This document shows positions 1 to 64,000 of a stretch of DNA of 64,000 bases, one piece after another. The position numbers and the translations under genes were made by a program. The stretch covers positions 12,968-76,967 of the forward strand of contig CAQIDI010000002.1 in assembly GCA_948806215.1 (NCBI GenBank). Direction: 5' to 3'. Numbering within the stretch: the stretch's first letter is position 1; the number at the start of each line of letters is the position of its first letter. Under the pieces are notes generated by a model. That model made no database searches and was not told the origin of the DNA. It saw only the letters and a program-made list of their open reading frames with translations. This DNA is from an uncultured Eubacteriales bacterium. GTDB taxonomy: Bacteria > Bacillota > Clostridia > Christensenellales > UBA1242.

Positions 1-16
1 ACGGAAAATTTTCCGT
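1..16. terminator. palindromic hairpin just downstream of the 34..738 gene (window edge)
   Basis: ACGGAAAATTTTCCGT is a perfect palindrome 18 nt past the stop codon. The U-tract for the minus strand would lie outside the window. Confidence 0.35.
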
Positions 17-33
17 GTTTTATAATTTTTTTA

Positions 34-738
34 TTAAGCAACGCCGTTAACAAATTTAACTATTTCGCCTGCATTTGCTGTGAACAATTTTACTAATATT
101 AAGAATAGTAAAGTTACAACAATACCAATAATTGCGTTAATCATACGCTTTTTAGCTTCTTCACGCTTATCTGCGCTTTCTGCTTTACTAAAGTTAATTC
201 CAAGAACAATAACAAATATTGAACCTGCTGTTCCTAAAATAATTAACACAGGGTTTAATATTTGGTCGATAATGCCAGTGATTGACATCATACTATCGTA
301 CCAAGGTTGTGCGGTTATGTTCATTGGACAAACATAATTTTTGTATTCATCAGAGTTTGTGTCTGTTATTTTTGATTTAGCACAATCCGGTGTGTATGTT
401 TTTTCACCCTTATCATTTTCACCAATTTTATAACATTTTGAGCAACCTTTTACTGTACAATCACAAGTAGCACATTTTATTGGTAAAGTATCTTTAGTAT
501 AAGAGGTTGCAACCATTTGAGAATTATCTAAATTTGGAGTAACAAAATATGCTGTTAATGAAACTTCTTCGTGCATATGCTCTGCGTGATTATGCTCAAC
601 AGCTAATGCGTTTACTTCTATTTGATTTGTGTTATAGCTAATAATAGCCGAACAAATTAAAGAAGTTAAGGTTAATACAAACGCCAAAACAAAAATTATT
701 TTGTTATAGGTGTTAACGAACTTTTTTAATTTTGTCAT
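34..738 (-). CDS. hypothetical membrane protein with an N-terminal signal anchor, a His-rich then Cys-rich ectodomain, and a C-terminal two-helix hairpin reminiscent of TrbC/VirB2-type pilin subunits
   Basis: 234-aa ORF. Hydrophobic segment near residues 14-35. Motifs AVEHNHAEHMHEE and CATCDCTVKGCSKC. C terminus is TM, then a charged loop (KAESADKREEAKKR), then TM. Confidence 0.6.
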   Translation of the reverse strand: MTKLKKFVNTYNKIIFVLAFVLTLTSLICSAIISYNTNQIEVNALAVEHNHAEHMHEEVSLTAYFVTPNLDNSQMVATSYTKDTLPIKCATCDCTVKGCSKCYKIGENDKGEKTYTPDCAKSKITDTNSDEYKNYVCPMNITAQPWYDSMMSITGIIDQILNPVLIILGTAGSIFVIVLGINFSKAESADKREEAKKRMINAIIGIVVTLLFLILVKLFTANAGEIVKFVNGVA

Positions 739-898
739 TTTTTATCCCCTTTTGTATATTTTTATATTATTATAATATCATTAAAAAATTTATTAAGTAA
801 AGTTTTTTAACTGAACTTTTGTTTAAAATAGCTAAATATTAATGATTGTATGCAAAAAACAATAAAAAAAACGAACCAAATTTAGTTCGCTAAAATTA

Positions 899-1057
899 CT
901 ATCTTATTATAGTTTGAGCAAAATTAGTTGTAGCGCGAGTTATTTCTTGCAAATCACCATTTGTGCCATTACAAGCAAAAACAGCAAAAAGAACGCTTAC
1001 AGCAACAACAGCAACAACAATAGCCCAAGAGAACTTGCTTCTCATTAATTTTTTCAT
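899..1057 (-). CDS. small hydrophobic protein, possibly a lipoprotein or membrane peptide
   Basis: The tracked ORF is 899..1084. The internal start MKKLMRSKF at 1057 follows a purine-rich AAGGTGGGG stretch. It has a single hydrophobic segment ending in FAC. Confidence 0.4.
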   Translation of the reverse strand: MKKLMRSKFSWAIVVAVVAVSVLFAVFACNGTNGDLQEITRATTNFAQTIIR

Positions 1058-1275
1058 ATTTCCCGACCCCACCTTTTGGCACAAATCTAGTTTATTGTTT
1101 ACATTATAAACTTTAAAGCAAAAAAATGCAACCTAATATACTAAAAAAATCAAATTTTTTAAAAATATAATATTATGTACTGTTCAAATTAAAAATATTT
1201 ACAATTAAAAAAATTTTGGGCTAGACATTAAAAATTTTTTTTGATAAACTTTTATAACTAAAAGGAGATTAAATT

Positions 1276-1329
1276 ATGGACCCAGTGCCGAATCAAAAAC
1301 TAAATAACGCCAGCACTGAGAAAATTTAA
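1276..1329 (+). CDS. putative 17-aa leader peptide MDPVPNQKLNNASTEKI upstream of mgtE
   Basis: ATG is 8 nt after a strong SD (AAAGGAG, 1261-1267). Pro codons are at positions 3 and 5. The stop lies 43 nt before the mgtE ATG. Absent from the ORF track because it is short. Confidence 0.5.
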   Translation: MDPVPNQKLNNASTEKI

Positions 1330-1370
1330 CTCTAGTTTTTTATTGTTTTCTCGTGCTAAAAGGAGAAAAC
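1283..1370 (+). promoter_or_regulatory. mgtE leader with mutually exclusive helices, one of which sequesters the mgtE SD
   Basis: GUUUUCUC (1345-1352) can pair with GAGAAAAU (1318-1325, the last sense codons of the leader ORF) or perfectly with GAGAAAAC (1363-1370, 3' half of the mgtE SD AAGGAG). An extra helix is CAGUGC 1283-1288 with GCACUG 1313-1318. Confidence 0.5.
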
Positions 1371-1371
1371 A

Positions 1372-2697
1372 ATGGATATAGAAAAATTATTAGTTGATAA
1401 AGATTTTAACGAACTAAAAAAACAACTTGAAAACAAAAACATAGCCGATATTGCTATGTTATTTGAAGGAATTGAAGATAAAGATAAAATTATATTATTT
1501 AAGCTACTAAATAAAGATATAGCAGCCGAAGTTTTTTCTTATCTTAATCCCGATATGCAAGAAACAATTATTACCGCCATTAAAGATAGCGATATTCAAA
1601 ACATTATGAAAGAACTATATCTTGATGATGCAACCGACTTTATTCAAGAAATGCCGGCAAATGTTGTTAAACGCGTTTTAAAAAATGTTGATAACAAAAC
1701 CAGAGAACAAATTAACAAGTTACTTAGCTACCCCGATAACAGTGCTGGCAGCATTATGACCACCGAATTTATAGACTTAAAAAGCAACTTAACTGTTAGC
1801 GAAGCTTTTGAAAAAATTAGAAGAAAAGCAAACGATAGCGAAACAGTTTACACAATTTACATTACCGATGAATATCGCAAGATTAGTGGTGTTGTTAGCA
1901 TTAGAGATTTATTAATTGCAAAAAACGATGCAAAGTTAAAAGATATTATGGAAACCAATGTTATTACTGCAAACACACTAACCGATAAAGAAGACATTGC
2001 TAATATGTTTTCTAAATACGATTTTTACACTTTGCCAATTCTTGATAACGAACAACGCCTAGTGGGCATTGTTACAGCCGATGATGTTATGGAAGTTATT
2101 CAGAACGAAGCCACCGAAGATATGGAAAAAATGGCAGCTATAACCCCTAGCGACGAAAGCTATTTAAAAACCAGTGTGTTTAAGCACGCAAAAAAACGAG
2201 TGTTTTGGCTACTGCTTTTAACTTTATCGGCTTCTATTACAGGAGCAATAATTTCTCACTTTGAAGATGCCTTTGTTTTAGTTCCGGTTTTAGTTAGCTT
2301 TATTCCAATGCTTATGGATACTGGTGGCAACTGTGGTTCGCAAGCATCAACTTTAATAATACGCGGGCTTGCTTTAGGCGAAATTAAAACTGCCGACTAT
2401 TTAAAAATAATGTTTAAAGAATTTAGGGTTTCGCTTGTTTGTGGGGTAATACTATCTATTGTAAACTTTTTTGTAGTGTGGTTACGCTCTGGCGACCCAC
2501 TAGTTGGCTTGGTTGTTGCATTAACACTACTAATAACAATTTGTGTTGCTAAATTTATTGGCGGAATGCTTCCAATACTTGCTAAAAAAATAAAATTAGA
2601 CCCAGCAATTATGGCTGCCCCAATTATTTCCACCTTAGTAGATTGCATAACTATTGTTTGCTATTTCTTAATTGCAACTGCAATTTTAGGCTTATAA
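1372..2697 (+). CDS. mgtE: magnesium transporter MgtE
   Basis: 441 aa with an N-terminal MgtE_N-like region, a tandem CBS region, and a C-terminal 5-TM channel with PMLMDTGGNCGSQAST. Confidence 0.95.
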   Translation: MDIEKLLVDKDFNELKKQLENKNIADIAMLFEGIEDKDKIILFKLLNKDIAAEVFSYLNPDMQETIITAIKDSDIQNIMKELYLDDATDFIQEMPANVVKRVLKNVDNKTREQINKLLSYPDNSAGSIMTTEFIDLKSNLTVSEAFEKIRRKANDSETVYTIYITDEYRKISGVVSIRDLLIAKNDAKLKDIMETNVITANTLTDKEDIANMFSKYDFYTLPILDNEQRLVGIVTADDVMEVIQNEATEDMEKMAAITPSDESYLKTSVFKHAKKRVFWLLLLTLSASITGAIISHFEDAFVLVPVLVSFIPMLMDTGGNCGSQASTLIIRGLALGEIKTADYLKIMFKEFRVSLVCGVILSIVNFFVVWLRSGDPLVGLVVALTLLITICVAKFIGGMLPILAKKIKLDPAIMAAPIISTLVDCITIVCYFLIATAILGL

Positions 2698-2722
2698 AAA
2701 AACACCGATTTGGTGTTTTTTT
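2696..2722. terminator. bidirectional intrinsic terminator shared by mgtE and radC
   Basis: An A-run, then AACACC-gattt-GGTGTT, then a T-run, lying between convergent genes. Confidence 0.8.
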
Positions 2723-2724
2723 AA

Positions 2725-3498
2725 TTAATCGTAAAATTCAAATTTTGGTTGCATAACAGCTTTTGTTTTTTCATCGCCAGTTTCAAGTAAAATGTTAAGA
2801 GCATTTTTAGTAAACTTTTCAATTAATCCTTGTTGCCTATAACTATAGTATTTGTTTTCTGCACCAATAATAACGTGATCAACAAAGCCAACACCGTTAA
2901 TGGTTAACGATAAAGCAATGGCTTTTGTTAACTTATCGTCTTCGGCACTTGGCAATGCTTTGCCTCCGGGATGGTTATGACAAACTGCAACCGAGCAAGC
3001 ATTTGCTGAAATTGCTTGTTCCATAATTTTTTTAACACTAACAGCTGCTTGATTAACCGAACCAGAACTAATTAGTTCGTAGCGTTTAACTGTTCCATTA
3101 TTATCTAAATAAATTGCATAAAATTGTTCGTTTATTTTAGCACTAAGCAAGTTACCAACAAAAACTAGCAAGCTTTGCATATTGTTAATTTTTGTAACTT
3201 TACTTAATTTACTTTTGTTATAAGCAAAAAAGAAGTGCTTAATTGAAGAAATAAAATTTGCTGTTTTATTACCAACTCCGTTAACCTTAATTAAATCTTC
3301 AACTTTTGCATCTAAAACATTTGCAAAACTGCCAAATGTGTTTATTAACCTATGAGCGATAGGATTAGTATCGGCTCTTGGAATAACATATGTTAACAAC
3401 AATTCTAAAATTTGATGCTCATCCATATTATTAAACTCAGAATTATTTGCTCGTTCTCTAAGCCTAGACCTATGACCTGCGTGTAAGTTTTCTTTCAT
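2725..3498 (-). CDS. radC: RadC-like JAB/MPN domain protein
   Basis: 257 aa with a C-terminal HNHPGG..S..D JAMM-type motif and an N-terminal helix-hairpin-helix-like region (VNGVGNKTA). Confidence 0.85.
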   Translation of the reverse strand: MKENLHAGHRSRLRERANNSEFNNMDEHQILELLLTYVIPRADTNPIAHRLINTFGSFANVLDAKVEDLIKVNGVGNKTANFISSIKHFFFAYNKSKLSKVTKINNMQSLLVFVGNLLSAKINEQFYAIYLDNNGTVKRYELISSGSVNQAAVSVKKIMEQAISANACSVAVCHNHPGGKALPSAEDDKLTKAIALSLTINGVGFVDHVIIGAENKYYSYRQQGLIEKFTKNALNILLETGDEKTKAVMQPKFEFYD

Positions 3499-3858
3499 AG
3501 TTTAATTTTATAATAATAATTAAAAACAATCAATTAAATTGCAATCTAACAAATATTTTAATTTGTATTAAATGTTTAATATAAATTATATGTGTTTTAT
3601 ATTTAGCATTAATTTGACTAAGAAATTAAATTGAAATATGCTTTTCTTATAAATTTTTTGTATTTTTAAACAATAAAGATATTCAGGAACTTGAATTAAC
3701 ACCTTGTGGTGAACTATATAAATTAATTTATAGAACTCATAGAAAATGGACAGATTGGCGAATTAAAAATGGCCTTAAAGTTTTAATGCCGGAAGAAGAT
3801 TTAGCACTTGTTTCTAATTACCAAGAACTTAGCAAATAGACATAAATAAACTATAAAA

Positions 3859-3886
3859 CAAAAAAGACATATTAACTATGCCTTTT
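3859..3886 (-). terminator. intrinsic terminator after pflA
   Basis: Minus strand reads AAGGCATA-gttaa-TATGTCTT with one mismatch, followed by a U-run. Confidence 0.5.
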
Positions 3887-4603
3887 TTATTTTATTAAAT
3901 TATATTTTTTAAATATTTTGTTAGCCTTTTCCATTTCGGCGTTAGTTGGTTCTTTGGTTGAATACAACTTATAATCCATTCCTAATTCTTTCCATTTATA
4001 TTCACCCATTTTATGAAACGGCAATAATTCAACGCGCTTAACACATTTAAAGTTGCTTAAAAACTTTGCTAAATTTTCTAGTTCTTCAAAATTTAATGTG
4101 TAGTTTGGAACAATAACGTGTCGTATCCAAACCGGCTTGTTGATTTTTTCGCAATATTCTAGTGTGTTTAAAGTGTTAAAGTTTTCAACACCAGTTAAAG
4201 TTTTACTTAACTGATTATTTAATGCTTTTATATCTAGCAACAACATATCGCTTGCATTAATAACTTTTTTGCTAATTTTTAGTGGAAGCGAACCTGCTGT
4301 GTCAACCGCAACTTTTATGTTTAACTTATGCAATCTTTTTATTAACGAATAAACAAATCTATGTTGCAAAAGTGGTTCTCCACCAGATATTGTAACACCG
4401 CCCGAGCTAATATAGTTTAAATATGGCTTAATGCCATTAACAACTTGTGTTACGCTCATTTTTTTTCCAGCTTTAATTTTCCACGAATCAGGGTTATGAC
4501 AATATAAGCATCTTAAAAAGCAACCTTGCATAAACACAACATATCTAACACCGGGGCCATCAACTGCACCAAAGGTTTCAACTGAGTGAATATATCCTTT
4601 CAT
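3887..4603 (-). CDS. pflA: pyruvate formate-lyase activating enzyme (radical SAM)
   Basis: 238 aa with CFLRCLYCHN (CxxxCxxC) and GGEPLL, located immediately downstream of pflB. Confidence 0.9.
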   Translation of the reverse strand: MKGYIHSVETFGAVDGPGVRYVVFMQGCFLRCLYCHNPDSWKIKAGKKMSVTQVVNGIKPYLNYISSGGVTISGGEPLLQHRFVYSLIKRLHKLNIKVAVDTAGSLPLKISKKVINASDMLLLDIKALNNQLSKTLTGVENFNTLNTLEYCEKINKPVWIRHVIVPNYTLNFEELENLAKFLSNFKCVKRVELLPFHKMGEYKWKELGMDYKLYSTKEPTNAEMEKANKIFKKYNLIK

Positions 4604-4614
4604 ATAACACCAAA

Positions 4615-6825
4615 TTAGAACCTTGTGTGGAAAGTACGATTAATAACATCTTGTTGTTGTTCTTTTGTTAATTTAATAAAGTTAACTGCGTAGCCAGAAA
4701 CTCGAATTGTTAGTTGTGGATATTTTTCTGGATGATCCATAGCATCTAATAAAACATCTCTATTTAAAACATTAACATTTAAGTGATGTCCTTTATCGCC
4801 AAAATACCCATCCATTAACGAAACTAGGTTTTTAACTTTGTCTTCTTCGGTTGTGCCAAGAGCCGATGGAATAATAGAGAATGTGTTACTAATACCATCT
4901 TCGGCACTATCGTAAGGAAGTTTAGAAACCGATTTTAAAGATGCAACACAACCCATTTTATCACGGCCGTGCATTGGGTTTGCACCCGGGGCAAATGGTT
5001 CGCCAAGTTTTCTACCATCAGGAGTAGAACCTGTGTGCTTACCATAAACAACATTACTGGTTATTGTTAAAACCGATAAGGTTTGACGGCTATTTCTGTA
5101 AGTTGGCTGTTTGCGTAGTTTTTTAATAAACGAATTAACAATCCAAATAGCAATTTTATCGGCACGGCTATCGTTATTACCATATTTAGGATAATCACCT
5201 TCAATTTCAAAATCGATAGCAACACCATTTTCATCTCTAATTGGTTTTACTTTTGCATATTTAATTGCCGATAAACTATCGGCAACAACGCTTAAGCCTG
5301 CAATTCCGCCAGCCATAGTTCTTACAATTTCGTTATCGTGCAAAGCCATTTCAATGCTTTCATAGCAATATTTATCGTGCATATAGTGAATAGCATTTAA
5401 TGTGTTAACATAAAGTTTTGCAAGCCAATCAAGAGTTATATCAAAATTTTTAATAACTTTTTTATATTCTAAATATTCATCAGGAATTGGGTCGCACACA
5501 TCGTATAAATCTTCTTTAGTTATTTCATCAACTCCACCATTAATTGCATAAAGCAAAGCTTTTGCTAAGTTACAACGAGCACCAAAGAATTGCATTTGTT
5601 TTCCAATACGCATTGCCGAAACGCAACAAGCAATACCATAATCGTCGCCAAATTTAGGACGCATTATATCATCGTTTTCGTATTGAATAGAACTTGTGTT
5701 AATAGAAGTTTTTGCAACATATTTTTTAAAGTTTTCTGGTAGATTCTTACTCCATAAAATTGTTAAGTTAGGTTCTGGAGCAGGGCCTAAATTGGTTAAT
5801 GTATGCAAAAATCTAAAGCTCATTTTAGTAACCATATGTCTGCCATCGTTACACATTCCACCAATAGATTCGGTTACCCAAGTTGGGTCGCCAGAAAATA
5901 ATCTGTCGTATTCGCCGGTTCTTAAAAATCTTACAATTCTAAGTTTCATAATAAAATGGTCAACAAATTCTTGAATTTGGCTTTCAGAATATTTTCCAGA
6001 TTTTAAATCTTGTTCGGCATAAATATCTAAGAATGTGCTAATTCTACCAATACTCATAGCCGCACCATTTTGATCTTTAACAGCAGAAAGATATGCAAAA
6101 TATAACCATTGAATAGCTTCTTTAACATCGGTTGCTGGTTTAGAAATATCAAAACCATAATTACTAGCCATTTGTTTTAATGCTTTTAATGCTTTAATTT
6201 GTTCTGCAATTTCTTCACGGTTTCTAATAACTTCTTCGGTGAAAGTTTTTTGTTCATCTTCTTTTAAACTATTACGCTTTTGTTCAATTAAATAATCAAC
6301 ACCATAAAGTGGAACTCTGCGATAGTCGCCAATAATTCTGCCCCTGCCATATGCATCAGGTAGTCCGGTTATTATGTGAGTGTGGCGTGCGGCACGCATT
6401 TCGGAAGTGTAAACATCAAAAACACCATCGTTATGTGTTTTACGATATTTAAACACGTTAGCCACATCGGCATCCATTTCACGGTTATATTCTTCCATTT
6501 CTTTATAAACCAATCTAATTCCGCCAAATGGCATAATTGCTCTTTTTAAAGGTTCATCGGTTTGCAAGCCAACAATTTTTTCTAATTTTTTATCAATATA
6601 ACCCGGGTTATGAGCAGTTATTGTGGAAATGGTTTTATTATCAATATCGTAAACACCACCACGTTCGCGTTCAACTTTCATTTTTTCTAAAAGTTCATTC
6701 CAAAGCTTAACTGTGTTTTTTGTAGGTTTAGTTAAAAAACTTTCGTCACCGCTATAAGGGGTATAGTTTTTAACAATAAAATCTCTTACATTAATATTTT
6801 TATCTTCGTGGTAAATATACTTCAT
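4615..6825 (-). CDS. pflB: pyruvate formate-lyase (formate C-acetyltransferase)
   Basis: Active-site GIACCVSA and C-terminal glycyl-radical motif RVSGYAVNF. The ATG at 6825 follows GGAGA. The tracked ORF begins 4 codons earlier (6837) without an SD. Confidence 0.95.
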
Positions 6826-6984
6826 TTTAATCTCCATAATTTATTATTTTTATTAGTTTTGCCATATAAACAAAATATAACAGCAAAATATATTATATAT
6901 AATAGTTAATTAAAGGTGAAACAAAAAATAGAACTTTTTAAAAATTTGTTTAAATACACCAACTAGCATTATTTTTGCCGATAT

Positions 6985-7007
6985 AAAAAGCCCTTAAGCG
7001 GGGCTTT
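6985..7007 (-). terminator. intrinsic terminator after nrdG
   Basis: AAGCCCC-gcttaag-GGGCTT on the minus strand, followed by a U-run and abutting the stop codon. Confidence 0.75.
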
Positions 7008-7502
7008 TTAATCGTTATATAAAACAATTTGTTTTTGTTTTAGCGACTCGGCAACATTAATTACTCGCTGATTTTCCGACCCACACCATTTTAATGTTGG
7101 ATTACGGCGTTCATCAACATATTGCCCATCAACTAAAACATCAATATAATTTAAAATTTCTTTATTTTGCAAATCCCTATCAAACAAGAAACCCGACCAA
7201 ACCCAAAGGTTTTTTTGTGGATAAGCTTGTTTAAAAGCTTTGGCAAGTTTTGTGCTACCTTCAATATTTAAAGGGTGCAGTGGCTCGCCGCCTAAAATCG
7301 ATAATCCTTCAATATAATCGTTTTCACACAATTTTAAAATAGTTTCAATAGTTTTATCGTTAAACTCTTGTCCACCATTAAAATTATGTGTTTCGGGATT
7401 AAAACAATTTTTGCAGTTAAAGGAGCAACCTTGCATAAAAATAGAAACTCTAACACCCGGACCATCTGCAATATCCATTTTTCTAATTTTATTATATCTC
7501 AT
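7008..7502 (-). CDS. nrdG: anaerobic ribonucleotide reductase activating protein
   Basis: 164 aa with a radical-SAM CSFNCKNCFN motif, located downstream of nrdD. Confidence 0.9.
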   Translation of the reverse strand: MRYNKIRKMDIADGPGVRVSIFMQGCSFNCKNCFNPETHNFNGGQEFNDKTIETILKLCENDYIEGLSILGGEPLHPLNIEGSTKLAKAFKQAYPQKNLWVWSGFLFDRDLQNKEILNYIDVLVDGQYVDERRNPTLKWCGSENQRVINVAESLKQKQIVLYND

Positions 7503-7522
7503 TACTCCCCCTCCCAGTTTAG

Positions 7523-9679
7523 TTATACATCTTTGTTATCGATGTGTAAAACTCTATCTCTTATTTCTTGAGTTCTGCCTTTATTCCAAAAGTTTGTTCC
7601 AATGTAACCACAAGTTCTACGAGCAACATTAAGTGTATCGTGATCACGATTGCCACAATTTGGGCAATACCAATCTAAATTATCATCAATTAACACTTCA
7701 CCTGTGTAACCACATTTTTGGCAGTAATCGCTTTTTGTATTTAGTTCGGCATACATAATATTATCGTAAATAAACTTAATAACTTGTAAAACAACTTCTA
7801 AATTGTTTTGTAGGTTTGGTGTTTCAACATAAGATATAGCACCACCTGGGCTTAGTTTTTGGAAATCGCTTTCTAATTTTAATTTAGAGAACGCATCAAT
7901 TTCTTCAAACACTGGAACGTGATAAGAGTTGGTAACATAATTCTTATCGTTAATTCCTTTAATTTCGCCAAATCTTTTCTTTAAGCATTTGGCAAATTTA
8001 TAGGTAACCGATTCGATTGGAGTGCCATAAACACTATAATCAATGTCTTCAACTTCTTTCCAAGCACTGCAAGCATCGTTTAGTTTTTGCATAACTTCTA
8101 TTGCAAACTCTTTTCCTTTTCCGCCATCGGTGTGGCTATTGCCAGTCATATATTTAACACACTCATATAGTCCGGCATATCCAAGAGAAATTGTTGAATA
8201 TCCACCGTGAAGTAATGGGTGAATGCTTTCTCCTTTTTCAAGCCTTGCAAGTGCTCCGTGTTGCCACAAAATTGGTGCAATATCGCTTGTTGCTTTAGCC
8301 AATCGTTCGTGACGAAGTTTTAATGCTTTGTGGCAAAGTTCTAATCGTTCGTCGTAAATTTTCCAGAATTTATCTTTATCGCCACCAGAAGATAATGCAA
8401 TATCAACTAGGTTAAGAGTAACAACGCCTTGGTTAAAACGTCCATAGTATTTTCCTTTGTTGGTTGTTGGGTCAACATAAGGAGTTAAGAACGAACGGCA
8501 TCCCATACAAGGATAGCAGTTGCCTTCACCGTTTTTGTTTATTTTTAGTTCTAACATTTTCTTTTCAGAAATATAGTCTGGAACCATACGTTTAGCTGTG
8601 CACTCTGCTGCTAATTTTGTTAAATAATAATACTTACTATCTTCGTGGATATTATCTTCTTCTAAAACATACAAAAGTTTTGGGAACGCAGGAGTAATAT
8701 AAACTCCTTTTTCGTTTTTCATACCTTCTATTCGTTGTTTTAAAATTTCTTCGATAATTAAAGATAATTCGTATTTATATTCTTCGGTTTCACCAAGATA
8801 TAAGCAAACACTAAGGAATGGTGCTTGACCATTGGTGGTTGTCATAGAGTTAACTTGATATTGAAAAGTTTGAACTCCATCTTTAATTTCTTTTAAAACA
8901 TCTTCTTTAGCAAATTTTTCACATTGTTCCGAAGTTAACTTTCTATCTTTATACTTTTTTAAATAACGATTATAACTATCTCTAACAAATGGTGCTAAGT
9001 GCGACATTGTTACGGTTGCTCCACCATATTGGCTAGAAGTTACAGCGGTTATAATTTGAGTTGCGATTGTCATAGCTGTTAAAAACTTATGTGGTTTTTC
9101 AATCATAACGCCATTAATGTTTGTTCCATTTTGCAACATATCTTCAAGGTTAATTAAATCACAGTTATGAAGCGCGTTTTGTGCAAAATAATCGGCATCG
9201 TGGAAATGCAAAATACCTTCATCGTGAGCTTTAACAATATCTTCTGGTAATAAAAATCTTCTAGTAATATCAGTACTAGTAATACCAGCTAAATAATCAC
9301 GCTGAGTTGTTACAATTTTTGCATTTTTATTGGAGTTTTCGGTGTTCCAATATTCGCTTTCGCCATCGATTAATTCTTTAATTGTTTGGTCGGTGGTGTT
9401 AGCTTTTCTAATTAATGCACGGTTATAACGATAAACAATATATTTTTTTGCAAGTTCATAATGACCTTGTTCCATAAGTTTTTCTTCAATAATATCTTGA
9501 ATATCTTCAACCAAAATGCGTTTTTTATCTAATTCATTAATATAATTAACAATTTCTTTAATATCTTCTTTACTAGCTCGCAAAGATGGTTTAACTTCTT
9601 TGTTAGCCTTTCCAATTGCAATTTCTATCTTACTTTGGTCAAAATCAACTATGTTACCATCACGTTTAATTACTTGCAT
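7523..9679 (-). CDS. nrdD: anaerobic ribonucleoside-triphosphate reductase
   Basis: ATP-cone N terminus, C-terminal Zn ribbon (CQKCGY...CPNCG) and glycyl-radical motif RRTCGYIG. The start at 9679 follows GGGGGA. The tracked ORF extends to 9703. Confidence 0.95.
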   Translation of the reverse strand: MQVIKRDGNIVDFDQSKIEIAIGKANKEVKPSLRASKEDIKEIVNYINELDKKRILVEDIQDIIEEKLMEQGHYELAKKYIVYRYNRALIRKANTTDQTIKELIDGESEYWNTENSNKNAKIVTTQRDYLAGITSTDITRRFLLPEDIVKAHDEGILHFHDADYFAQNALHNCDLINLEDMLQNGTNINGVMIEKPHKFLTAMTIATQIITAVTSSQYGGATVTMSHLAPFVRDSYNRYLKKYKDRKLTSEQCEKFAKEDVLKEIKDGVQTFQYQVNSMTTTNGQAPFLSVCLYLGETEEYKYELSLIIEEILKQRIEGMKNEKGVYITPAFPKLLYVLEEDNIHEDSKYYYLTKLAAECTAKRMVPDYISEKKMLELKINKNGEGNCYPCMGCRSFLTPYVDPTTNKGKYYGRFNQGVVTLNLVDIALSSGGDKDKFWKIYDERLELCHKALKLRHERLAKATSDIAPILWQHGALARLEKGESIHPLLHGGYSTISLGYAGLYECVKYMTGNSHTDGGKGKEFAIEVMQKLNDACSAWKEVEDIDYSVYGTPIESVTYKFAKCLKKRFGEIKGINDKNYVTNSYHVPVFEEIDAFSKLKLESDFQKLSPGGAISYVETPNLQNNLEVVLQVIKFIYDNIMYAELNTKSDYCQKCGYTGEVLIDDNLDWYCPNCGNRDHDTLNVARRTCGYIGTNFWNKGRTQEIRDRVLHIDNKDV

Positions 9680-9713
9680 TTTTTTATCCCCCATAAATTC
9701 CATTATTGGTTGA

Positions 9714-9743
9714 ATTATATAAAAGATATTGTGGTTTTGTCAA
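9714..9743 (-). promoter_or_regulatory. sigma-70-type promoter of nrdDG
   Basis: Minus strand has TTGACA (9743-9738), an 18-nt spacer, then TATAAT (9719-9714). Confidence 0.6.
9719..9734 (-). promoter_or_regulatory. NrdR box 2 (degenerate 3' half) inside the promoter spacer
   Basis: Minus strand CCACAATATCTTTTAT compared with the known NrdR consensus acaCwAtATaTwGtgt. Confidence 0.5.
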
Positions 9744-9750
9744 TTTTAGA

Positions 9751-9766
9751 ACACAACATATTGTGA
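9751..9766 (-). promoter_or_regulatory. NrdR box 1
   Basis: Minus strand TCACAATATGTTGTGT is a near-perfect match. Its centre is 32 bp from box 2, the typical tandem spacing. Confidence 0.65.
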
Positions 9767-10038
9767 TTTTGGCTAAATTTTGGTTAGATTAAATAAAGTT
9801 TTAAAAAGTCAATTTAATTTTTAAAATTTTTAAAATTTTTAATTATTAATTGCAAATAATAATTATACAAACCTAGTGGCTTAATATGATAACTTATAAA
9901 TAATTTTTTGAATATTTATGCCAAGCCAAAAAAAATTGAATAAAATTGATTTTTTTAAAAAAATTTTTAACATTAAATACCTAACTGGAATAAATAATTA
10001 ACAATTAAAAAAATCCAAAACAAATTTTTAAAAAAGTC

Positions 10039-10067
10039 TTTTAATTTTAAATTATCTGTGCTACAAT
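10039..10067 (+). promoter_or_regulatory. extended -10 promoter of the aspS leader
   Basis: TGcTACAAT at 10059-10067 with a weak -35 TTTTAA at 10039-10044 (17-nt spacer). Confidence 0.45.
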
Positions 10068-10120
10068 ATTTTTAGTATCCACTTTAAAGTGGCTACAAAT
10101 TAAAAGGAAACACTTAAGTT

Positions 10121-10180
10121 ATGAAATTTATTTTTGTTGATAATAACAATAATAATAATAATCTAAACATAACACATTAG
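10121..10180 (+). CDS. putative leader peptide MKFIFVDNNNNNNNLNITH (Asp plus seven consecutive Asn codons)
   Basis: ATG is preceded by AGGA (10105-10108). Codons 7-14 are GAT AAT AAC AAT AAT AAT AAT AAT. Followed by the terminator at 10216-10257. Not in the ORF track because it is short. Confidence 0.55.
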   Translation: MKFIFVDNNNNNNNLNITH

Positions 10181-10215
10181 AATGGGTTTTCTTTTTATTT
10201 GCTTTGTTAAAAAAC

Positions 10216-10257
10216 ATAACACTTGAAAGGTTAAACTCCGTTCAAGTGTTATTTTTT
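10216..10257 (+). terminator. intrinsic terminator (attenuator) between the leader ORF and aspS
   Basis: 12-bp perfect stem ATAACACTTGAA / TTCAAGTGTTAT (10216-10227 with 10241-10252), then TTTTT. It lies upstream of the aspS SD (AAGAGG 10275-10280). Confidence 0.75.
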
Positions 10258-10290
10258 AATTTAAAATAAAAATCAAGAGGTTATAAAAAA

Positions 10291-12027
10291 ATGAGTACTT
10301 ACAGAACACACACATTAGATAAAATAGAGGAATCGGTAATTGGATCGCGTGTTACTCTTTCGGGCTGGGTAGCAAGCATTCGTGACCACGGCGGAATTTT
10401 GTTTTTAGACCTTCGTGACCATTATGGAATGGTGCAAGTGGTTTTAAAAGATGAAACAATGCTAGAAGGCGTTTGTCGTGAAACAGTTATTATGGTGGAA
10501 GGCGAAGTTATTAAACGCGCCGAAGCCGACTACAACGAAAAACTAAAATCTGGCAAAGTTGAATTAAAAGCCGAAAAAGTAACAATTCTTGGTAAGAGCA
10601 AAAACATTTTGCCTTTTGAAATTGCCGATAGCAAATCGGTTAACGAAGATACCAGATTAAAATATCGTTACCTAGACCTTAGAAACCCATTAATGCAACA
10701 AACATTAAAACTTCGTAGCGATTTAACTTACGACCTTAGAACTTGGATGCGTGAACTAGATTTTACCGAAGTTCAAACACCCCTACTTTCCTCCTCTAGC
10801 CCAGAAGGTGCACGCGACTTTTTAGTTCCTAGCCGACTACACAAAGGTTGCTTTTATGCTTTACCACAAGCACCACAACAATTTAAGCAACTGCTTATGG
10901 TTGCCGGAATGGATAAATATTTTCAAATTGCGCCTTGCTTTAGAGATGAAGACGCCCGAGCCGACCGTTCTCCTGGAGAATTTTATCAATTAGATATGGA
11001 AATGAGTTTTGCTACGCAAGAAGATGTTTTTGAAGTTATGGAAAACATATTATATAAAGCTTTTAGCAAATATGGTAAATTTCCAATTAGCAAACCACCT
11101 TTTGCACGCATTCCTTATAAAGAAAGTATGTTAAAATATGGAACTGATAAGCCAGACCTTAGAAACCCAATTATTATTAAAGACTTAACTAAGGTTTTCG
11201 AAAAAACCGAATTTGGTGCTTTTAGCGGAAAAACCGTTCACGGTTTTGCAATTAGTTGTGCTGGAAAATCTCGTAAGTTCTACGATGGATTACAAGATTA
11301 TATCTTATCACAAGGTGCTAAAGGTTTAGCTTGGGTTGCTTATCAAGCAGATGGAACTTTAAAAGGTCCTATTATTAAATTTATATCCGAACAAGAGCAA
11401 GCCGATTTAATTAAGGAAACCGAAGCTAAAATTGGTGATGACATTTTCCTAATTGCAGACGAAGAAAAAATGTGCAACAAACTTTGTGGTTTGTTTAGAA
11501 CTGAAATTGCTAAACAACTTGATATTATTAAAAAAGATAGCTACGAATTTTGCTGGATTATTGATTTTCCAATGTATGAGCTAAACGAAGAAACTGGAAA
11601 AATAGATTTTTGCCACAACCCATTTAGTATGCCTCAAGGCGGACTTAGTGCCCTTACAGAGAAACAACCATTAGATATTCTTGCTTATCAATATGATGTT
11701 GTTGTTAACGGAATTGAACTTTCAAGCGGTGCTGTTAGAAACCACGACCTAGATATTATGGTTAAAGCTTTTGAAATTGCTGGTTACGATGAAGAAACCA
11801 TCAAACAAAAATTTAGTGCTTTATATGAAGCATTTAAGTATGGTGCTCCTCCTCACGCAGGCATTGCACCAGGGCTTGATAGAATGTTAATGCTATTATT
11901 AGATGTTCCATCAATTAGAGAAGTTGTTGCTTTCCCACTAAACTCTAAAGCAGAAGACCCTATGATGAAGGCTCCAAGTGCTGTAACTGAACAACAACTA
12001 CGCGAAGTACACATTAAAATTAGATAA
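10291..12027 (+). CDS. aspS: aspartyl-tRNA synthetase, bacterial type
   Basis: 578 aa with an N-terminal OB fold, QAPQQFKQ, motif 2 FRDEDARADR, a large insertion domain typical of bacterial AspRS, and motif 3 GLDRMLML. Confidence 0.95.
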   Translation: MSTYRTHTLDKIEESVIGSRVTLSGWVASIRDHGGILFLDLRDHYGMVQVVLKDETMLEGVCRETVIMVEGEVIKRAEADYNEKLKSGKVELKAEKVTILGKSKNILPFEIADSKSVNEDTRLKYRYLDLRNPLMQQTLKLRSDLTYDLRTWMRELDFTEVQTPLLSSSSPEGARDFLVPSRLHKGCFYALPQAPQQFKQLLMVAGMDKYFQIAPCFRDEDARADRSPGEFYQLDMEMSFATQEDVFEVMENILYKAFSKYGKFPISKPPFARIPYKESMLKYGTDKPDLRNPIIIKDLTKVFEKTEFGAFSGKTVHGFAISCAGKSRKFYDGLQDYILSQGAKGLAWVAYQADGTLKGPIIKFISEQEQADLIKETEAKIGDDIFLIADEEKMCNKLCGLFRTEIAKQLDIIKKDSYEFCWIIDFPMYELNEETGKIDFCHNPFSMPQGGLSALTEKQPLDILAYQYDVVVNGIELSSGAVRNHDLDIMVKAFEIAGYDEETIKQKFSALYEAFKYGAPPHAGIAPGLDRMLMLLLDVPSIREVVAFPLNSKAEDPMMKAPSAVTEQQLREVHIKIR

Positions 12028-12060
12028 CAAATCTTAAAAATATTACTTTAATAAAAAATA

Positions 12061-12088
12061 AAAATAACCACCATTTCGGTGGTTGTTT
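12061..12088. terminator. bidirectional terminator between aspS and the GT2 gene
   Basis: AACCACC-atttc-GGTGGTT flanked by an A-run and a T-run. Confidence 0.75.
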
Positions 12089-13393
12089 TTAATTATTAAC
12101 ATTTTGTGATTCGATATCTTCAATATTTCTTGAATCGGTGTGCGGAATTTGTTTCCATTTAACTTTTTTAAATAGTGCAACAATCGAAATAGGAAGATAT
12201 GAAAACATAAACACTGGAAACATTAAAGAATGTTTTATTTTTTGCCAGAATGTTGTTTTAACACGCTTACGTTCGCTTATTAAAATCAACATTCCATAAG
12301 CAAATAATAAAGCATAGAAAATTGCAATGGTTGATAATAATCCCGCTAAAATTGTTAAAATCGGAACTGGAGCACCTGGTGCGATTTTTGATGTGAATGT
12401 GTAGAATGCACCATATATAATATAAATTATGTTCCAAAAAACAGTTATTGCCGAGAATGGGAATATCATTATCATCATTTCGTAACTTGCAAATCCGTTA
12501 CGAGTAAATAGCGATGCAAACAATGCCAAAAAATAACCAACAAAACATTGATAAAAACCTTTTTGCCAACGCATGCGTTGATTCCAACTTGCTTTAAAAG
12601 TTGTTGGCTGTTCATCGTAGAAAATTGCATCGTCGCAATATGTAACTTTTTCGCCACAAGCAATGTTATTTGTGCTAAATTCTATATCTTCGGTTAAAGT
12701 TGTGTATTTCCAACCAGTATCAACATTTAATATTTGTGAACTAACTGTAAAACCTGTTCCCGAAACAAAGGTACTGGTGTTAAGCAATGCACGAGGAGTG
12801 TGTATAAATCTGCACTCTCTTAAAAAAGCCATACCTGTTGTTGCTGAAACCCAATTGGTGTTAAAGTTTTTAGAGTTACGATAACTTGTTATTATTTTAG
12901 AACCGTTATCAAAAGCTTTGTTAACCTCTAAAACATAGTTTTTATCTAGCAAGTTATCAGCATCAAAAATCATATAAGCATCGGGAATGTAATCTGGAAA
13001 GTCTTGTTTTATTTTTTCAAGTAAAAAATCTAATGCGTAACCCTTACCGACAACTTCTTTATTAAAGCGTTCGTAAACAGTGCATTCAACTTCTGGATAC
13101 TTTTGAGCTGCTTCTCTTGCCACATTAGCTGTGCTATCGGTGCAGTTATCAGCAACCATAAAAATTTTTAGTTTGCTTTTGTCGTAGTTCTGTGTTTGAA
13201 TACTATTTATTAACTGACCAATAACTTTTTCTTCGTTACGCCCTGCAATTAAAACAGCATAGGTATGATCTTGTTTGGCTTCTGGAAATTTCTTTTTAAA
13301 AAATAAGCCTATAGCACCCAAAACAAACTTATAGGAAAATAACACAGTAAATGTTATAGATATTATCAAATTTATAATTTCAAGAATCTTCAT
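12089..13393 (-). CDS. membrane-embedded processive family-2 glycosyltransferase (polysaccharide synthase-like), paralog 1
   Basis: 434 aa with an N-terminal TM, motifs FDADN, LTEDIEF and QRMRWQKG (Q-x-x-R-W), and C-terminal multi-TM. Confidence 0.85.
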   Translation of the reverse strand: MKILEIINLIISITFTVLFSYKFVLGAIGLFFKKKFPEAKQDHTYAVLIAGRNEEKVIGQLINSIQTQNYDKSKLKIFMVADNCTDSTANVAREAAQKYPEVECTVYERFNKEVVGKGYALDFLLEKIKQDFPDYIPDAYMIFDADNLLDKNYVLEVNKAFDNGSKIITSYRNSKNFNTNWVSATTGMAFLRECRFIHTPRALLNTSTFVSGTGFTVSSQILNVDTGWKYTTLTEDIEFSTNNIACGEKVTYCDDAIFYDEQPTTFKASWNQRMRWQKGFYQCFVGYFLALFASLFTRNGFASYEMMIMIFPFSAITVFWNIIYIIYGAFYTFTSKIAPGAPVPILTILAGLLSTIAIFYALLFAYGMLILISERKRVKTTFWQKIKHSLMFPVFMFSYLPISIVALFKKVKWKQIPHTDSRNIEDIESQNVNN

Positions 13394-13434
13394 AATTATA
13401 TTATGTTACCCTTTTAAATTCACTTAGCTTATCT

Positions 13435-13463
13435 ATTATAAAATATCCCCCCCCCCGCGTCAA
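13435..13463 (-). promoter_or_regulatory. promoter of GT2 paralog 1 with a homopolymeric G10 tract in the spacer
   Basis: Minus strand TTGACG-C-G10-ATATTT-TATAAT. The -35 is 13463-13458 and the -10 is 13440-13435, with a spacer of exactly 17 nt. Confidence 0.7.
13447..13456. repeat. C10/G10 homopolymer (candidate slipped-strand contingency tract)
   Basis: Ten consecutive C on the given strand. It is the only long G/C homopolymer I found in this AT-rich window. Confidence 0.9.
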
Positions 13464-13581
13464 ATACTTTACAAACAAAAATAAACTAATATTTTTTATA
13501 AATTACATATTTATTTTATTATTTACAAAAACCAACAAAAACATATAAAATAGGCATTAATTTTTTATTTTGTTTTTTTAC

Positions 13582-13616
13582 AAAAAAAAGAGCAACATTT
13601 TATTGTTGCTCTTTTT
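13582..13616 (-). terminator. intrinsic terminator after GT2 paralog 2
   Basis: GAGCAAC-loop-GTTGCTC flanked by an A8 run and a T-run. It separates the two GT2 genes into distinct transcription units. Confidence 0.75.
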
Positions 13617-13629
13617 GTTTTATTAAATT

Positions 13630-14997
13630 TTATTCGTTAACAACTGTTGTACTATCAGAATTATTTTCGCTGTTATCAGCATTAGCTTTTAAAACAACAA
13701 CTTCGCTACCACCAGTTTCGTTTAGAGTTTCAAAATCAGTTGTGTCGTCGTGTGGAATTGTTTTCCAGCCACAATTTTTATTAAATACTGCCACAACATC
13801 AATTGGGAATTGTAGTAACAAAAATAGTGGCCAAACCAAACTCATAACTACTTTTTTAAAGAAACTAACATTTTTAATTCTCTTGCGTTCCAAAATAAAG
13901 ATAACAATTGCACTTAACAACCCCGTTGCATAAGTGGTTACACTAACAAACAACATTCGTTTTAACCATTCAAGCAAAACTGGTCCTAAACTTATACCAA
14001 ACAATGGTGAAAACAATAGCATTATAAATTGTAAAATACTAATGGTTGTTAACACTAAGCAAAATGGCATAATGTTAATTAAAATATCGTAAGTGGAAAC
14101 TTTGTTTTTCTTTTTAAACGAAAATAAACTTTTTAAAAGTTCTTTTGTTTTTTGTAAATATACTAGTAAGTGCCCACGGCTCCACCTAACACGCTGACGC
14201 CACATAACTTTAAAACTGGTTGGTTGTTCATCGTAGAACACAGCTTCGTCACAATATTTAATTTTTTGACCTTTTAAAATTTGATCAGCTGTAAATTCCC
14301 AATCCTCGGTTAGTGTAACATATTTCCAGCCATCCTCAACCAATTTTGAATTTATAACATAACCTGTTCCTTGAACACGGGTGGAACAATTTAAAACAGT
14401 TCTTCCGCGACTTTCAAGCCTACATCCAATCATGAAATACAAACCATACATGCCTGAAATTATGTTACTACCAAAGTTTTTAGAATTTCTAAACGATGTT
14501 ATAACATATTCACCATTGCAAGAATCAAAGGCATCGTTCATTTTTTCAAAATAATCGGCACTTAAAATATTATCGGCATTAAACAAGAAAAAACCATCGT
14601 AACTATTAATGCCATAATCTCTTTTAATACATTTAAATAAATGCCTAAACGCATAACCCATTGTACATTCGTTTGGATTATTATATTCATAAACAGTTGC
14701 ACCTAATTCTCTTGAAATTTCGGCAGTTTTATCGGTGCAATTGTGTGCTATAACAAAAACATGAAGTTTATCTTGCGGATAGTTATTTTTATAAATACTT
14801 TTAATTAAATTACCAACAACCTTTTCTTCGTTTCGTGCTGGAATAATAATGCCATATTTTCGTTGTGTTTTTGCTTTTGGATATTTTTTGTAAGCAAAAA
14901 TTCCCACAATAGAAAAAAATATAAAATGAAAAACTAATAACGAACAAAATGCAAATATACATCCAAAAACAATATCAATTATTTGATTATATGCCAT
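13630..14997 (-). CDS. membrane-embedded processive family-2 glycosyltransferase, paralog 2
   Basis: 455 aa with FNADN (Asn replaces the first Asp of the DxD-like motif), LTEDWEF and QRVRWSRG, C-terminal multi-TM and an acidic/Ser-rich tail. Confidence 0.85.
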   Translation of the reverse strand: MAYNQIIDIVFGCIFAFCSLLVFHFIFFSIVGIFAYKKYPKAKTQRKYGIIIPARNEEKVVGNLIKSIYKNNYPQDKLHVFVIAHNCTDKTAEISRELGATVYEYNNPNECTMGYAFRHLFKCIKRDYGINSYDGFFLFNADNILSADYFEKMNDAFDSCNGEYVITSFRNSKNFGSNIISGMYGLYFMIGCRLESRGRTVLNCSTRVQGTGYVINSKLVEDGWKYVTLTEDWEFTADQILKGQKIKYCDEAVFYDEQPTSFKVMWRQRVRWSRGHLLVYLQKTKELLKSLFSFKKKNKVSTYDILINIMPFCLVLTTISILQFIMLLFSPLFGISLGPVLLEWLKRMLFVSVTTYATGLLSAIVIFILERKRIKNVSFFKKVVMSLVWPLFLLLQFPIDVVAVFNKNCGWKTIPHDDTTDFETLNETGGSEVVVLKANADNSENNSDSTTVVNE

Positions 14998-15050
14998 TTG
15001 TTTATTTCTCCCCTAAAAAATAAATAAAAACCCATTTAAAGGTTCAATAT

Positions 15051-15079
15051 ATTTTACCATCAATCCTCCACAGTGTCAA
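15051..15079 (-). promoter_or_regulatory. promoter of GT2 paralog 2
   Basis: Minus strand TTGACA (15079-15074), a 17-nt spacer, then TAAAAT (15056-15051). SD is AGGGGAG before the ATG. Confidence 0.6.
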
Positions 15080-15200
15080 TTATTTTACATTATTCGACAA
15101 AGTTTGCTTAATGTTTAATTGTTTTTTAAAAAAATATAATATAAATTAAACAATACTATTTTAAAATTATTAAAAAAATAATTTTTATCTTAGCCTTAAT

Positions 15201-15231
15201 AAAAAAAAGAGCGTTTATTTCGCTCTTTTTA
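15201..15231 (-). terminator. intrinsic terminator after the metallophosphoesterase gene
   Basis: AGAGCG-loop-CGCTCT flanked by an A8 run and a T5 run. Confidence 0.75.
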
Positions 15232-16848
15232 TTAAAATTTTGCTTCGAAGCATGCACTAGGAATCCATTTTCCTGTTTCAAAGTCGCGACCTAAAACCAT
15301 AACCTTGTCTTCGTAAACTTTAATGTAGTAACCTTGTGAACCTTTTAAATACTCACCTGTTGGAATATAGTAACTGCTCCATAAATATGCAACTGAGGCA
15401 GTGTTAAACACATTTGGTAATTCACTATCTTTAGCATGCATTGACCCTCTTGTGTTTAAATCCCAGTGACTATGTCCATTAAACATATAAATTTGTGGAT
15501 ATTTTTTTACAATCGCGCGTAACTCACTATCCTGTGTTACACCATCCCAACCCTGACCTTCAAAGCTTCCGGCAATAGTGTTGTAAAGTGATTGATGTAA
15601 ATAAACAAACACAGGTTTATTAGGTTCGGCTGTTGTAATTTCGTTTAACCTATTATCAAACCAATCTAATTGGTCTTGTTCAAGCCACGCATCAACTCCA
15701 CTATATAAGTTAGATTGGCTACCTAAGAAAATGTGGTTATAACCGTTAATTTGTTTTTCGTAGTAAACCGAATCGGTTTCGGCATACTTTTTAAAATAGC
15801 CAACTTGGGTGTTATAATCGCCAAAATATAAATCATGATTTCCAAGTGAATAATAAATGTTTGGCATTCCATTAACAGAATTTGCTATATTAATTGCTTC
15901 TTGCCATTCGTTTTCTCTGCCAGAATTAGCAATGTCACCAACAATAATAACACCGTCGCTATTGCTGTTTGAAACAATATCATTACACATATCTAAATAA
16001 TGCTTACTATGCAATGTTTTTGCATCGGAACTTGCTAAATGTGTATCGGCTAATGCAATATGAATATCGCTTACAACTTGAAACTCACTAAGTGGTGCTT
16101 CTAACTCATCATATTGGCAACCCTGAGGTAAATTTATTTCAGCATAGCCTTCACTAATTCCAACGTTATTATAACAATAAGCAATAAGTTTAGTTGCATT
16201 GTGTGGAATTATTGTGTTTTCGTACATATTAAATGTTGTAGGGTTTCCATTGACTCTAAAGGTTGCTAGGTTTGTGTAATCGGTTAAAATTCCGTTTTCA
16301 TTAGCCCAATATAACATAATATCGGAAGCATGATAACCAGATTGTAAATAAACTTTAACTTCACCATTAGCCAAGCCCGACGAAGTATTTGCAATGTTAT
16401 ACTCAATCTTTGTTGGGGCTTGTGGTGTTGTAAGTTTATCCTTAACAACAACAAATGGAGCTATTTCTTTAATATTATTTTCGGCATCGAATAAAATTGC
16501 ATTATATGCCCCTGCCGGAAAATTTCTATATGCTTGACGACTTTGGTTAAAAGTTGCTGCACGTTGAAGTGAATAGGTATTACCAGAAATAAATCCATTG
16601 CGGTTAACCCAATACCATCTAATAGATTCCACTTCAGAGATATTATCAGTAACTCTATAAACGCCAACCCAATTAGATTCGTCCCCTTTAGCAGTTATTA
16701 AAATTTCTTCGTTTGTGTAGTACTTTGCTTTATTAGTTTTTATTTGTCTTTCTGGTAATATAATGTTTACACAACCCGACAAACAACATAAACATAACAA
16801 CAATAAAACAGAAGCCAATGCACATAAACTTTTTAACTTTGTTTTCAT
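15232..16848 (-). CDS. surface lipoprotein with an N-terminal beta-sandwich-like module and a C-terminal calcineurin-like metallophosphoesterase
   Basis: 538 aa with signal peptide and lipobox LSGC. Motifs are SDIHI, GDIANSG, GNHD, LHQS and GHSHW. The N-terminal module carries a WVGVY motif. Confidence 0.8.
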   Translation of the reverse strand: MKTKLKSLCALASVLLLLCLCCLSGCVNIILPERQIKTNKAKYYTNEEILITAKGDESNWVGVYRVTDNISEVESIRWYWVNRNGFISGNTYSLQRAATFNQSRQAYRNFPAGAYNAILFDAENNIKEIAPFVVVKDKLTTPQAPTKIEYNIANTSSGLANGEVKVYLQSGYHASDIMLYWANENGILTDYTNLATFRVNGNPTTFNMYENTIIPHNATKLIAYCYNNVGISEGYAEINLPQGCQYDELEAPLSEFQVVSDIHIALADTHLASSDAKTLHSKHYLDMCNDIVSNSNSDGVIIVGDIANSGRENEWQEAINIANSVNGMPNIYYSLGNHDLYFGDYNTQVGYFKKYAETDSVYYEKQINGYNHIFLGSQSNLYSGVDAWLEQDQLDWFDNRLNEITTAEPNKPVFVYLHQSLYNTIAGSFEGQGWDGVTQDSELRAIVKKYPQIYMFNGHSHWDLNTRGSMHAKDSELPNVFNTASVAYLWSSYYIPTGEYLKGSQGYYIKVYEDKVMVLGRDFETGKWIPSACFEAKF

Positions 16849-16960
16849 TTTTATCTCTCTTTAACTTTGCTAAAATTAATAAATTTTTTAAGCAAATTTT
16901 ATTTTACTGGTAAAAATGTAATAGCCACAATATTTTTTTAAAATAATTTATGGTTACTTA

Positions 16961-19900
16961 CTATTCTCCAATTTGAATCTCTATTTGTTCTTCAATAGTA
17001 TAACCTGAAGTATTAAATAAAACAATTTTATATTTTCCTGCAGGTAAACTTAAATATTCTGCTCTTGAATCACCCGGAATTTGCTCTTTAATGTTATAAG
17101 CTTCACCTGATACATGAGTATCATCAACAACATAATAATAGTAAATTGATTGATCTACACCAATAACATCATCTACTAAATAAATTCCTACCCAGAAGGA
17201 TTTAAAGTTATTTGCTGGGCGTGTTGCTGTAATTAAAACATCTTCACCAACAGCATACTGTGTTTTGTTTACAGAAACTGTACCTTTTTCTTCGCTAACA
17301 GGGGCTTCCAAAATTTCGAATACAATTTGTTTCTCAACTGTGTATCCAGAAGTGTTAAATAACACCATTTTATATTCACCCTTAGGTAATTCTTTTAAAT
17401 CTATACGTTCTGAGTTAAATGATTGTTCTTTAATATTATAAGCTGTGCCTGATGTGTGACAAGCGTCAATCACATAATACCAATAAATTGATTTTGCTGT
17501 GTTAAAATCAGTATCACTGGTTAAATATAATCCAACCCACCAAGTGCCCTCAGCTGAACCATTTGGAGCAATTGCTGTAACTAAAATTGATTCATCCTCG
17601 TAGTAACTTGTTTTATTCAATGTTAATCTTTCGAAATCAGCAGGAACAACGCTTAATACTGCATATCTGCGTTCTAATTCTAAACCATCAAATTTAAATA
17701 TTGCAACTGCTTGCGAAGTGCCAGCATCAGTTAAAGTGTTATTTAAATATTCAACTGTAACACCACTTGGCAAATCACCAGTTATAGTTAATGATTGAGC
17801 AGTGCCATTAGCAACAACTTCGCCATCATTAAATTCGATATTTGATAAATCAACCAATCCACTATTTGTTCCACTTGGTAAAACAGTGATATCAATTGAA
17901 TATTTATAGTCGTAACCACTATTTATAAAGTAATATAGAACATAATCGCCAACTGGCAACTCTTCTGATTTATTTGCAATTGTTTCTTGCAAACATATAG
18001 TTCTAATTAATTTATCGTTAAATCTGTTAAAGTAATAATAGAAGTAAGAAATCTCATTGCTTTCAACATTTCCAGGAACTGCACCTTTACGATAGATTCC
18101 TACCCATGCATCCTTTGTTAAAGTTTCGTTTTCACGCGAAATGCTAACAAAAACTTTTTCGCCATAGTTATAAACAGCCTTATTAGTTGCAAATTTAGAA
18201 ACTGTTATTGTTGCTTTTCTGCGTCCAACAACTTCCGATCCTTGCTTAAATGTTGCAACAATATCTTTTGAACCAATTTCTGTTAGTTTTGGATCGGCAT
18301 CATATTCAACTGTAACGCCATTTGGCATTCCAGTTGCTGCAATAGTTTTTTCTGTGCCATCGTAAATATATAATTTGCTTTCAAATTTTACTGAACTTAA
18401 ATCAATTTTATCTTCATATTCGTAAACAGTATCGGCAACAACTGGTGTGGCTTTTTGCCAATTAAATTCGCCAAAATTATAAGAAGTGTTAAACACATTT
18501 AAAAAATCCATATAGGAATTAACATTGCCATTTGCAACGCTGTGAATTTTATTTTCTTCATCAGCATAAGATAAATATTTTAAATAGTCTTTAGCAACAT
18601 AATTAGAATATTGAGTATCAATATATTTATAAACATTATAAGAAGGTTTTGTGTTACGACTAACATCAATTAAACCTGGTCTTAAACTTGCACCAACTTC
18701 GGCTTCGTGATCGTATAACCTATAATAATACCAAGCAACAACCGAATCCAACTGAGTTATTTTATACCAAGTAGCTGCAATAGCACCTGCTTGTTGGTTT
18801 CTATCTAGTTCAGTATCGTTTAACGAAGAAACACCAGATTCTGTTAAATAAACTTTTCTAACTGTGTTGTTATATTTTAATTCAGGTTGATTTAGATACA
18901 TATCTAAAATTTCTAAGTTAGAAAATGTTAGCTTTGTTGAAGTGTTATAATCGTTAGACATTCCAACTTTTCTACCATTTAAAGTATCTTGCAAGAAAAT
19001 TTCTGCTGGAGCTAAACCATATGTGTAGCAATGAGGAGCAATAGCCCAATCATAATCGCCTTCGGCTTTGGTTTTGTTATTTAACCATTCTATCATTGCT
19101 TTTGGAGCATAAGCTTGAACAGCGGTTGCTGGTTTAATTGTGTAACCCGGTTCAGACCAAGCTTGAGTAAATGGAACTGAAACTGTGATATCTTTATGAT
19201 ATTTTTTAGCAGCCAAGTTTGTTAAACGAAGAAGCCTTGAATATTCTTCCATATAAGTTTCAAGTGGTAATTGTTTTTCTGACATACGGTTATAATCTTT
19301 TGCATAGTCAATTTCGTTTTCTACAACAAAGTTACCAATATAACCATTTGCGAAATTATTAGTTGTGTAACGATTGCTTAAAAATTCGATTATTGCAACA
19401 TAATATTCAAAACCATAACTGTTTGAAGAATTAAAGCCCATTAACACAGTTCCCTCGGTTGACCAAGGATAGTATGTTAATTTTCTTGGAAAAATTTCTT
19501 CGTTGGTGTTTTTAGCAGCATATAAAATTGCTGTTACGTGTGCACCCAAGCGATAGTAATCGTTAACTTGTTTATCAAACCAATCAACAACACTTTTTCT
19601 AAAATAATAAGTTTTTCCATTTGAATCAAAAGTTATAAAGTCGCTATCAGGATGAGCAAGCTCAATAGCTTCGCCATTTTCATCAATTATTTCGTTTGGA
19701 TAAACTAATCTTTCAATATCAAAGTTTAAAGTAGCATAAGAACAATTTAAATCTTCAAAATAATTAGCATTTTCGCCAAGTAAACCCTTTTTTGATTTTA
19801 AATCTAATGTTGGGTTATTTTTTACTTGCGCTTCAATTTCTGTAGTATAAATTGGACCTTTTAAAATTGTATCATCTAAAACAACATAATATTTGTTATA

Positions 19901-20275
19901 GATCATATCAAAGTTATCTTTGTATCTATCAATTTCTAAGGTAGCTTCGGTTCCTAATTTATAGTCCCCTACAATAGTACCTTCGCCTATGTTTGAAACC
20001 ACATTTTCCGATAAGCCCTTAATGTTATCGCCTTTAAAATATTCGTAAGCTTTAACACCAATAACTTTGGCTGTTTTGTTTCCAACTTCCGCCTCAGAAC
20101 TATTTAACTTAACAGTTAGCTTTTCAGCACTGGCAGAAATTGTCATTGTTATTGCTTTTTGATCGCCACTAGGCGGATTTTCTGGGTCGACACAACCACA
20201 AGCTAAACCTGTTAAGCACAAACCAAAAGTTAACAACGCGCTAATTAAAATTGTTAATATTTTTTTGCTTTTCAT
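16961..20275 (-). CDS. large surface lipoprotein with a clan GH-A-like TIM-barrel glycoside hydrolase core plus repeated C-terminal beta-sandwich-like modules
   Basis: Start MKSKKIL at 20275 follows AAGGAG (the tracked ORF extends to 20308). Signal peptide ends in GLACGC. Candidate acid/base VENEIDY and nucleophile YLTESG. Two GVTVEY repeats and three roughly 100-aa WVG(I/L)Y modules. Confidence 0.7.
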   Translation of the reverse strand: MKSKKILTILISALLTFGLCLTGLACGCVDPENPPSGDQKAITMTISASAEKLTVKLNSSEAEVGNKTAKVIGVKAYEYFKGDNIKGLSENVVSNIGEGTIVGDYKLGTEATLEIDRYKDNFDMIYNKYYVVLDDTILKGPIYTTEIEAQVKNNPTLDLKSKKGLLGENANYFEDLNCSYATLNFDIERLVYPNEIIDENGEAIELAHPDSDFITFDSNGKTYYFRKSVVDWFDKQVNDYYRLGAHVTAILYAAKNTNEEIFPRKLTYYPWSTEGTVLMGFNSSNSYGFEYYVAIIEFLSNRYTTNNFANGYIGNFVVENEIDYAKDYNRMSEKQLPLETYMEEYSRLLRLTNLAAKKYHKDITVSVPFTQAWSEPGYTIKPATAVQAYAPKAMIEWLNNKTKAEGDYDWAIAPHCYTYGLAPAEIFLQDTLNGRKVGMSNDYNTSTKLTFSNLEILDMYLNQPELKYNNTVRKVYLTESGVSSLNDTELDRNQQAGAIAATWYKITQLDSVVAWYYYRLYDHEAEVGASLRPGLIDVSRNTKPSYNVYKYIDTQYSNYVAKDYLKYLSYADEENKIHSVANGNVNSYMDFLNVFNTSYNFGEFNWQKATPVVADTVYEYEDKIDLSSVKFESKLYIYDGTEKTIAATGMPNGVTVEYDADPKLTEIGSKDIVATFKQGSEVVGRRKATITVSKFATNKAVYNYGEKVFVSISRENETLTKDAWVGIYRKGAVPGNVESNEISYFYYYFNRFNDKLIRTICLQETIANKSEELPVGDYVLYYFINSGYDYKYSIDITVLPSGTNSGLVDLSNIEFNDGEVVANGTAQSLTITGDLPSGVTVEYLNNTLTDAGTSQAVAIFKFDGLELERRYAVLSVVPADFERLTLNKTSYYEDESILVTAIAPNGSAEGTWWVGLYLTSDTDFNTAKSIYWYYVIDACHTSGTAYNIKEQSFNSERIDLKELPKGEYKMVLFNTSGYTVEKQIVFEILEAPVSEEKGTVSVNKTQYAVGEDVLITATRPANNFKSFWVGIYLVDDVIGVDQSIYYYYVVDDTHVSGEAYNIKEQIPGDSRAEYLSLPAGKYKIVLFNTSGYTIEEQIEIQIGE

Positions 20276-20441
20276 AAAAATTTTCTCCTTTAACCTTATT
20301 TTGTTCAAAGCATAATAAAAAAATTTAATTTAATGCCAATAATTTTAACACTAAACTAATATAATTAATTTTTTTGTATCCTAGTCAATTATAATCGCTT
20401 AGTAAAATTTTGTCAAAAAAATAAGCAAAATTGTGGTTCGC

Positions 20442-21377
20442 TTATTTTTTTCTACCTTCCGTTTTAGAAATTACTTTCCCAAAATTCAAATTGAAATTTT
20501 GTTCGCCAACAATGCTTTTTAAAACATATGACGCATAATCTTTATCGTGCAAACTATAGCCATTATTTTTTATTGCCGTATATATTTTTTTAGAAATATC
20601 AACATTTTGGTTGTGCAGTTCGGAAATTTGTTTTTCATTAAATAGCGGGCAATCTAACATATACACCGGGTCTGCAAAATAAAGGCAGTTTTCAAAAATT
20701 TCGGCAAAACTTCCAGTTGCACAATCAAATTTTTCTTGTTCGGTTAACGGTTGTTTTTTGTTTTTTACATAATCTTTAATAAATTCTTCTATATCTAAAT
20801 CCACTAACTTAAATCCGGTTTTAGGACTATATAATATATTTTCTCCATTATTATCAAATTCCCGAATACCAAAATTTGCCATAACCATTATACCATTAAG
20901 CAACTCATCGAAATGTTCTTGCGGTGCCTGATTTAACATTTTTATTGTTTGCAAATTGTAATTAAACACATAATCTGACACATTTAAAAGTTGTTGTTTG
21001 CTTAATTCATTTAAATCACAATTAATATTTAATGCATCTTTACAAATTTGCTCACTATTGTATTTATATAAAGGTCTACCTACAACTCTTTCTTGAAGTT
21101 CGTAATAATCGTTTTCAAAATATTTACACACATAAATTTTAGATGTTGGAACTCCGCTTTGAATTAACAAATTGTTAAAAGCTCTAATCTTATCAAAATT
21201 TCTATAACGCACTCTAAAATACCCTGCGTTACCAGCATTAACTGGCTCTAAGCTTTTTAAAACTGCATAGCCGTTTTTATTTAAATAACAAGCTTTTATT
21301 GTTCCTATTTTGTTTGGTTCTATATTATTTTGTTTTATTCTGTTAATGTAGGCTTGTAAAACACTTTCACTATTCAA
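20442..21377 (-). CDS. protein-kinase-like fold protein (uncharacterised family), paralog 1
   Basis: 311 aa with a TTG start 7 nt after AAGGAG. Motifs are AVLK (beta3 Lys-like), YELQERVVG (hinge-like), DNNGEN (D-x4-N) and VDLD. Paralogous to 29121..30020. Confidence 0.55.
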   Translation of the reverse strand: MNSESVLQAYINRIKQNNIEPNKIGTIKACYLNKNGYAVLKSLEPVNAGNAGYFRVRYRNFDKIRAFNNLLIQSGVPTSKIYVCKYFENDYYELQERVVGRPLYKYNSEQICKDALNINCDLNELSKQQLLNVSDYVFNYNLQTIKMLNQAPQEHFDELLNGIMVMANFGIREFDNNGENILYSPKTGFKLVDLDIEEFIKDYVKNKKQPLTEQEKFDCATGSFAEIFENCLYFADPVYMLDCPLFNEKQISELHNQNVDISKKIYTAIKNNGYSLHDKDYASYVLKSIVGEQNFNLNFGKVISKTEGRKK

Positions 21378-21443
21378 AACTTTTTCTCCTTTGCTTTACT
21401 AAACTAATTTTAACATTTTATTAACTTAGTTGCAATAGTGAAA

Positions 21444-21474
21444 TAAAAAAGTGCTCTAAACAGAACACTTTTTT
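21444..21474 (-). terminator. intrinsic terminator ending the ABC exporter operon transcript
   Basis: Minus strand AAAGTGTTCT-gttt-AGAGCACTTT with one mismatch, then a U-run. A TTGCAA-17-TAAAAT promoter for the kinase-like gene follows. Confidence 0.65.
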
Positions 21475-21633
21475 ACATAATAATATTTCCATTAATTTTC
21501 TTACTATTTAATAAGTAATAAGTTTTTTATTAATAATTAATTTTGCCTATTCAATTAAGTAGGTTGTTTGTTAGCGGGGATAGATTTCGCCACTCAATAC
21601 TTTTTTTGAATGTCAAAAAAGTATTATAAAATT

Positions 21634-23670
21634 TTATACCTTGCTAAATTGGCTATTATATAGATTATAATAGAATCCTTGTTTTTTAAGAAGTTCGGCG
21701 TGAGTACCTTGCTCAATAATGTTTCCTTTGTTCATAACCAGGATTAAATCGGAATTAACAATGGTGCTTAACCTGTGAGCAACCACAAAACTTGTTCGAT
21801 TTTGCATCATAGTATTAAATGCATTTTGAATTAAAGTTTCGGTTCTAGTATCAATATTAGATGTTGCTTCATCTAATATTAAAATTTTTGGTTTTAATAA
21901 CATTATTCTTGCAATACAAATTAACTGTTTTTGGCCTTGCGATAAGTTATCGCCATTTTCGTTAATCATTGCATCATAGCCGTTTTCCATTGTTTGAATA
22001 AAGTCGTGAGCGTGTGCTAGTTTTGATGCTTTTATTATTGCATCCATAGAAGCATTTGGATTTCCGTAAGCAATATTTTCTTTAATGGATGCAGCAAACA
22101 ACCAAGTATCCTGTAACACCATACCATAACTATCACGCAAACTAGCTCTGGTTATATCGGTAATTGGTTCTCCAGAAACCTTAATTGTTCCACTGTTAAC
22201 ATCGTAAAAACGCATTAACAAATTAATCATTGTGCTTTTGCCACAGCCTGTAGGCCCAACAATTGCAACCTTCCAACCATTTTCAACCCTTAAGTTTAAG
22301 CCTTCAATAAGTTTTTTGTTTGGAGTGTAGCTAAAGCTAACATCGTTCATTTCAACTGTGCCATCACAATTTTCTAACACTTTATTATCTGCATCACTAA
22401 CTTCATCATCAATACTTAAAACATTAAACACCCTGCGTGCAGCAGTATAAGCCGCTTGAACATCGGTAAAAATTGAAGAAAGTTCATCGAATGGTTGAAC
22501 ATATTTATTTGCATATTGAAGAATAACAGAAACCGAACCTATTGAAATACCACCAGAAATTGCAGTAATAGTTCCCATAATAGCAACAATACCATAAATA
22601 ACGCCATTAATAAATCTAGCAACCGGACCTGATAATGCAGAATAGAAATTTAGTTTTTCTGATACTGCACCAACTTCGTGGTTTATTTTATCAAATTTTT
22701 CTAATGCTTCATCTTCATAACTAAAAGCTTTTAAAACTTTTTCGTTACCAAGCATTTCAACAATATTTCCAGATAGGTCTCCGTTTAGTTTTGCATTTCT
22801 TCTAAAGAACTTATCGGATTTAATTGTTATATATGCAGTTGCTGCAATAGATATTGGAGTTAATGCTATAATAGCTGCCGAAATTGGCACATTAATTGTG
22901 AACAAGATATAAATTAATAGCACTATTGTTGCAAAACAATCAATAAACGAAGTTAAACCTTCTAAAAACCCATCGGTTATATCTTCAACATCGTTAATCA
23001 TACGGCTTTGCAAATCGCCTTGTGAACTACCATCTATATATTTTAGCGGAACAGTGTTAAACTTTTTAAACAATGCTTCGCGTATCGAGCGAGATGTTTT
23101 ATAACCAACAATGCTTTCTGTGAAGTTTGTTAACCACCTAGTAACTGCATATCCAGTTGCGGTTATTGCCAACCAAACTAATATTGTTGATAACCTTGAA
23201 AAATCTACATCTCCAACTCCCACTATGCAATCGATTGCCTTACCAGAAAGAATTGGCACAAATAATTCTAATGCAGAAGTTATAAGCGACAAAATAACCG
23301 AGGCCACCATCCAATACCAATGCTTCCCAACAAATTTGAAAAATCTTAGTAGGATTTTTTGTTTCTTTTTATCAGGTCTATGCAATCTTTCTAATTTAGT
23401 ACCCTGAGTTAAAATTGGTGTAGGGTCAATAATTTTGTTGCGTTGCATATTTTTTTCTTCGTTAGTAGCAGTATCAAGTTTATAAAGCGATGCTGGTGCA
23501 ACCTTTTCTACTATTGGTGTTGGTTGCACTTTATCTGGATTATTAAAACTTGGTGGTGGAAGATCTTTTAATTGCTTTTGTAAATCTCTAAACTCTTTTT
23601 GAGTCATATGAGCAGGTTTTACTTTTGCTTTAGACTTTACTTCCTTTTCCTTTATATTCTTTTTATCCAT
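21634..23670 (-). CDS. ABC exporter subunit (fused permease-ATPase) with a roughly 100-aa Lys/Pro-rich N-terminal extension
   Basis: 678 aa with a 6-TM exporter domain, Walker A GPTGCGKST, signature LSQGQKQ and Walker B ILILDEATS. Confidence 0.9.
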   Translation of the reverse strand: MDKKNIKEKEVKSKAKVKPAHMTQKEFRDLQKQLKDLPPPSFNNPDKVQPTPIVEKVAPASLYKLDTATNEEKNMQRNKIIDPTPILTQGTKLERLHRPDKKKQKILLRFFKFVGKHWYWMVASVILSLITSALELFVPILSGKAIDCIVGVGDVDFSRLSTILVWLAITATGYAVTRWLTNFTESIVGYKTSRSIREALFKKFNTVPLKYIDGSSQGDLQSRMINDVEDITDGFLEGLTSFIDCFATIVLLIYILFTINVPISAAIIALTPISIAATAYITIKSDKFFRRNAKLNGDLSGNIVEMLGNEKVLKAFSYEDEALEKFDKINHEVGAVSEKLNFYSALSGPVARFINGVIYGIVAIMGTITAISGGISIGSVSVILQYANKYVQPFDELSSIFTDVQAAYTAARRVFNVLSIDDEVSDADNKVLENCDGTVEMNDVSFSYTPNKKLIEGLNLRVENGWKVAIVGPTGCGKSTMINLLMRFYDVNSGTIKVSGEPITDITRASLRDSYGMVLQDTWLFAASIKENIAYGNPNASMDAIIKASKLAHAHDFIQTMENGYDAMINENGDNLSQGQKQLICIARIMLLKPKILILDEATSNIDTRTETLIQNAFNTMMQNRTSFVVAHRLSTIVNSDLILVMNKGNIIEQGTHAELLKKQGFYYNLYNSQFSKV

Positions 23671-23678
23671 TTTATCCC

Positions 23679-25403
23679 CTACTTTGTTTGTGAATCGTTA
23701 ATTTCTTTATAAACATCACAGTTTTGCATAAGTTCGCTATGCTTACCAATACCAACAACATTGCCTTTATCAAGCACAACAATTTGATCTGCATTTTTAA
23801 CTGAGTTAACACGCTGTGAAACAATAAACACTGTCATATCTTTAGTATCGTTTTTTATTGCCGACCTAAGTGCCGCATCGGTTGCAAAGTCTAACGCACT
23901 AGCACTATCGTCTAAAATTAAAAATTCAGGATTTCCAACTAACGCACGAGCAATTGTTAAACGCTGGCGTTGTCCACCAGAAAAGTTTTTTCCGCCGGCT
24001 TGAACTTTAAAATCAAGTTTACCATCTAATTCGTTAACAAATTCTTCCGCCTGTGCTGTTTTAATTGCTTTAAAAATTTCTTCGTCTGATGCATCTTCTT
24101 TTTTGAAGCACATATTTTCGCGAAGCGAACCACTAAACAAAACTGCTCGTTGTGGCACAACTCCAATAATTTCACGAAGTTGAATTAAATCTAAATCGGT
24201 AATATCTTTTCCATAAATTTTAACTTTGCCTTTTGTTGCATCGTAAAATCTTGGAATTAAGGAAACAACTGTTGTTTTTCCGCTACCAGTTCCACCAATA
24301 ACTCCAATGGTTTGCCCACGCTTAACTTTTAAACTTAAATTGTTTAATGCGTTTTTGCTTGCCCCCTGATAACCAAACGATACATTTTTAAACTCAACTG
24401 CAAACTCGCTTTTTCTATCGTCTTCATTAAACAGATATGCATTTTCTGGGCTTAGTATTGATGGTTTAGTATTAAATACTTCGGTTATTCTGTTGTTACA
24501 GTTAACCGCTTTAATTAACGAAATAATAATATTGGCAAGAGTAACAAGCGATGCTCCAATTTGTTTTAGATAGTTAATAAACGCTGTTATATTACCAACA
24601 GTTAAAGTTCCTAGGTTAACATCGATTGCACCAAACCATAATATCGCAACAATTGCAAAGTTTAAAACAATACTGGTTATCGGATTTAAAATTGTTGAAA
24701 CAATAGAAACATTAACACTAGAATTCATAAGTTGTTTTGTTACAACACTAAATCGATTTTCTTCATATTCTTGTTTGTTAAATGCTCTAATAACACGAGA
24801 ACCTTGCAAGTTTTCACGAGTAACATCGGAAACTTTATCTAGGTTTTTTTGTGTTCTATCGTAAAGCGGAATTGTTGCTTTTAACAAAAACCAAACAATA
24901 ACAAATATAACTGGTGCAACAACTAAGAAAACTAAACTTAATTTTAAGTTGATTGAAAGTGCCATAATTAATGCACCCACAAGCAAAAATGGCACGCGAG
25001 TAACATTACGGAACACTTGTGAAACAGCTTGACGAATACGCGAAACATCGTGTGTTAAACGGTTATTAAGCGATGCTGTTGAAAACTTATCAATTTCGGC
25101 GTGCGAAAATGTGGTTATGTGTTTAAATAAGTCGGTACGAAATTTAACCGCAACTCCGCTAGAAGCTTTTGCAGCCATTTTTTGACATACAACCGCCGAT
25201 AAAATTCCAACAACATTTAGCCCTAAAACTATTGCTCCATAAATATAAATATGGTTTGCGTCTCTATTTGCAACCCCCACATCAATCATTGATGCAACAA
25301 GTAACGGAATAATTAACTCCGTTATGGTTTCAATAAGTTTTGCAAGTGGTGCAATAATAGTTTCTTTTAAATAATCTTTCAAGTATCCCTTTAATCTTTT
25401 CAT
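23679..25403 (-). CDS. ABC exporter subunit (fused permease-ATPase), partner of 21634..23670
   Basis: 574 aa with GGTGSGKTT, FSGGQRQR and LILDDSASALD. The Walker B ending DD instead of DE suggests a degenerate site, as in heterodimeric exporters. Confidence 0.9.
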   Translation of the reverse strand: MKRLKGYLKDYLKETIIAPLAKLIETITELIIPLLVASMIDVGVANRDANHIYIYGAIVLGLNVVGILSAVVCQKMAAKASSGVAVKFRTDLFKHITTFSHAEIDKFSTASLNNRLTHDVSRIRQAVSQVFRNVTRVPFLLVGALIMALSINLKLSLVFLVVAPVIFVIVWFLLKATIPLYDRTQKNLDKVSDVTRENLQGSRVIRAFNKQEYEENRFSVVTKQLMNSSVNVSIVSTILNPITSIVLNFAIVAILWFGAIDVNLGTLTVGNITAFINYLKQIGASLVTLANIIISLIKAVNCNNRITEVFNTKPSILSPENAYLFNEDDRKSEFAVEFKNVSFGYQGASKNALNNLSLKVKRGQTIGVIGGTGSGKTTVVSLIPRFYDATKGKVKIYGKDITDLDLIQLREIIGVVPQRAVLFSGSLRENMCFKKEDASDEEIFKAIKTAQAEEFVNELDGKLDFKVQAGGKNFSGGQRQRLTIARALVGNPEFLILDDSASALDFATDAALRSAIKNDTKDMTVFIVSQRVNSVKNADQIVVLDKGNVVGIGKHSELMQNCDVYKEINDSQTK

Positions 25404-25560
25404 ATTAATCCTAAGTAATAAAAAATTTTACAATAAAATAATAACAACATTTATTTTTTTTTCAAAACGATTTTTGATTTTAATTATATTATAAGATATA
25501 TTATTAATAAATAATAATTATATATTTATTATATAAAAAATTTAAAATTGTATCAAAAAA

Positions 25561-25584
25561 CAAAAAAAGCACCATTAGGTGCTT
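25561..25584 (-). terminator. intrinsic terminator after the 77-aa membrane protein gene
   Basis: AAGCACC-taat-GGTGCTT, then a U7 run on the minus strand. Confidence 0.75.
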
Positions 25585-25595
25585 CTTTGTTGGTA

Positions 25596-25829
25596 TTAGT
25601 CAATCCAAAGAACTTTATTAGCTAGAAGAATTGTGATCATATCAACTAACCAGAAAATAGCTGGACAAACAAATAACATGATGATTGCTAAAACAATACC
25701 AAGAACATTGTTTTTGTTTAAGCTTCTGCATAAACGATAAACAGCCCAAACGATATCCAAAACTGGTAATGCAAGAATGAATTTAACAATTTTTGGAAGT
25801 CCATCAAATGCTTTTACTATTCCTTTCAT
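25596..25829 (-). CDS. small two-TM membrane protein
   Basis: 77-aa ORF with two hydrophobic helices, an SD-like AAGGAGTAGGG upstream, and its own terminator. Confidence 0.6.
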   Translation of the reverse strand: MKGIVKAFDGLPKIVKFILALPVLDIVWAVYRLCRSLNKNNVLGIVLAIIMLFVCPAIFWLVDMITILLANKVLWID

Positions 25830-26155
25830 AGCCCTACTCCTTATATTTTTTAATTCTTTTGTAATATATTCATTACATTATTAGTTTAGTCCAGTTGAAT
25901 ATAATTTGTCAACCTATGTCCTACATTTTATTTAACATTTAGTCAAAATAATTTATAAATTTTAAATTCTTAAATTTTAAAAATTTATTAAAATAAAACA
26001 AGAACCATAACCAACTATTTTATCGTTAAGTTATATCAAAATTAGTATATGATATTTGTTTTTAAAATATTATAAAAATAGTTATAAACTAAAAATTGTT
26101 AACAAATTTTTTTTAATTTTAAAATAAAAACTAAAACCTGTTTTTTGCAAAAGCT

Positions 26156-26181
26156 TTAAAAAAGTGGCGTTTGCCACTTTT
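26156..26181 (-). terminator. intrinsic terminator after asnS
   Basis: AAGTGGC-aaac-GCCACTT, then a U-run on the minus strand. Confidence 0.8.
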
Positions 26182-27567
26182 TTAATATTCACAATTTTTT
26201 GGTGTTCTAGGAAATAATAAAACATCTCTAATGTTACTAATTCCGGTTACATACATTAAAAATCTTTCAAATCCAAGCCCATAACCACTATGTTTAACCG
26301 AGCCGTATTTTCTAAGATTAACATACCACCAATAGTCTTTTTCTTTTAAACCGCATTCGGCAAGTTTAGTTTTTAAAACATCTAGCCTTTCTTCTCTTTC
26401 GCTTCCGCCAACCATTTCGCCAATGCCTGGAACTAAAAGGTCGCAAGCTCTAACTGTTTTTCCGTCATCGTTTAAACGCATATAGAACGCCTTTATTTGT
26501 TTAGGATAATCAGTTACAAACACTGGGCAGTTAAACACTTTTTCACACAAGAATTTTTCGTGTTCCGATTGCATATCGCAACCCCAGAAAGCTTTAAACT
26601 CAAATTTATCGTTGTTCTCTTCTAATATTTTAATAGCATCGGTATAAGTTAATCGTTTAAAATCGCTATTAACAACTTTATTTAATCTGTTTAATAAATC
26701 GTTATCAACAAATTGGTTAAAGAAGTTTAACTCATCGGCGCAATTAACCAATAAATCGTTAATTAAATATTTTACCATTTTTTCTATTAAATCCATAACA
26801 TCGTTTAACTCGCAAAATGCAACTTCGGGTTCTATCATCCAAAATTCGCTTGCGTGCCTTGTGGTGTTACTGTTTTCACTTCTAAAGGTTGGTCCAAAAG
26901 TGTAAATTTTAGAAAATGCTAAAGCTAAAGCTTCGCCTTCTAACTGTCCGGTTGGAGTAAGAAAAACTGGTTTTCCAAAAAAGTCGTTTTCTGGTGTTGC
27001 ATTTTCTAATGATTTTTTATCGTAAACTTTGTGAGTAGTTACTCTAAACACATCGGAACCACCTTCGCAATCTGCCCCAGTAATAATTGGAGTGTGAACA
27101 TAAACAAAACCATTTTCGTTAAAAAATTTGTGAATTGCATATGCCGCTTTACTTCTAACGCGGAACACCGAATTAAATAAATTTGTGCGTGGTCTTAAAT
27201 AAGCAATTTCACGCAAAAATTCAACACTATGACGCTTTTTTTGTAGTGGATATTCTGCATCGGTTTCGGATAGAACTTCCACTAAAGAAGCTTGAAGTTC
27301 AAACGGTTGTTTGTTGTTTGGTGTTAAAACAATTTTACCTTTAATTAAAACCGAACTTCCTGTGTTTAGTTTTGACACAACATCGTAATTAATTAAGTTG
27401 GCATTAACCACAACTTGAAGCGACTTAAAACAAGTTCCATCGGTTAAATCAATAAAAGCAAATGTTTTTAAATCTCTGGAACTTTTAACCCATCCACCAA
27501 CAGTTACTGTTCCGCTTATATAATCGTTAACATTATCGTATAATTTTTTAATATCTAACTTTTCCAT
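26182..27567 (-). CDS. asnS: asparaginyl-tRNA synthetase
   Basis: 461 aa, class IIb, with FRSENSNTTRHASEFWMIEPE and C-terminal GYGLGFERFLMY. It lies 15 nt downstream of the archaeal-type aspS. Confidence 0.9.
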   Translation of the reverse strand: MEKLDIKKLYDNVNDYISGTVTVGGWVKSSRDLKTFAFIDLTDGTCFKSLQVVVNANLINYDVVSKLNTGSSVLIKGKIVLTPNNKQPFELQASLVEVLSETDAEYPLQKKRHSVEFLREIAYLRPRTNLFNSVFRVRSKAAYAIHKFFNENGFVYVHTPIITGADCEGGSDVFRVTTHKVYDKKSLENATPENDFFGKPVFLTPTGQLEGEALALAFSKIYTFGPTFRSENSNTTRHASEFWMIEPEVAFCELNDVMDLIEKMVKYLINDLLVNCADELNFFNQFVDNDLLNRLNKVVNSDFKRLTYTDAIKILEENNDKFEFKAFWGCDMQSEHEKFLCEKVFNCPVFVTDYPKQIKAFYMRLNDDGKTVRACDLLVPGIGEMVGGSEREERLDVLKTKLAECGLKEKDYWWYVNLRKYGSVKHSGYGLGFERFLMYVTGISNIRDVLLFPRTPKNCEY

Positions 27568-27582
27568 TCTTACTCCTTAAAA

Positions 27583-28869
27583 CTATGGATTAATTCTATT
27601 TGGTCCACGGAAAATAAATTCTGCTTCTTTAATGCTTTGAATATTTAACATTAACATAATAATTCTATCTAGTCCCAAGCCAAAACCACCGTGTGGAGGG
27701 CAACCATATTTAAAGAACTCTAAATAAAATTTAACATCTTCGCCCAAACCTTTTTCTTCGGCTTGTTGCTTTAAAATTTCATATCTGTGTTCACGCTGAG
27801 CACCAGTTGTTATTTCAACCCCTCTCCAAATTAAATCGTAACCTTGAGGCACTCCGTTTTTTCGCATATGATAGAATGCGCGTTTATCCTTTGGATAATC
27901 GGTTATAAACATAAATTCGTGGTTAAACTTATCCTTAGCTAGTTTATAAACTAATTTTTCGGCTTCGGTTGATAAATCTAATTTATCTTCGTCGGTTGGC
28001 TTATAGCCATATTTTACAATTTCAGAATAAACATCGGCTAATTTCATTCTTGGAAAAGGTTTTGTAGGAATAATAACTTGTGTTCCAAAAACTTGTTCAA
28101 TAATTTCGCCATACTCTTGTTTAACTTTTGTTAACGCGTAAATTAACAAATCTTCTTCCAAACTAATAACATCTTCAAACGATTCGATATAACTAAATTC
28201 AATATCAAAACCGGAAAATTCGGTTGCGTGCCTATTGGTGTAACTTTGTTCTGCTCTAAACACAGGACCACTTTCAAAAATTCGTTCAAAACCTGCAGCC
28301 ATTGCCATTTGTTTATAAAATTGTGGGCTTTGAGCAAGATATGCTTTTTTATCAAAATATTTAACTTCAAAAACATCCGAACCGCTTTCGCTAGCTGTTC
28401 CAATTAGTTTTGGTGTGTGGATTTCGATAAATTTATTATTTAACAAAAATTCTCTTAAGGCATTTGTAAAACAACTTTGAATTTTAAAAATAAGAATATT
28501 TCTTTCACTTCTTAAATCAATCCAACGATAGTCTAGGCGGTTATCAATGTTAGCATTATCCATAATTGGTAATGCTTCGGCGTGAGAAGTTACTTCCACT
28601 TTTGTTGGAATAAACTCTACTCCCCCCATTTTAACATATTCACTAATAACACTTTTACCAGTAACGCTTACAACACTATTTGCAATTGTACCTTTTAATG
28701 CTTCAACAATTTCTGGCATTTTTTCTTTTTCGATGGTTACTTGAATTTTTCCGCTAATATCTCTAACAACCAAAAAAATCATATATTTAGAATCTCTAAA
28801 TTTTTCAACCCACCCCATTATTTTACTTTCTTTTTCTGGAACTAATTCGTTAATATAAGTTCTTTGCAT
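27583..28869 (-). CDS. aspS: aspartyl-tRNA synthetase, short archaeal/eukaryal type
   Basis: 428 aa with no bacterial insertion domain. Motifs are AQSPQFYKQ, FRAEQSYTNRHATEF, GAQREH and GFGLGLDRIIML. Confidence 0.85.
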   Translation of the reverse strand: MQRTYINELVPEKESKIMGWVEKFRDSKYMIFLVVRDISGKIQVTIEKEKMPEIVEALKGTIANSVVSVTGKSVISEYVKMGGVEFIPTKVEVTSHAEALPIMDNANIDNRLDYRWIDLRSERNILIFKIQSCFTNALREFLLNNKFIEIHTPKLIGTASESGSDVFEVKYFDKKAYLAQSPQFYKQMAMAAGFERIFESGPVFRAEQSYTNRHATEFSGFDIEFSYIESFEDVISLEEDLLIYALTKVKQEYGEIIEQVFGTQVIIPTKPFPRMKLADVYSEIVKYGYKPTDEDKLDLSTEAEKLVYKLAKDKFNHEFMFITDYPKDKRAFYHMRKNGVPQGYDLIWRGVEITTGAQREHRYEILKQQAEEKGLGEDVKFYLEFFKYGCPPHGGFGLGLDRIIMLMLNIQSIKEAEFIFRGPNRINP

Positions 28870-28893
28870 AATTTATCTCCTTTAATTAATATT

Positions 28894-28921
28894 AAAAAAA
28901 CCCTTAAAAAAATTTAAGGGT
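28894..28921 (-). terminator. intrinsic terminator (attenuator) between the leader ORF and the aspS2-asnS operon
   Basis: Minus strand ACCCTTAAA-tttt-TTTAAGGGT followed by TTTTTT. It is located 13 nt before the SD (AAAGGAG) of aspS2. Confidence 0.7.
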
Positions 28922-28983
28922 AAATTTATTTAATTACTTAAATTGCTTTGGAACTAAAAAAGCCTACCCAATTATATGTGTAA

Positions 28984-29028
28984 TTAAAAGTTATTATCGC
29001 AATCATCAACTTTAATAATCTTTTTCAT
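28984..29028 (-). CDS. putative leader peptide MKKIIKVDDCDNNF (three Asp and two Asn codons in the last seven)
   Basis: ATG is 7 nt after AGGA, downstream of the promoter at 29050-29079 and upstream of the terminator at 28894-28921. Not in the ORF track because it is short. Confidence 0.5.
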   Translation of the reverse strand: MKKIIKVDDCDNNF

Positions 29029-29049
29029 ATTTTGTTCCTAACACTTGTA

Positions 29050-29079
29050 ATTCTAGCACTTTAATTATTTAGCAGTCAA
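29050..29079 (-). promoter_or_regulatory. promoter of the aspS2-asnS leader
   Basis: Minus strand TTGACT (29079-29074), an 18-nt spacer, then TAGAAT (29055-29050). Confidence 0.55.
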
Positions 29080-29120
29080 CAATTAACCACTAATTTATTT
29101 TAGTTTGTTGTGTTGTTTTT

Positions 29121-30020
29121 TTATTTACGCGCATTGTTTAAAAAGTTTCCCGAAACCGAAGATTTACTTTGTAAGTGCGCATCTTGTTCTGGAGTTAAAC
29201 TAAAATTGCATTTTTTAATAGCATTATAAATTCTATTATGAATAACATCCATATTTTTAAAAATTATTTTTTGCTGATTAGCATTCATACAATTAGTAAA
29301 TGCAGTAAAATCGGCAAATGCCGAATAAATTTTTTTGGCAACATCAAAATCGCTAACATTAACTGGTTCTTCTATTTTTTTGTTAACAGCTAAATCAACA
29401 AACGAAAATCCATTGTTTTTATCAAATAAAAAGTTTTCCGAACGAGAATCGTCAATACTAACACCTTGTTGCATTAAAATTTTAAAATCTCTAACAAACT
29501 TAATATATAGTGCGGTGTCGCAATCCTTTAACATTCTTTGCATTTGCGAATTATATCTAAACATCGCGTTTCCAATATCGTTTTTTTCGAAGTACTCAAT
29601 TTTCCCTTCACGCTCTAATTCAGAACTAGTGTGAGAATCATCCAAAACGCCTTTGCCATAAGTTATTGCTCTGGCTGTTGAAGGATAATAAATGCTAAGA
29701 GCATTACCCGGAGCACGCTCTTGAAGTTCATAAAAATGATGCTTTCCACTAAAGCACGCACACAACCTTGGGGTGTTAATTTTATAGGCTTCAATTAAAT
29801 TATCTAACACTTCTTTTTTTAATTTATATTGTTCTTCACGGTAATCAGTCATAGTTTCATATTTATCAATATTTTTTAAAACAACATAATTACCATAATA
29901 ATAACAATAAGAATATGTACCTTTAACATCGGGTGCTTTTTTACGCCTAATTTCTGGCACGCAAGTATTAAATAAATAATGGTAAGATTTCATTTCGTCT
30001 AATAATCTTATTTTACCCAT
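29121..30020 (-). CDS. protein-kinase-like fold protein (uncharacterised family), paralog 2
   Basis: 299 aa with VVLK, FYELQERAPG, DDSRSEN (D-x4-N) and FVDLA. It aligns along its length with 20442..21377. Confidence 0.55.
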   Translation of the reverse strand: MGKIRLLDEMKSYHYLFNTCVPEIRRKKAPDVKGTYSYCYYYGNYVVLKNIDKYETMTDYREEQYKLKKEVLDNLIEAYKINTPRLCACFSGKHHFYELQERAPGNALSIYYPSTARAITYGKGVLDDSHTSSELEREGKIEYFEKNDIGNAMFRYNSQMQRMLKDCDTALYIKFVRDFKILMQQGVSIDDSRSENFLFDKNNGFSFVDLAVNKKIEEPVNVSDFDVAKKIYSAFADFTAFTNCMNANQQKIIFKNMDVIHNRIYNAIKKCNFSLTPEQDAHLQSKSSVSGNFLNNARK

Positions 30021-30148
30021 AACACTCTCCTTAAAATTAGAATATCATATTTTAACCTTTATTTCAACACCTCTTAAATTTTAATTTTAAAAGCAATATG
30101 TTTGACTAATAATTAAAAATGTTTTTTAATAACCTTGGAGATTAAATT

Positions 30149-30856
30149 ATGGATTATAGTAAATATATTGTAAAAATAAAATTATTTAATAGTTATTTTG
30201 ATTGTAACGATAAAATAAAACCCACAGCTATTTTTAATTTATTTCAAGATGTTGCTTGTGTTAATGGCGAACAACTAGGCGTTGGCTTTGAAGCAATGCT
30301 AAGCAAAAATTTATATTGGGTGCTATCACGAGTTAAATACGATATTATTATTGCACCAAAAGTTGATGAAGAAGTTTTTGTTGAAACTTGGCCTTGCGAA
30401 AAAGGGAAAATTGATTTTGATCGTGACTTTTTAATTAAAAACCTTAATGGCGAAGTTTTAATTATGGGAACCAGCAAATGGTGTGTTATTTCTTCGGTTA
30501 CTAGAACCTTAGAACGCACCGATAATGTTAACTACAACTGCACTTGCTTGCAAACAAGAAACTACACCGAAAAATTTGTTAAAACCGAAGCTGTTGAAAT
30601 TAAAGATAAAGCCGATTTTGTTCACACTGTTACATTTAGCGAAATCGACCATAACCAACACTTAAATAATGTTAACTATGCAACCTATGTAACAAATACT
30701 CTTGCCGATTATTATTTTAATCACCTGCAAGTAAATTTTATTTCGGAATGTAAATTAGGCGACGAAATTAAAGTGTTTAAAAAACAAACCGATAATGGTT
30801 ACTTAATTTCAGGTTATGTTAACGAAACATTAAAATTTAGTGCGTTTGCTAAATAA
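30149..30856 (+). CDS. acyl-ACP thioesterase
   Basis: 235 aa with a double hot-dog pattern, including YWVLSR, ETWP, RDFLI and a second-half DHNQHLNNVNY. Confidence 0.8.
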   Translation: MDYSKYIVKIKLFNSYFDCNDKIKPTAIFNLFQDVACVNGEQLGVGFEAMLSKNLYWVLSRVKYDIIIAPKVDEEVFVETWPCEKGKIDFDRDFLIKNLNGEVLIMGTSKWCVISSVTRTLERTDNVNYNCTCLQTRNYTEKFVKTEAVEIKDKADFVHTVTFSEIDHNQHLNNVNYATYVTNTLADYYFNHLQVNFISECKLGDEIKVFKKQTDNGYLISGYVNETLKFSAFAK

Positions 30857-30894
30857 AAATGTTTTTTAATTTTGAAAGCATTAATTAATTTAAT

Positions 30895-30927
30895 AGTAAG
30901 TGCAATTAATAGGCACTTACTATTTTT
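30895..30927 (+). terminator. intrinsic terminator after the thioesterase gene
   Basis: AGTAAGTGC-loop-GCACTTACT (9 bp), then ATTTTT. Confidence 0.75.
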
Positions 30928-30996
30928 AATTATTATTGCTTTATGGTGCAAATTAACCATATTTGTTGCAATAGGGACGCACCAATTATAATTTAA

Positions 30997-31026
30997 TTGA
31001 CAGCATTAACAAATTTTTTGCATAAT
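30997..31026 (+). promoter_or_regulatory. promoter of GT2 paralog 3
   Basis: TTGACA (30997-31002), an 18-nt spacer, then CATAAT (31021-31026). It is overlapped by the inverted repeat TTTTTGCA-N9-TGCAAAAA. Confidence 0.5.
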
Positions 31027-31103
31027 TGAAATGCAAAAATTTTTAACCTAAAATTAAAATGACTATTATATAATAGTTATGTAAATAATTAAATGAGGAA
31101 ATT

Positions 31104-32411
31104 ATGTATTTTAAAGTTTTAGATATTGGCAACTGGATTATGATTGGTTTAGTTTGCCTTTCGGTTTTAGTTTTAATATATAAGATATTTTATCATATTT
31201 ATGCTCTAATGCCGGCAAAGCGTTTTCCACAAGCAAAATTTAATCATCGCTATGCCATATTAGTTCCTGCCAGAAACGAAAGTAAGGTTATTGATAACTT
31301 GTTAAAAAGTTTTAGCGAAACCGATTACCCTAAAGAACTTTATGATATTTATGTTGTTGTTGAAGATAAAAACGACCCCACAGTGGAAATTTGCAAAAAC
31401 TATGAAAATGTTTATTCGTTTGTTCGCCCTGATTTAGAAGTTAAAAGTAAAGGTGGTGCTTTAGACCACATTTTAAAACACTTAATAAATTCTGGAATAG
31501 CCAAACAAAAAAACTACGAAGCATATTTTATTTTTGATGCAGATAACACTGTTACTAAAAATTATTTGTTAGAAATGAATAAGGCTTTTGATGCAGGCTT
31601 TGAACTAGCACTTAGCTACAGAAATTCGAAAAACTGGAATAATGGTTGGGTGGCAAGTTGCAGTGCATTAACATTTAGTATGCTAAACACCTTTCAAAAT
31701 AAATGCCGTGCAAGGTTTACTCAAAATGTTTTAGTTTCTGGAACAGGTTTTTATGTTTCAGCAAGAATAATAAATAACCTTGGTGGTTGGCCATTTCAAT
31801 GCTTAACCGAGGATGCCGAAATTAGTAACTATGCAGTTTTAAACGGAATTAAAGCAACCTATAACGAATATGCCGAACATTATGACGAACAACCTGTAAC
31901 CTTAAAAGTTAGTTGGAACCAACGAATTAGATGGATTAAAGGATATATGCAAGTTGGAAAGAAATATCATAAAAAACTGTTGAAAAGTGCATTGTACTCT
32001 AAAGAAAATCGTTTTGCAAAAGTTGAGTTTGCAATAAACATTATACCAGTGGCTATTCCACTTGCTTCGGTTATAATTTATTCGCTATTTGCTTTAGTAA
32101 TGGGTTTTGTTGGTTTAAGTTTGCACGTTCCTATTTGGCAATGGCAAATGGCTTTTATAAATTTTGCAGCAAGCATTTTGGGAATTTATTTCTTCTTTTT
32201 CTTTTATACTGTTGCAATGTTACTTGCCGAGCGTGAACACATTTCTATAACTTTTTGGAATGCATTAAAAACTTGCATTATGAATCCATTTTTTATGGGA
32301 TTATATTTGCCGATTTATATTGTTGCATTATTTAAAAAAGAAGTTAAATGGAAGCCAATAGAACACACTGGCAAAGATGTTACTAATAATAAAGAAAAAA
32401 CACCAAACTAA
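31104..32411 (+). CDS. membrane-embedded processive family-2 glycosyltransferase, paralog 3
   Basis: 435 aa with FDADN, LTEDAEI and QRIRWIKG, an N-terminal TM and C-terminal multi-TM. Confidence 0.85.
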   Translation: MYFKVLDIGNWIMIGLVCLSVLVLIYKIFYHIYALMPAKRFPQAKFNHRYAILVPARNESKVIDNLLKSFSETDYPKELYDIYVVVEDKNDPTVEICKNYENVYSFVRPDLEVKSKGGALDHILKHLINSGIAKQKNYEAYFIFDADNTVTKNYLLEMNKAFDAGFELALSYRNSKNWNNGWVASCSALTFSMLNTFQNKCRARFTQNVLVSGTGFYVSARIINNLGGWPFQCLTEDAEISNYAVLNGIKATYNEYAEHYDEQPVTLKVSWNQRIRWIKGYMQVGKKYHKKLLKSALYSKENRFAKVEFAINIIPVAIPLASVIIYSLFALVMGFVGLSLHVPIWQWQMAFINFAASILGIYFFFFFYTVAMLLAEREHISITFWNALKTCIMNPFFMGLYLPIYIVALFKKEVKWKPIEHTGKDVTNNKEKTPN

Positions 32412-32426
32412 TTTGGTGTTTTTTTA
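32395..32426. terminator. bidirectional terminator overlapping the GT2 paralog 3 stop codon
   Basis: An A-run, then CACCAAA-ctaa-TTTGGTG, then a T7 run. Confidence 0.8.
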
Positions 32427-32466
32427 TACCTTTAAATATTTAACCAATTACATTAAGCATTTTAAA

Positions 32467-33729
32467 TTACATATGTTTTGTTCTAAATTCTTCCAGTGCT
32501 AAATGACCAACTTCTTTTTTGCTTTTATCCATATCATAAACCGATGGCATATAAATAATGCTATCTGGGCTAACTACTGGCTTACTTACAATAACTTTTC
32601 CGCTTTTTAAAACACGCTTGTTGCAAACATATTTTAAACCCATTTTTTTCTGATTATATTCAATAGCAGTTTTTTCGTTTATCTCACGAAGCAAATTTAA
32701 TTTATCTGCCGCATTGGTTTGAGTTAACCTAGTAGAACTTCTAATCGGATTATATGTAAAACCATTTTCTCTTAAGTATTCTGGCAAAAACATATTCTTT
32801 TTTAACCCTTGAAGCAAAAGTGTTTTAGTTAATGGGTCTTTATGGTCTAGTTTATCAATAACTTTAGTAGGATGCAATGCTTCTAGTTTTGCAAACATAT
32901 ACTTTTCGTTTACTGGTTTAAATGGTTTATAAACTCCTTTATAACTAAAACCTAAAGCGTTAAATGTTTCTTCAATACTTACCAAACTTCCTTCTGGGAA
33001 ATACATTCTAAGGTGCTTTACCTTTTGATATAATTCAGGATAACTATTTCTAAGCCCCGATGCATCGTTGTTACCTTTTAAAGCAATAACCAATTCTTTC
33101 TTTAAATTTTTTATGTAATTATCAACCGGCAAAACAGCTTTTGAAAAATAGCAATCCGAAAATAGTGTTACATATTCCGTTGGCGAACAACCAAAGGTTG
33201 CAGCTTTGCTTCTAATAGTGTTATAATCTCTGGTTTCTCTAATAGAATCAAGGCATCCGTTTTCATCGGCATATTTTTCCACCAAATCATAAAGCTCGGC
33301 AAAATCTGATTGATAAAAACCTTTAAGACTCATTATTTCGTCGTAACTAATTTTTATGCCTTTTGCTTTTTCTTTTTCAATAAACTTTTTAATTGTGTGA
33401 TAAAATGGATATTCTTTAACTTTTTTATCCATTTTTCCGCCAGCTAAAATATATGCATCAATTTCTTCAAAACAACGAAGAATATTAAGTTCTCGATGTT
33501 TAACAACTGGTGTGTAACCAAGACTTATTAAAACATTATCCTTACTAAACTCCATTTTACAAATTGGGTCGTCAGGATTTGTTTCTAACATTTTGCGTTT
33601 TTTCTTGTTCATATTAGAAACATAAGTTTTAATTGGTTTATCAAATGGCAAATTTGGATCAGATAAACTACCACCTTTAGCTAAGTACGCTTTTATTAAT
33701 TTATCAATTTCAACTAATCTACTATCCAT
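32467..33729 (-). CDS. hypothetical protein built from repeated helical modules
   Basis: 420-aa ORF with no motif I recognise. It has repeated elements (EIDKLIKAYLAKGG / EEIDAYILAGG) and recurring L(G/K)(F/Y) ends. Confidence 0.6.
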   Translation of the reverse strand: MDSRLVEIDKLIKAYLAKGGSLSDPNLPFDKPIKTYVSNMNKKKRKMLETNPDDPICKMEFSKDNVLISLGYTPVVKHRELNILRCFEEIDAYILAGGKMDKKVKEYPFYHTIKKFIEKEKAKGIKISYDEIMSLKGFYQSDFAELYDLVEKYADENGCLDSIRETRDYNTIRSKAATFGCSPTEYVTLFSDCYFSKAVLPVDNYIKNLKKELVIALKGNNDASGLRNSYPELYQKVKHLRMYFPEGSLVSIEETFNALGFSYKGVYKPFKPVNEKYMFAKLEALHPTKVIDKLDHKDPLTKTLLLQGLKKNMFLPEYLRENGFTYNPIRSSTRLTQTNAADKLNLLREINEKTAIEYNQKKMGLKYVCNKRVLKSGKVIVSKPVVSPDSIIYMPSVYDMDKSKKEVGHLALEEFRTKHM

Positions 33730-33809
33730 AATATTTCCTTTAAATTATTACCAATACATTTTAAATCACAAACGGCATTATGTCAATACACAAAAAATTA
33801 ATATATATT

Positions 33810-33834
33810 AAAAAATAAAGGCGTTAACCTTTAT
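33810..33834 (-). terminator. intrinsic terminator after tsaD
   Basis: ATAAAGG-loop-CCTTTAT, then a U-run on the minus strand. Confidence 0.65.
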
Positions 33835-33853
33835 TAGTTTTATTTATTAATGT

Positions 33854-34942
33854 TTAAAATAATTTTTTAATTTCATATTTTAAATTTAAGTTAGGTGTTG
33901 CAGTTAAGCTTAGATCGCTTAACCCACAACCAGAAATTAAATTGTTATAACCCTCGCAAGCTATCATTGCTGCATTATCGGTGCACAAAATTAATGGTGG
34001 AAATTTAACATCTATTTCATTTAATTTTCCGGCGTTAATTAGTTCTTGGCGCAAGTAACTATTAGCCGCAACCCCACCTGCAACAGCTAGAGTTTTTAGT
34101 TTAAATTTTTTGCAGGCCTTAATGCTTTTATCCACTAAAGCTTTAACCGCTTCTGCCTGAAACGAAGCACAAACATCGGCAACATTTGGTTGAATATTAT
34201 GTTGTTTTAAATTGTGCAAATAATTAATAACAGCAGTTTTTAAACCAGAATAACTAAAGTTAAAACTATTTTTAAGTATATCTTTTTTGACAAAAACTAT
34301 ATTATTCTGTCCTAGTTTTGCTGTTTTATCAACAATTGGTCCACCTGGATAGCCTAAACCCAAAACCTTAGAAACTTTATCGTAAGCCTCGCCAACTGCA
34401 TCGTCAATAGTTGAACCAATTAAGGTGTTAGTAACATAATCTTCAACCTTAACAATAGCAGTGTGTCCACCCGAAACAACTAAACTTATAAACGGTGGTT
34501 TAAGTTCGGGACAAGCTAAATAGTTTGCACTAATATGACCTTTAATGTGATTAACTTTTATTAGTGGAATATTAAGTGCATATGCAAGCGATTTTGCAAA
34601 GTTAACCCCAACCATTAGTGCCCCCATTAAACCTGCACCATAGGTTACTGCTATTGCATTAATTTTATCTAAAGTAACATTTGCTTTTTTTAAGCTTTCT
34701 TCTAAAACATTATTAATGCACATTAAATGATTTCGGCTAGCAACTTCTGGCACAACCCCACCAAATCTTGCGTGAATATCTATTTGGCTGGCAATAACAT
34801 TACTTAAAACTTCGCGGCCATTTTTAACAACAGCAATACTAGTTTCGTCGCAACTGCTTTCTATGCCTAAAACATAAATATCTTGACTTTTATAGTTTGC
34901 ATATAGATTATTAAATTTTTCTTTTGCAATTTGATAATACAT
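33854..34942 (-). CDS. tsaD: tRNA N6-adenosine threonylcarbamoyltransferase TsaD
   Basis: 362 aa, Kae1/TsaD family, with GIESSCDETS, NHIKGHI and VSGGHT. Confidence 0.93.
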   Translation of the reverse strand: MYYQIAKEKFNNLYANYKSQDIYVLGIESSCDETSIAVVKNGREVLSNVIASQIDIHARFGGVVPEVASRNHLMCINNVLEESLKKANVTLDKINAIAVTYGAGLMGALMVGVNFAKSLAYALNIPLIKVNHIKGHISANYLACPELKPPFISLVVSGGHTAIVKVEDYVTNTLIGSTIDDAVGEAYDKVSKVLGLGYPGGPIVDKTAKLGQNNIVFVKKDILKNSFNFSYSGLKTAVINYLHNLKQHNIQPNVADVCASFQAEAVKALVDKSIKACKKFKLKTLAVAGGVAANSYLRQELINAGKLNEIDVKFPPLILCTDNAAMIACEGYNNLISGCGLSDLSLTATPNLNLKYEIKKLF

Positions 34943-34951
34943 AAGTTTTGT

Positions 34952-36056
34952 TTAACTTTTCTCCCACTTTAAATATTCAACAACAAATTCTTCTAATTCG
35001 CCATTCATAACGCCCATAACATCGCTTGATTTAAAATTAGTGCGATGGTCGCTAACCATTGTGTAAGGGCAAAAAACATAGCTTCTAATTTGACTGCCCC
35101 ATTCAATTTTTTTAGAATCGCCTTTTAATTTTAAAGCAGCCTTTTTGTTTTCTTCTTCCTTAAGTGCAACCAGTTTACTTTTTAAAACTTTAAAAGCTGT
35201 TTCACGATTTTTAATTTGACTGCGTTCGTTTTGGCAAGTTACCACAATCCCTGTTGGAATGTGTGTTAATCTTATTGCGCTATCGGTTTTGTTAACGTGT
35301 TGCCCACCAGCTCCGGAACTTCTGTAAGTATCAACTCTAACTTCATCGGCATTAATAACCACCGATGTATCATCTTCTACTTCTGGCATAACTTCAACAC
35401 TTGCAAAACTTGTGTGGCGGCGTTTATTAGCATCAAACGGACTAATTCTAACCAACCTATGCACACCAATTTCGCTTTTTAAATAACCATAGGCGTTAAA
35501 CCCGTTAACCATAAAAGTAACACTTTTCAAACCTGCCCCATCGCCATCTAAACTATCAACAACTTCAATTTGGTAGCCCTTTAGTTTTGCATACATATTA
35601 TACATTCTAAAAAGCATTTGAACCCAATCGCAACTTTCTGTTCCACCAGCGCCACTATGAATTTTTACAATAGCATTATTTTTATCGTATTTATCGCTAA
35701 GCAAAGTTTGAACATAAAGCCCATTTATTTGCTTTGTTAATCTGGCTAGTTCCGAGTTTACAAAAGCAATAGCATTACTATCGCTTTCCTGCACATTTTG
35801 CATTCCGAATTCTAAAAAACTTAAGTCTTCTTTAAGTTTTTCGTATTCTTCAATTTGATATTTTAAATTTTTTAATTCAATATTATAGCTTGTGCTGAGT
35901 TTAATATTTGAATAAACAGATGCATTTAATAGTTCTTTTTCTAAAAACTCAATTCTACTTTTTTTAGAATTTAAGTCAAAGACACTGACAGCAAACATTT
36001 AAGCTGTCAGTAAGTTTTTTAAATTGTTCTTGCTCGTTTTCAAAATTAAATAACAT
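34952..36056 (-). CDS. prfB: peptide chain release factor 2, requiring a programmed +1 frameshift
   Basis: Frame 0 is ATG 36056 ... CTT TGA (stop at 35978-35976). The +1 frame continues FDLNSKK... with an SPF motif (RISPFD) and GGQ (SGAGGQHVN). The ORF track shows only the downstream frame. Confidence 0.93.
35975..35981 (-). other. prfB +1 programmed frameshift site CTT TGA C
   Basis: The canonical autoregulatory heptamer at codons 26-27. No SD-like stimulator is seen upstream (TGC TGT CAG TGT). Confidence 0.9.
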
Positions 36057-36081
36057 TTTTATTTCCTTAATTAAACTTTAA

Positions 36082-36630
36082 TCACTTATTTAAAACTTTT
36101 CTTAATTTAACTATTTGTGAACTGTATTTTTTTGTTAACCACTCTTTAACATCGCTTGGCAAATTATCTATTCTGGCAGGATTAAAATTATCCGACATAT
36201 CTGCTTCTTTTAACCTAATAGCATTAATATTATTGCTAGCAATTATTTTATCTATTTTTTTATAATATAAAGCCAATTTTTGTTTTTGTGATAAATTTTC
36301 GGTGTTAACATTTTCGTTTGTTACAAGTTTAACAATATCTAAAATTTCGTTAGTAAAACCAACATCTAATAAATCGTTATAGGTAACACAAGTATCTTCT
36401 AAGGTATCGTGTAATAATCCAGCAACTTTTTCAATGGGTTCTTTTAAGCTGTTTGATACCCTTATTAAATGCCCAACATAGGGCTTGTTATCTTTATCCA
36501 CAACATTTTTAAACAGTTTATTAACTATGGTTTCGGCTTTAACATACAAATCGTTTATTTCTAAAAGTTCTTCAAACTCTTGCAAAGAAAAATATTTTAA
36601 TAAATTATTATGTTTTAACTTACTATCCAT
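36082..36630 (-). CDS. stand-alone HD-domain protein of the RelA/SpoT hydrolase type (small alarmone hydrolase-like)
   Basis: 182 aa with GHLIRV....AGLLHDTLEDT and a downstream LKEADMSDN, matching the (p)ppGpp hydrolase HD pattern. Confidence 0.65.
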   Translation of the reverse strand: MDSKLKHNNLLKYFSLQEFEELLEINDLYVKAETIVNKLFKNVVDKDNKPYVGHLIRVSNSLKEPIEKVAGLLHDTLEDTCVTYNDLLDVGFTNEILDIVKLVTNENVNTENLSQKQKLALYYKKIDKIIASNNINAIRLKEADMSDNFNPARIDNLPSDVKEWLTKKYSSQIVKLRKVLNK

Positions 36631-36643
36631 ATTTAACCACCAT

Positions 36644-37060
36644 TTATTTTTTATATTGTTTTACAATTTTTAAAAATGCTTTTGTTATATCGTTATAATC
36701 ATTATAGAAAATAACTTTAGTAGCCAAATTTTCCATAGTTAACGAAATATCGCTACCAGTTTTTGCAATTACATAAATAGGAACATTATTAGCATAGCAA
36801 TAGCCTGCGCCAATTCCTAGCCCAACACCTTTTTCAGAAAATTCTATAATAATCATATCGCTAGCTTTCATTGCCGGAAAAGCATAATCTATCATTAGTT
36901 TTTTCCCCTTTGGCAAAGTTGCCTCGCCATACTTTTCAACATCTCTAGCCATAACAGTGTTTTTTATTCCTGCTTTTAATAAAGCCTCGGTTAATTTATC
37001 AATTTTGATTTTATCTTCTTCACCATCGTGAAATTTTAACGACATAAATGCATTTATCAT
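36644..37060 (-). CDS. nucleoside 2-deoxyribosyltransferase-like (Rossmann-like) small protein
   Basis: 138 aa. The segment MIIIEFSEKGVGLGIGAGYCYANNVPIYVI resembles the NDT/Rcl family core, but the assignment is tentative. Confidence 0.45.
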   Translation of the reverse strand: MINAFMSLKFHDGEEDKIKIDKLTEALLKAGIKNTVMARDVEKYGEATLPKGKKLMIDYAFPAMKASDMIIIEFSEKGVGLGIGAGYCYANNVPIYVIAKTGSDISLTMENLATKVIFYNDYNDITKAFLKIVKQYKK

Positions 37061-37089
37061 ATTAAAACCTCTTAAACATTAATCCTTTG

Positions 37090-37665
37090 TTATTTTAAAT
37101 TTTCCGGAATAAAACTTTTTAGTTTTTGCTTTAATTGTTCAACAACACCATTCAATTCTGGAAAATGCAAAACATATGTATCAGCAAAATTAATAATAAA
37201 ATTGTAATCTTCTAAAACTTGTAAATCCTTGCACTTGTTTTGTATCATATGGTTTTGAGCTTCGATTTTATCAACCAAGTTTGCAAATAATGCTTCTCTG
37301 GTTTGTTTTTCTTCAAACTCATTAAAAAATTTAATAATATATGGTTTTTTAAATTTTTCGCTAATAGCACTAATTTTATTAACTTCTTCAATATGTTTTA
37401 ATTGTTTTATATTAGCATTACCAGCACTGTTTGGAGCTTCGATATCAAATTTCATACCAGCTTCTGCTAGGTCGTGAAACAATAATAGTTCCAACACGTG
37501 AGATTTGTTTAGTTTTAAATCGTACTTCGCCATTAAATCGTAGGCAACAAACAATGTTCCAAAAATGTGACCCGCCACATTTTCGTGCATTGCTTTAAAC
37601 GACTTATATCTTGTAACGCATTTTAATTGTTCAATATAACTATAGAACTCGATTAATTCTTCCAT
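37090..37665 (-). CDS. HD-domain phosphohydrolase, YfbR-like 5'-nucleotidase family
   Basis: 191 aa with ENVAGHIF and LLLFHDLAEAG motifs. Confidence 0.6.
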   Translation of the reverse strand: MEELIEFYSYIEQLKCVTRYKSFKAMHENVAGHIFGTLFVAYDLMAKYDLKLNKSHVLELLLFHDLAEAGMKFDIEAPNSAGNANIKQLKHIEEVNKISAISEKFKKPYIIKFFNEFEEKQTREALFANLVDKIEAQNHMIQNKCKDLQVLEDYNFIINFADTYVLHFPELNGVVEQLKQKLKSFIPENLK

Positions 37666-37682
37666 TAGTTAATCCTTAAATA

Positions 37683-40352
37683 TTATTTTCCGCAGCAGTT
37701 CTTATATTTTTTACCACTTCCGCAAGGGCACGAATCATTACGTCCAACAACACTCTTATTTGTTTTTGTGTTTGATTTTTCTGGATTATTATCAACCATA
37801 ACAACAGGTTTTGTTTTTTGAATTATTGGTTGAATATCAATTCTAACGTGCATTAAGAAAGTTGCAACTTCTTCACGAATGGTTGTAATCATTTTATCAA
37901 ACAATTCGTAGCCTTCTTCTTTATAAGCAACAACTGGGTCGTGATTACCATATGCCCTTAAGCCAATTTCGTTACGAAGCATATTCATATAATCCAAATG
38001 ATCCATCCATAAAGTATCAACAACTTTTAGCATAATTGCTCTTTCAATGGCTTCAAAGTTAATATTTAGTGCAGTTAGTTCATCACATTTTTTCTGATAA
38101 TATGCAATGGCGTTAGCCGAAATTTTTTCGGCTGCTTCTTCGGCAGCTAATCCTTCCACCACTTCTGGTGTTACTAAATTATAATCCGGAACAAACACTT
38201 TAGCATTTAACGCATTATTTAACTCTTCTAAATTCCATTCGTCATACATACTATCGTCACTAATATGATCGTAAACAACATCTTCGGTTAGTTCCCTAAT
38301 CATATCAATAACTTCTTCGTGCACATTAGCACCATCTAAAACACGGTTGCGCTCGTCGTAAACAATAGTTCTTTGAGCATTTAAAACATCGTCGTAGCGA
38401 AGCACATTGGAACGAGCAGAAAAGTTAAAGCCTTCAATTCGTTTTTGCGAAGCCTCGATTCGGTGCGATAACATTTTAAATTGATAAGGAGTATCCTCAT
38501 CCATTTTAAACATTGTAACAATTTTTTTCATTTGGTCGCCACCAAAGCGTCTAATAAGTTCGTCTTCCATACTAACATAGAACACACTGCTTCCTGGATC
38601 GCCTTGACGGCCGGCACGACCACGCAACTGGTTATCAATTCTGCGGCTTTCGTGTCGCTCGGTGCCAATTATGTGAAGACCACCAACAGCAATAACCTTT
38701 TTCTTTTCGGCATCGGTTACAACTTTAAATTCGTTATAGGCTTTTCTGTAGCGTTCACGCATTTTATTTAACTCTTCGTTATCGGTTTCAACAAACGAAG
38801 TGCAAAATTCTAATTGTTCATCGGTAAACCCTAGTTCTCTCATTTTTTGTTTAGCCATAAATTCTGGGTTACCACCAAGCAAAATATCGGTTCCACGACC
38901 AGCCATATTTGTTGCAATTGTAACACTGCCAAGTCGGCCTGCTTGTGCAATAATTTCGCTTTCTTGTTGATGATTTTTAGCATTTAACACAAAATGTTTA
39001 ACTTTTGCTTGTTTTAATAGTTTAGAAACATACTCGCTTTTTTCGATTGTTATTGTGCCTATTAAAACTGGCCTACCTTCGGCGTGAATTTCTTTAACTT
39101 CTTCAACTAAGTTTCTAAATTTAGCATCTTCTGTTGCATAAATAATATCTGGATAATCAACACGCCTAATTTGCTTGTTAGTTGGAATTGTAACAACATC
39201 TAATCCATAAATTTTGTTAAATTCGATTTCTTCGGTTTTGGCAGTACCTGTCATACCACTTAGTTTTTTATAAATTCTAAAGAAGTTTTGGAATGTAATG
39301 GTTGCCAAGGTTTTGTTTTCGTCCTTAATTTCAACACCTTCTTTAGCTTCGATAGCTTGATGAAGACCATTAGAATATTTTCTGCCTTCCATTAATCTAC
39401 CGGTAAATTCATCTACAATAACAACTTCGTTATCACGAACAATATAGTTATTGTTAATTTTCATAATGTATTGTGCTCTTAAAGCATTGTTAATGTGATG
39501 GTTAAGTTCTATGTTGTTAACATCACTTAAGTTTTCAACTTTAAAATATCTTTCGGCCTTAGTTACACCTTGCTCGGTTAATCTTATTGCTTTTTCTTTT
39601 TCGTCAATTTCGTAATCGTCTGTTGTTAAACGCTTTGCAAAAGCTGCTGCAGTTTTATAGGTTTCGTTGCTTTTAAAACCCATACCCGAAATAATTAACG
39701 GAGTTCTTGCTTCATCAATTAAAATACTATCAACCTCGTCCACAATAGCAAAGTGATAACCTCTTGCTACTCTATCTTCTTTTTTGGTTACCATATTATC
39801 ACGCAAATAATCAAAGCCAAGTTCGTTATTTGTTGAATAGGTAATATCGCAAGCATAAGCATCACGTTTGTCGCTTGGGCTCATACCCGACATAGAAACA
39901 CCAACGGTTAAACCTAAAAATGTAAACAATTTGCCCATCCACTCGGCATCACGTTTAGAAAGATATTCGTTAACTGTTACAATGTGAACACCCTTACCTT
40001 CTAATGCAACTAAATAAGCCGGCAAAGTTTCCACCAAAGTTTTACCTTCACCAGTTCTCATTTCGGCAATTCTACCTTGGAACAATGCAATACCACCTAA
40101 TAATTGCACATAAAAGTGTCGCATACCAAGAACACGCTCACTAGCTTCTCGAACCAAAGCATAGGCATCTGGTAAAATATCTTTTAATTTTTCACCATCA
40201 GCTAAGCGTTGTTTTAATTTAGGTGTGGTTGCTTTTAATTCTTCATCGGTTAAACCTTTATAATAATCCGATTTGCTTTCAATTAAATTCGCAATTTTTT
40301 GTAGCTTTTTTACATTGCGATCGTTATCGCTTTTAAATAATTTAAATCCCAT
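37683..40352 (-). CDS. secA: preprotein translocase ATPase SecA
   Basis: 889 aa with a DEAD-like motor (MRTGEGKT, DEVDSILIDEARTPLI) and a C-terminal zinc-binding CPCGSGKKYKNCCG. Confidence 0.97.
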   Translation of the reverse strand: MGFKLFKSDNDRNVKKLQKIANLIESKSDYYKGLTDEELKATTPKLKQRLADGEKLKDILPDAYALVREASERVLGMRHFYVQLLGGIALFQGRIAEMRTGEGKTLVETLPAYLVALEGKGVHIVTVNEYLSKRDAEWMGKLFTFLGLTVGVSMSGMSPSDKRDAYACDITYSTNNELGFDYLRDNMVTKKEDRVARGYHFAIVDEVDSILIDEARTPLIISGMGFKSNETYKTAAAFAKRLTTDDYEIDEKEKAIRLTEQGVTKAERYFKVENLSDVNNIELNHHINNALRAQYIMKINNNYIVRDNEVVIVDEFTGRLMEGRKYSNGLHQAIEAKEGVEIKDENKTLATITFQNFFRIYKKLSGMTGTAKTEEIEFNKIYGLDVVTIPTNKQIRRVDYPDIIYATEDAKFRNLVEEVKEIHAEGRPVLIGTITIEKSEYVSKLLKQAKVKHFVLNAKNHQQESEIIAQAGRLGSVTIATNMAGRGTDILLGGNPEFMAKQKMRELGFTDEQLEFCTSFVETDNEELNKMRERYRKAYNEFKVVTDAEKKKVIAVGGLHIIGTERHESRRIDNQLRGRAGRQGDPGSSVFYVSMEDELIRRFGGDQMKKIVTMFKMDEDTPYQFKMLSHRIEASQKRIEGFNFSARSNVLRYDDVLNAQRTIVYDERNRVLDGANVHEEVIDMIRELTEDVVYDHISDDSMYDEWNLEELNNALNAKVFVPDYNLVTPEVVEGLAAEEAAEKISANAIAYYQKKCDELTALNINFEAIERAIMLKVVDTLWMDHLDYMNMLRNEIGLRAYGNHDPVVAYKEEGYELFDKMITTIREEVATFLMHVRIDIQPIIQKTKPVVMVDNNPEKSNTKTNKSVVGRNDSCPCGSGKKYKNCCGK

Positions 40353-40523
40353 AGCTCTCCTAAAAAACTTTTAATTACGCTTAATATTTTACTACAATTT
40401 AAAACTTACTCCAACGGAATATAAATAATATTTATTAAATAACTAATGCGTATTTTGAAATTTTTTGTTGCATTATTATAACAAAAAAATAAAACAGCTT
40501 TTGTTCGCCATTTTATTTTTTAA

Positions 40524-41216
40524 CTATTTAATTATTGTGTGCGCAAAAGTTACGCCATAAACATTTTTAGCACCAGCTAATTTTAACACTTTTGCAATGG
40601 CATTTATTGTTGCTCCTGTTGTGTAAACATCATCAACAAGCAAAACATTCTTCCCTTTAACTTTGCTTTTATTTGTAACAACAAAAGCATCCTCAACATT
40701 TTGCTTTCGTTCCTTTTTAGTTAAGTGAGTTTGAGTGGCTGTGTTTTTGCTTCTTGTTACAACTGCTAAATCAACTTTATATCCCGCTTCACTAAAGGCA
40801 ACAGTTAATAATTCCGACTGATTAAAACCTCGTTCGCCTTCTCTGCGTAAGTTAAGTGGAACAGGAATAACAACATCAACATCTATGTTTTGTTCTAACA
40901 ACGATTGTAACATTAAGTTACTTAAAGTTCTGGCATAATAAATTTTGCCGTTATATTTTAATCCGTGAATTAGGCTAATAACATCGCCATCAAAAATATA
41001 TGGTGCAAAACACTTTGTAAATTCGGGGAGTTCCTTTTTGCAGTGAACACAATATTTGCTATCAACAGTAACAGGTTCTCCGCACTTGAAACAAACTGAG
41101 CCATTTATTTTAGGCAATTTATTTAAACATTTGTCACATAAACTTAACTTTTTGTCAGAATCTATCTCTTTTCCACATACTAAACACTTATATCCATTTG
41201 GAAATAATAAACTCAT
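40524..41216 (-). CDS. comFC: ComF family protein (ComFC-like phosphoribosyltransferase)
   Basis: 230 aa with N-terminal Cys pairs (CLVC...CDKC, CFKC...CVHC) and the PRTase motif VLLVDDVYTTGATI. Its ATG overlaps the recD2 TGA (ATGA). Confidence 0.85.
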   Translation of the reverse strand: MSLLFPNGYKCLVCGKEIDSDKKLSLCDKCLNKLPKINGSVCFKCGEPVTVDSKYCVHCKKELPEFTKCFAPYIFDGDVISLIHGLKYNGKIYYARTLSNLMLQSLLEQNIDVDVVIPVPLNLRREGERGFNQSELLTVAFSEAGYKVDLAVVTRSKNTATQTHLTKKERKQNVEDAFVVTNKSKVKGKNVLLVDDVYTTGATINAIAKVLKLAGAKNVYGVTFAHTIIK

Positions 41217-43432
41217 AAATTTTCTCCTAAACTTGAAATATTGCTAACATCGCACAAAAATTGTTTAAGCATTGTGCTACGAGTTAATGTTGAACGATTG
41301 TGCACCATCATTGCAATACTTTGTTTTGACCCCACCAAAACAACCATTCGTTTTGCTCTGGTAACCGCAGTGTAAAGCAGGTTTTTTGTTAGCAACATTG
41401 GTGGGCCAGATATAACTGGAATTATAACAACATCAAATTCGCTGCCTTGGCTTTTATGAATTGTTATAGCATAAGAAAGCACCAGTTCGGCTAAATCTTT
41501 TTTCAAATATTTCGCATATCTTCCATCTTCAAACAACACAGTTATTTCTAGGCTATTTGGTTCGATAAAAGTTATTTCGCCAATATCTCCATTAAACACT
41601 CCTGTGCCTTCTTCTCTATCATCTTTGATCCAATTTCGTTCGTAGTTATTTGTTATTTGCATAACCCTATCGCCAAGCCTATAAACAACTTTTTCGGTTA
41701 CAACTTCCGGCTTTTTTAAACTAGGCGGATTTAATTTTTCTTGCAAGTTTTTGTTAAGGTTATCAACACCACAAAGCCCCGACTTCATAGGTGCTAAAAC
41801 TTGTATCTTAGCTGGATCAATATTTAGATATTTTGGAATACGTTCACAAGTTAATTTTACCACACTGCTTAGCATTTCGCTAGGTTCTTTTTTCGCCTCG
41901 TAAAAAAAGTCGGAACTTTTGTTATCAAGCAGTGGCATTTTACTATTATTAATAGAATGTGCATTAGTTATTATTAAACTATTTTCACTTTGCCTATAAA
42001 TGTGAGTTAATTCGCACACATTAATAACGCCACTTTCTATAATATCACCCAAAACATTTCCTGCCCCCACAGAAGGCAACTGGTCTTTATCGCCAACAAG
42101 CACAAGTTGAGTTCCTTTTTTTAAAGCTCTAACAAGGTAACTCATAAGCATTACATCCACCATACTAACTTCGTCAACTATTACAACATCAAATGGTAGT
42201 TTATTGTTTGCATTATAAACAAACATATTATCGCCGCTTAAAAAATCAACCACAAGTGCCCTGTGAATTGTGCTTGCTTCTTCACCAGTGCTTTCCGAAA
42301 GTCTTTTTGCAGCTCTACCAGTTGGCGCTAAAAGTTTAACAACTTTGCCCATTCCTTTAAATATTTGAAGCATACATTTAACAATGGTTGTTTTTCCTGT
42401 GCCCGGGCCACCAGTTATAACACTTACCCCATTGTTAACCGCCATCTCGATTGCGTGTTTTTGATTATCGTGCATTTGCAAGCGATTAACTTGTTCGTAA
42501 TATTTAATCGAATCGGAAACATCCAAATTTTTGCCTTTGCCCAATTCGTTTAACAAGTTTAATGTTAAGCCAACAATTTTTTCGGTGTTATAAAGTTTAC
42601 TAAGCATAATAACTTGGTTATCGTTTAGTTCAAAAACTTTTATAAGCGAATCCATAATTAAGTTATTAATAACTTTATCAATTTCAATATTATTAGTTGC
42701 AACTCTAAGCAAGTTGGTTAACTCGCTTTCTAAGTTGGGTTTTGTAATAAAAGTATTACCAGTTTTATCGCTGTTTTCTTTTAAAACGTGCAGTATTCCT
42801 GCCCTAAACCTAAACTCGCTGAGCTCACTAATACCCATTTTTTGTGCTATTTTATCGGCAGTGTAAAAACCAATGCCATCAACATCTTCACAAAGTTTAT
42901 ATGGGTTCTCTTTTAAAATATATTCGGTTTTATCAAAATAAGTATTATAAATTTTAACTGCTAGTCCGGTTGAAATGTTATACTCCTGCATAAGCATAAC
43001 CGAATTTTGCATTTTTTTAATTTCGTTAAAAGCTTCGCCAATTTCTTCGGCTTTTTTGACTGAAATTCCCCTAACTTCGCTTAGCCTTGAAGGATTAAAT
43101 TCAATAACATCTAAAGTGGCTTCGCCAAAATAATTAACAATAGAAAGTGCTGTTACTGGACCAACACCCCTAATTAGACCACTGCTAAGATATTTTACAA
43201 TACCATCTTTTGTTGTTGGTTTTGCTATTTTAGTTTTTGTTACATTAAATTGTTCGCCATAACGATTATGTTTGGTAAAACTTCCGTCTAGTTCCACACA
43301 CTCGCCTTCGGATATTTGCGGAAATTTTCCAACACACGTAATAATTTCATTATTACTTTCTAATGTTGCAACGGTGTAACCATTATCGTTATTACGAAAA
43401 ATTATTTCTTGTATAATTCCTTTTATTGTCAT
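41213..43432 (-). CDS. recD2: RecD2-type SF1B DNA helicase
   Basis: HhH-containing N terminus, Walker A GGPGTGKTT, VIVDEVSM and C-terminal YAITIHKSQGSEF. The start is uncertain: ATG at 43432 or TTG at 43447, neither with a strong SD. Confidence 0.88.
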   Translation of the reverse strand: MTIKGIIQEIIFRNNDNGYTVATLESNNEIITCVGKFPQISEGECVELDGSFTKHNRYGEQFNVTKTKIAKPTTKDGIVKYLSSGLIRGVGPVTALSIVNYFGEATLDVIEFNPSRLSEVRGISVKKAEEIGEAFNEIKKMQNSVMLMQEYNISTGLAVKIYNTYFDKTEYILKENPYKLCEDVDGIGFYTADKIAQKMGISELSEFRFRAGILHVLKENSDKTGNTFITKPNLESELTNLLRVATNNIEIDKVINNLIMDSLIKVFELNDNQVIMLSKLYNTEKIVGLTLNLLNELGKGKNLDVSDSIKYYEQVNRLQMHDNQKHAIEMAVNNGVSVITGGPGTGKTTIVKCMLQIFKGMGKVVKLLAPTGRAAKRLSESTGEEASTIHRALVVDFLSGDNMFVYNANNKLPFDVVIVDEVSMVDVMLMSYLVRALKKGTQLVLVGDKDQLPSVGAGNVLGDIIESGVINVCELTHIYRQSENSLIITNAHSINNSKMPLLDNKSSDFFYEAKKEPSEMLSSVVKLTCERIPKYLNIDPAKIQVLAPMKSGLCGVDNLNKNLQEKLNPPSLKKPEVVTEKVVYRLGDRVMQITNNYERNWIKDDREEGTGVFNGDIGEITFIEPNSLEITVLFEDGRYAKYLKKDLAELVLSYAITIHKSQGSEFDVVIIPVISGPPMLLTKNLLYTAVTRAKRMVVLVGSKQSIAMMVHNRSTLTRSTMLKQFLCDVSNISSLGENL

Positions 43433-43667
43433 AGTTAAATAATACAATAAATTAAGAATTTTAACAAATAAAAAACTTTAACCAACTAAAACATTTGTTC
43501 GCAATTTTTTTACAAACCTGTTTTTGTGTAAAAATATAAGTTATTTTATGTTTTGTTTTGGAATTTAGTAGCTTTTTAATTATACTACTATAAGTTAATA
43601 TTTATAATAACAATATTAATTTTATAATACATATATAATAAATGCTAAAAAATTTAAGGAGTTAAAC

Positions 43668-45410
43668 TTGATTAAGATACTAAAATTTTTAAAACCATAT
43701 TGGAAACTGGTAACCATAACTTGCATAATATTGTTGGTTCAAGTTATTTCAAATTTATTTGTTCCTAACTTGCTTGCAAATATGATTAAGTGCATTAAAC
43801 CACAACTTGAAAATTCGGCAATTATAGAAATTGTTGAACGAGGTGCAATAGCACTTGGTGTTGTTTTGGCTGTTATTGCTTGCCAAATCACAACTTCGTA
43901 TTTATCCAGTAAAATTGCAATGGCTTTTGGTAGAGATGTTAGAAAAGCTGTTTTTGAAAAAACACAACGCGTTGCTTTAAGCGAATTTTACTCAATTTCT
44001 ACTTCTAGTTTAATAAACAGAACAACAAACGATATTACTCAAGTTCAACAGGTTGTGTTAATGGCATTTAGAGTTATGCTTAATGCACCAATAATTTTAA
44101 TTGGCGGTTGCTTTATGGCTTTTAGTCTAGATGTTGAACTACCTTTTGTTATTCTTGCTTGTGTGCCTGTTTTAATTGCTTTGTTTTTAATTATTGGCAA
44201 ATTTATTGTTCCGTTATTTAAGCAGATGCAAGTTGCTGTTGATAAACTAACAGTTGTTGCCCGTGAAGATTTAACTGGTGTTAGAGTTATTCGTGCGTTT
44301 AATAACGATGAAGTTGAAAACGAACGTTTTAAAAAAGCCAACGAAACAGTTAGAAATATAAACACAAAAGCTAATATGCTTATGGGCTTTAATATGCCTG
44401 CTGTTGAATTTATATTTTCTATAGTAATGTTGTTAATTGTTTATTTTGGAGCATTAAAAGGAACAGGCATTGCCGATATTACTGCTTTAACACAATATGG
44501 AATGCGCATTATGATGGCGTTTGTTATGATGATTATGGTGTTTATTATGGTACCGCGTGCTAGTGCTAGTGCAAACCGTATTAACGAAATTTTAAATTTG
44601 CCAGAAACCATTCTTAGCAACGATAAAGTTAAAACTTATGTCAATTTAGATAATGCAAAAGGCAAACTAGAATTTAAAAATGTAACTTTTCAATTTCCTG
44701 ATGCCGATGAGCCAACACTAAAAGATATTAGCTTTAAAGTTGAACCAAACCAAACATTAGCAATTATTGGCGGAACTGGCAGTGGCAAAAGCACTGTTAT
44801 TAACTTAATACCTCGCTTTTACGATGTTACAAATGGCGAAATACTATTTGACGATGTTGACTTGCGAGATTATAACCCAACCGACCTTCGTTCAAAAATT
44901 GCATTGGCCAGCCAAAAAGTTGAACTGTTTAGTGGCACAATAATGGAAAATCTTAAATACGGAAATCCTAATGCAACCGAAGAAGAAATTAAAAAAGCGT
45001 GCAAACTTGCTTGTGCCGACACCTTTATTGAGGAAAAAGAAGATGGATATAATTATGTTATTCAAAAGGGTGCTGGAAACCTTAGTGGTGGGCAAAAGCA
45101 AAGGCTTAACATTGCAAGAGCTATTATTAAAAATCCAAAGCTATTTATTTTTGATGATAGCTTTAGCGCACTAGATTTTAAAACCGACGCGCAAATTAGA
45201 AAAAACATTAAAGAAAATGTTAAAGATGCAACTATTATTATTGTTGCTCAGCGCGTTAACACAATTATGAATGCCGATAACATTTTAGTTTTAAACGATG
45301 GCAATGCAGTTGGTTATGGCTCACACGAAAAACTTATGAAATCCTGTCCAGAATATAAAGAACTGGTTGAAAGCCAAACAAAACAAAATAAAGTTAAAGG
45401 AGGAAAATAA
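43668..45410 (+). CDS. ABC exporter subunit (fused permease-ATPase)
   Basis: 580 aa with a TTG start after AAGGAG. Motifs are GGTGSGKST, LSGGQKQR and FIFDDSFSALD (degenerate Walker B end). Confidence 0.9.
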   Translation: MIKILKFLKPYWKLVTITCIILLVQVISNLFVPNLLANMIKCIKPQLENSAIIEIVERGAIALGVVLAVIACQITTSYLSSKIAMAFGRDVRKAVFEKTQRVALSEFYSISTSSLINRTTNDITQVQQVVLMAFRVMLNAPIILIGGCFMAFSLDVELPFVILACVPVLIALFLIIGKFIVPLFKQMQVAVDKLTVVAREDLTGVRVIRAFNNDEVENERFKKANETVRNINTKANMLMGFNMPAVEFIFSIVMLLIVYFGALKGTGIADITALTQYGMRIMMAFVMMIMVFIMVPRASASANRINEILNLPETILSNDKVKTYVNLDNAKGKLEFKNVTFQFPDADEPTLKDISFKVEPNQTLAIIGGTGSGKSTVINLIPRFYDVTNGEILFDDVDLRDYNPTDLRSKIALASQKVELFSGTIMENLKYGNPNATEEEIKKACKLACADTFIEEKEDGYNYVIQKGAGNLSGGQKQRLNIARAIIKNPKLFIFDDSFSALDFKTDAQIRKNIKENVKDATIIIVAQRVNTIMNADNILVLNDGNAVGYGSHEKLMKSCPEYKELVESQTKQNKVKGGK

Positions 45411-45411
45411 T

Positions 45412-47259
45412 ATGTCTGCACAAAAAAAGAGCGGACCACACGGTGGACCTCCTGGAATGGGCGCAGTTGAAAAGCCTAAAAACTTTAAAGGAACTTTTAA
45501 AAAGTTTTTAAAAGAATTAAAACCTATTAAAATTCCTATTATATTAACTTTTATTTTTCTAACAATTTCGGTTTTAGTTACTGTTTATGCTCCAAAACTA
45601 TTAGGTCAAGCGTTAACCGAAGTTACTAAATATATTACAACTAATAACTCCGAAACACTAAAAACCATTATTACACTAATAATTATTATGGGTGTGCTTT
45701 ACTTTATTAATTTTATTTTTGGTTTAATTAGCCACCTATTAATGGGTAAAGCAAGTGCAAAAGTTACTTATTCGTTAAGAGAAAGATTAAAAAACAAACT
45801 AACAAAGTTACCGCTTAACTTTTACGACACTCGTGAAACCGGTGATGTGCTTTCGGTGTTTGTTAACGATATTGACAACATTGGTCAAAGTTTGCAGCAA
45901 GCTTTGCAACAAGTTATTTATAGCATAATAACATTAGTTGGCGTGCTTGTTATGATGTTAACAATTAATTTTTGGTTAACACTAATTGTGGTTGTAATGC
46001 TTCCTTTATCAATGATTTTAACAGGTTTTGTTATGAAGCATAGCCAAAAATACTTTGCTAGGCAAGCATCCGACTTGGGTAAAGTTAACTCTCACATAGA
46101 AGAAATTTACACAAATCAAAAAACAGTAAAATCGTTTACAAACGAAGATAAAGCAATTAAAGAGTTTGATGAATACAACAACAAACTTTACGAATCTGGT
46201 CAAAAAAGTCAATTCTTTTCGGGACTACTTCACCCATTAATTAATTTTACAAACAACTTTGGATATGTTGTTTTAAGTTTGGTTTGCTGCATATTTATTT
46301 TAAATGGAATTTCAAGCGGGCAAGAGCACTTTGGAATTTTTACCACAATGCTTGAGTTTGGATACTTAGTAACCTTTTTAAACTATAGCCAACAATTCAC
46401 TCAACCAATATTAAGTCTTGCACAAATTATGAATATGTTTCAAACAACCTTAGCCGCTAGCGAGCGTGTGTTTGAAATTTTAGATAGCGAAGAAGAAGTT
46501 TACTTACCTGTTACAAATTCGTTTAATAAAGTTAAGGGCGATATAACTTTTGAACATTTAAAATTTGGTTACACTCCTAACAAAATTTTGTTAACCGATG
46601 TTAATTGTAAAATTAAAAATGGTCAGATGGTTGCAATAGTTGGCCCAACAGGTGCAGGAAAAACTACAATTGTTAATTTGATAATGCGTTTCTACGAACT
46701 AAACGATGGAAAAATAACTATAGATGGAACAGATATTAAAACAGTTTCGCGAAATAATTTGCGTGAACGAATTGGAATGGTTTTACAAGATACTTGGTTG
46801 TTTAGTGGCACTATTATGGATAACTTAAAATACGGCAATCCTACCATTAGTGAAGAAGAAGTTATTGAAATTTGCAAAGCTGTGCACGCACACCACTTTA
46901 TAACAACCTTAAGCGATGGCTACAACACAGTTATAACCGAAAATGTTACAAACATCTCGGCTGGGCAAAAACAGTTATTAACCATTGCCAGAGCATTAAT
47001 TGCTAAGCCTGATATTATGATATTAGACGAAGCAACATCTAACATTGATACCCGAACTGAAGTTTTAATTCAAAAGGCTATGAAAGTTGCAATGCAAAAC
47101 CGAACCAGTTTTGTTATTGCACACAGGCTTTCAACCATTGTTAACGCCGATAAAATTTTGGTTGTTAATAATGGCGACATTGTTGAACAAGGTAATCATA
47201 ACGAACTAATTAAAGCAAAAGGGTTTTATTATAATTTATATAACAGCCAATTTAGTTAA
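45412..47259 (+). CDS. ABC exporter subunit (fused permease-ATPase), partner of 43668..45410
   Basis: ATG at 45412 follows AAAGGAGG, directly after the upstream stop. Motifs are GPTGAGKTT, ISAGQKQ and ILDEATS. The tracked ORF starts upstream at 45367. Confidence 0.9.
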   Translation: MSAQKKSGPHGGPPGMGAVEKPKNFKGTFKKFLKELKPIKIPIILTFIFLTISVLVTVYAPKLLGQALTEVTKYITTNNSETLKTIITLIIIMGVLYFINFIFGLISHLLMGKASAKVTYSLRERLKNKLTKLPLNFYDTRETGDVLSVFVNDIDNIGQSLQQALQQVIYSIITLVGVLVMMLTINFWLTLIVVVMLPLSMILTGFVMKHSQKYFARQASDLGKVNSHIEEIYTNQKTVKSFTNEDKAIKEFDEYNNKLYESGQKSQFFSGLLHPLINFTNNFGYVVLSLVCCIFILNGISSGQEHFGIFTTMLEFGYLVTFLNYSQQFTQPILSLAQIMNMFQTTLAASERVFEILDSEEEVYLPVTNSFNKVKGDITFEHLKFGYTPNKILLTDVNCKIKNGQMVAIVGPTGAGKTTIVNLIMRFYELNDGKITIDGTDIKTVSRNNLRERIGMVLQDTWLFSGTIMDNLKYGNPTISEEEVIEICKAVHAHHFITTLSDGYNTVITENVTNISAGQKQLLTIARALIAKPDIMILDEATSNIDTRTEVLIQKAMKVAMQNRTSFVIAHRLSTIVNADKILVVNNGDIVEQGNHNELIKAKGFYYNLYNSQFS

Positions 47260-47291
47260 AAAAGAAAGCACTTATTTGTGCTTTCTTTTTT
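47258..47291. terminator. bidirectional terminator between ABC pair 2 and the flavoprotein genes
   Basis: AGAAAGCAC-ttattt-GTGCTTTCT flanked by an A-run and a T-run. Confidence 0.8.
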
Positions 47292-48863
47292 TTAATTTTT
47301 CAAAATTAAATCTCTAATGTGTTCGGCAGTTTTTAATCCGTCAACAGCACTAGTCGTTATTCCTCCTGCATATCCAGCACCTTCGCCACAAGGGAACAAT
47401 CCTTTAATGCTACTTTCAAAATTATCATCTCTAACAATGGTTACTGGGCTAGAACTTCGACTTTCAATTCCCACAAGCAAGTTTCCACTATCTGCAAAAT
47501 TTTTTAGTTTGGTGTTTAATATTGGAAGTGCCAATTTTAAACTGTCGTAAACAAAACTAGGCAAACAATTTTTTAAATTTGTATAAGTAACTTTTAAACT
47601 TGGTTTAACCTTTAACTCACATTTTTTGCCAGTTAAAAACTCGCCAACAGACTGTGCTGGGCAATTATAATTTTTGCCACCACACTCAAAAGCCAAGCTC
47701 TCATATTTGCTTTGAAATTCCACACCAGCTAGTGGGTCGGTTGAATTAAAATCGCTAGGCGTAACATTAACCAAAACTGCACTGTTTGCGTTTTTTCCAT
47801 CACGCAAAAAATTACTCATACCATTTGTTACCACAGTATTTTCTTCGCTTGCAGAATTAACTATTTGCCCACCGGGACACATACAAAATGTAAAAACACT
47901 TCTGCCATTATTAAGATGTGTTACCAACTTATAATCGGCACTTGGCAATTTTAAATTTTTATTACCATATTGCGAAAAGTTAATATCGCTTTGCAGTTGC
48001 TCTATTCTAACACCCATTGCAAAAGGCTTTTGCTCTAGCATAACATTTTTATTTTTTAGCATATAATAAACCTGCTTTGCACTATGCCCCACAGCCAAAA
48101 CAAGGTTTTCGGTTTTTATTTCAAATTCAGAGTTATCTAAAACATTTTTGGCTTTTATGCCACAAACCCTATTGTTTTTTACTAAAATATCGGATAACTG
48201 TGTGTTAAACATAACTTTTCCGCCATTTTTAATAATTTGCATTCTAATGTTTTTTACAACGGTTTTTAGTTTATCAGAACCAATGTGTGGTTTTGCTTCA
48301 AACAAAATTTGCTTCGGTGCACCACTTAAATAAAACTGATTTATAACTGTTAAACAATATGAATTATTAACATTGGTGTTAAGTTTTCCATCGCTAAATG
48401 TTCCTGCTCCGCCTTCGCCAAATTGAACATTGCTATTAACATTAAGTTTTCCGGTTTCCCAAAATTCTTTAACTTGAATATCTCTTGTATCAACATCTGC
48501 CCCCTGCTCAATTACTATCGGTTTTAATCCCATTTCACTAAGCGCCAAAGCACAAAACATTCCACTTGGACCAAACCCAACAACCACAGGAGAATTAGAC
48601 AAGTTAAAATCCACTTTGTTATATTTAACACCTATTATATTATATTCAAACTTTTTATCGCTAAAGTTTCGTTCGTTAAATAGTGTAACACCACAGGTTA
48701 AAACATAAAAAATTTTTGGCTTACGCCTTGCATCAATTGACGATTTTAAAATTATAAAATCTAAAATTTCGCTAACATTAATCTTTAATGCTGAAGCGAT
48801 TTTTTGTTTTATTTTATCGTTATTAAAATTTGGTTCTAAAATTAAATTACTAACCTTAATCAT
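47292..48863 (-). CDS. FAD-dependent oxidoreductase (COG2509-like, uncharacterised)
   Basis: 523 aa with the dinucleotide-binding motif VVGFGPSGMFCAL and a C-terminal GEGAGYAGGI. Confidence 0.75.
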   Translation of the reverse strand: MIKVSNLILEPNFNNDKIKQKIASALKINVSEILDFIILKSSIDARRKPKIFYVLTCGVTLFNERNFSDKKFEYNIIGVKYNKVDFNLSNSPVVVGFGPSGMFCALALSEMGLKPIVIEQGADVDTRDIQVKEFWETGKLNVNSNVQFGEGGAGTFSDGKLNTNVNNSYCLTVINQFYLSGAPKQILFEAKPHIGSDKLKTVVKNIRMQIIKNGGKVMFNTQLSDILVKNNRVCGIKAKNVLDNSEFEIKTENLVLAVGHSAKQVYYMLKNKNVMLEQKPFAMGVRIEQLQSDINFSQYGNKNLKLPSADYKLVTHLNNGRSVFTFCMCPGGQIVNSASEENTVVTNGMSNFLRDGKNANSAVLVNVTPSDFNSTDPLAGVEFQSKYESLAFECGGKNYNCPAQSVGEFLTGKKCELKVKPSLKVTYTNLKNCLPSFVYDSLKLALPILNTKLKNFADSGNLLVGIESRSSSPVTIVRDDNFESSIKGLFPCGEGAGYAGGITTSAVDGLKTAEHIRDLILKN

Positions 48864-48866
48864 TTA

Positions 48867-50024
48867 CTATAAACTTTTTCCTACTATATATCCACTTGTC
48901 CAAGCCCACTGCAAATTATAACCGCCACAAAGCCCATCAACATTATTTGCTTCTCCGCAAACAAACAAGTTTTTGTTTTGCTTCGATTCTAAATTGCTTG
49001 TTAAGTCGCTTAGGTTAACGCCACCACAGTGCACCTGATTATTATCGTAAAAGCCAACAACATCTAAACTAAAATCAGATATTATTTTTGCTAGCTCTAA
49101 AATTTGATTATCGCTTAAATTATTAACACTAATATTATAATTAACTTTTGCCCGATTCAAAATTTCATACCCAAGGTTCTTATGAAATAATCCAACAAAA
49201 AATTGTTTTATGCTATTGTTCTTTAATATTTGTTTTCTTTTAGTTAACATATTAATTAAACAATTAAATTCTAAATCTGGCAAAAGGTTAATGCTAAGTT
49301 TAGCTGAATTTAAATTGTTTCTTGCCATAAAAGCCGATAAGTTCATAACACAAATTCCGCCAACACCATTATCTTTAAATAATATTTCGCCAAATTCAAT
49401 AAAAGTTTTACTGTTTAGTTCTAAACTAACTTTAACATTTGGCACTCTAATTCCGCTTAATTCTTTTATCTTATTAGATGTTTTTAAAGCACACAAACTA
49501 GGCACAAATGGTTGAACGCTTACATTTGTAAGCATATTGTTAAGTGCATTTCCACCCACACAAACCACCACTTTTTCGCAAGTATATTCGCCATTGTTTG
49601 TAATAATTTTGTAGCCACTATCACCTTTTAATATTTGGTTAGCTTTGGTTTGAGTTATTATTTCCACGTAATTATTGTTAAGCGCATTAACCATAACATC
49701 TAAAACCGAACTAGATAAGTTAGATTTAGGATATCTTCTACCTTCACTATCGGCATAACTAACCAAACCTAGTTGTTCAAAAAAATTAATAGCATCGGCA
49801 CTATTAAACTTTTTTAAAAAGTTACTAATATCAACATTATAGCTATTTTCCAAAATATTATCGTTAGTAAAGTTGCATCTGCCATTACCCGAAGCCAAAA
49901 TTTTTTTACCAACTTTTACATCGGCTTCTAAAATGGTTACTTTAACACCATTCAAACTTGCAACCAAGGCACACATCAAGCCTGATGCTCCGCCACCTAT
50001 AACTATTACTTGTTTTTTTATCAT
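48867..50024 (-). CDS. HI0933/BaiN-like NAD(FAD)-utilising flavoprotein
   Basis: 385 aa with N-terminal VIVIGGGASGLMCA and C-terminal GEANNVDGLCGGYNLQWAW. Confidence 0.8.
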   Translation of the reverse strand: MIKKQVIVIGGGASGLMCALVASLNGVKVTILEADVKVGKKILASGNGRCNFTNDNILENSYNVDISNFLKKFNSADAINFFEQLGLVSYADSEGRRYPKSNLSSSVLDVMVNALNNNYVEIITQTKANQILKGDSGYKIITNNGEYTCEKVVVCVGGNALNNMLTNVSVQPFVPSLCALKTSNKIKELSGIRVPNVKVSLELNSKTFIEFGEILFKDNGVGGICVMNLSAFMARNNLNSAKLSINLLPDLEFNCLINMLTKRKQILKNNSIKQFFVGLFHKNLGYEILNRAKVNYNISVNNLSDNQILELAKIISDFSLDVVGFYDNNQVHCGGVNLSDLTSNLESKQNKNLFVCGEANNVDGLCGGYNLQWAWTSGYIVGKSL

Positions 50025-50144
50025 ATCTTCACCAATAATTTTAGTTAATTATATTTTACAACAAAAGTTTAAATTAACCTATTTTATTTAATATTTTTAG
50101 TAATTAATTTTAAAAAACAAAAAAGCAAAACAACATTTGCTTTT

Positions 50145-50915
50145 TTATAATAATCTTTTAGGATTTAGATTGCACCTTTTATCAAATTGATTATCTGATA
50201 AACTTTCTAATGGCATATTGCCATAAATTATGCATCTATCATCGTGTGATTGAACTTCGCTTTTATTTAGTTTTAGGCGATACACTTTGCCAATTTGCAC
50301 TTTTTTCATATCTGCTGGTTTAATCCTACTTAACACCATAGGAATTAAATGTGGCTGCTCTGGACGCCTACCTAAATCTTTAACAAAGCCGTGATTTAAA
50401 TAAAATTTCAAATTTCTATCAAAAACAATTTTTCCATTTTTTATGCTTTCTTCGTTAAGACTTGCTATATCTTGTTTGCTTAGTTCATCTGCATAATATG
50501 TTACAGTTTTTTCACCATTAGTGTAAACACACAAACTATCTAACGTTATGGATTTTGCATTTAATTTTACCGCAACTTCCTTAACATATTCCAACATTTC
50601 TCTACCAATGCCGTTTCCGCGAAAAGCTTCTTCAACTTTTATTAAGCCAATATGTAGGTTTTTTGTTAATTTATCAAACTTAAAATCGCAATGGCCAATT
50701 TTTATTTCTGAAAACCCGCGTCCATCCCAACCACTTGAAGGTGTGGCACAAATAACCCTAGCTCGAGTTCCGTATAAATAAAACCACTTGCTATCGTTAG
50801 CATTTCTAAAACCATAGTGAATATAATTATTATTAAGTTTTTTTAATTTATTAACAACAAACATTTGTTGTAATAAATTAGGCTTTTCGTTGTTGATAAA
50901 AATTATATCTTCCAA
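50145..50915 (-). CDS. GNAT-family acetyltransferase-like protein
   Basis: 256 aa with motif A AFRGNGIGREML and a downstream FYLNHGF. Transcribed divergently from the TetR gene. Confidence 0.65.
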   Translation of the reverse strand: MEDIIFINNEKPNLLQQMFVVNKLKKLNNNYIHYGFRNANDSKWFYLYGTRARVICATPSSGWDGRGFSEIKIGHCDFKFDKLTKNLHIGLIKVEEAFRGNGIGREMLEYVKEVAVKLNAKSITLDSLCVYTNGEKTVTYYADELSKQDIASLNEESIKNGKIVFDRNLKFYLNHGFVKDLGRRPEQPHLIPMVLSRIKPADMKKVQIGKVYRLKLNKSEVQSHDDRCIIYGNMPLESLSDNQFDKRCNLNPKRLL

Positions 50916-51001
50916 TTAACTCACCTTTAATTTTTGCTTTAGTTATTATACCACATCATTCTACTAAGTTCAATATTTAAATTTTTGGTAAAATTGCATA
51001 G

Positions 51002-51013
51002 TTGACACAGTGT
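51002..51013. promoter_or_regulatory. TetR-type operator half-degenerate copy
   Basis: TTGACACAGTGT is an identical 12-mer to the left part of the palindrome at 51070-51084. Confidence 0.5.
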
Positions 51014-51069
51014 ATATTTTTGTTGCAAACATAACCTTTTTATAATATAATAATCATAGTTTTTTAGTT

Positions 51070-51084
51070 TTGACACAGTGTCAA
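51070..51084. promoter_or_regulatory. perfect 15-bp palindromic operator candidate
   Basis: TTGACAC-A-GTGTCAA, 34 nt upstream of the TetR start codon. Confidence 0.55.
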
Positions 51085-51117
51085 TTATTAAAATAAAAAG
51101 CAATTAGGAGGAATATA

Positions 51118-51726
51118 GTGTTGAATAAACCAGCTTTTGATAAATTAAAACCTGAAAAACAAAAACGAATATTAAACGCAGCATTTAACGAATTTTCTAA
51201 ATATCCATACGATAAATGCTCTGTTTTTCAAATTGCAAAAAATGCAAAAATTTCTCGTGCTTCGTTTTATTTCTATTTTTCGGATAAAAAAGATATTTAT
51301 TTATATATACTAAACAAATTAAAATGCGAGATTTTTAGTGATTTAAAAATAAAATTTGATGCGGTTGACCCTTTTGATGTTATATTAAAACTATTTTATA
51401 AATTTGTGGAGTTTAAAGGAACAGACATTCAAAACTTTATTGAAATGTTTTTTAAAAACTCCACACCAACAACACAAAATATTTTTGTATCCGATATTAA
51501 CTCGCCAAAACCGGATTTAAAATGTAAAATGGATTTAAGCAAATACACTAGCGAAATAACTGAAAGCCAATTTTTAACATTGATTGATATGGTGTTTTAT
51601 GGAATGCTTAAAAGCCTACATTTTTATTACCAAGATAAAATTAACAAACAAGATGTGTTAGAAAGTTTTAATAAAATAACATACTATTCAATAAACGGAA
51701 TTTTAAAGGAGAAGCAAAATGCTTGA
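51118..51726 (+). CDS. TetR/AcrR-family transcriptional regulator
   Basis: 202 aa with a GTG start 7 nt after AGGAGG and an N-terminal HTH (FQIAKNAKISRASFYFYFSDK). Its TGA stop overlaps the ABC gene start region. Confidence 0.85.
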   Translation: MLNKPAFDKLKPEKQKRILNAAFNEFSKYPYDKCSVFQIAKNAKISRASFYFYFSDKKDIYLYILNKLKCEIFSDLKIKFDAVDPFDVILKLFYKFVEFKGTDIQNFIEMFFKNSTPTTQNIFVSDINSPKPDLKCKMDLSKYTSEITESQFLTLIDMVFYGMLKSLHFYYQDKINKQDVLESFNKITYYSINGILKEKQNA

Positions 51727-54406
51727 ACTAAAAGAAATTGTTAAAGATTATGTTGCTGGCGACACAACAGTTAAGGCTTTAAAAGGAATAAGTATTGATT
51801 TTAGACAATCGGAATTTGTTTCTATATTAGGACAATCTGGTTGTGGTAAAACAACATTGCTTAATATTATTGGTGGTTTAGACCACTACACTTCGGGCGA
51901 TTTGATTATAAACAATAAATCCACAAAGGATTTTAACGATTACGATTGGGATACATATAGAAACCATTCGATTGGGTTTATATTTCAAAGTTACAATTTA
52001 ATTATGCATCTAACCGTTGCAGAAAATGTTGAGTTAGCACTTTCGCTTGCAGGTATCAGCAAAGAAGAACGACACAAACGAGCAGTTGAAGCGTTGACAA
52101 CAGTTGGCTTAAAAGACCAAGTAAATAAAAAACCAAATCAACTTAGTGGCGGACAAATGCAACGCGTTGCTATTGCTAGGTCGCTTGTTAATAATCCTGA
52201 TATTTTGCTTGCAGACGAACCAACTGGCGCACTAGATTCGGAAACCAGCGAACAAGTTATGAAAATATTAAAAGATATTAGCAAAGATAGGCTTATTATT
52301 ATGGTTACTCATAACGCCGAGTTAGCTGAAAAATATTCTACTAGAATTATTAAACTTTTAGATGGTAAAGTTATTGATGACACAAAGCCATATAATCACG
52401 AACAAGAAAAAAAGGTAAAATCAAACAAGTTACCTAAAGATAAACAAGAATTATTAGATAATATAACCATATTGTTTGAAAACAATAAAATTAGCGAAAG
52501 TGAATTTGAAAGTTACAAAACTCAAATAATAAGTAACACCGAATTTGACTTAAGCACAAATAAAAAATTAAATAAATTGTTAAAAACACAAAATCGATTA
52601 CAACACAAACGCACTTCTATGAAATATGGAACTGCACTATCGCTATCGTTTAAAAACCTATTAACAAAAAAATGGCGAACCATTATGACAAGCTTTGCGG
52701 GCTCTATTGGTATTATTGGAATTGCTTTGATAATTGCTGTTAGTAATGGTTTTACTAATTATATAAATAAAATGCAATCGGAAGCTTTGGGTAGCACCCC
52801 ACTAACCGTTTCGGCAATTACTATGGACACTGATAAATTTCAAAACATTACTCCTAACCGTGACGAAGATGAAGATATTAACGAAGATGTTGTTGTTCCA
52901 TATAACCCACTTCAACAAATTATGCAATATGGTCACTACAACAACTTTACTAGCGAATTTTTAAATCACGTTAAAAAGTTTGAAAAAGAAAATGCAGATA
53001 AGGGCAAAGATTCTAATTTAAATATGATTGAATACGATTACTTTGTACCTATTAAAATATTATCTAAGAATAACGATAACAAAGTAACACTGTTTAAAAA
53101 CGAAAATTCAACCAGTGTTTTGCAAGGGTCTTTAAGTAGTTATGTTTATCCAATGTTAAACAATTTAGATTTTGTTATGAGCCAATACGAACTAATTTAT
53201 GGAACATTGCCAAAACAAAATAGCGAAGAAGAATATTCAAAAGAAATGCTTTTGGTTGTTGATAAAGGAAACAAGATAAGCATTCAAACTTTGCAAAGTT
53301 TAGGTATTGAAACTTCTACTAACGATAAAAATGAATACAACAAAATAAACTTCGGAGACATTTGCAACAAAGAATTTAAACTATTATTTAACGATGATTA
53401 TTATATTCCGGATAGTGATAACTTTGAAGAAATAACTAAGTTTGATAAACTTTCTACCGATAACGATTCGCTGCTTAATGCTTACGAAAAAGCTTCAACC
53501 ACATTAAAGATTAGCGGAGTTATAAGACTTAAAGCCGATGCAACTACCGAGTTATTGTCAACAGGTGTTGCCTATATGCCAAGCTTAAGAGATTATTACT
53601 TAAAAAATTGTGCAAATTCGTTAATTGCAAGAAAACAATTAGCCAACAAAGAAAGCTACGCTTTTTACGATAACTATGTTTTATCAGTCGCAGAAATGCA
53701 AGGGCTATTGCCACCAAATGGTTTTCCTAATGTTGCAGCAATTAATCAATTTTTAAAGCTTGCCTACAACTACGAATTATCAAACGATGATGCATTTGAA
53801 CTTGGTATGCAACAAATTGGAATAAGCAGCATTCCATTAAGCATTGCATTCTACCCTAAAACTTTTAGTGCAAAAGATAGCGTGCTTAATATGATTAAAG
53901 AATATAACGACACTAAAACTAACGATAACGAAAAAATTGTTTGTGCCGATACTACTCAATTTTTAACTAACACTCTTGGAAGTATGGTTAACATTATTAG
54001 TTATGTGTTAATTGCCTTTGCAGCGATTTCGTTAGTTGTTTCTTCAATTATGATTGCAATAATAACCTATGTTTCTGTTTTAGAACGCACAAAAGAAATT
54101 GGTGTTCTCCGCTCGATTGGTGCTCGCAAAAAAGATATCACTAGGGTGTTTAACGCCGAAACATTTTTAATAGGTTTAACTTCTGGAGTTTTGGGCGTTG
54201 TTATTAGCTTTGTTTTAACTTTTCCAATAAGTGCTATAATAAAAGCTGTTGCAGGCGGAGCAATAACAACTTCTATGGCTATTATGGATCCTATTAGTTC
54301 AGTTATTTTAATTGCGATATCGGTTGTTCTTACAATGATATCCGGATTGGTTCCTGCAATTATGGCGGCTAACCGCGACCCAGTTAAAGCACTTAGAAGC
54401 GAATAA
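51719..54406 (+). CDS. fused ABC ATPase plus FtsX/MacB-type permease
   Basis: 895 aa with GQSGCGKTT, LSGGQMQR and LLADEPTGALD, followed by a TM, a large extracytoplasmic domain and a C-terminal FtsX 3-TM bundle. Confidence 0.88.
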   Translation: MLELKEIVKDYVAGDTTVKALKGISIDFRQSEFVSILGQSGCGKTTLLNIIGGLDHYTSGDLIINNKSTKDFNDYDWDTYRNHSIGFIFQSYNLIMHLTVAENVELALSLAGISKEERHKRAVEALTTVGLKDQVNKKPNQLSGGQMQRVAIARSLVNNPDILLADEPTGALDSETSEQVMKILKDISKDRLIIMVTHNAELAEKYSTRIIKLLDGKVIDDTKPYNHEQEKKVKSNKLPKDKQELLDNITILFENNKISESEFESYKTQIISNTEFDLSTNKKLNKLLKTQNRLQHKRTSMKYGTALSLSFKNLLTKKWRTIMTSFAGSIGIIGIALIIAVSNGFTNYINKMQSEALGSTPLTVSAITMDTDKFQNITPNRDEDEDINEDVVVPYNPLQQIMQYGHYNNFTSEFLNHVKKFEKENADKGKDSNLNMIEYDYFVPIKILSKNNDNKVTLFKNENSTSVLQGSLSSYVYPMLNNLDFVMSQYELIYGTLPKQNSEEEYSKEMLLVVDKGNKISIQTLQSLGIETSTNDKNEYNKINFGDICNKEFKLLFNDDYYIPDSDNFEEITKFDKLSTDNDSLLNAYEKASTTLKISGVIRLKADATTELLSTGVAYMPSLRDYYLKNCANSLIARKQLANKESYAFYDNYVLSVAEMQGLLPPNGFPNVAAINQFLKLAYNYELSNDDAFELGMQQIGISSIPLSIAFYPKTFSAKDSVLNMIKEYNDTKTNDNEKIVCADTTQFLTNTLGSMVNIISYVLIAFAAISLVVSSIMIAIITYVSVLERTKEIGVLRSIGARKKDITRVFNAETFLIGLTSGVLGVVISFVLTFPISAIIKAVAGGAITTSMAIMDPISSVILIAISVVLTMISGLVPAIMAANRDPVKALRSE

Positions 54407-54425
54407 TAAATAAAATATTTAATAT

Positions 54426-54458
54426 AAAAAGCAACTTAAACTTATGGTTGCTTTTTAT
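54426..54458 (+). terminator. intrinsic terminator after the MacB-like gene
   Basis: AAGCAAC-loop-GTTGCTT, then a T-run. Confidence 0.7.
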
Positions 54459-54539
54459 TTTTTTTAATATTATTTTAGTATACCCTTTGTAATTTAAGTT
54501 CAAAATAATAAAAAATTATTTTATTGTTTAGGAGTTTAT

Positions 54540-55271
54540 ATGCCAGAAGTTATAAAGGTTTTATTATTTTCTATAGGCTCGGTTGCTTTTTTATTTGTGC
54601 TTTCTAAGCTGCTTGGTAAAAAACAAGTTACACAACTAACCTTTGTGGATTATGTTATTGGTATTTCGCTAGGTTCTATTGCTGCCGAAATGGCGACCGA
54701 TACCGAAACTCCTTTTTATTATTATCTTATTGCTATGGCAATATTTTTTATTTTTGCCATTCTTTTAAGTATTGTTGGAAGATTAACTCCTTGGTTAAAA
54801 CATATTTTAAAAGGTAAGCCTAGCACATTAATTTATAATGGCAAAGTTCAATATAACCAATTAAAACGCTCTCACTTAGATATTAACGACCTACTTGCAC
54901 TTTGCAGAGAGCGTGGCTATTTTGATATTAATAACATTGCCTATGCCATTTTAGAAACAAATGGGCAACTAAGTGTTATGCCAGTTGGTAGCGAAAAACC
55001 TGTGGTTGTTAGCAATTTTGATATAGAAGTTGAACAAGCCAGCCTAACAAACTATTTAATAGTTGATGGTAGAGTTTCGTTTTCTGGTTTAAGCGAAATT
55101 AATAAAGATTGTAATTGGTTATATAAAAATTTAAACATTAATTCTAAAGAAGATATAAATCAAATAATTCTTGCTAGCTATAACGAAAAACTAAAAAAGT
55201 TTGATGTGCACTATAAAGATCCTAAAATTAATAAAAATATTAATCAAATAAAAAGCAATCAACAAAAATAG
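54540..55271 (+). CDS. DUF421 (YetF-like) membrane protein
   Basis: 243 aa with an N-terminal 3-TM region (LTFVDYVIGISLGSIAA) and a C-terminal soluble domain. Confidence 0.75.
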   Translation: MPEVIKVLLFSIGSVAFLFVLSKLLGKKQVTQLTFVDYVIGISLGSIAAEMATDTETPFYYYLIAMAIFFIFAILLSIVGRLTPWLKHILKGKPSTLIYNGKVQYNQLKRSHLDINDLLALCRERGYFDINNIAYAILETNGQLSVMPVGSEKPVVVSNFDIEVEQASLTNYLIVDGRVSFSGLSEINKDCNWLYKNLNINSKEDINQIILASYNEKLKKFDVHYKDPKINKNINQIKSNQQK

Positions 55272-55380
55272 CCTTTAACGGCTGTTTTTTTGTTTTAAAA
55301 AAAAATTACCAAAATTTGTAAATAATTTTTTTTGTATTACGCATAATAGCAATAGAACAAATTTAAAAGGGGTATTTTAA

Positions 55381-56274
55381 ATGAAAAAAGCAAAATCTAA
55401 AAATTTATTATTTGCACTTTTACTTGGGACACTTGCCATAATGTTAATATTAACTAGCACCATTGGCAATGTTTCGGCATATAATGCAGCACCAAAGAAG
55501 TTAATTGTTAAAGGCTCTAGCGAAATAACTTTTAAACCAGATTCCGCTAATGTTTGCGTAGGAGTTGAAACAGTTAATTCTAATGTTACAACCGCACAAA
55601 AAGAAAATGCAGAAACTATGGAAAAAGTTATTGAAACTCTTATTAACAACGGAATAGAAAGAGATAGCATTAAAACCACTAGTTATAATATTTTTAAACA
55701 ACACAACTATAACACTGGCGCAGAATTTATAAACACTCAGGTTTCTAACCGAATTAGTTTTAATACAAATAACATTGACGATTTAAGTTCGCTTATTACC
55801 AAATTAACCGAAAGTGGTGCAAATGTTTTTGGTGGAATTACTTTTGAATTAAGCGCTTCTAGCGAAGCTTATAATCAAGCTTTAGAAAAAGCTATTGAAA
55901 ATGCTAAAGCAAAAGCTAAGGTTTTAGCTCCAAATGTAACATTAGAAATTAAAGAAATTTTAGAAGAATATTCTTATTGCTCTCCTTGCTATTTTGATAA
56001 CTTTGCAAGAGCTGAACTAAACACAAATTCAATTATGAAAGGCGATGTTAAAGTTTGTGCTAATGTTAAAGTAATATTCACTTGCGAAAATGTTATCGAA
56101 ACAAATTCTGATTTAACAGCTCAAAATGCAAACGAAGTTAAATTTAACAACACAAACAAAGTTAATGTTAAAACAGAAAATAAAACAACTCTAAACAATA
56201 ACGATAGTGTTATGGATAAAGAGTTTTTAGTTAACACCGAAACAACTAATAAAGTATCAAACACTGCAGCATAA
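55381..56274 (+). CDS. SIMPL/DUF541-domain secreted protein with an Asn/Thr-rich tail
   Basis: 297 aa with a signal peptide. The pattern IVKGSSEITFKPDSANVCVGVET is typical of the family. Confidence 0.7.
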   Translation: MKKAKSKNLLFALLLGTLAIMLILTSTIGNVSAYNAAPKKLIVKGSSEITFKPDSANVCVGVETVNSNVTTAQKENAETMEKVIETLINNGIERDSIKTTSYNIFKQHNYNTGAEFINTQVSNRISFNTNNIDDLSSLITKLTESGANVFGGITFELSASSEAYNQALEKAIENAKAKAKVLAPNVTLEIKEILEEYSYCSPCYFDNFARAELNTNSIMKGDVKVCANVKVIFTCENVIETNSDLTAQNANEVKFNNTNKVNVKTENKTTLNNNDSVMDKEFLVNTETTNKVSNTAA

Positions 56275-56275
56275 C

Positions 56276-56305
56276 AAAAAAGCACAATTAATTGTGCTTT
56301 TTTAT
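56276..56305 (+). terminator. intrinsic terminator after the SIMPL gene
   Basis: AGCACAATTAATTGTGCT palindrome, then a T-run. Confidence 0.8.
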
Positions 56306-56418
56306 TTTTTTTAACTAATGCTTTTTATTATATACTTTTATATTTTAAAAAAAACTAATTGACACTTTATAATATTTAAAATATAATCATAATGCACTGT
56401 TAAAGTGTGGGAACTAGA

Positions 56419-56479
56419 ATAATTTAAATTAATTCTTTAATTACAATTTTTATATATGCACCCATAGCTCAATTGGATA
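56419..56479 (+). repeat. direct repeat copy A: upstream region plus the first 22 nt of tRNA-Arg (truncated pseudo-tRNA 5' end)
   Basis: 61 nt matching 56578-56639 with 2 substitutions (AA vs GG) and a 1-nt T indel. Similarity stops after the D-loop (AATTGGATA). Confidence 0.85.
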
Positions 56480-56577
56480 AAATTTTTAAGTTTAAAAATT
56501 TTGCGTCAGCGCATTACCTAAAAATGTAAACATTCTTCCTTAATTGCTCGACTAATGAGCCACGCTCTGTTATTGAT

Positions 56578-56639
56578 ATAATTTAAATTGGTTCTTTAAT
56601 TACAATTTTTTATATATGCACCCATAGCTCAATTGGATA
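56578..56639 (+). repeat. direct repeat copy B (belongs to the intact tRNA-Arg gene)
   Basis: See copy A. The offset between the two copies is about 160 bp. Confidence 0.85.
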
Positions 56640-56694
56640 GAGCGTTGGTCTACGGAACCAAAGGTTAGGGGTTCGACTCCCTTTGGGTGCACCA
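56618..56694 (+). tRNA. tRNA-Arg (anticodon ACG), CCA encoded
   Basis: Hand-folded cloverleaf. Acceptor GCACCCA/TGGGTGC, D arm GCTC/GAGC, anticodon arm TTGGT-CTACGGA-ACCAA, T arm AGGGG-TTCGACT-CCCTT, discriminator A plus CCA. Confidence 0.9.
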
Positions 56695-56754
56695 ATAATT
56701 CCCTATATTAAGCCATTTTTTGAAAGTGGGGTTTAATATTGAGAATTTAGTGTG

Positions 56755-56780
56755 AATGGCTTTATAAAGCCATTTTTTTA
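56755..56780 (+). terminator. palindromic hairpin plus T-run downstream of the tRNA
   Basis: AATGGCTTTATAAAGCCATT followed by TTTTTT. Confidence 0.6.
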
Positions 56781-56789
56781 TTGTTTAAG

Positions 56790-57884
56790 TTAATAATTTA
56801 CGCTTAATTGAGTATCTAATTGAGTATCAAAGTTTAAAACATTATTGGCTAAATTAAGCCATTTTTGATTACTATTAGGTGCTAATTTAATATAAATTCG
56901 TTCAGTTGTTAATACATCAGAGTGTCCTAACCACTGCTGAATTTGCAATGCTGGCACGCCAAATTCAAATAGTCTAGTGGCAAACGTTTTTCTAAGTGTG
57001 TGAGTGCTTACATTGTTTATCCCCTGCCCCTCACATATTTCTTTAAGTGTTTTAGAAACATTTTTTATGTCGTGCTTAAAAATTCTAAAGCTATTATCAT
57101 AACTTGCAAATCTGCTTAAAATATCAGAACAAATTCCAAACATTGGAACCACCCTATTACTTGTTTCAGTTTTAGGGGCAGAAAGCACACCTGTAGAATA
57201 TGTTTTGTGCACGTGGATTGTTTTATTATTAAAATTTAAATCTTCCCTAGTTAATGCTAGTGCTTCACCAACTCGAAGTCCAGTTAACAACATAACTAAA
57301 TATAAATCCTCGTAGGTGCAACCCTTTATAGATTCCACAAATAATTGCTGTTCCTGAACTGTTAATGGTCTAATATTTATTTTTTTGTGTTTTGGTCTTG
57401 GAAGTAAGTCTAAAATATTAACTTCAATTAAACCTAGTGTTTTAGCTTGTTCCAAACAAGCTTTTAAATAATTAAACACTTTTACACGTTGCCTAGAACC
57501 AGCAATTGAATTTAAAAACTCGTTTATTTCTTCAATCACACTAATTTCACGTGTGTTAAACCAACTAAGTGGTTTGCCTGCAAATTTTGAGATGTGGCAG
57601 TTAAATACACTTTTGTAAGTTAAACCAGTTGATAATCTGATATCTTGCTTATAAACTTTAAGCCATTTATTCCACCAGATGCCAAGAGTTAAAACATTTC
57701 GTGATTGGCGTTTACGTTCTTTTTTAGGTGCACTCTTTAAAGTTTGTTTTAATTTCAACAAAACATCTTCTGCGCTGTTACCATAAATTGCGTGTTGCCC
57801 GTTCGCATCTCGATATCGAACATAATAGCCTCTACCATTTGGGCGAGGCTTTATTGTTTTATTTTCATATTTTAAAATTTTCAT
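56790..57884 (-). CDS. tyrosine-type site-specific integrase
   Basis: Start MKILKYE follows AAAGGAGA (the tracked ORF extends to 58001). Catalytic pattern is TGLRVGEAL, HTLRKTF and LGHSDVLTTERIY. Confidence 0.9.
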   Translation of the reverse strand: MKILKYENKTIKPRPNGRGYYVRYRDANGQHAIYGNSAEDVLLKLKQTLKSAPKKERKRQSRNVLTLGIWWNKWLKVYKQDIRLSTGLTYKSVFNCHISKFAGKPLSWFNTREISVIEEINEFLNSIAGSRQRVKVFNYLKACLEQAKTLGLIEVNILDLLPRPKHKKINIRPLTVQEQQLFVESIKGCTYEDLYLVMLLTGLRVGEALALTREDLNFNNKTIHVHKTYSTGVLSAPKTETSNRVVPMFGICSDILSRFASYDNSFRIFKHDIKNVSKTLKEICEGQGINNVSTHTLRKTFATRLFEFGVPALQIQQWLGHSDVLTTERIYIKLAPNSNQKWLNLANNVLNFDTQLDTQLSVNY

Positions 57885-58146
57885 AGTTTCTCCTTTTTCA
57901 AGAAGACACTCATTTTTTAAAATTTCTACTGCTTCAAGTAAAACGCTTAAATTCTTTTTGTTTGTCACAGTTTTGCCCCGCTCCTTATTTTTTTCAAGCA
58001 TAAGGTGCGTTTTTTAAATTTGCTAGATTTTGTGCCAACTTTTGCGTGACTTAATTTTTAGCACACTTGTTTGGTTTTTAATATAAATTATATTTAAAAT
58101 ATAGGCAACTCTGGCCAGAGTAAAAAAATTTAAGGATAAATATTTT

Positions 58147-58482
58147 ATGAAACAAAAAAATGATAAACAAAAAGCTTTAGAGTTTGTTAAGGAACTCGAA
58201 GAACTACGAGGTAAACAAAAACAGCTCGCAAAGCAATATAAAAACAATTATGCAAAAGCTGATGGTTTTTTAGCTAGATTACAACTTAAGCGCAGATATA
58301 ATCGAATGCGCGATAAAGTTGATAACTACGCAGATGAAATATCTGACCAATACATAGATTTTTTAAAAAAGCACAGCAAAAAGAAAGTTGATAAAAAAGA
58401 TTATTTAAAATACAAAAACGGTATTCAAAGCAAATCATATATCAATGAACTTTTTGATGATGAGCAAAAAAAATCTAGTTAA
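58147..58482 (+). CDS. hypothetical basic coiled-coil protein
   Basis: 111-aa Lys/Gln-rich ORF with no recognisable motif. Confidence 0.45.
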   Translation: MKQKNDKQKALEFVKELEELRGKQKQLAKQYKNNYAKADGFLARLQLKRRYNRMRDKVDNYADEISDQYIDFLKKHSKKKVDKKDYLKYKNGIQSKSYINELFDDEQKKSS

Positions 58483-58542
58483 TTATTTTTATGAGTGCAA
58501 ACACGTGTATTTGCTCCGTGGTAATCCTCGGAGTTTCTTATT

Positions 58543-58854
58543 TTAACTTCTAGCATCAATTAGACCTAGTAAATAACCATAAACCTTTTTCAAATCTTCT
58601 GGGTGGACTTTTTTAACCAACTCTATTATTTGTTTTAATTCTAATGAAACATTTTTCTCCTCACTAGATTGTTGTTCTAATATTTCACCAATGGCTGTGT
58701 TTGTCTTATTTGAAATTTTTAATAAAACATCTATTGGCACCTGTCTTACCTGCTTTTCATAATTTCTGTAAGTTGTGTATGGCACATCTATTAATTTTGC
58801 AAACTGCTTTTGGTTTAAACCCGTTTTTGACTCTCTTATTTCCTTTAAGTCCAT
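58543..58854 (-). CDS. XRE-family HTH repressor-like protein
   Basis: 103 aa with the HTH_3 pattern LNQKQFAKLIDVPYTTYRNYEKQ. Divergent from the plus-strand small-gene block. Confidence 0.8.
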   Translation of the reverse strand: MDLKEIRESKTGLNQKQFAKLIDVPYTTYRNYEKQVRQVPIDVLLKISNKTNTAIGEILEQQSSEEKNVSLELKQIIELVKKVHPEDLKKVYGYLLGLIDARS

Positions 58855-58916
58855 ATTAACCTCCGGATTTATAATACCAAATAACCTAAATATAATAAAA
58901 TTTTTAAATAAAATAG

Positions 58917-58991
58917 CACAAACGTGTAATTTTTAATTGACTTATTATCACGTTTGTGTTTTTATTATTAAAAATAATGACACATTCGTGT
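58917..58991. promoter_or_regulatory. candidate operator set in the repressor/early-gene intergenic region
   Basis: CACAAACGTG (58917-58926) and its exact reverse complement CACGTTTGTG (58949-58958) flank a TTGACT hexamer (58937-58942). A related ACACATTCGTGT lies at 58980-58991. Confidence 0.45.
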
Positions 58992-59020
58992 ATTATATTA
59001 TAAATTTTGGAGGAATTAGA

Positions 59021-59278
59021 ATGAGAGGATTAGACTTTTGGAAAAATTACAGATATGCAATTTGCATTGAGTTTCAAAAAGCAGATGGAACTATTGAAAA
59101 ACACTATGTAACAGAAATTGACAACGAAACAAAAACCTTTGAGTTTAAATCGTGGGAAGAAATTAAGAAAAATAAAATTAAAGTTTTAAGCTTTACTGCT
59201 GAACGAGCTATTGACTTAATGAACAGTATGGTATGCAATGGTTTTTGTGCTTTAATATTTCCCTACTTTGGGGACTAG
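59021..59278 (+). CDS. hypothetical protein
   Basis: 85 aa. ATG follows GGAGG (59009-59013). The tracked ORF start at 58937 is the TTGACT promoter-like hexamer. Confidence 0.55.
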   Translation: MRGLDFWKNYRYAICIEFQKADGTIEKHYVTEIDNETKTFEFKSWEEIKKNKIKVLSFTAERAIDLMNSMVCNGFCALIFPYFGD

Positions 59279-59287
59279 GAGGTAATA

Positions 59288-59530
59288 ATGGAAAATAAAA
59301 TAAAAGCTACAAAAAAAGATTGTTATAACGAAATAGTTAGATTGCTTGAGATAATGCTTTTCGGAAAGAATGATTCGCAAGATGAAGAGCTATTAAAAAA
59401 GATGCTTAGAAATTGTTTAGTTGGTTTAGGAGCCATTGAACATAATGCTGAAATAAAGAAGCAAGAAAAACAAGCTTTAAAGGAACGTAAAAAACTAAAT
59501 TTAAGGGAGCAAGTTAATGAGTGCATTTGA
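59288..59530 (+). CDS. hypothetical protein
   Basis: 80 aa. ATG follows AGGAGG and is tightly packed after the previous gene. Confidence 0.55.
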   Translation: MENKIKATKKDCYNEIVRLLEIMLFGKNDSQDEELLKKMLRNCLVGLGAIEHNAEIKKQEKQALKERKKLNLREQVNECI

Positions 59531-59609
59531 GTATTTAGAAAATAAAAAACAACAAGAATTAATAAAAGCCAGATTAAAAGCTTTAACAAATTTAGTTTAC
59601 AAAAATTAA
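59517..59609 (+). CDS. hypothetical 30-aa protein MSAFEYLENKKQQELIKARLKALTNLVYKN
   Basis: ATG is 7 nt after AAGGGAG and overlaps the end of the previous ORF. Not in the ORF track. Confidence 0.4.
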   Translation: MSAFEYLENKKQQELIKARLKALTNLVYKN

Positions 59610-59618
59610 GGAGGACAA

Positions 59619-59981
59619 ATGTTTAAGTTATTTGATTTTTTAAAAAATATCACATTAAGAAAAAACGATAATAGTTTACCAAAAGTTGCTGTAGGAAAAC
59701 ACGATGCAATTTTTCTAGTAAACGATTCAACAAAACTTTTTGCTTATGCAGAACTTACACGTGCTAGCTCTGGCGAAGAACCTGACTACTACACCGTTAA
59801 GGTAACAGCTAATGGATTTAATATTCGCAAGTCCACTGTACAAGAAGTCATTTACTCTTTAGGTTGTGAAGATGAAGTTCCAGAAGAACAAACTGAAGAA
59901 GAACCTGAGCCAATAGATGAAAAAGAAGAAATGAAAAAACGCTATAAAGAAATGATTGAAAAACATAGAGATAAAAAATAG
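59619..59981 (+). CDS. hypothetical protein with an acidic C-terminal tail
   Basis: 120 aa. ATG follows AAGGAGG. The C terminus is EEQTEEEPEPIDEKEE. Confidence 0.55.
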   Translation: MFKLFDFLKNITLRKNDNSLPKVAVGKHDAIFLVNDSTKLFAYAELTRASSGEEPDYYTVKVTANGFNIRKSTVQEVIYSLGCEDEVPEEQTEEEPEPIDEKEEMKKRYKEMIEKHRDKK

Positions 59982-60014
59982 CGTAATTTCAAAAAAAACA
60001 AGGAGGTAAAGCAA

Positions 60015-60164
60015 ATGAAGTTTATAGGAAAAATAACAACCAGTATTGTTATTCTTGCATTGATTGTATGTGCTGCAGTAAACACTGCAATTCATATTAA
60101 ATCTGGCGAAGCTAAAAATTTAATTAGCAATAATAATACTCAAGTAGAACAACCAGCTGAATAA
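60015..60164 (+). CDS. hypothetical 49-aa single-TM protein
   Basis: ATG follows AAGGAGG (60000-60006). Sequence is MKFIGKITTSIVILALIVCAAV.... Not in the ORF track. Confidence 0.5.
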   Translation: MKFIGKITTSIVILALIVCAAVNTAIHIKSGEAKNLISNNNTQVEQPAE

Positions 60165-60178
60165 ACATCGGAGAAATT

Positions 60179-60547
60179 ATGGGATTATTCAATAAAAAAA
60201 ATAAAAAGAAAAAGGACCCAGTAAAGCCTAAAGAGTTTAGATATAACAAGGCAAGAACTGGGCATCCATCATACATTGTTAAAGTTTCTGGTGATAAGGT
60301 AACTATTTTGGGGTTAACAGAATATGAAAAAACTCATAAGCAAAAAAATATTAAATTAGATAAAAACCCAAACCCTAAAGATTTAAACGATTCGTTTATT
60401 AGACCCCATACTGAAACTATAACATTTACTGATAAAACCTTTAGCAAAAAATTAAAAGATTGGCAATTTGCTAATAGTGATAAATCAAAGGTTGATAAGG
60501 TAATTAAAAAAGGCGAAAAAAAAAGACAAAGCCGCAACGGTAAGTAA
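60179..60547 (+). CDS. hypothetical highly basic protein
   Basis: 122 aa, Lys-rich at both ends. ATG follows GGAGA. Confidence 0.55.
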   Translation: MGLFNKKNKKKKDPVKPKEFRYNKARTGHPSYIVKVSGDKVTILGLTEYEKTHKQKNIKLDKNPNPKDLNDSFIRPHTETITFTDKTFSKKLKDWQFANSDKSKVDKVIKKGEKKRQSRNGK

Positions 60548-60640
60548 AACAAACCATAATCACTTTATCTTGATTTAAGTATAAAAAATTTTGACTTAAT
60601 TGTCAATAGTAAAAAACAAAATAAAAAGTACGGAGGAAAA

Positions 60641-62098
60641 ATGAAAGTAAAAGAAACAATTAAATCGTTATTATTACCTTTGTTGCTGTTACTTAGTTAT
60701 TTTCTCATTAATTTAAATTCAACGCGTTTTTATGTTAATGCTCTAGAACCAAAACAAACTTATACTGGAGTTTTAGAAGATTTACAAAAAGACAAAAATT
60801 TTTCTGAAGAAAATTATTTAGAAAATTCTGAAGATGTTTCTTTAAGTGTTATTCAGATTGCAGAAAGTAAAAACAAGGAACTTTTTATCTATGTATATCA
60901 ACCTTGTTTAACTGAAGATTTAACAGCTACAACAATAAGCATATCAACTGGAATAAAAGATAACGCAAAATGGGAGTTATATAACTTAACTTTACTAAAT
61001 TCAGAAAAAACTTTGTTTAAATACAAGCTAGAAAATTTTGTTGTTAAAGATGATGTTGTCAGGTATTACGACATAAGCGAGATACATAGAAAGTTTAATA
61101 AAAACGTTGATACAGAAACTGGCAACGATAACACAATAAACGAAGTTGCTTTTAAGGTTGCACAATTATGGACTGCTTGCACTGTTAATAATGAAACAAC
61201 TTATGTTCAAACAAAAAACGAGGTTATTGAAATCACTGATAAGTATGTTGATTTTTTAAGGTATCCCCAAGCTACTTGGTTTGGTGGTTTAAATTGTGAT
61301 AGTCACTACGTTGCATTTTCAACTGACCATAATATTGAAAATTTATATGAAGTTGACATTAACTTTGCAACAAGAACATTTAAAAAAACTTATCAGTTTG
61401 ACATATCTGGTGAACAAATCCACAGCGCTATGATTACAGCTGATAATATAACTAACGAATATGGTGAATATATAAACAACTCTAAAACATTCACCTATGA
61501 AGATAAAGTTGACTATGAGATTGGTAATGGTTGGGGGTTCACCACAAAGTATAATTGGAAACGAGTTCAAAGCGTTGAAAGTTTTATTAAAGAAGTTGAA
61601 GAAAACGACACGTTAAAAGTTAGCTTTACGACTACTGCGCAAAACAACTTAAAAAACAAACAATGGGTTTTAAGGTTTTTTGAAAGTGAATATAAAGACA
61701 ACGCAAGCTATATTGGACCGCTTTTAACTAAACGAGTTGAAACTGGAACAGATGTTGAACAAGTAACTATCTTAAGATTAAAATTTGAAAGCAATGGAAT
61801 AGTTTATAACTTGGGCGTGGTTGATAACAAACAAACTGGCGATGAAAACCCAGGCAACACTGTTATAACAAATTATGAAGAATTTTGGAGACAAGTTATA
61901 AACTTCTTTAAATATAACTGGAAATACATAGTTTATGGTATATTGGCAATTATTGCATTAATAATAATTGCACCATTTATGCCTATGATTATAACCGGAC
62001 TTGTTAAATTAATTATTACCATATTTAAAGGTTTATGGTGGGCAATATGTTTACCATTTAATTTATTTAGAAAAAACACGGAGGATATTAATGAGTAA
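60641..62098 (+). CDS. hypothetical secreted/membrane-anchored protein
   Basis: 485 aa with a signal peptide and two C-terminal TM helices. ATG follows GGAGGA. Its stop overlaps the next start (ATGAGTAA). Confidence 0.65.
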   Translation: MKVKETIKSLLLPLLLLLSYFLINLNSTRFYVNALEPKQTYTGVLEDLQKDKNFSEENYLENSEDVSLSVIQIAESKNKELFIYVYQPCLTEDLTATTISISTGIKDNAKWELYNLTLLNSEKTLFKYKLENFVVKDDVVRYYDISEIHRKFNKNVDTETGNDNTINEVAFKVAQLWTACTVNNETTYVQTKNEVIEITDKYVDFLRYPQATWFGGLNCDSHYVAFSTDHNIENLYEVDINFATRTFKKTYQFDISGEQIHSAMITADNITNEYGEYINNSKTFTYEDKVDYEIGNGWGFTTKYNWKRVQSVESFIKEVEENDTLKVSFTTTAQNNLKNKQWVLRFFESEYKDNASYIGPLLTKRVETGTDVEQVTILRLKFESNGIVYNLGVVDNKQTGDENPGNTVITNYEEFWRQVINFFKYNWKYIVYGILAIIALIIIAPFMPMIITGLVKLIITIFKGLWWAICLPFNLFRKNTEDINE

Positions 62099-64000
62099 AG
62101 ATAAAACATTAGGTGTAAGAAAAACAAAAAGAGCAACTATAGGAACAAAGATTGTTGGTGGTGTGTTTTTAACTGCATTTGCTGCATTAACTACAACATC
62201 GCTTGTAGCCTCTTTTATGAACTTTGATGCAACTTGGGCAACCTTAACTGGCAAGCCAGTTTATACGCAAGAACAAGCTGATGAATATAGTAAAGAGCAA
62301 AACAAAGAAAATACTATATTATTAGAAAAATTAAACAACGAACTAAATCTAACAAAGATTGCTTTAGAGGCTGAACAAAGCATTAATAAAAACAACGTTG
62401 AATTGCTAAAGCAAAAGCAAGAGGAATTAACTAACAAAACCACTGAGTTTGCTTCATTGCAAGTTGAGAATGCTGCCAACCTTGGGAAAATAACAGCTTA
62501 TGAAAAACAAATCAATTTATTAAAAGAACAGTTAAAACAAGAACAAGAAAAAACTGATGCTGATAAACAAACAATTTTAAGCTTAAATAGTCAAATAAGC
62601 ACTTTAGAAACTGAAAAGCAAAATTTAGAAAATATTAACACTTCAAATACTAATACTATTAATTTATTAAATTCACAAGTTTTAAATCTTAACAACACTG
62701 TTACAGAACTAACCAATAATATTAATAAAAATATAACAAACATTCAGAAGTTAACTACACAAGTTAATTCTTTGCAAGAAAGTGTTAAGTACTACGAACT
62801 TTTAATTGGTGCTTATGATTTTGAAGATAAAGCTGTAATTACTTTTGAATATAACAACAGTGTTTATAGCTTACAAGTGGTTGATAAAGGAACAGCTCCT
62901 ACAACAAACACTCCAGAGGACACTGACTATATTAAATTTAATTACTGGATGCTTAATGGTGTTGAAGTTGATATTAGCACCTTAAAACCAACTGAAAATA
63001 TTACATTGGTTGCAAACCTAACATATTACTTTGATATAAATTACTACGATGGCTCTGAGAAATACTCTTCAGTAAAAGTTGAACAAGGACAAACACCAGC
63101 TAATTTACAACTTACAAATACTGCAGAAAAACACTTTTTAGGCTGGAGTTTAGATGGTGTTAATGTTGTTAACCCTTCAAGTATTCAAGTTAATGAAACT
63201 ACTAACCTATATGCAGTTTGGGATTATGCTAAAGAAGTTAAATTTGTTAATGGTACTGAACAAGTTGGTAATATTCAAAAAGCATTTAACATCTCAGAGC
63301 TAACTATTCCAACACTAACTAAAACTGGTTATAACTTTATTGGTTGGACTTTAGATGGTGAAACTATTGTTGATTTAACAAATTATGAGTTAACAACCAA
63401 TGTTGTTTTTATGGCTAAATTTGAATTAATAGAACACACAATAACTTTTATTAATGAAGGCTTAAATTATTCAATATTTAATTATTCTGTTGAAAACAAT
63501 GTAATTAATGTTACTGAACCAACTAAGGAAAACTATACTTTTACTTACTGGTCTTTAGAAAATGGTAAACGTATTAATTTATCTGAACTAGAAGTAGATA
63601 GTGATATTACACTAACTGCACACTATATTTATAATCAGTTAATAGGAACATATTATTATCGTGATTTTATGCCAAATTCATATACAGATGAAGCCACTGG
63701 AGAAACTTATCCTTGTGGTGCAGATATATATAATTTAATTATAAATGCAGATGGGACAGTTACATATAAAAAAGTAACTGGAGTTTATAACAATAGAAAT
63801 GATATAAAATTTGCTAAAATATTAAAACAAACAATTGTGACATATGATTACATTGATTTTGAATTAGCCGATAACTCAGCTAATACAGGAACTGGAAAAA
63901 TTCAAAAATTTGGTTATTTTAGTGGTAGACCTGGTAATCAAATATTTGTTGAAGAATTAACTACAGTATATACGTTTACTTTTGAAATTAATAATACTTT
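62091..64000 (+). CDS. large surface protein (partial, continues past the window) with an N-terminal TM anchor, a coiled coil and Listeria-Bacteroides-type repeats
   Basis: Hand translation is open from ATG 62091 to the window end. Sequence starts MSKDKTLGVRKTKRATIGTKIVGGVFLTAFAAL. It has a heptad-like Q/N/L-rich region and at least 4 repeats of the GYNFIGWTLDG...V...F type. Missing from the ORF track because it has no stop. Confidence 0.75.
   Translation, partial: MSKDKTLGVRKTKRATIGTKIVGGVFLTAFAALTTTSLVASFMNFDATWATLTGKPVYTQEQADEYSKEQNKENTILLEKLNNELNLTKIALEAEQSINKNNVELLKQKQEELTNKTTEFASLQVENAANLGKITAYEKQINLLKEQLKQEQEKTDADKQTILSLNSQISTLETEKQNLENINTSNTNTINLLNSQVLNLNNTVTELTNNINKNITNIQKLTTQVNSLQESVKYYELLIGAYDFEDKAVITFEYNNSVYSLQVVDKGTAPTTNTPEDTDYIKFNYWMLNGVEVDISTLKPTENITLVANLTYYFDINYYDGSEKYSSVKVEQGQTPANLQLTNTAEKHFLGWSLDGVNVVNPSSIQVNETTNLYAVWDYAKEVKFVNGTEQVGNIQKAFNISELTIPTLTKTGYNFIGWTLDGETIVDLTNYELTTNVVFMAKFELIEHTITFINEGLNYSIFNYSVENNVINVTEPTKENYTFTYWSLENGKRINLSELEVDSDITLTAHYIYNQLIGTYYYRDFMPNSYTDEATGETYPCGADIYNLIINADGTVTYKKVTGVYNNRNDIKFAKILKQTIVTYDYIDFELADNSANTGTGKIQKFGYFSGRPGNQIFVEELTTVYTFTFEINNT

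Follow-up and report, generated by a model that had tools for sequence, protein, structure and literature searches.

The stretch of clostridial DNA analysed here (64 kb, hereafter the window) carries a magnesium channel gene, mgtE, whose 441-aa product starts at an ATG at position 1372 and contains MgtE_N, CBS and MgtE domains (Pfam). In Firmicutes the textbook case of mgtE control is the M-box riboswitch, and the question raised by this locus is what takes its place. A covariance-model scan, proposed as a check in a first-pass annotation made from the letters alone, detected no RF00380 match at the gathering score (44 bits) in the window, none in the region 1000-1500 at E <= 10 and none in 10 loci of the same clade. 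The rest of Rfam likewise gave no family near the leader at the gathering score, and none in 1000-1500 at E <= 10. The earlier opinion that an M-box is absent and that the leader is too short for one thus holds, the leader being ~115 nt long and the aptamer ~170 nt. As argued below, the mgtE leader probably controls translation by ribosome-mediated attenuation in the manner of ermC and cat, and low Mg2+ would be the likeliest signal. The features on which the argument is built are as follows.

1222-1250, forward strand: predicted promoter from a consensus scan, with the -35 element TAGACA at 1222-1227 and the extended -10 element TG-A-TAAACT at 1242-1250.
1261-1267, forward strand: Shine-Dalgarno (SD) sequence AAAGGAG of the upstream open reading frame (uORF), 8 nt before its ATG, read directly.
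1276-1329, forward strand: uORF of 17 codons plus TAA encoding MDPVPNQKLNNASTEKI, with ATG at 1276 and TAA at 1327-1329; homologous uORFs lie in 9 other leaders.
1276-1290, forward strand: N-terminal codons M-D-P-V-P, the proposed pause site; the peptide list gives the family motif M-[DE]-x-[V/Y/L]-P.
1283-1290, forward strand: region 1, on codons 3-5, where CAGUGC and G1290 form the 5' side of helix 1:2; drawn from the minimum free energy (MFE) fold, RNAalifold and shuffles.
1311-1325, forward strand: region 2, the shared strand, in which 1311 and 1313-1318 serve as the 3' arm of helix 1:2 and 1312-1325 as the 5' strand of the anti-sequestor.
1339-1357, forward strand: region 3, the anti-SD strand, which forms the sequestor with region 4 through 1339-1352 and the anti-sequestor with region 2 through 1345-1357.
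1359-1376, forward strand: region 4, with the mgtE SD AAAGGAG at 1359-1365 and the start codon at 1372-1374; 1363-1376 is the 3' arm of the sequestor.
1372-2697, forward strand: mgtE, the regulated gene, 441 aa, assigned from Pfam domains and homologues.

Since the promoter is predicted at 1222-1250, the transcript would start near 1257, and with the predicted -10 element ending at 1250 and the mgtE ATG at 1372 the leader would be only ~115 nt long. The arrangement GGGTTTACA-N17-TGTTAAACT is found upstream of the uORF SD in 8/10 relatives, and this conserved predicted promoter would place the uORF at the extreme 5' end of the mRNA. Two other readings of the region were rejected. An intrinsic terminator is not indicated, as the sequestor has no U-tract 3' of it and a scan found no terminator there, and the sole feature of the minus strand is a 28-aa ORF at 1356-1442 that looks spurious.

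The pairing elements can be read directly. GAGAAAAU lies at 1318-1325, within the final codons of the leader ORF as is the whole of region 2, GUUUUCUC at 1345-1352 and GAGAAAAC at 1363-1370, while CAGUGC and GCACUG are both present at 1283-1288 and 1313-1318. The first-pass annotation had described a strong SD with a 17-codon ORF, one strand complementary to two competing partners (1363-1370 and 1318-1325) and a helix between CAGUGC and GCACUG. All of these were found where it had placed them, and the two competing helices turned out to be longer than described. The sequestor, helix 3:4, has 14 bp (1339-1352 with 1363-1376) and covers the GAG of the SD as well as the entire AUG; the anti-sequestor, helix 2:3, has 13 bp with one bulge, AGCAC-U-GAGAAAAU (1312-1325) pairing with GUUUUCUC-GUGCU (1345-1357) at -13.6 kcal/mol. 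Folding of 1255-1380, which had been suggested as a check, gave an MFE of -28.9 kcal/mol as compared with -16.9 +/- 3.1 for 200 dinucleotide shuffles (z = -3.9), none of which was as stable. Of the individual duplexes in the window, 2:3 has z = -3.5, and 1:2, which is present in the MFE structure, z = -2.3. An outer helix, P0, formed by GGAG of the uORF SD (1264-1267) and CUCU after the uORF stop (1330-1333), also appears in the MFE structure, yet it was discarded, its z being only -0.2 to -1.4 in 7/10 leaders.

For comparison, clade leaders were obtained from contigs carrying exact-protein matches, which yielded 10 distinct leaders (the window and 9 relatives, in about 3 subgroups) with relatives whose MgtE is 61-90% identical to that of the window. 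Over this range of 61-100% MgtE identity 10/10 leaders retain the SD, the ATG and the uORF as well as both the sequestor and the anti-sequestor, and the paired regions change together. The hairpin that sequesters SD and AUG is part of the MFE structure in every one of them, and the 2:3 duplex is more stable than its shuffles throughout (z = -1.9 to -6.9). Cognate 2:3 pairs average -13.8 kcal/mol and non-cognate pairs -8.2 kcal/mol (permutation p < 5e-5); the corresponding values for 3:4 are -15.4 and -10.6 kcal/mol. RNAalifold found compensatory changes in helices 1:2 and 3:4, the former comprising 6 pairs in an alignment of 4 sequences, 2 of which show a double change from A-U to U-A. The counts for anti-sequestor pairs exclude the MAFFT alignment of the four closest leaders, where the window row is one column off in region 3. 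Helix 1:2 stands out from shuffles in the window and in L081, L082, L083, L090 and L179 (z = -2.2 to -5.8; -2.3 to -5.8 for the subgroup of the window), with no significance reached in the other 4/10 leaders (L085, L088, L092, L094). Taken together, the architecture with uORF, sequestor and anti-sequestor is well supported.

Such an architecture offers two alternatives: with 1:2 and 3:4 formed, the mgtE ribosome-binding site would be buried (OFF), and with 2:3 formed it would be free (ON). An RNA devoid of ribosomes would adopt the former and keep mgtE off. A ribosome that reads on to the uORF stop would cover region 2, leaving nascent region 3 to pair with region 4, and mgtE would again be off. 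A ribosome lingering on M-[DE]-x-hydrophobic-P, however, would cover region 1 while region 2 stays exposed beyond its leading edge; with the ribosome on these early codons 2:3 could form first, and a 30S subunit could load on the mgtE SD. The switch probably does the job of the M-box in this clade, with mgtE translated as long as a ribosome is held up within codons 1-5.

The spacing of the elements is consistent with this scheme. In 10/10 leaders the distance from the uORF AUG to the beginning of region 2 is 27-46 nt (median ~36). Counted from the first base of the stop codon of the uORF, region 2 begins at -20 to +4 nt, and this codon always falls inside or just before it. In the model, a ribosome whose P site holds codon 5 would leave off immediately before region 2. 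As a measure of the outcome, the cost of opening the mgtE ribosome-binding site was used instead of a yes/no flip of the equilibrium fold under a stalled-ribosome mask. The mean modelled cost is 10.1 kcal/mol for the naked leader; it falls to 5.4 when codon 5 is occupied and climbs to 12.5 when the ribosome is at the uORF stop (codon 5 versus stop: Wilcoxon p = 0.004). A codon-by-codon scan shows a plateau of low costs from P-site codon 1 up to codons 5-8, followed by a rise of 3-10 kcal/mol (the step coming after codons 5-9), again in all ten leaders.

The core of the earlier proposal, in which translation of a leader ORF and helices that exclude one another control access to the mgtE SD, is supported by the conservation in 10/10 leaders and by the ribosome-position modelling, and its assertion that complete leader translation turns mgtE off agrees with the 12.5 kcal/mol calculated for a ribosome at the stop. 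It had further assumed that either early stalling or drop-off would turn the gene on. The stalling half fits the low cost at codon 5, but the drop-off half does not: in the subgroup of the window a departing ribosome would vacate region 1, helix 1:2 would re-form and OFF would be favoured.

As for what makes the ribosome linger, the likeliest signal by analogy with MgtL would be low cytoplasmic Mg2+. While the nascent chain is still very short, its acidic residue and proline may make elongation slow or unstable under this condition, as is established for enterobacterial MgtL, so that Mg2+ shortage would result in more synthesis of the MgtE channel. The same attenuator could in principle answer to something else, such as the supply of Pro-tRNA(Pro), EF-P or an ABC-F protein (EttA-like), the ATP/ADP state, translation capacity or a ribosome-targeting small molecule. 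MgtL itself responds to proline limitation and EttA too, and several features of the uORF point in a similar direction. The conserved N-terminal stretch uses codons that are rare in the window genome (GAC 17%, GTG 11%, CCG 9%, the last being the share among window Pro codons; usage in 34 long window ORFs), although these G/C-rich codons could serve the needs of helix 1:2 instead of slow decoding; codon 5 is the rare CCG in 8/10 leaders, and three leaders have Pro-Pro at codons 5-6, an EF-P-type context. Against this, Pro5 is encoded by CCC or CCA in the remaining two leaders, so that a specific rare codon is not needed. Moreover, the regulated gene is a Mg2+ channel every time, other lineages have a Mg2+ riboswitch at the same place, and no antibiotic-resistance or proline-metabolism gene is linked. 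A signal other than Mg2+ is regarded as unlikely.

The attenuator presupposes that the uORF is translated, and one must bear in mind that a uORF of 10-20 codons is what would be expected in random sequence of 31% GC, so that an open frame alone is no evidence of coding. The SD- and AUG-like elements might then be merely structural and the uORF untranslated, the leader acting as an RNA-only switch: a riboswitch of a class not yet recognised, a leader to which a protein binds, or a hairpin that Mg2+ stabilises directly. The helices are indeed conserved with compensatory changes, the C-terminal 'TEK' kept in the window subgroup is explained by the pairing of region 2 and not by the peptide, and candidate riboswitch motifs have been described for mgtE elsewhere, as in Thioalkalivibrio. 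The pattern of variation within the uORF, however, speaks for a peptide. An SD-like GGAG, AGGA or AAGGA precedes the uORF ATG by 6-10 nt in all ten leaders, and each uORF, of 10-20 codons, starts M-[DE]-x-[V/Y/L]-P (MDPVPN.., MDSVPN.., MDTVPR.., MDAVPP.., MEPVPP.., MDYVPL.., MDYYPS.., MDILPP..). Codon 2 is Asp, as GAC or GAT, or Glu (GAA); codon 3 is free; codon 4 is Val, as GTG or GTT, or else Tyr or Leu; and Pro5 is written CCG, CCC or CCA. Selection on the uORF thus appears to work at the peptide level, because the codon changes are synonymous or conservative and the single indel within the uORF in the window subgroup measures 3 nt. Outside the SDs and paired strands only ATG-GA and the CC of codon 5 are invariant, varying as synonymous and conservative codons would. 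No conserved unpaired 'pocket' is seen, the loop within 1:2 being variable in both sequence and length; the uORF AUG is unpaired in the window subgroup and paired in others, which leaves it no common structural role; and the leader, at ~115 nt, consists of simple hairpins with 0 Rfam family matches in any clade member. An RNA-only switch seems improbable. What the analysis shows directly is the set of sequence features with their conservation and co-variation, the geometry and the modelled energetics, whereas translation of the uORF, pausing of the ribosome at M-[DE]-x-hydrophobic-P and the role of Mg2+ are inferred.

The motif itself had to be corrected. The first-pass annotation expected M-[DE]-P-x-P and proposed a search for it, together with co-varying segments, upstream of mgtE orthologues; the uORFs and segments are indeed conserved in 10/10 leaders, but Pro3 of the window peptide (M-D-P-V-P in 17 codons) gives way to S, T, A, Y or I in other members of the group, and across the clade only [DE]2 and the invariant P5 are kept after Met. 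At the nucleotide level, ATG-GAN-N6-CCN gives one occurrence in the 64-kb window, both strands counted, and no uORF motif of the M-[DE]-x-x-P type was found elsewhere in it. The motif has a single acidic residue and a single invariant proline, and is weaker in this respect than the DE/P-rich sequences shown to destabilise ribosomes.

It may also be asked whether the leader switches at all. The hairpin might simply keep mgtE translation low, with the uORF as a bystander or as an mRNA-stabilising or standby element; MgtE channels are already gated post-translationally by Mg2+ bound to their cytosolic domain. The energetics give this idea some weight. With a stalled ribosome on the window leader the sequestor (-18 kcal/mol) is ~4.5 kcal/mol more stable than the anti-sequestor (-13.6 kcal/mol), and under the stalled-ribosome mask only 4/10 leaders flip their equilibrium fold, while the window and 5 others retain the sequestor, which in these 6/10 leaders is the equilibrium fold in every modelled state. 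For the attenuator this means that ON requires co-transcriptional kinetics and/or capture by the 30S subunit, and in simulated transcription helix 2:3 is the MFE structure until region 4 appears. A constitutive dampener would, on the other hand, leave unexplained the significant, co-evolving 2:3 helix in 10/10 leaders, the conserved N-terminal motif and the fixed spacing from this motif to region 2, and is considered very improbable. Finally, small proteins regulate Mg2+ transporters in enterobacteria, but that the uORF encodes such a trans-acting product, e.g. a transporter regulator like MgtR, MgtS or MgtU, is hardly credible for a hydrophilic peptide of 10 to 20 aa with no membrane segment and with conservation limited to residues 1-5.

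Translational attenuation thus being preferred, its distribution appears narrow. None of ~158 distant mgtE loci (<=54% identity) carries an SD-preceded short M-[DE]-x-x-P uORF. The relatives found when GTDB genomes were scanned with the MgtE protein were all of ~50% identity; none has the uORF, and they served as a negative set, and among the matches listed by a metagenome scan with the clade alignment there were only loci of ~50% identity and no further clade members. Judging from these comparisons, the leader-peptide element seems confined to one clade of uncultured low-GC Clostridia. An M-box was found upstream of mgtE in 3/20 distant relatives tested (L005, L010, L042; 93-112 bits). Analogous SD-preceded uORFs at distant mgtE loci share no common motif. 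ORFs starting 'MD[AST]GSGS' were noticed at L003, L006, L009, L119 and L175, at 147-210 nt upstream, the expected place of an M-box aptamer, and are suspected to be read-throughs of conserved aptamer sequence.

No description of uORF control of a bacterial mgtE was found in the literature searched, and to our knowledge ribosome-based sensing of Mg2+ has so far been documented only for enterobacterial mgtA and mgtCBR. If the present reading is true, a leader-peptide switch at the position of the M-box would mean that such sensing is not an enterobacterial oddity but a solution reached repeatedly. We would tentatively go further and suppose, as a possibility on which we would not yet rely, that M-[DE]-x-hydrophobic-Pro is an unrecognised minimal Mg2+ sensor of Clostridia, pausing or destabilising ribosomes on the scale of a pentapeptide so as to report cytoplasmic Mg2+ directly and gate MgtE translation, convergent with MgtL in another phylum and on another transporter family, with a translational output, and having replaced the M-box in this lineage. 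The system is small, a ~115-nt leader and a five-residue motif, and could show how acidic and proline-containing nascent chains make Gram-positive elongation dependent on Mg2+. It would also supply an annotation rule for a common lineage of uncultured gut and rumen Clostridia whose mgtE leaders have no Rfam match; the MgtE cluster of the window species alone occurs on more than 140 contigs.

Among known systems, the M-box (ykoK, RF00380) shares with the present element its location, the 5' leader of firmicute mgtE genes, and presumably its purpose, OFF at high Mg2+. It is, however, an aptamer of ~170 nt to which Mg2+ itself binds and which in most cases acts on an intrinsic terminator, whereas the leader described here, ~115 nt long, has no aptamer and contains what appears to be a conserved coding uORF.

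The logic is that of ermC, cat and cmlA attenuation, with its four segments, 1:2 plus 3:4 against 2:3: a short leader ORF with its own SD contains region 1, and the SD and AUG of the regulated gene make up region 4. Here a leader ORF with an SD, a hairpin burying SD and AUG, and a 2:3 pairing that excludes 3:4 were each found in 10/10 leaders, while pairing of region 1 with region 2 stood out in six of them. Early arrest of the ribosome, proposed from the modelling for mgtE, lets 2:3 pair and exposes the downstream ribosome-binding site; in the cat and cmlA leaders stalling occurs after just 5-8 codons. Those systems are resistance genes induced by antibiotics, unlike a housekeeping ion channel for which no drug is implied, and their peptides show no similarity to the mgtE uORF.

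Two further parallels may be mentioned. The mgtE motif, a candidate riboswitch of Thioalkalivibrio (Breaker lab 2024, PMC11109978), is likewise a conserved structured mgtE leader, with the SD and AUG lying inside its basal stem, but, compared by description only, it belongs to one gammaproteobacterial genus and is a multi-stem structure with many conserved nucleotides and no leader peptide. In mammals, translation of the main ORF of the Mg2+ channel TRPM7 is reported to respond to Mg2+ by way of uORFs in the 5' leader of its mRNA (PMC4227784). The mechanism there is eukaryotic scanning and reinitiation, and sequence and structure are unrelated.

A last comparison is with MgtL of the mgtA leader (Salmonella, E. 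coli), to which the first-pass annotation had likened the element. Within its first 6 residues, at the N-terminal EPDP, translation of MgtL aborts or pauses, more so at low Mg2+, and mgtA is switched on. In either system the mRNA of a Mg2+ transporter begins with a leader ORF of 17 codons, with an acidic residue and a proline right after fMet (MEPDP... there, MDPVP... in the window), and in both the progress of the ribosome over the first ~6 codons would select between alternative helices, incomplete leader translation turning the transporter on. They differ in that the gene encodes an MgtE channel here and the P-type ATPase MgtA there, in another phylum; in the clade motif, which has one acidic residue and one invariant Pro; and in the output, which would be occlusion of SD and AUG, hence translational, as opposed to Rho-dependent transcription termination. 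Furthermore, it is a staying ribosome that would favour ON here and a dropping-off ribosome that does so in mgtA. A search of the region 1000-1500 against all Rfam 15 families at E <= 10 gave no match to the mgtA leader RNA family, and, with another gene and another output, homology does not hold. The likeness to MgtL on a different transporter family therefore stands in its functional sense, the mgtE leader being an analogue of the enterobacterial one and no homologue.

The leader of mgtE, the magnesium-channel gene of the window (GC content 31%), contains a short open reading frame (uORF) preceded by its own Shine-Dalgarno sequence (SD), and all leader elements listed in the first-pass annotation were found in place. 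They are given below with the neighbouring genes.

1261-1267, + strand: SD of the uORF, AAAGGAG, read in the sequence
1276-1329, + strand: uORF, ATG 1276 to TAA 1327-1329, encoding MDPVPNQKLNNASTEKI
1283-1288 with 1313-1318, + strand: helix strands CAGUGC and GCACUG, read in the sequence
1318-1325, + strand: strand GAGAAAAU, read in the sequence
1345-1352, + strand: strand GUUUUCUC, read in the sequence
1363-1370, + strand: strand GAGAAAAC, read in the sequence
1372-2697, + strand: mgtE, ATG 1372, 441 aa, with MgtE_N, CBS and MgtE domains
34-738, - strand: T4SS_pilin-domain protein of 234 aa (PF18895, E = 7e-11)
899-1084, - strand: ORF of 61 aa whose N-terminus, MKKLMRSKFSWAIVVAVVAVSVLFAVFAC, resembles a signal peptide or lipobox

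The last two genes (34-738 and 899-1084) are divergent from mgtE, and in several relatives the equivalent position is taken by an ORF of 52-64 aa, a T4SS_pilin gene or both.

GTDB species representatives yielded only ~50%-identical MgtE proteins. A search of 5.8 billion proteins returned MgtE sequences at graded identities between 99% and 56%. Exact-protein contig look-ups gave nine further distinct leaders (MgtE identity 90, 77, 76, 68, 66, 65, 63, 61 and 66%) on contigs labelled by NCBI as “MAG: Clostridia bacterium”, so that the comparative set comprises 10 independent leaders only; scans of genome and metagenome collections contributed no others among the matches listed. In every one of them an SD is located 6-10 nt before the ATG of a 10-20-codon ORF, the encoded peptides being MDPVPNQKLNNASTEKI, MDPVPNAKLNITGTEKI, MDSVPNKNLIQIGIEKIS, MDPVPNKTKFNIICTEKGLK, MDTVPRNKNLIKHE, MDAVPPNYQTNKKI, MEPVPPKTKI, MDYVPLKKQNLI, MDYYPSRVNIYF and MDILPPRKITQE. 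The uORF expected in relatives is present in all ten leaders, but the anticipated motif M-[DE]-P-x-P has to be amended to M-[DE]-x-[V/Y/L]-P, codon 3 being unconstrained. Across the ten leaders position 2 is encoded by GAC or GAT (Asp) or, as a substitute, GAA (Glu), Val by GTG or GTT and Pro by CCG, CCC or CCA, and among the four closest leaders the uORF contains a single indel, of 3 nt; at the sequence level, this variation resembles that of coding sequence. Codons 2, 4 and 5 of the window uORF are rare ones (GAC 17%, GTG 11% and CCG 9% of their codon families in the window genome), which is compatible with slow decoding and equally with the G/C demand of helix 1:2 (below). CCG is retained at codon 5 in 8/10 leaders.

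A promoter is predicted in the window with a -35 element TAGACA at 1222 and a -10 element TAAACT at 1245-1250, so that the ~115-nt leader would begin almost directly with the uORF SD. The corresponding block GGGTTTACA-N17-TGTTAAACT (extended -10) is kept in eight of the ten leaders. It precedes the uORF SD by 10-35 nt; among the leaders that have it are L082, L083, L085, L090, L092 and L179, and the -35 variants TAGACA/TGGACA occur in the window and L081. The GGG conserved 5' of the -35 element in most of these leaders might represent an operator or an UP-like element.

Both switch helices proposed in the first-pass annotation exist at their coordinates, but are longer than described. The sequestor (3:4, anti-SD strand with the mgtE SD and AUG) is a 14-bp helix of 1339-1352 with 1363-1376 covering the GAG of the SD and the entire AUG, while the competing anti-sequestor (2:3, where region 2 is the 3' end of the uORF) consists of 13 bp interrupted by a single bulged U (1312-1325 with 1345-1357, -13.6 kcal/mol). 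The minimum free energy (MFE) of the leader is -28.9 kcal/mol versus -16.9 +/- 3.1 in shuffled sequences (z = -3.9). In agreement with the expected conservation of complementary segments, a hairpin sequestering the SD/AUG is part of the MFE structure of all ten leaders, and in all ten region 2, located at or just after the uORF 3' end, is complementary to region 3, i.e. the 5' arm and loop of the sequestor (duplexes of -9 to -20 kcal/mol; z = -1.9 to -6.9 against region 2 shuffles). The 2:3 strands themselves diverge strongly among subgroups (AGCACUGAGAAAAU with GUUUUCUCGUGCU in the window, AAGAGUGUGUGAAA with UUUCAUACACUCUU in L094), and cognate pairs are much more stable than cross-species ones, both for 2:3 (-13.8 vs -8.2 kcal/mol, permutation p < 5e-5) and for 3:4 (-15.4 vs -10.6 kcal/mol). 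A further helix, 1:2, which joins codons 3-5 (region 1) to region 2, is clear in 6/10 leaders; RNAalifold analysis of the four closest leaders recovered both 1:2 and 3:4, and three pairs show compensatory changes, one of them A1284-U1317 to U-A. A helix that would bury the uORF SD (P0) was without statistical support.

According to the folding models, the leader is laid out in four segments, as in translational attenuation of the ermC/cat type. Region 2 begins 27-46 nt (median ~36) past the uORF AUG, just outside the leading edge of a ribosome with its P site at codon 5, and the uORF stop falls within or just before region 2 in each of the ten leaders. A ribosome lingering at the conserved N-terminal codons would permit 2:3 to form, leaving the SD free (mgtE on), whereas with a ribosome at the uORF stop, or with none, 3:4 (plus 1:2) would form (mgtE off). 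The ribosome was modelled as a 27-nt unpaired mask, and the ensemble free energy needed to open the mgtE ribosome-binding site (-15 to +13) averaged 10.1 kcal/mol for naked RNA, 5.4 with the P site at codon 5 and 12.5 at the uORF stop in the ten leaders (stall versus stop, Wilcoxon p = 0.004; 9/10 in the expected direction). Codon-by-codon scanning revealed in 10/10 leaders a low plateau from P-site codon 1 to codons 5-8, followed by a rise of 3-10 kcal/mol. These costs fit the earlier assumption that stalling turns mgtE on and completion turns it off. Outright drop-off, named there alongside stalling, would free region 1 and favour the off state in the window subgroup, hence a pause rather than abortion would be the productive event.

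In simulated transcription of the window leader, 2:3 is the MFE structure for 3' ends at 1357-1366, and 3:4 takes over after region 4 emerges. Since the window sequestor is still ~4.5 kcal/mol more stable than 2:3 with a stalled ribosome, and only 4/10 leaders flip at equilibrium, the on state would require kinetic trapping and/or 30S capture. The most divergent leader, L094 (1413-1500, uORF MDYYPSRVNIYF), forms 2:3 as a perfect 14-bp hairpin (-17.7 kcal/mol) stronger than its sequestor (-8.5 kcal/mol); without a ribosome its RNA is expected to favour the on state (4.3 kcal/mol to open the ribosome-binding site), the off state being reached only with a ribosome near the stop (14.9 kcal/mol), which suggests that the default switch state differs among lineages.

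The uORF is restricted to the clade of the window and its nine relatives: SD-preceded short ORFs of this type were found in 0 of ~158 mgtE loci at <=54% MgtE identity, the 64-kb window has a single copy of the motif, and at 56-58% identity the relatives show either a different leader or no leader. In L095-L097 (56% identical; mgtE at 1501) there is no uORF, and the leader (~1390-1480) carries a hairpin resembling a terminator (AUUCCGCUACUACAA...UUGUAGAGCGGAAU, then U8), overlapped by an alternative hairpin UAGUGGAAGAUUCCGCUACUA. This leader has no Rfam match at E <= 1; it may represent a further, as yet unclassified attenuator of mgtE. Four loci, L017, L018, L019 and L131 (three MAGs of Lachnospiraceae/Acetatifactor and an unlabelled metagenome contig), share one and the same SD-preceded uORF of 13 codons, MRCLIRRREPWKR, 50 nt ahead of mgtE, which could reflect a separate leader peptide or mere close relatedness. 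SD-preceded ORFs of 29-30 codons beginning “MD[AST]GSGS...” are found 147-210 nt upstream of mgtE in L003, L006, L009, L119 and L175, approximately where an M-box aptamer would lie; the three loci scanned (L003, L006, L009) contain no M-box at gathering score.

The window leader is neither an M-box riboswitch nor a homologue of the enterobacterial mgtA leader. Rfam, which includes both, gave no family at gathering score, nor at E <= 10 within 1000-1500, bearing out the absence of an M-box noted earlier, and no match was obtained in any clade locus; an M-box does precede mgtE in 3/20 scanned distant loci (<=54% identity). The published “mgtE motif” is a riboswitch candidate specific to Thioalkalivibrio (PMC11109978), and full-text searches of the literature turned up no description of a uORF or leader peptide controlling bacterial mgtE.

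As for the signal, the uORF motif combines an acidic residue at position 2 with a proline among the first five residues, in a nascent chain that is not long enough to fill the exit tunnel. Acidic residues early in nascent chains pause ribosomes generally, and in MgtL, the mgtA leader peptide of E. coli and Salmonella, EPDP after fMet makes ribosomes pause or abort within the first six residues, more strongly at low Mg2+, turning mgtA on. By analogy we infer that low Mg2+ would cause a pause at the uORF motif and raise MgtE, a physiologically coherent signal. Alternatively, the same switch could respond to proline or tRNA(Pro) supply, EF-P or ABC-F activity, or energy state.

The leader would be a functional analogue of MgtL that is non-homologous to the mgtA leader. 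In the window subgroup a pause rather than abortion is proposed to be productive, in contrast to the current MgtL model. With the ermC/cat attenuators the mgtE leader, as modelled here, shares both the arrangement of its segments and the working logic.

Follow-up and report, generated by a model that had tools for sequence, protein, structure and literature searches.

Leader-peptide attenuation is a textbook mechanism, represented in E. coli by trpL, hisL, thrL, and leuL and, for a synthetase operon, by pheM-pheST. Classical attenuators combine a short translated leader bearing a cluster of regulatory codons, an intrinsic terminator, and an antiterminator that cannot coexist with it; when the ribosome stands at the leader stop codon, it masks the 5′ strand of the antiterminator. 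Rfam includes leader families of the trpL/hisL/pheM kind. In Clostridium acetobutylicum, as cited in PMC4206432, an Asn-specifier T-box controls ND-AspRS/GatCAB (Saad et al. 2012 J Biol Chem). In bacilli, His leader peptides replace T-boxes before the hisS paralogues hisZ and hisS* (Naville and Gautheret 2010, PMC2965389).

The leader reported here precedes aspS in a 64-kb window, the whole stretch of DNA that was analysed. As at trpL, hisL, thrL, and leuL, a short leader ORF, a codon cluster, and an intrinsic terminator are accompanied by a predicted exclusive antiterminator, and, as at pheM-pheST, the element lies before a gene for an aminoacyl-tRNA synthetase. Unlike in the classical attenuators, the regulatory amino acid is Asn, and the Asn codons stand before the gene of an Asp-tRNA ligase. 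Conservation, covariation, and an alternative fold all favor the core proposal of the preliminary description of this DNA, that stalling on Asn codons controls read-through of the terminator, and we consider it likely that the element is a ribosome-mediated leader-peptide transcription attenuator tuning aspS to the supply of Asn-tRNA(Asn). A full-text literature search uncovered no described Asn-sensing attenuator, in keeping with the earlier statement that none was known for an AspRS gene, and no case in which codons for one amino acid control a synthetase named for another.

Organization of the aspS leader

The features of the locus are collected in Table 1. Reading of positions 9700–10500 confirmed the coordinates given earlier for the −10 element, Shine-Dalgarno (SD) sequence, upstream ORF (uORF), hairpin, repeat, and aspS SD and ATG. 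The extended −10 element, read from the sequence, is paired with a weak −35, and relatives whose flanks were read carry an equivalent TGnTAnnnT at a comparable distance 5′ of the uORF. The small 5′-proximal hairpin, which emerged from sequence and folding, could make the 5′ end of the mRNA more stable; in L081 and L002 the corresponding position is predicted to form a small hairpin too, but a different one. The upstream gene, nrdD (7523–9703), is divergent from aspS, and the hairpin at 10216–10252 is therefore no terminator of the upstream gene.

Table 1 Features of the aspS leader, of a second candidate leader in the window, and of leaders before aspS in relatives
Feature	Position or locus	Strand	Sequence or description
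Weak −35 element	~10039–10044	+	TTTTAA
Extended −10 promoter element	10059–10067	+	TGcTACAAT
Small 5′-proximal hairpin	10079–10092	+	CCACUUUAAAGUGG
Leader ribosome-binding region	10102–10113	+	AAAAGGAAAC; SD AGGA at 10105–10108
Leader ORF, 19 codons	ATG 10121, TAG 10178–10180	+	MKFIFVDNNNNNNNLNITH, then stop
Regulatory codons	10139–10168	+	GAT, seven AAY (10142–10162), CTA, AAC (10166–10168)
Predicted antiterminator, 5′ strand	10169–10197	+	AUAACAC (last sense codons), stop codon, GAAUGGGUUU, CUUUUUA (pyrimidine tract)
Predicted antiterminator, 3′ strand	10224–10252	+	top 4 nt of terminator 5′ arm, loop, whole 3′ arm
Intrinsic terminator	10216–10257	+	12-bp perfect stem 10216–10227/10241–10252, 13-nt loop, U5 10253–10257
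aspS SD	10275–10280	+	AAGAGG
aspS CDS	10291–12027	+	bacterial-type AspRS, 578 aa
Second candidate leader-peptide attenuator	28870–29078	−	separate from aspS leader
Second leader promoter		−	TTGACT-17-TGcTAGAAT
Second leader uORF	29028–28984	−	MKKIIKVDDCDNNF, then stop
Second leader hairpin		−	9 bp, ACCCUUAAA/UUUAAGGGU, U7 tail
aspS2	28869–27583	−	archaeal type; followed by asnS
asnS	27567–26182	−	
Relative leader	L081/L082		MLYFVVNNNNNNNLNITH
Relative leader	L083		MKFMLVNNNNNNNNITH
Relative leader	L002		VKVILVNNNNNNNFNVTQ
Relative leaders	L098 and L099/L100		same layout before aspS
Relative leader	L088		MTKVILVNDNNNNNFFVTQ
Relative leader	L094		same layout before aspS
Relative leader	L001		MIRVCLINNNNNNNDNNTLY...
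Relative leader	L101/L102		MDKQNNQNNNNLSRDIF, before aspS-gatC-gatA

The leader ORF, which we infer to be translated, starts at a long distance from its SD (12–13 nt in the window, L002/L098, and L088). Its codons 7–14 (10139–10162) read GAT AAT AAC AAT AAT AAT AAT AAT, that is, Asp and seven Asn as previously described, with a further Asn two codons on. A regular-expression scan of both strands of the 64-kb window found no second stretch of at least five AAY triplets. We propose the regulatory codons as the site where ribosomes would stall when Asn-tRNA(Asn) is scarce.

The terminator hairpin has a predicted energy of −16.0 to −16.5 kcal/mol (z = −6.0 at −16.5, with 0 of 200 shuffles as good), and its loop contains a conserved AAAC(U)CC. 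A consensus terminator scanner missed it because the loop limit of that program is 8 nt. The downstream gene encodes the bacterial-type AspRS named earlier, as indicated by profile matches to NCBIfam NF001750 (768.9 bits) and TIGR00459 (625.4 bits), and its SD lies outside every predicted structure. The protein occurs on more than 130 contigs, which reach lengths of 1.03 Mb.

Comparison with 4227 Rfam families using cmscan revealed no T-box and no other known leader or riboswitch in positions 9700–10400 at E up to 10 or in the window at gathering score; the Phe_leader, His_leader, Trp_leader, Thr_leader, and Leu_leader models gave no match, and matches on the hairpin were at chance level and microRNA-like only. 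Neither a T-box Stem I with specifier loop nor the T-box sequence AGGGUGGNACCGCG was found in the window leader.

Conserved leaders and Asn-specifier T-boxes in relatives

A comparative search for Asn-rich uORFs with a terminator before aspS, suggested in the preliminary description, recovered the layout of promoter, SD, short ORF with 6–8 Asn codons, hairpin with U-run, and aspS in at least nine other distinct sequences. The uORFs of L081, L083, L002, L098, L088, L094, and L099 are homologous to that of the window, and those of L001 and L101 are analogous. The AspRS proteins of the leader-bearing sequences fall into three clades that are 62–68% identical to one another, and across them the uORF, with its Asn run, and the terminator have been kept together. 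The leader-aspS unit occurs in five different genomic contexts, with nrdD, trkA, iPGM, and recJ as upstream neighbours. Searches with covariance model R1 found no further copies in 742 kb, and its scores for L001 (28.8 bits, E = 0.09), L101 (20.5), and the window's second leader (19.1) were not significant. A metagenome pattern scan yielded one true new member along with seven chance matches, and a scan of 14 further aspS loci without a T-box motif found no Asn/Asp-rich uORFs.

Relatives of a more distant kind carry a different regulator at the same place. Motif scans and permissive Rfam scans identified T-boxes before aspS, with 31 leaders from more distant low-GC relatives, among the matches listed, carrying an invariant AAC followed by a purine as specifier. 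Two T-boxes in relatives reach 74.9 bits (L053) and 108.9 bits (L103) in the permissive search, while at gathering score Rfam gave no matches on 18 relatives because AT-rich T-boxes score below that cut-off. The earlier suggestion that a leader peptide stands in place of a T-box thus agrees with both observations, no T-box at aspS here and an AAC T-box at the same position in relatives.

The T-box specifiers of the relatives also bear on the regulatory signal, which the preliminary description took to be charging of tRNA-Asn (and tRNA-Asp). The specifier is AAC (Asn) and not GAC. In addition, aspS adjoins gatCAB genes in L084, L085, L097, and L101, and the leader of L101/L102 itself stands before an aspS-gatC-gatA operon. 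Together, the AAC T-boxes and this adjacency point to tRNA-Asn charging as the signal. Discriminating and non-discriminating AspRS are hard to tell apart from protein sequence, and the bacterial-type AspRS is probably a non-discriminating, tRNA(Asn)-charging enzyme feeding GatCAB. If the enzyme charges tRNA(Asn) for GatCAB, a shortage of Asn-tRNA(Asn) would call for more AspRS. The 64-kb window also encodes AsnRS and a second, archaeal-type AspRS, so the indirect route to Asn-tRNA(Asn) would not be the sole route. No gatCAB, asnA, or asnB genes were found in the window.

With its own promoter, SD, and terminator, the small ORF could instead be a gene in its own right, encoding a hydrophobic peptide rich in Asn, or could serve as sRNA template, with aspS expressed by leaky read-through or from its own promoter; the Asn run would then count for the peptide and not for regulation. 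The distance between terminator and aspS is long in some relatives (~70 nt in L081, ~130 nt in L088, and ~180 nt with an extra small ORF in L001), where an internal promoter is possible. We regard this explanation as unlikely, although it survives best among the alternatives: the uORF always lies directly 5′ of aspS while other neighbours change, and in the window a simple scanner detected nothing resembling a promoter from the terminator to the aspS ATG. Outside the Asn run and the final codons, the latter overlapping an RNA helix, the peptide is free to vary; the uORF end shows complementarity to the terminator, as set out below; and an Asn-specific T-box occupies the same position in relatives.

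Alternative folds, ribosome position, and reading frame

On an alignment of eight sequences (A1), 95.8% of cells are paired at the terminator versus 22–44% in slid controls, with compensatory double changes at 5 of the 12 pairs. The U-run follows the stem in every family member, and the hairpin with U5 reported earlier between uORF and aspS is supported by covariation as well as by shuffles. RNAalifold returned no conserved structure other than the terminator on the alignment.

A candidate antiterminator helix, which the preliminary description could not find convincingly by eye, was located by folding. Positions 10164–10254 fold as a single long hairpin of −23.5 kcal/mol (z = −5.0, 0 of 200 shuffles as good), in which the last codons, the stop, and GGGUUUUCUUUUU pair with a 3′ strand common to the two mutually exclusive structures. 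The antiterminator is also predicted to be more stable than the terminator in L081 (−22.1 vs −12.8 kcal/mol) and in L083 (−17.6 vs −13.6 kcal/mol). The 11-nt direct repeat AAACATAACAC, at 10165–10175 in the uORF end and 10212–10222 on the 5′ side of the terminator, had been noted as a possible basis for alternative pairing; in the window the copy in the uORF end is indeed predicted to vie with the terminator 5′ arm for pairing with the 3′ arm. In each of the six sequences of groups I and II, and in 6 of 8 sequences overall, the uORF end is more complementary to the loop and 3′ arm of the terminator than expected from dinucleotide shuffles. Among 1000 shuffles scored with RNAduplex, 4, 22, 31, 11, 36, and 67 reached the observed energy in the six, the figure of 4 being that for the window.

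Ribosome positions were modelled through the ensemble probability of the terminator, with the RNA behind a ribosome on the Asn run taken as unavailable. In this model, for both the window and L081, a ribosome at the stop codon gives a terminator probability of 0.95, compared with 0.00–0.01 for a ribosome on the Asn run, and masking and exposure of the antiterminator by the ribosome were reproduced in part for L083 and L094. When the whole 5′ leader is free to pair, the window terminator stays at 0.64–0.72 even for a ribosome on the Asn run, since the ribosome-binding region of the leader pairs with a pyrimidine tract (10186–10195). This pairing of the unoccupied region is predicted in whole-leader minimum free energy structures of 6 of 6 sequences folded. 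The folding with ribosome footprints suggested in the preliminary description gave two outcomes: across the whole leader the terminator persists in nearly every state, and the predicted switch appears only with the RNA behind the stalled ribosome unavailable, for example under a second ribosome.

From these models we infer stalling and Asn-responsive read-through as follows. Transcription would start just 3′ of the extended −10, and a ribosome would load at the AGGA and ATG and translate the 19 codons of the leader. With plentiful Asn-tRNA(Asn), it would reach the TAG and cover approximately 10163–10193, including the antiterminator 5′ strand, so that the 12-bp terminator forms and transcription ends before aspS. 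With scarce Asn-tRNA(Asn), the ribosome would stall on the seven Asn codons and leave the antiterminator 5′ strand free to pair first with the exceptionally long terminator loop (GAAUGGGUUU with AAAC-UCCGUUC), since the loop is transcribed before the 3′ arm, and then to zip into the 3′ arm (AUAACAC with GUGUUAU). The terminator 5′ arm would be excluded, no terminator would form, and RNA polymerase would read into aspS. If the leader is unoccupied, its ribosome-binding region would pair with the pyrimidine tract GGGUUUUCUUUU, part of the antiterminator would be lost, and termination would be the default, similar to the 1:2 pairing of trp.

At equilibrium, the alternative helix is favored only in the subgroup to which the window belongs. 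In L002, L088, L001, and L101, the terminator exceeds ~0.9 in every ribosome state at equilibrium, and in these models antitermination would have to be kinetic. The alternative helices of distant members are weak (−8.8 and −7.6 kcal/mol with the 5′ arm held single-stranded), and as isolated duplexes they reach −11.7 and −10.6 kcal/mol vs −20.9 and −17.0 kcal/mol for the terminator. The window-derived antiterminator is paired in 74% of alignment cells, and its outer helix does not track the compensatory changes of the terminator in group II, which argues for group-specific antiterminator registers.

Several more general schemes were considered and set aside. A single consensus antiterminator for all members finds no support in the alignment. 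The 11-nt repeat does not behave as a covarying element, as the terminator's change from A-U to G-C in group II has no counterpart in the uORF-end copy. A classical 1:2/2:3/3:4 arrangement does not apply to groups I and II, which have no middle segment complementary to the 5′ arm and in which the uORF end mimics the terminator 5′ arm.

Persistence of the terminator in all equilibrium states of L002, L088, L001, and L101 would also fit an action of stalling apart from termination, on leader or mRNA stability or on aspS translation, with the hairpin serving as a constitutive partial terminator or stabiliser. This possibility appears slightly weaker still than that of an independent gene, given that the aspS SD is free of predicted structure, that the conserved complementarity is specific to the uORF end versus the terminator loop and 3′ arm, and that no member lacks the U-run.

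A ribosome as the sensor, as in the attenuator that we favor, is further indicated by the reading frame. An SD and start codon lie in frame 6–7 codons 5′ of the Asn run in 10 of 10 sequences, the leader stop codon occupies one alignment column across eight aligned sequences, and the indel in the L083 leader ORF is 3 nt and in frame. Relatives retain 6–8 Asn codons, among which AAT and AAC swap freely while the codons stay Asn or occasionally become Asp. Regularly spaced triplets 5′ of a terminator could also be recognized by an RNA-binding protein, whether TRAP-like or an autoregulating AspRS/AsnRS, or by a tRNA, and this factor would then choose between terminator and antiterminator in the ribosome's place; attenuation by proteins is widespread among low-GC Gram-positive bacteria. 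Protein binding has no need of an in-frame SD and start, in-frame indels, or a stop codon fixed relative to the antiterminator, and the only conserved structure is the terminator, with no T-box or other Rfam match; we therefore assign such a site a small probability, marginally below the preceding two. The earlier caveat of a chance (AAT)n microsatellite beside a fortuitous hairpin in AT-rich intergenic DNA (~31% G+C) is refuted by the comparative data, namely a run that is unique in the window, mixed in AAT and AAC, and near-constant in length, its conservation together with frame and terminator over three AspRS clades, and terminator covariation.

A second candidate leader and comparison with known systems

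A second candidate leader-peptide attenuator precedes aspS2-asnS in the same window (Table 1). No Rfam T-box, known leader, or riboswitch was detected in its region, and alignment revealed no convincing paralogy between the two leaders of the window. Homologues of the archaeal-type AspRS (P0123–P0156) are 71–93% identical to it. In L103, aspS2 is preceded by a T-box with a GAC (Asp) specifier. The presence of a second candidate leader suggests that the phenomenon could be genome-wide in this lineage.

A broader reading, which we put forward tentatively and at somewhat less than even probability, is that one lineage of uncultured low-GC gut Clostridia swapped T-boxes for leader-peptide attenuators at Asp/Asn synthetase operons with specificity kept, alongside a three-enzyme division of labour. 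The AAC specifier of the aspS1 T-box would have become a run of Asn codons, and the GAC specifier of the aspS2 T-box would have given rise to Asp codons, joined by Asn codons on account of the co-transcribed asnS. Such a change would amount to a conversion in nature of one sensor of tRNA charging into the other. The bacterial-type AspRS would serve tRNA-Asn together with GatCAB and be induced by Asn-tRNA shortage, and the archaeal-type AspRS would be the housekeeping Asp enzyme, next to AsnRS. This proposed assignment of the two AspRS types is the reverse of that in Thermus/Deinococcus.

If true, Asn would join the amino acids sensed by ribosome stalling, and the leader would provide a sequence-only indicator of a bacterial-type AspRS acting on tRNA-Asn. 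A direct exchange, within one clade, of a T-box for a leader peptide of the same specificity would bear on how RNA sensors replace one another during evolution (PMC2965389). The element would also offer a portable, compact Asn-responsive switch of ~190 nt for engineering.

Relative to the classical attenuators, the window leader differs in having no sequence or Rfam match, in sharing mainly the terminator loop and 3′ arm between its two structures rather than the 5′ arm only, and in its host, an uncultured low-GC gut Clostridia-like lineage. With the T-boxes of C. acetobutylicum and of the relatives' aspS genes, it would have in common the regulated function, an AspRS linked to the formation of Asn on tRNA, and tRNA-Asn charging as the signal. 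In a T-box the RNA itself binds uncharged tRNA, whereas sensing here would proceed via the translating ribosome, with no Stem I. Like the hisZ and hisS* leaders, it is a comparative-genomics find of a leader peptide before a synthetase-family gene where Firmicutes normally have a T-box, and it points to the same kind of swap between sensing systems over evolution. It differs from them in amino acid (Asn rather than His), gene, and lineage, and in that two synthetase operons of one genome, aspS and aspS2-asnS, appear to have been converted.

Putative asparagine-rich leader peptides upstream of aspS

Direct reading of positions 9700-10500 recovered, at the same coordinates, every element listed in the preliminary description, which had proposed a ribosome-mediated Asn attenuator for the bacterial-type aspS. 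Because nrdD is encoded on the other strand, the 587-nt nrdD-aspS spacer must hold divergent promoters, which rules out the hairpin as terminator of an upstream gene. The hairpin (-16.5 kcal/mol, z = -6.0 against shuffles) was missed by a simple terminator scanner only because the scanner's loop maximum is 8 nt. In a scan of both strands, the uORF run was the only AAY run of at least five triplets in the 64-kb window. A further small hairpin, CCACUUUAAAGUGG at 10079-10092, lies where the leader transcript is predicted to begin and may stabilise its 5′ end; in two relatives (L081 and L002) another hairpin is predicted there.

Coordinates of the aspS leader, its predicted alternative pairings and the aspS2-asnS region
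Feature	Position	Strand	Basis or remark
nrdD	7523-9703	- (opposite to aspS)	neighbour upstream of leader
Extended -10 TGcTACAAT	10059-10067	+	direct reading of 9700-10500
SD AGGA for uORF	10105-10108	+	direct reading
uORF, 19 codons, MKFIFVDNNNNNNNLNITH	ATG 10121 to TAG 10178-10180	+	direct reading
uORF codons 7-14, GAT then seven AAY	10139-10162	+	direct reading
Additional AAC in uORF	10166-10168	+	direct reading
11-nt direct repeat AAACATAACAC	10165-10175 and 10212-10222	+	direct reading
Perfect 12-bp hairpin, then five U	10216-10227 with 10241-10252	+	direct reading
aspS SD AAGAGG	10275-10280	+	direct reading
aspS, 578-aa ORF	ATG 10291	+	bacterial-type aspartate--tRNA ligase, NF001750, 768.9 bits
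Predicted antiterminator, AUAACAC (last sense codons) with GUGUUAU (base of 3′ arm)	10169-10175 with 10246-10252	+	folding
Predicted antiterminator, UU with AA		+	folding
Predicted antiterminator, GAAUGGGUUU (from G of stop codon) with AAAC-UCCGUUC (loop, top of 3′ arm)	10180-10189 with 10233-10243	+	folding
Predicted antiterminator, CUUUUUA with UGAAAGG (top of 5′ arm, loop)	10191-10197 with 10224-10230	+	folding
asnS (AsnRS)	26182-27567	-	646.8 bits
aspS2, archaeal-type AspRS, directly upstream of asnS	27583-28869	-	NF003483 'aspartate--tRNA(Asn) ligase', 446 bits
Second candidate leader-peptide attenuator, upstream of aspS2-asnS	28870-29078	-	with its own promoter
Second leader promoter TTGACT-17-TGcTAGAAT, SD AGGAAC		-	
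Second leader uORF MKKIIKVDDCDNNF*	29028-28984	-	three Asp, one Cys, two Asn codons
Second leader 3′ part: AAUUGGGUAGGCUUUUUU, 9-bp hairpin with U7 tail, aspS2 SD		-	

Relatives were drawn from one-genome-per-species GTDB contigs and a protein search, and the taxonomic spread is at least that found here. Among the matches listed, the closest AspRS genes in GTDB species contigs are 65% identical and come from uncultured gut 'Clostridia' MAGs; the protein search gave closer homologues at 85% and 81% identity. As the proposed attenuator would predict, an Asn-rich uORF followed by a terminator recurs before aspS in these relatives' loci, with leader peptides MLYFVVNNNNNNNLNITH (L081/L082), MKFMLVNNNNNNNNITH (L083, where nrdD-aspS synteny is kept), (M)VKVILVNNNNNNNFNVTQ (L002 and L098), MTKVILVNDNNNNNFFVTQ (L088), MF(I/T)VLANNNNNNNIIITQ (L094 and L099/L100), MIRVCLINNNNNNNDNNTLYLMRPFSIVC (L001) and MDKQNNQNNNNLSRDIF (L101/L102, 5′ of an aspS-gatC-gatA operon). 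Every one has a TTGACA-like -35 and/or extended -10, an SD, and a hairpin with a U-run between uORF and aspS. By AspRS sequence the loci sort into three clades, with 62-68% identity between clades. The upstream neighbours vary (nrdD, trkA, iPGM, recJ), indicating that the uORF travels with aspS. In L001, the stretch between the Asn-leader terminator and aspS (2826-2998) also contains an additional small ORF, MKITQKLKTNAQLGENFIK*, that has an SD of its own, as well as one more possible hairpin.

Within the runs, AAT and AAC swap freely while Asn identity is kept (Asp occasionally), the sole indel within the aligned uORFs is 3 nt long, and the stop codon shares one alignment column. These features are predicted by translation-level selection and not by a slippage microsatellite, and they contradict the earlier caveat that (AAT)n might be a chance repeat. 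A chance origin of the Asn run and hairpin is excluded, decisively by the comparative evidence and additionally by the uniqueness of the run and the hairpin z-score.

Several other features of the window were recorded. The divergent nrdD promoter (minus strand, region 9714-9775) contains a perfect TTGACA-18-TATAAT at 9743-9714 and is flanked by two palindromic elements, ATATTGTG and CACAACATATTGTG, which resemble NrdR boxes; similar elements occur in L083 at 9235-9280. The glycyl-radical enzyme/activase cluster at 3887-9703 (pflA, pflB, nrdG, nrdD) fits a strict anaerobe and adjoins aspS in L083 too. Ahead of the prfB (RF2) ORF (34952-35998, minus strand), a short ORF in the same frame runs from ATG 36055 to CTT TGA C, the classical RF2 programmed +1 frameshift site (region 35976-36055, minus strand). 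Right after a tRNA-Arg (ACG) gene (56618-56694) comes a phage-type integrase gene (56790-58001, minus strand, PF00589), and a run of small ORFs starts at about 58.1 kb; together these may represent a mobile element integrated at the tRNA gene.

A probable tRNA-Asn signal and a second candidate leader

Among 80 aspS loci listed from GTDB species, about 33 low-GC relatives carry a T-box motif just upstream of aspS; their AspRS proteins are 54-61% identical. One of these (L053) was confirmed by Rfam at 74.9 bits, below the gathering score because of its AT-richness. An alignment of 31 T-box leaders has an invariant AAC plus purine at the specifier position, with variable preceding bases. Read from the alignment, the specifier is Asn and not GAC, which suggests that aspS of the wider group is tuned to tRNA-Asn. 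The Asn-codon leader would thus carry the same tRNA-Asn signal through a different sensor, in keeping with the original proposal that it stands in place of a T-box: an Rfam search of the nrdD-aspS spacer with E up to 10 returned neither a T-box nor any other family.

Orthologous aspS directly adjoins gatCAB in four relatives' loci (L084, L085, L097 and L101/L102), and in L101 the Asn-rich leader stands before the entire aspS-gatCA operon. On the simplest reading, taken from context only, the bacterial-type AspRS would be a non-discriminating enzyme making Asp-tRNA(Asn) for GatCAB, a logic already demonstrated in Clostridium acetobutylicum for its Asn T-box operon (Saad et al. 2012, cited in PMC4206432). 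The L101/L102 leader (1363-1500) has two Gln codons among its Asn codons; GatCAB also makes Gln-tRNA(Gln), and this leader might, speculatively, sense both amides. Within the 64-kb window we found no gatCAB, asnA or asnB. The window encodes AsnRS and a second AspRS, so the indirect route is not the sole way to Asn-tRNA here; it may serve tRNA-dependent Asn synthesis, by analogy with organisms that have both routes (PMC4206432).

The aspS2-asnS operon is itself preceded by a candidate second attenuator. As long as its 3′ arm is still untranscribed, the UUUACCC stretch of the 5′ arm can pair with GGGUAGG instead (alternative fold -9.5 kcal/mol). A covariance model built from the first leader did not match it significantly (19.1 bits, E = 4.4). 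Upstream of aspS2 in a relative (L103, AspRS2 65% identical) stands a bona fide T-box (108.9 bits) whose specifier is GAC (Asp). Where relatives have T-boxes with AAC (aspS1) and GAC (aspS2) specifiers, this genome has an Asn-run leader before aspS1 and a candidate Asp/Asn leader before aspS2-asnS.

Terminator and predicted antiterminator

In an eight-sequence leader alignment, the 12 terminator pairs are 95.8% paired, with compensatory double changes at five (e.g., 133:159, A-U to G-C, and 129:163, U-A to C-G). In controls with the 3′ partner slid along the alignment, pairing falls to 22-44%, and RNAalifold on its own returns exactly this helix. Inspection by eye had yielded no convincing antiterminator. 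Folding of 10164-10254 predicts one, as the segment forms a single long hairpin and not the terminator (-23.5 kcal/mol, z = -5.0, 0/200 shuffles as good), against -16.0 to -16.5 kcal/mol for the terminator alone. The corresponding energies are -22.1 vs -12.8 kcal/mol in L081 and -17.6 vs -13.6 kcal/mol in L083. In the predicted fold the uORF-end copy of the 11-nt repeat imitates the 5′ arm and is its rival for pairing with the 3′ arm; this would explain the repeat and agrees with the expectation that it serves alternative pairing. All members of both leader subgroups (I and II) have an AAAC(Y)C-like sequence in the terminator loop, complementary to an invariant GGGUUU after the stop codon; antiterminator pairing would account for the unusually long loop and its conserved content.

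When the uORF end plus 22 nt was tested against the loop plus 3′ arm with RNAduplex, the observed energy was reached by 4 of 1000 dinucleotide shuffles for the window, 22 for L081, 31 for L083, 11 for L002, 36 for L088 and 67 for L094; under the same segment definition, complementarity was not significant in L001 and L101. The window-derived antiterminator is only 74% paired on the alignment (slid controls, 37-49%), and its outer helix fails to track the terminator's compensatory change in the group II sequences. The pairing register thus varies from group to group, and the alignment does not support one consensus antiterminator.

In a ribosome-position model, a footprint of 29 nt was masked and the terminator stem was scored by its mean pair probability. 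In the window this was 0.95 with the ribosome at the stop codon. With the ribosome on any Asp/Asn codon, it fell to 0.00-0.01 if the RNA behind was unavailable, but remained at 0.64-0.72 if the 5′ leader was free to pair, because the leader RBS region AAAAGGAAAC then pairs with a pyrimidine tract GUUUUCUUUU. The stalling switch of the preliminary description thus appears in one case and not in the other, and the modelled equilibrium switch depends on the assumption made about the RNA behind the ribosome. The RBS/pyrimidine-tract pairing, predicted in 6/6 sequences folded, may correspond to the 1:2 helix of trp, which sets the default to termination, and a following ribosome on the RBS should block it. 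L081 mirrors the window, and a partial switch is predicted for L083 and L094. For L002, L088, L001 and L101 the terminator probability exceeds about 0.9 whatever the ribosome state, so antitermination there could only be kinetic: transcription reaches the loop ahead of the 3′ arm, and a loop-nucleated helix could zip into the emerging arm before the 5′ arm does. The analysis is in silico throughout; that the uORF is translated, that ribosomes stall, where transcription starts and how the leader responds to Asn are inferred.

A post-transcriptional role for stalling is possible in distant members. It is unlikely that the uORF is a separate gene for a peptide or small RNA, since it is always found with aspS, its end can pair with the terminator, and a T-box occupies its position in relatives. 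A TRAP-like protein site leaves the conserved SD, in-frame start, in-frame indel and fixed stop codon unexplained.

Relation to known attenuators

The window leader falls outside the T-box class and the curated Rfam leader families. As the preliminary description had supposed, a full-text literature search turned up neither an Asn-codon leader peptide nor any leader peptide controlling aspS. The classical synthetase example of leader-peptide attenuation is pheM-pheST. The general phenomenon, a leader peptide in a T-box's place, is already published: Naville and Gautheret described bacilli in which hisS paralogues have a His leader peptide upstream in place of a T-box, and emphasised that sensing systems are exchanged in this way (PMC2965389). 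What is new here is the amino acid, Asn, whose codons would govern an Asp-tRNA ligase, together with the uncultured lineage and a predicted antiterminator that nucleates on the loop, with the uORF end imitating the 5′ arm.

Follow-up and report, generated by a model that had tools for sequence, protein, structure and literature searches.

Why should a genome with a GC content of about 31% carry ten consecutive G's inside a promoter, and could the length of that run set the expression of the gene behind it? The question was raised by an original prediction, made on the 64-kb stretch of DNA analysed here (the window), that a G homopolymer forms part of a phase-variable promoter. On the minus strand, positions 13463..13435 are TTGACG-C-G10-ATATTT-TATAAT, as established by direct reading and by script, in the wider context GTAAAGTA-TTGACG-C-GGGGGGGGGG-ATATTT-TATAAT-AGATAAGC. 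The -35 hexamer TTGACG (13458..13463) matches TTGACA at five of six positions and is invariant across all same-species assemblies, and the -10 hexamer TATAAT (13435..13440) is a perfect match that lacks a TGn extension. A single C (13457), the poly-G tract (13447..13456, C10 on the plus strand) and the remainder ATATTT (13441..13446) make up a spacer of 17 nt (13441..13457), ten positions of which are thus filled by G's. TTGACG-17-TATAAT scores 11/12 in a consensus scan, which places it among the two best matches of the 4-kb neighbourhood. The predicted arrangement of near-consensus hexamers around a G10 is therefore borne out. As for the spacer, first described as a perfect 17 nt, the description holds for the window and fails for the species, in which the commonest form is G11 with a spacer of 18 nt.

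Hexamer pairs that resemble a promoter show no enrichment in this AT-rich region (23 observed, 20.7 expected), and the non-random feature is therefore the G tract and its placement, not the hexamers. A script run over the 64-kb window confirmed that C10 at 13447-13456 is its only G/C run longer than six. The next longest is a single C6 at 28622, G runs nowhere exceed five, and from base frequencies about 0.001 G/C runs of ten or more are expected in 64 kb. A tandem-repeat search of the same 64-kb window brought up no other convincing contingency-type repeat.

Which gene would such a promoter serve, and does it serve that gene alone? A glycosyltransferase gene on the minus strand, called GT2-B here (12089..13393), has its ATG (13393) 41 nt beyond the end of the -10 hexamer, and the G tract lies 54-63 nt upstream of this ATG. 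The predicted 5' UTR is short (13394..13434, minus strand, with a start site put at about 13428). It contains a Shine-Dalgarno-like AAAGGG (13414..13409) whose distance of 15 nt from the ATG is unusually long, and given this element translation may also limit GT2-B expression. On the minus strand, no other promoter match of at least 9/12 was found between the upstream terminator at 13585 and the ATG. A second TATAAT (13400..13395) was considered as the GT2-B promoter and rejected, as it abuts the ATG and comes without a -35 hexamer. The Rfam search of the window revealed no riboswitch or other RNA family near GT2-B, its sole match being one tRNA. Upstream, the paralogous gene GT2-A does possess a terminator of its own, as had been stated: a hairpin followed by T8 (13585..13616, minus strand; -16.7 kcal/mol, z = -6.3), which is predicted to shield the poly-G promoter from read-through. 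Downstream, the intrinsic terminator of GT2-B (12066..12084, minus strand; -13.1 kcal/mol, z = -3.8) is common to the convergent aspS gene. With terminators on both sides and aspS converging, it is plausible that GT2-B forms a monocistronic unit, and the surroundings agree with the earlier claim that the promoter drives this gene alone.

GT2-B is a processive, membrane-embedded polysaccharide synthase of 434 aa, in keeping with its original description as a polysaccharide synthase gene. This assignment is based on Pfam families, motifs, transmembrane segments and a predicted fold. The Pfam matches are Glyco_tranf_2_3 (1.4e-25), Glyco_trans_2_3 and Glycos_transf_2. The DxD, catalytic TED and acceptor-binding QxxRW motifs are present as D144-A-D146, T234-E-D236 and Q272-R-M-R-W276, and an alignment of 47 homologs shows little or no variation at these residues. 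According to hydropathy, the protein has a single transmembrane segment at its N terminus and three or more at its C terminus. Modelled with AlphaFold2 from the 47-homolog alignment, it reaches a mean pLDDT of 93.2 and a pTM of 0.91. When this model was compared with the PDB by Foldseek, the top full-length matches were the hyaluronan synthases of Chlorella virus and Xenopus and the bacterial cellulose synthase BcsA (about 450 aligned columns, TM about 0.6, E = 1e-14 to 1e-15). In a sequence search, the PDB returned weak N-terminal GT2 matches only. The NCBIfam equivalogs PgaC/IcaA, EpsU and CelA gave weak partial matches of 58-91 bits against cut-offs of 422-700, and GT2-B thus belongs to none of these families, which would have indicated its polymer.

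The host is an uncultured gut Clostridia lineage that uses genetic code 11, and not a mycoplasma. ORFs of up to 1115 aa are intact in the window under table 11, and the host is therefore not a mollicute that reads UGA as Trp. Its AspRS has its closest named relatives, at 60-65% identity, in MAGs assigned to Clostridia, Clostridiales or Acutalibacteraceae, and a 21.3-kb comparison of the window with contig CASXUQ010000001.1 of MAG GCA_949479415.1 gave 100% identity. The DNA also carries NrdD/NrdG and pyruvate-formate-lyase-like genes, which point to an anaerobic host.

If the tract is a contingency locus, its length should differ among close relatives. The locus was retrieved from public assemblies by exact-protein look-ups, which gave four protein-variant lineages with 98-100% nucleotide identity, and tract length was counted in 30 same-species assemblies with both flanks intact. 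These lengths are consensus-level assembly data, not reads, and NCBI, ENA and Logan assemblies may partly share runs, so that the 30 assemblies amount to fewer than 30 independent samples. G11, with a spacer of 18 nt, is the mode (20 of the 30: L003, L006, L018, L024, L042, L043, L046, L047, L048, L050, L051, L053, L057-L063 and L065). The G10 of the window, with 17 nt, is shared by six other assemblies (L004, L005, L041, L044, L045 and L054; seven of 30 in all). G9, with 16 nt, was found twice (L002 and L049) and G12, with 19 nt, once (L055). The spacer is thus 17 or 18 nt in 27 of the 30 assemblies and 16-19 nt in all. One of the G11 loci, L018, is a JGI contig.

These differences arise on otherwise identical backgrounds. 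Assemblies were grouped into haplotypes by identity over the 1372 nt that follow the tract, and haplotypes with at least three assemblies were considered. Four of the five SNP-identical haplotypes hold more than one tract length (G9/G10/G11, G10/G11, G10/G11 and G10/G11/G12), which calls for at least six independent length changes within haplotypes at zero SNPs over 1372 nt. Variants of both +1 and -1 occur around the local majority length in these consensus-level assemblies, a pattern compatible with reversible change. Near-clonal MAGs that show no SNP relative to the window over 10-16 kb tell the same story: indels recur at the tract alone, where four assemblies are affected, each of the remaining three indels was seen once, and A/T runs (up to 9 nt long) are constant. 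One lineage has G11 in eight of eight assemblies and, given this lineage and the G11 mode, the tract can be stable at the consensus level. Taken as a whole, the comparison among strains and MAGs by which the original prediction could be checked came out positive, with G9 to G12 in 30 assemblies and differing lengths on SNP-identical backgrounds, and the tract is very probably hypermutable.

Not all irregularities at the site were counted towards this conclusion. Six contigs end in the tract (L007, L025, L032-34 and L064). We dropped them as a sign of within-sample heterogeneity because two other contigs (L052 and L056) start with spurious poly-C attached to the tract. Such junctions are typical of the poly-G artefacts of two-colour sequencing chemistry and show that the site is prone to them. 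Near position 13490 of the window, the loci L005/L029, L006 and L023 go over to a different sequence. Their alternative flanks matched nothing among the sequences compared and encode nothing recognisable.

Is the tract old, or was it added to an existing promoter? The sister lineages L035 and L036, whose GT2 proteins are 84% and 79% identical, are devoid of the tract, and no G/C tract was found upstream of the more distant orthologs at 58-68% identity (L009-L017 and L037). A tract-less TTGnnn-17-TAtaaT promoter, often with a TGn extension, is nevertheless present in nine of 12 orthologs. From the end of its -10 hexamer to the ATG there are 27-49 nt, compared with 41 nt in the window, and the position of the promoter is therefore conserved. 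The G tract is an innovation of this species inside that promoter, and the occurrence of ortholog promoters at a similar distance from the ATG supports the idea that the GT2-B promoter is real.

The paralog GT2-A provides a second case in the same species. Its product (13630..14997, minus strand) is a synthase of 455 aa with 40% identity to GT2-B; it has NAD where GT2-B has DAD, and its acceptor-binding motif is QRVRW. In the window lineage its promoter, TTGACA-CTGTGGAGGATTGATGG-TAAAAT with TGn (15051..15079, minus strand), has a tract-less spacer of 17 nt. In all other strain lineages of the species, TTGAC(T)G-CGGA-Gn-TAAGTGA-TAAAAT occupies the same place. The tract of these lineages is G6 with a spacer of 17 nt (L018, L047-50, L053 and L054), G7 with 18 nt (L041, L042, L046, L059 and L062) or G8 with 19 nt (L057, L058, L060, L061 and L063), and one haplotype holds both G7 and G8. 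The GT2-A and GT2-B promoters are visibly paralogous, as they have the motif TGTAAAGT[A/G]TTTGACGCGG[A/G]GGG in common. The GT2-A promoter of the window lineage lies on a recombinant segment, and the -10 hexamer marks the exact point at which identity to L018 falls from 99.5% to 79%.

Poly-G tracts also turn up elsewhere in this family of loci. In a lineage at 68% identity, the gene for a 575-aa lipoprotein overlaps the stop codon of the GT2 ortholog and has a G9 in its signal peptide (…L-I-C-G-G-G-I-A-L-S-A-C…). The G9 is in frame in L037-L040, and the locus of a mouse-gut MAG (L008) has a frameshifted G8. An ortholog at 60% identity (L016) carries a G10 inside its coding sequence. Because poly-G thus recurs at three different positions in the locus family, the pattern argues for selection for switchability and not for accident.

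Before a mechanism is proposed, other explanations of the tract have to be weighed. The simplest is that there is one true tract length, that G9 to G12 reflect homopolymer sequencing or assembly errors, and that nothing switches. Long G runs are indeed error-prone on Illumina, poly-C junk is joined at the tract in the two contigs mentioned above, and no fewer than six contigs break off within the tract or at its edge. In addition, the deviants of one haplotype, G10 in L054 and G12 in L055, come from contigs of about 5x coverage, and the uniformly G11 lineage would suit a single true length. However, errors would not produce G11 in all eight assemblies of one lineage and mixed lengths in four others, and long, presumably well-covered contigs of one haplotype differ (G10 in the 240-kb contig of the window and in the 256-kb contig L041, G11 in the 122-kb contig L042). 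The G6 to G8 tract of GT2-A, which is shorter and less error-prone, varies too, and the independent G9/G8 difference in the related species coincides with an intact or a frameshifted ORF. We therefore regard sequencing error as a highly unlikely explanation of the length differences as a whole. It is harder to dismiss the idea that the tract is hypermutable and neutral, a mutational by-product, either because GT2-B is transcribed from another start or because spacers of 16-19 nt are equivalent. All lengths fall within or near the permissive range of 16-19 nt, and the AT-rich DNA holds promoter-like matches at about the expected number. Yet a neutral run of ten or eleven G's should decay in a genome of 31% GC, and this one is kept in every sampled strain lineage, within a range of 9-12 centred on functional spacings. 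It sits exactly between a 5/6 and a 6/6 hexamer at the position of the orthologs' promoter, a tract of its own occupies the corresponding place in a paralogous promoter, and downstream of the terminator at 13585 the minus strand offers no competing match of at least 9/12 before the ATG is reached. Neutrality thus seems rather unlikely to us.

A third view would make the G run a protein-binding or DNA-structure element, such as an operator or a rigid GC block, whose variation in length is incidental. The motif common to the two paralogous promoters could be an operator, and a GC-rich spacer is unusual in such an AT-rich genome, but there is no adjacent regulator gene, and the promoters of orthologs in 12 other species are free of such an element. 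Moreover, the window lineage has swapped its GT2-A tract for unrelated sequence and kept the 17-nt spacing, so that spacing, not sequence, looks like the conserved property. A role as a binding or structural element is accordingly the least credible of these proposals, and we consider it very improbable.

The reading that we favour, and hold to be likely, is that the G tract is a hypermutable repeat in the spacer of the GT2-B promoter and tunes promoter strength by slippage. According to this model, the tract is a simple-sequence repeat in a promoter of the housekeeping sigma-A/sigma-70 type that alone drives GT2-B. Slipped-strand mispairing during replication would add or remove single G's, and with every such step the -35 hexamer would be displaced from the -10 hexamer by 1 nt and turned by about 34 degrees around the helix, the spacer thereby toggling among 16, 17, 18 and 19 nt. 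In a fraction of each population, the strength of the promoter, and with it the amounts of synthase and glycan, would be reset in a heritable yet reversible manner. Fluctuating selection on a surface or secreted glycan, exerted for instance by phage, host immunity or adhesion, might then favour one setting or another. We infer the use of this promoter, the effect of tract length on transcription and the high frequency of change within populations from the sequence comparisons.

The original prediction left it open whether switching would be on/off or graded. Graded, rheostat-like control with mostly 'on' states is more likely than strict on/off switching, because all observed lengths correspond to spacers of 16-19 nt and most assemblies have 17 or 18 nt. 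Every one of these spacers may keep some activity, and a clean OFF state is not evident. Of the two halves of the prediction, the graded one is thus favoured, with its transcriptional effect still a presumed one, and the strict on/off one is less likely. The tract is probably a volume control, set by mutation, for a glycan that is secreted or exposed at the surface.

The class of mechanism is well known. Switching by repeats in promoter spacers is textbook biology in Neisseria, Haemophilus, Helicobacter and mycoplasmas. The poly-C of opc and the poly-A of Mycoplasma hyorhinis vlp are promoter-spacer switches of the same type as that of porA, and Vmm of M. mycoides has a TA repeat in its promoter spacer. 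The case described here probably belongs with these porA/opc/vlp-type switches. In Neisseria meningitidis porA, where the tract lies between -35 and -10, 11G gives high expression, and expression is 2-fold lower with 10G and 13-fold lower with 9G (PMC3639595). As in porA and opc, a sigma-70-type promoter in front of a gene for a surface structure has a G/C homopolymer of 9-12 nt between its -35 and -10 hexamers, and slippage by a single nucleotide alters the spacer. In contrast with those proteobacterial pathogens, the host is an uncultured gut commensal of the Clostridia, with a Gram-positive type of organization, and the target is a polysaccharide synthase instead of an outer-membrane protein, with an expression effect that is here a predicted one. 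The vlp and Vmm systems are found in relatives among the low-GC Bacillota/Mollicutes. They likewise have the repeat within the -35/-10 spacer, and several paralogs, each with its own variable promoter, generate combinatorial surface phenotypes. Their repeats are A or TA and their genes encode lipoproteins, whereas poly-G and glycan synthases are involved here, in a host with code 11 and a cell-wall-type genome context.

An analogy with mycoplasma glycan synthases had also been drawn. Glycan production in mycoplasmas is reportedly phase variable via a homopolynucleotide, a finding attributed to Gaurivaud in 2016. Mycoplasma synthase genes are phase variable by means of a homopolynucleotide inside the gene that causes a reversible frameshift (PMC11658790), and mycoplasma galactan synthases have been reported to combine, as their signature, DAD, QRMRW and about four transmembrane helices (PMC5447728). 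GT2-B shares with the Gsm synthases (M. agalactiae beta-1,6-glucan and M. mycoides galactan) a membrane GT2 architecture with DxD and QxxRW motifs, and it has the galactan-synthase signature, a likeness by motif that serves as a lead only. The mechanism is different: the mycoplasma tract is in the coding sequence and causes on/off frameshifting, while the tract described here is in the promoter spacer and would act on transcription, probably in a graded manner. The script detected no G/C run of six or more in the GT2-B coding sequence (12089..13393). We also considered GT2-B as an intragenic frameshift switch of the Gsm type and ruled this out, as the tract lies upstream of the ATG and the host is not a mollicute. 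The analogy consequently holds for the biology, but neither for the mechanism nor for the taxon.

The staphylococcal ica locus is another point of comparison. Its switching is brought about by IS256 insertion or by a tetranucleotide repeat within icaC. Phase variation of ica (PIA/PNAG) has been reviewed (PMC7911514). Like GT2-B, it concerns a synthase-dependent exopolysaccharide made by a GT2 enzyme in Bacillota under a mutation-type switch, and mobile elements are found next to or in the locus in some strains, here serine-recombinase elements in L042-L045. Unlike the switch proposed for GT2-B, that of ica works without a promoter-spacer homopolymer.

Described phase variation in gut and commensal Clostridia proceeds mostly by DNA inversion. 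In our literature search, whose coverage was incomplete, no simple-sequence-repeat promoter switch was reported for gut or other Clostridia. What is new here is the host, an uncultured commensal member of the Clostridia, the proposed control of a processive GT2 synthase at its promoter and not by frameshift, and the pairing of tract-bearing promoters in two paralogs. It is tempting to speculate that the clade systematically uses poly-G contingency loci to diversify its glycan surface, with tracts in the promoters of both paralogs for the independent, combinatorial tuning of two polymers, and with coding tracts in the ortholog and the lipoprotein gene of related species. We advance this generalization tentatively, as a possibility about which we are more doubtful than confident. 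If true, it would represent the first simple-sequence-repeat 'phasome' described for commensal Clostridia.

If the switch proposed for GT2-B is real, an abundant uncultured commensal lineage hedges its production of exopolysaccharide or capsule by a mechanism that metagenomes reveal directly. It would then be predictable that such tracts break contigs and make strains look different in MAGs, and their length could be used as a read-level marker of the in vivo selection that phage, IgA or adhesion exert on surface glycans. As for the paired G-tract promoters of the two paralogs, they would offer a simple natural system for the study of combinatorial glycan expression.

Upstream of GT2-A, the paralogue that precedes the polysaccharide synthase gene GT2-B, the promoter spacer contains a G tract of variable length (G6-G8) in other strains, and the spacer is 17-19 nt long (promoter at 15051-15079 on the minus strand of the window; loci compared: L018, L041, L042, L046-L050, L053, L054, L057-L063). 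The lineage of the window has a 17-nt spacer devoid of such a tract, located on a recombinant segment whose breakpoint coincides with the -10 hexamer. As for translation of GT2-B, its sole Shine-Dalgarno-like element, AAAGGG (13409-13414, minus strand), is found 15 nt from the ATG, a distance much greater than in GT2-A or the orthologues. With this element so far from the start codon, translation initiation of GT2-B may be weak.

Poly-G tracts are also found in coding sequences of relatives. In a related species whose GT2 is 68% identical, the GT2 stop codon is overlapped by a gene for a 575-aa lipoprotein, with a G9 tract in the signal peptide (at ~4362 in L037-L040). The tract is G8 in the MAG MGBC145026 (L008, 1405), where the gene is frameshifted, and this G9/G8 pair has the appearance of a textbook phase switch acting within a coding sequence. 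A GT2 orthologue with 60% identity (L016) also contains an in-frame G10 tract in its coding sequence (4286-4295), on a contig with 49% GC binned as 'Prevotella sp.'.

Some sequences around the GT2-B tract deviate from the others. In three assemblies, the sequence changes to an unrelated one 27-35 nt upstream of the -35 hexamer, at window ~13490 (L023, 4006-4130; L005/L029, 1-110; L006, 1-34). The switch point is identical in L023 and L005, and none of these flanks matches any of the other sequences compared; they may represent a chimera or an unsampled insertion. Two contigs, L052 (1-60) and L056 (1-55), start with ~50 nt of near-pure poly-C joined to the tract, a pattern typically produced by the poly-G artefact reads of two-colour sequencing chemistry. 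They caution against a biological reading of contig ends at homopolymers. Frameshifting indels, each in a single near-clonal MAG, affect three other genes, namely nrdD (GG to G at window 8202, L027), a PFL-like gene (GGGG to GGG at 6341, L028) and a Metallophos gene (7-nt deletion at 16179, L025). They may be assembly errors or genuine pseudogenisation events.

Genes for a DUF5722 protein (16961-20308), whose length ranges from 1104 to 1202 aa among strains, and for a calcineurin-like phosphoesterase (15232-16848) precede GT2-A and GT2-B on the same, minus strand. Both are missing at the corresponding loci of the sister species (L035 and L036), which suggests that the block with GT2-A was inserted only in the species of the window. 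The two terminator hairpins flanking GT2-B are each interrupted, precisely in the loop, by a distinct mobile element in some assemblies, with junctions at window ~13600 (L043-L045) and ~12075 (L042). Each element encodes a 554-aa large serine recombinase, the two being 57% identical, and restriction-modification genes are additionally present on the one in L042.
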